Shown: piece by piece, positions 1 through 526 of the stretch
How the letters are laid out: every line of letters begins with the position of its first letter
Numbering within the stretch: position 1 is the stretch's first letter
Sequence record: EF517076.1
Strand: one strand, 5' to 3'
Length of the DNA: 526 nucleotides
From: a phage
Position numbers and translations under genes: made by a program
Notes under the pieces: model-generated
Databases searched by the model: none
Seen by the model: the letters and a program-made list of their open reading frames with translations, nothing else
What the model was told of the DNA's origin: nothing

Positions 1-1
1 G

Positions 2-238
2 GAAGGGGCTCGTCCGGTTAAACAGGTTGCTGGCGGTCTAGCTGGTCTGGCTGGTGGTACTGATGAAGCACAGATGGTGGAAGTACCACAAGCTGCCGCA
101 CAGATTGTTGACGTACCTGAGAAAGAGGTTTCCACTGAGGACGAAGCACAGACAGAAAGCGGACGCAAGAAAGCTCGTGCTGGCGGTAAGAAATCCTTGA
201 GTGTAGCCCGTAGCTCCGATGGCGGTATCAACATTTAA
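2..238 (+). CDS. 7.3: Partial CDS (5' end lies upstream of the window): C-terminal 78 aa of a small Gly/Ala-rich, basic phage protein resembling T7 gp7.3 (tail-associated / adsorption protein)
   Basis: Frame 2 is open from base 2 to TAA at 236-238; frames 1 and 3 on the same strand carry stops (TAA 19-21; TAG 39-41, TGA 198-200, TAG 204-206). Translation: EGARPVKQVAGGLAGLAGGTDEAQMVEVPQAAAQIVDVPEKEVSTEDEAQTESGRKKARAGGKKSLSVARSSDGGINI*. Arg codons are all CGN, typical of highly expressed E. coli phage genes. Assignment to gp7.3 is from memory of the T7 protein, not a search. Synteny with the downstream HNH gene matches the T7 7.3-7.7 arrangement. Confidence 0.75.
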   Translation, partial: EGARPVKQVAGGLAGLAGGTDEAQMVEVPQAAAQIVDVPEKEVSTEDEAQTESGRKKARAGGKKSLSVARSSDGGINI

Positions 239-240
239 TC

Positions 241-246
241 AGGAGG
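241..246 (+). promoter_or_regulatory. Shine-Dalgarno ribosome-binding site (AGGAGG) for the downstream HNH gene
   Basis: Exact AGGAGG at 241-246, 5 nt upstream of GTG at 252-254; it begins 2 nt after the upstream stop codon, implying co-transcription and possible translational coupling. Confidence 0.7.
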
Positions 247-251
247 TTATC

Positions 252-526
252 GTGGAAGACTGCATTGAATGGACCGGAGGTGTCAACTCTAAGGGTTATG
301 GTCGTAAGTGGGTTAATGGTAAATTTGTGACTCCACATAGGCACATCTATGAGGAAACATATGGTCCAGTTCCAACAGGAATTGTGGTGATGCATATCTG
401 CGATAACCCTAGGTGCTATAACATAAAGCACCTTACGCTTGGAACTCCAAAGAATAATTCCGAGGACATGGTTACCAAAGGTAGACAGGCTAAAGAAGAG
501 GAATTAAGCAAGAAACTTACAGAGTC
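252..526 (+). CDS. 7.7: Partial CDS (3' end lies downstream of the window): HNH endonuclease, HNH_3-type homing-endonuclease-like protein resembling T7 gp7.7
   Basis: GTG start at 252 preceded by AGGAGG; frame open to the window end (91 codons). Translation: (M/V)EDCIEWTGGVNSKGYGRKWVNGKFVTPHRHIYEETYGPVPTGIVVMHICDNPRCYNIKHLTLGTPKNNSEDMVTKGRQAKEELSKKLTE... Shows the N-terminal C-x-E-W-T-G...GYG motif and the HNH core (H-R-H...V-M-H-I-C-D-N...N-I-K-H-L-T-L-G-T) typical of phage HNH_3 family endonucleases. Gene symbol is by recollection of T7 gene order, not by search. Confidence 0.88.
   Translation, partial: MEDCIEWTGGVNSKGYGRKWVNGKFVTPHRHIYEETYGPVPTGIVVMHICDNPRCYNIKHLTLGTPKNNSEDMVTKGRQAKEEELSKKLTE

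Follow-up and report, generated by a model that had tools for sequence, protein, structure and literature searches.

Phage T7 gene 7.7, a probable freestanding homing-type HNH endonuclease gene at the junction of genes 7.3 and 8

The window, by which is meant the whole 526-nt stretch of DNA analysed here, aligns over its full length with positions 19597-20122 of phage T7 at 98.7% identity (7 mismatches, 0 gaps). According to the T7 annotation, it corresponds to the junction of gene 7.3 and gene 7.7. The gene order in T7 is 7.3, then 7.7, which is annotated as an HNH endonuclease, and then the portal gene 8. The following features were located in the window.

2-238, plus strand: 3' part of gene 7.3, comprising the last 78 codons and the TAA stop at 236-238 (translation and T7 annotation).
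231-239, plus strand: first copy of the 9-nt direct repeat ACATTTAAT, whose second copy ends gene 7.7 (T7 20233-20241).
241-247, plus strand: Shine-Dalgarno sequence AGGAGGT for gene 7.7 (sequence, alignment with phage N30 and junction strings).
248-526, plus strand: left end of an insert of about 396 nt, relative to phages lacking the HNH gene (N30 alignment).
252-526, plus strand: 5' part of gene 7.7, with a GTG start and 91 of 130 codons, the frame remaining open to the end of the window (open reading frame and T7 annotation).
336-461, plus strand: HNH_3 nuclease core, residues 29-70 (Pfam match and invariant columns of the allele alignment).

The product of gene 7.3 is a virion or tail-assembly 'host range' protein, and its part in the window matches the Pfam family VirionAssem_T7 (E=6.7e-47, profile positions 22-99 of 99). 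Between the 7.3 stop and the start of gene 7.7 lies a spacer of 13 nt that contains AGGAGGT; the start codon in T7 is likewise GTG, at 19848. The reading frame is as the initial annotation had described it from the letters, from the upstream stop and the AGGAGGT motif to the GTG at 252 and the 91 open codons. At its far end, gene 7.7 closes with TAATG, in which the stop codon shares bases with the gene-8 ATG, and a GGAG within its last codons (TGG AGA CAC ATT TAA) precedes that ATG by 11 nt. The two copies of ACATTTAAT are 406 nt apart, the second one lying beyond the window. Searches of both strands of the 526 nt for Rfam families, sigma-70-like promoters and terminators gave no match, and a repeat scan of the same stretch found nothing relevant. 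A 67-aa open reading frame on the minus strand (228-431) was rejected, being inside gene 7.7 and without support.

T7 gp7.7 (NP_041994, 'HNH endonuclease') is the same gene, as the comparison proposed at the outset confirmed, with the same GTG start, neighbours and spacer. Over the 91 residues the window departs from it by three amino acid changes (L25F, D68N and G82E), all of them G:C to A:T changes; none hits an invariant core residue, and D68 adjoins the invariant N69. The seven nucleotide differences from T7 consist exclusively of G-to-A and C-to-T changes, five of them non-synonymous. In the natural relative YpP-Y, changes relative to T7 go in all directions. In the same 526 nt, the published mutagenised T7 isolates AY264775, AY264776 and AY264778 carry 3-10 differences from T7, the isolates K and K115 among them 9-10. 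The mutagenised isolates K, K115 and P82 were considered as a match for the window and none fitted, only position 453 being common, with K. The exclusive G-to-A and C-to-T pattern suggests that the window probably derives from a laboratory line of T7 that had been mutagenised chemically or had otherwise accumulated deaminations.

By profile score, the gene can be assigned to Pfam HNH_3 and the His-Me finger nucleases, in line with the initial call of an HNH_3 endonuclease gene. The 91-residue fragment matches HNH_3 (PF13392) significantly, with E=3.9e-13 and 49.3 bits against a cut-off of 24.8, residues 29-70 corresponding to profile positions 4-45 of 46. HNH endonuclease families of PHROG also match gp7.7, the best with E=1e-28. 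Across seven alleles found at this junction, H29, R30, C50, D51, N52, P53, C55, N57, H60 and N69 are invariant. They are kept in T7, YpP-Y, C5, 13a, Vec13 and fPS-53, and all of them are intact in the window, where N69 is encoded at 456-458. Catalytic roles for individual core residues of gp7.7 may be assigned by analogy with the HNH_3 family. The C-terminal third of the protein, beyond the window, looks helix-turn-helix-like: residues of about 96-126 in full-length T7 gp7.7 gave helix-turn-helix matches that were all sub-threshold (E 0.014-0.04), and a profile of seven sequences weakly matched helix-turn-helix proteins in the PDB (E=0.012). A search of the PDB with the full-length gp7.7 sequence yielded nothing significant, and that with the seven-sequence profile yielded only the weak helix-turn-helix matches, with I-HmuI at E=0.28. 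A single-sequence AlphaFold2 model of the 91-aa fragment had a mean pLDDT of 42.7, too low for use in judging the beta-beta-alpha-metal fold expected of the family.

A shift of base composition at the gene boundary had been noted from hand counts, and these counts proved exact: bases 1-240 contain 128 G+C (53.3%) and bases 241-526 contain 123 G+C of 286 (43.0%; Fisher's test, p=0.023). The maximum-likelihood change point falls at base 225, which precedes the 7.3 stop by 11-13 nt (permutation p=0.044), which agrees with the boundary as described. A contrast this large between blocks of 240 and 286 nt is found at 1.8% of T7 genome positions, and the contrast of T7 itself at this junction, 9.4 points, is matched at 3.2% of T7 positions. 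The GC step is real and lies at the gene boundary, and it is only mildly unusual. Codon positions 1 and 2 account for all of it, the gp7.3 tail being rich in Gly and Ala: GC1/GC2/GC3 are 0.72/0.50/0.385 in the 7.3 part versus 0.48/0.39/0.41 in the 7.7 part. Gly, Ala, Pro and Arg together account for 38% of residues in the gp7.3 tail versus 21% in the gp7.7 part; in gp7.7, the abundant residues are Lys, Asn, Ile, Phe, Tyr and Met. Since GC3 is equal on both sides, the GC step alone is therefore no proof of foreign origin.

The equal GC3 would suit a reading in which gene 7.7 is an old, vertically inherited gene of the T7 group that has been lost many times, the GC step being a by-product of protein composition. 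Eight of the 51 T7 genes have a lower total GC than gene 7.7 (44.8% in T7, against 48.4% for the genome), so that it is no outlier and falls within the T7 range, which also suits such descent. Nevertheless, codon choice argues against it. When the synonymous choices of each T7 gene were compared with those of the rest of the genome, the null being simulated genes with the same amino acid sequence, gene 7.7 was atypical for T7 (z=-3.1, p about 0.0015), ranking fifth of 51. The five most atypical genes are 3.8, 3, 2.8, 5.3 and 7.7, that is, four small endonuclease-like genes together with endonuclease I (gene 3). As a sign of acquisition, then, the compositional shift fails in the form of plain GC content, which is an amino acid effect, and holds in the form of codon use.

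Comparison with relatives lacking the gene defines the insert. Phage N30 (Teseptimavirus) reads TAATCAGGAGGTGACACATGGCTGAG, in which the 7.3 stop and the same Shine-Dalgarno sequence lead directly into gene 8, with no open reading frame between. The T7 junction reads TAATCAGGAGGT[TATCGTG...7.7...TTTA]ATGGCTGAG. Homology to N30 ends after AGGAGGT and resumes exactly at the gene-8 ATG, so that about 396 nt in T7 (19844 to 20239, the right end being beyond the window) stand where N30 has a 5-nt spacer. AGGAGGT is the last stretch homologous to the HNH-less relatives, in which it serves portal gene 8; judged by this alignment, gene 7.7 has taken over the ancestral ribosome-binding site of gene 8. 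By its layout, the gene is also freestanding: it has its own translation signals and occupies the intergenic position between the 7.3 stop and the gene-8 ATG, with no intron or intein.

The initial annotation had held that the gene is variably present among relatives, and its suggested synteny comparison found that in most of them 7.3 directly abuts portal gene 8. Many relatives match bases 1-247 of the window only. An artificial empty-site query was composed of 7.3, the Shine-Dalgarno sequence and the first 600 nt of gene 8; from the 1,278 phage records that it matched, an evenly spaced sample of 60 rows was taken. In this sample, 37 of the 38 non-T7 records spanning the junction gave a single unbroken alignment with no insert; these include CICC 80001, NC-A, Vi06, phiYeO3-12 and phages of Klebsiella, Salmonella and Pseudomonas. 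Two-piece matches with an insert between were given by all five T7 records and by C5. Only 115 records contain T7-type 7.7 DNA. They comprise laboratory variants of T7, nine records of Yersinia phages (those listed include YpP-Y, YpsP-G, Y and phiA1122) and, at 68% identity, a few C5-like phages. The empty sites keep an intact Shine-Dalgarno-ATG arrangement with no remnant of gene 7.7, which again speaks against vertical descent with repeated loss.

The distribution bears on a possible role in packaging as well. T7 packages its DNA from concatemers using gp18/gp19, and a packaging-associated HNH nuclease of the HK97 gp74 type would work together with portal and terminase. The single point in favour of such a role for gp7.7 is the position of its gene immediately upstream of portal gene 8. 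The gene is absent from most relatives, which package DNA alike and with the same portal, and gp7.7 consists of HNH_3 and a helix-turn-helix-like tail, unlike a short PF01844-type protein. A packaging role has next to no probability, being effectively refuted by the dispensability of the gene in the deletions described below.

Other HNH alleles are found at the same 7.3|8 junction, with the following protein identities to T7 gp7.7.

C5 and HZ2R8 (Teseptimavirus): 71%.
13a (Teseptimavirus): 51%.
Vec13 (Kayfunavirus): 45%.
fPS-53 (Helsettvirus): 45%.

With gp7.7 these alleles share the locus, a length of 130-133 aa, the invariant core and a common C-terminal ending, TWR(H/S)(I). Their left junctions differ: C5 has the ancestral spacer followed by ATG, whereas 13a, Vec13 and fPS-53 overlap the 7.3 stop (ATGA). 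A short direct repeat, GACACATGGAG, is present at the insert edge of C5. The occurrence of HNH genes at this junction in three genera is a further point that vertical descent could claim. Relatives of gp7.7 also exist elsewhere: HC13 carries one of 49% identity at the gene-2.8 position, and tblastn detected weaker relatives in about 1,500 phages, adjoining many different genes, the hosts including Klebsiella, Mycobacterium, Acinetobacter, Streptomyces and cyanobacteria. HZ2R8 was considered as a second insertion site and discarded, its 'primase/helicase' neighbour being a mis-annotated gene 8. Paralogy of gp7.7 with T7 gp5.3 was likewise rejected; the two have no similarity, and 5.3 belongs to the PD-(D/E)XK family (Pfam), not to HNH.

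The alleles and their flanks have discordant histories. In T7, N30, 13a, C5 and YpP-Y, gp8 is 98.7-99.4% identical and gp7.3 is 89-96% identical, whereas the HNH gene of the same five phages is absent or 51%, 71% or 99% identical. Between T7 and C5, the synonymous sites of gene 7.7 are saturated (pS 0.79) versus a dS of 0.30 in the adjoining gene 8, and so the two alleles are far older than the common ancestry of the genomes at the flanks. Nonsynonymous divergence between the same alleles is much lower (pN 0.20 against the pS of 0.79), which indicates that the protein has been constrained by purifying selection. The 7.7 copies of T7 and YpP-Y depart from their flanks in the opposite direction. 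Their divergence is 9.0% in 7.3 and 3.9% in gene 8, and 1/393 in 7.7. The tract 19829-20565 (737 nt, gene 7.7 and the first 325 nt of gene 8) contains 1 mismatch; the rate outside it, 238 mismatches in about 4,550 nt (about 5.2%), predicts about 38. A tract of the same asymmetric shape is seen in an independent pair, C5 and HZ2R8, with 15 mismatches in 811 nt (the HNH gene and about 400 nt of gene 8) versus 6.8% elsewhere, and its left edge lies at the 7.3 stop codon, as in T7 and YpP-Y.

At the level of sequence comparison, these data establish that the history of gene 7.7 differs from that of its flanks and is in part recent. It had been proposed at the outset that the gene was acquired independently into a conserved late-gene module, and the phylogenetic incongruence with the flanks supports this. 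Vertical descent is very improbable in this light, for it would have to accommodate both the saturated synonymous divergence between the T7 and C5 copies, set against a dS of 0.30 in gene 8, and the 99.7% identity of the T7 and YpP-Y copies between flanks that are 4-9% diverged. The T7/YpP-Y tract resembles a homing or co-conversion tract. Alternatively, the low-divergence tracts could have arisen from ordinary mosaic recombination that happened to include the gene.

Deletions in T7 demonstrate that gene 7.7 is dispensable. It was lost in genome-reduced T7 mutants obtained by CiPGr (PMC9825161), and the authors of a T7 engineered to be without 2.8, 7.7 and 3.8 present it as a phage devoid of three homing endonucleases (bioRxiv 10.1101/2025.09.07.674715). 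In the T7 mutant clone OL964749, gene 7.7 is removed except for its last 25 nt, which include the GGAG before the gene-8 ATG. The retention of this segment in a viable phage is in keeping with the idea that gene 7.7 is a decaying, inactive endonuclease gene, late in its homing cycle and kept only for the ribosome-binding context that its 3' end gives to gene 8. The GTG start, suggestive of low expression, would suit that idea, as would the lack of any reported gp7.7 activity. Searches of the literature gave annotation-level statements and deletions for gp7.7 and nothing on cleavage enzymology, target site or inheritance in mixed infection, which counts against the homing reading. However, the reading frame is intact and the invariant core residues are retained in T7, YpP-Y, C5, 13a, Vec13 and fPS-53, pN is well below pS, and the near-identical T7/YpP-Y tract argues for recent movement. 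Decay is accordingly considered improbable, if less so than vertical descent.

It has also to be asked whether gene 7.7 is kept because it benefits the phage, by blunting host defence or excluding co-infecting competitors, and is not purely selfish. Recently, phage HNH homing endonucleases, including plasmid-expressed T7 gp3.8, were reported to attenuate the GAPS4 defence, and T7 lacking 2.8, 3.8 and 7.7 formed smaller plaques on GAPS4 cells with plaque numbers unchanged (bioRxiv 10.1101/2025.09.07.674715). The purifying selection between the T7 and C5 alleles would accord with such a benefit. Nevertheless, the GAPS4 effect comes from gp3.8 and from the triple deletion, not from gp7.7 alone, most relatives are without any gene at the 7.3|8 site, and the loss of 7.7 carried no obvious cost in genome-reduced T7 (PMC9825161). 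A benefit of this kind is unlikely, though the most credible of the competing accounts; it has partial support for the HNH genes of T7 taken as a group, and it is compatible with homing and not exclusive of it.

Taken together, positions 252-526, the first 91 codons of T7 gene 7.7, very probably belong to a freestanding homing-type HNH endonuclease gene, with a homing cycle that we infer. The reading builds on an ORF-sized insert with intact HNH core residues, on dispensability and on an independent and partly recent history; the homing step itself is proposed by analogy with characterised freestanding homing endonucleases and from the shapes of the tracts. In a mixed infection with a relative lacking 7.7, gp7.7 would bind through its putative C-terminal helix-turn-helix region and would nick or cut the rival genome at the empty 7.3|8 junction or up to a few hundred bases beyond it on the downstream side, with the 5' part of gene 8 as the probable target. 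The T7 recombination machinery would then repair the break with the HNH-bearing genome as template, and the rival would thereby receive gene 7.7 together with about 300-400 nt of the neighbouring portal gene. The co-conversion-like tracts thus predict a target for gp7.7 at the junction or within the first 300-400 nt or so of portal gene 8.

A broader proposal can be put forward tentatively, with somewhat more doubt than confidence: the 7.3|8 junction of T7-like phages may be a contested landing site, which at least three deeply diverged HNH lineages invade and in which they replace one another. These lineages would be the T7/YpP-Y type with a C5 subtype, the 13a/Vec13 type and the fPS-53 type. 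Each HNH protein would be an active endonuclease directed against the portal gene of rivals, within its 5' few hundred bases. The tracts of HNH gene and 325-400 nt of gene 8, which end sharply at the 7.3 stop codon, would be the footprints of recent homing among phages of E. coli and Yersinia, and the edge repeats ACATTTAAT (T7) and GACACATGGAG (C5) would have been left behind by the original insertions, mediated by microhomology.

Gene 7.7 has been part of the T7 sequence since 1983. It is already known and annotated as an HNH endonuclease, and recent work counts it among the homing endonucleases of T7; the initial annotation had rightly presented it as a known phenomenon of the T7 group and not as a novelty. 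The finding matters little as a discovery, and its value lies in the clear example that it offers. Where GC content steps at a gene boundary, amino acid composition alone can be the cause, while the real signal of mobility is carried by codon choice, the comparison with empty sites and the incongruence between flanks and insert.

Within T7, genes 2.8 and 3.8 also belong to HNH_3 (E=7e-6 and 3e-15, respectively). Like 7.7, they are small, dispensable and freestanding with atypical codon use; they differ in lying at other genome positions, in the DNA-metabolism region, and gp3.8 is distant from gp7.7 (41% identity over 51 residues). Outside T7, I-HmuI of the Bacillus phage SPO1 (PDB 1U3E) is an HNH homing endonuclease that nicks one strand. 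It has an N-terminal HNH core followed by a C-terminal helix-turn-helix, an overall layout like that predicted for gp7.7, and positions 13-125 of the junction-allele profile align to residues 36-158 of 1U3E, although with E=0.28 this alignment is not significant. I-HmuI is encoded by an intron, whereas gp7.7 is freestanding.

A further comparison is offered by the freestanding homing endonucleases of the T-even phages. Seg proteins are GIY-YIG enzymes and Mob proteins belong to an HNH lineage different from that of gp7.7; for Seg and Mob, cleavage and marker exclusion have been demonstrated experimentally. The arrangement described for the T-even genes, and as a general pattern in phages ('Nuclease genes occupy boundaries of genetic exchange between bacteriophages', PMC10448857), is one of nuclease genes placed intergenically among conserved genes, sporadic in occurrence and flanked by co-converted DNA. 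This pattern fits the asymmetric tracts of low divergence at the 7.3|8 junction.

Across the HNH gene and the portal gene 8, tracts of low divergence could be recognized in two pairs of phages, T7 with YpP-Y and C5 with HZ2R8, the latter two carrying HNH alleles diverged from that of T7. Background divergence outside both tracts amounts to 5-7% in these pairs.

T7 19829-20565, compared with YpP-Y: low-divergence tract, 1 mismatch in 737 nt
C5 2752-3562, compared with HZ2R8: low-divergence tract, 15 mismatches in 811 nt

Both tracts span the HNH gene together with the first 325-400 nt of gene 8, and in both pairs they end abruptly at the 7.3 stop codon. The shape of the tracts points to a putative cleavage site either at the 7.3/8 junction itself or near the 5' end of gene 8.

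Direct repeats have also been found at the edges of the HNH insert, with a different sequence for the T7 allele (ACATTTAAT, 9 nt) and the C5-type allele (GACACATGGAG).

Window 231-239 (T7 19827-19835): ACATTTAAT, upstream copy, end of gene 7.3
T7 20233-20241: ACATTTAAT, downstream copy, end of gene 7.7
C5 2755-2770 and 3132-3147: GACACATGGAG, flanking the C5-type HNH allele
HZ2R8 2490-2505 and 2867-2882: GACACATGGAG, flanking the C5-type HNH allele

Since the two copies of the T7 repeat end genes 7.3 and 7.7 and lie 406 nt apart, the unit of Shine-Dalgarno sequence and gene 7.7 is bracketed by the repeat; in YpP-Y the upstream copy is present with one mismatch. This repeat could be the scar of a microhomology-mediated insertion, or it could be a coincidence, both reading frames ending in Ile-TAA. 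The copies flanking the C5-type allele are 377 nt apart, exact over 11 nt and identical at 14 of 16 positions overall. Of these, the left copy corresponds to the ancestral gene-8 spacer plus ATG, and the right one sits within the codons for the C-terminal D-T-W-R of the C5-type HNH protein. A further imperfect direct repeat lies inside gene 7.3 itself.

Window 68-87 and 98-117: imperfect direct repeat, 20 nt, 85% identity

Its copies encode AQMVEVP and AQIVDVP, a small tandem-like duplication within the acidic, Ala/Gln-rich part of gp7.3.

Several annotations in the relatives deserve mention. The gene-8 start is annotated 15 nt inside the HNH gene in C5 and HZ2R8, not at the conserved ATGGCTGAG. 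GenBank labels the HZ2R8 portal gene 8 (L013, the HZ2R8 sequence, 2877-4502) as 'DNA primase/helicase, gene product 4', which is an annotation error. In Yersinia phage fPS-53, the annotation divides the portal gene that follows the HNH gene into two ORFs, g029 (480 nt) and g030 (930 nt; together L007 2903-4308); possible reasons are a frameshift, an error in sequencing, or a portal gene split in two beside the endonuclease gene. In addition, DNA polymerase gene 5 of the close T7 relative 13a is annotated as two joined pieces (NC_011045 12616-15331; L003 1-231), suggesting an intron or intervening element.

Among the 51 genes of T7, synonymous codon choice is most atypical in five nuclease genes, 3.8, 3, 2.8, 5.3 and 7.7, with z values between -5.4 and -3.1. 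Among these five is also gene 3, for endonuclease I, though it is essential-type and not homing-endonuclease-like.

Compared with wild-type T7, the window carries the following differences.

Window 63, 219, 324, 356, 453, 496 and 504: single-base differences from T7

All seven are G:C to A:T transitions (on the + strand, five G>A and two C>T), and five alter an amino acid, namely G>D at two places in gp7.3 and L25F, D68N and G82E in gp7.7. The window probably stems from a mutagenised laboratory line of T7 not represented among the sequences searched, as such a pattern looks like the signature of a chemical mutagen (nitrosoguanidine-type) or of deamination rather than natural divergence.
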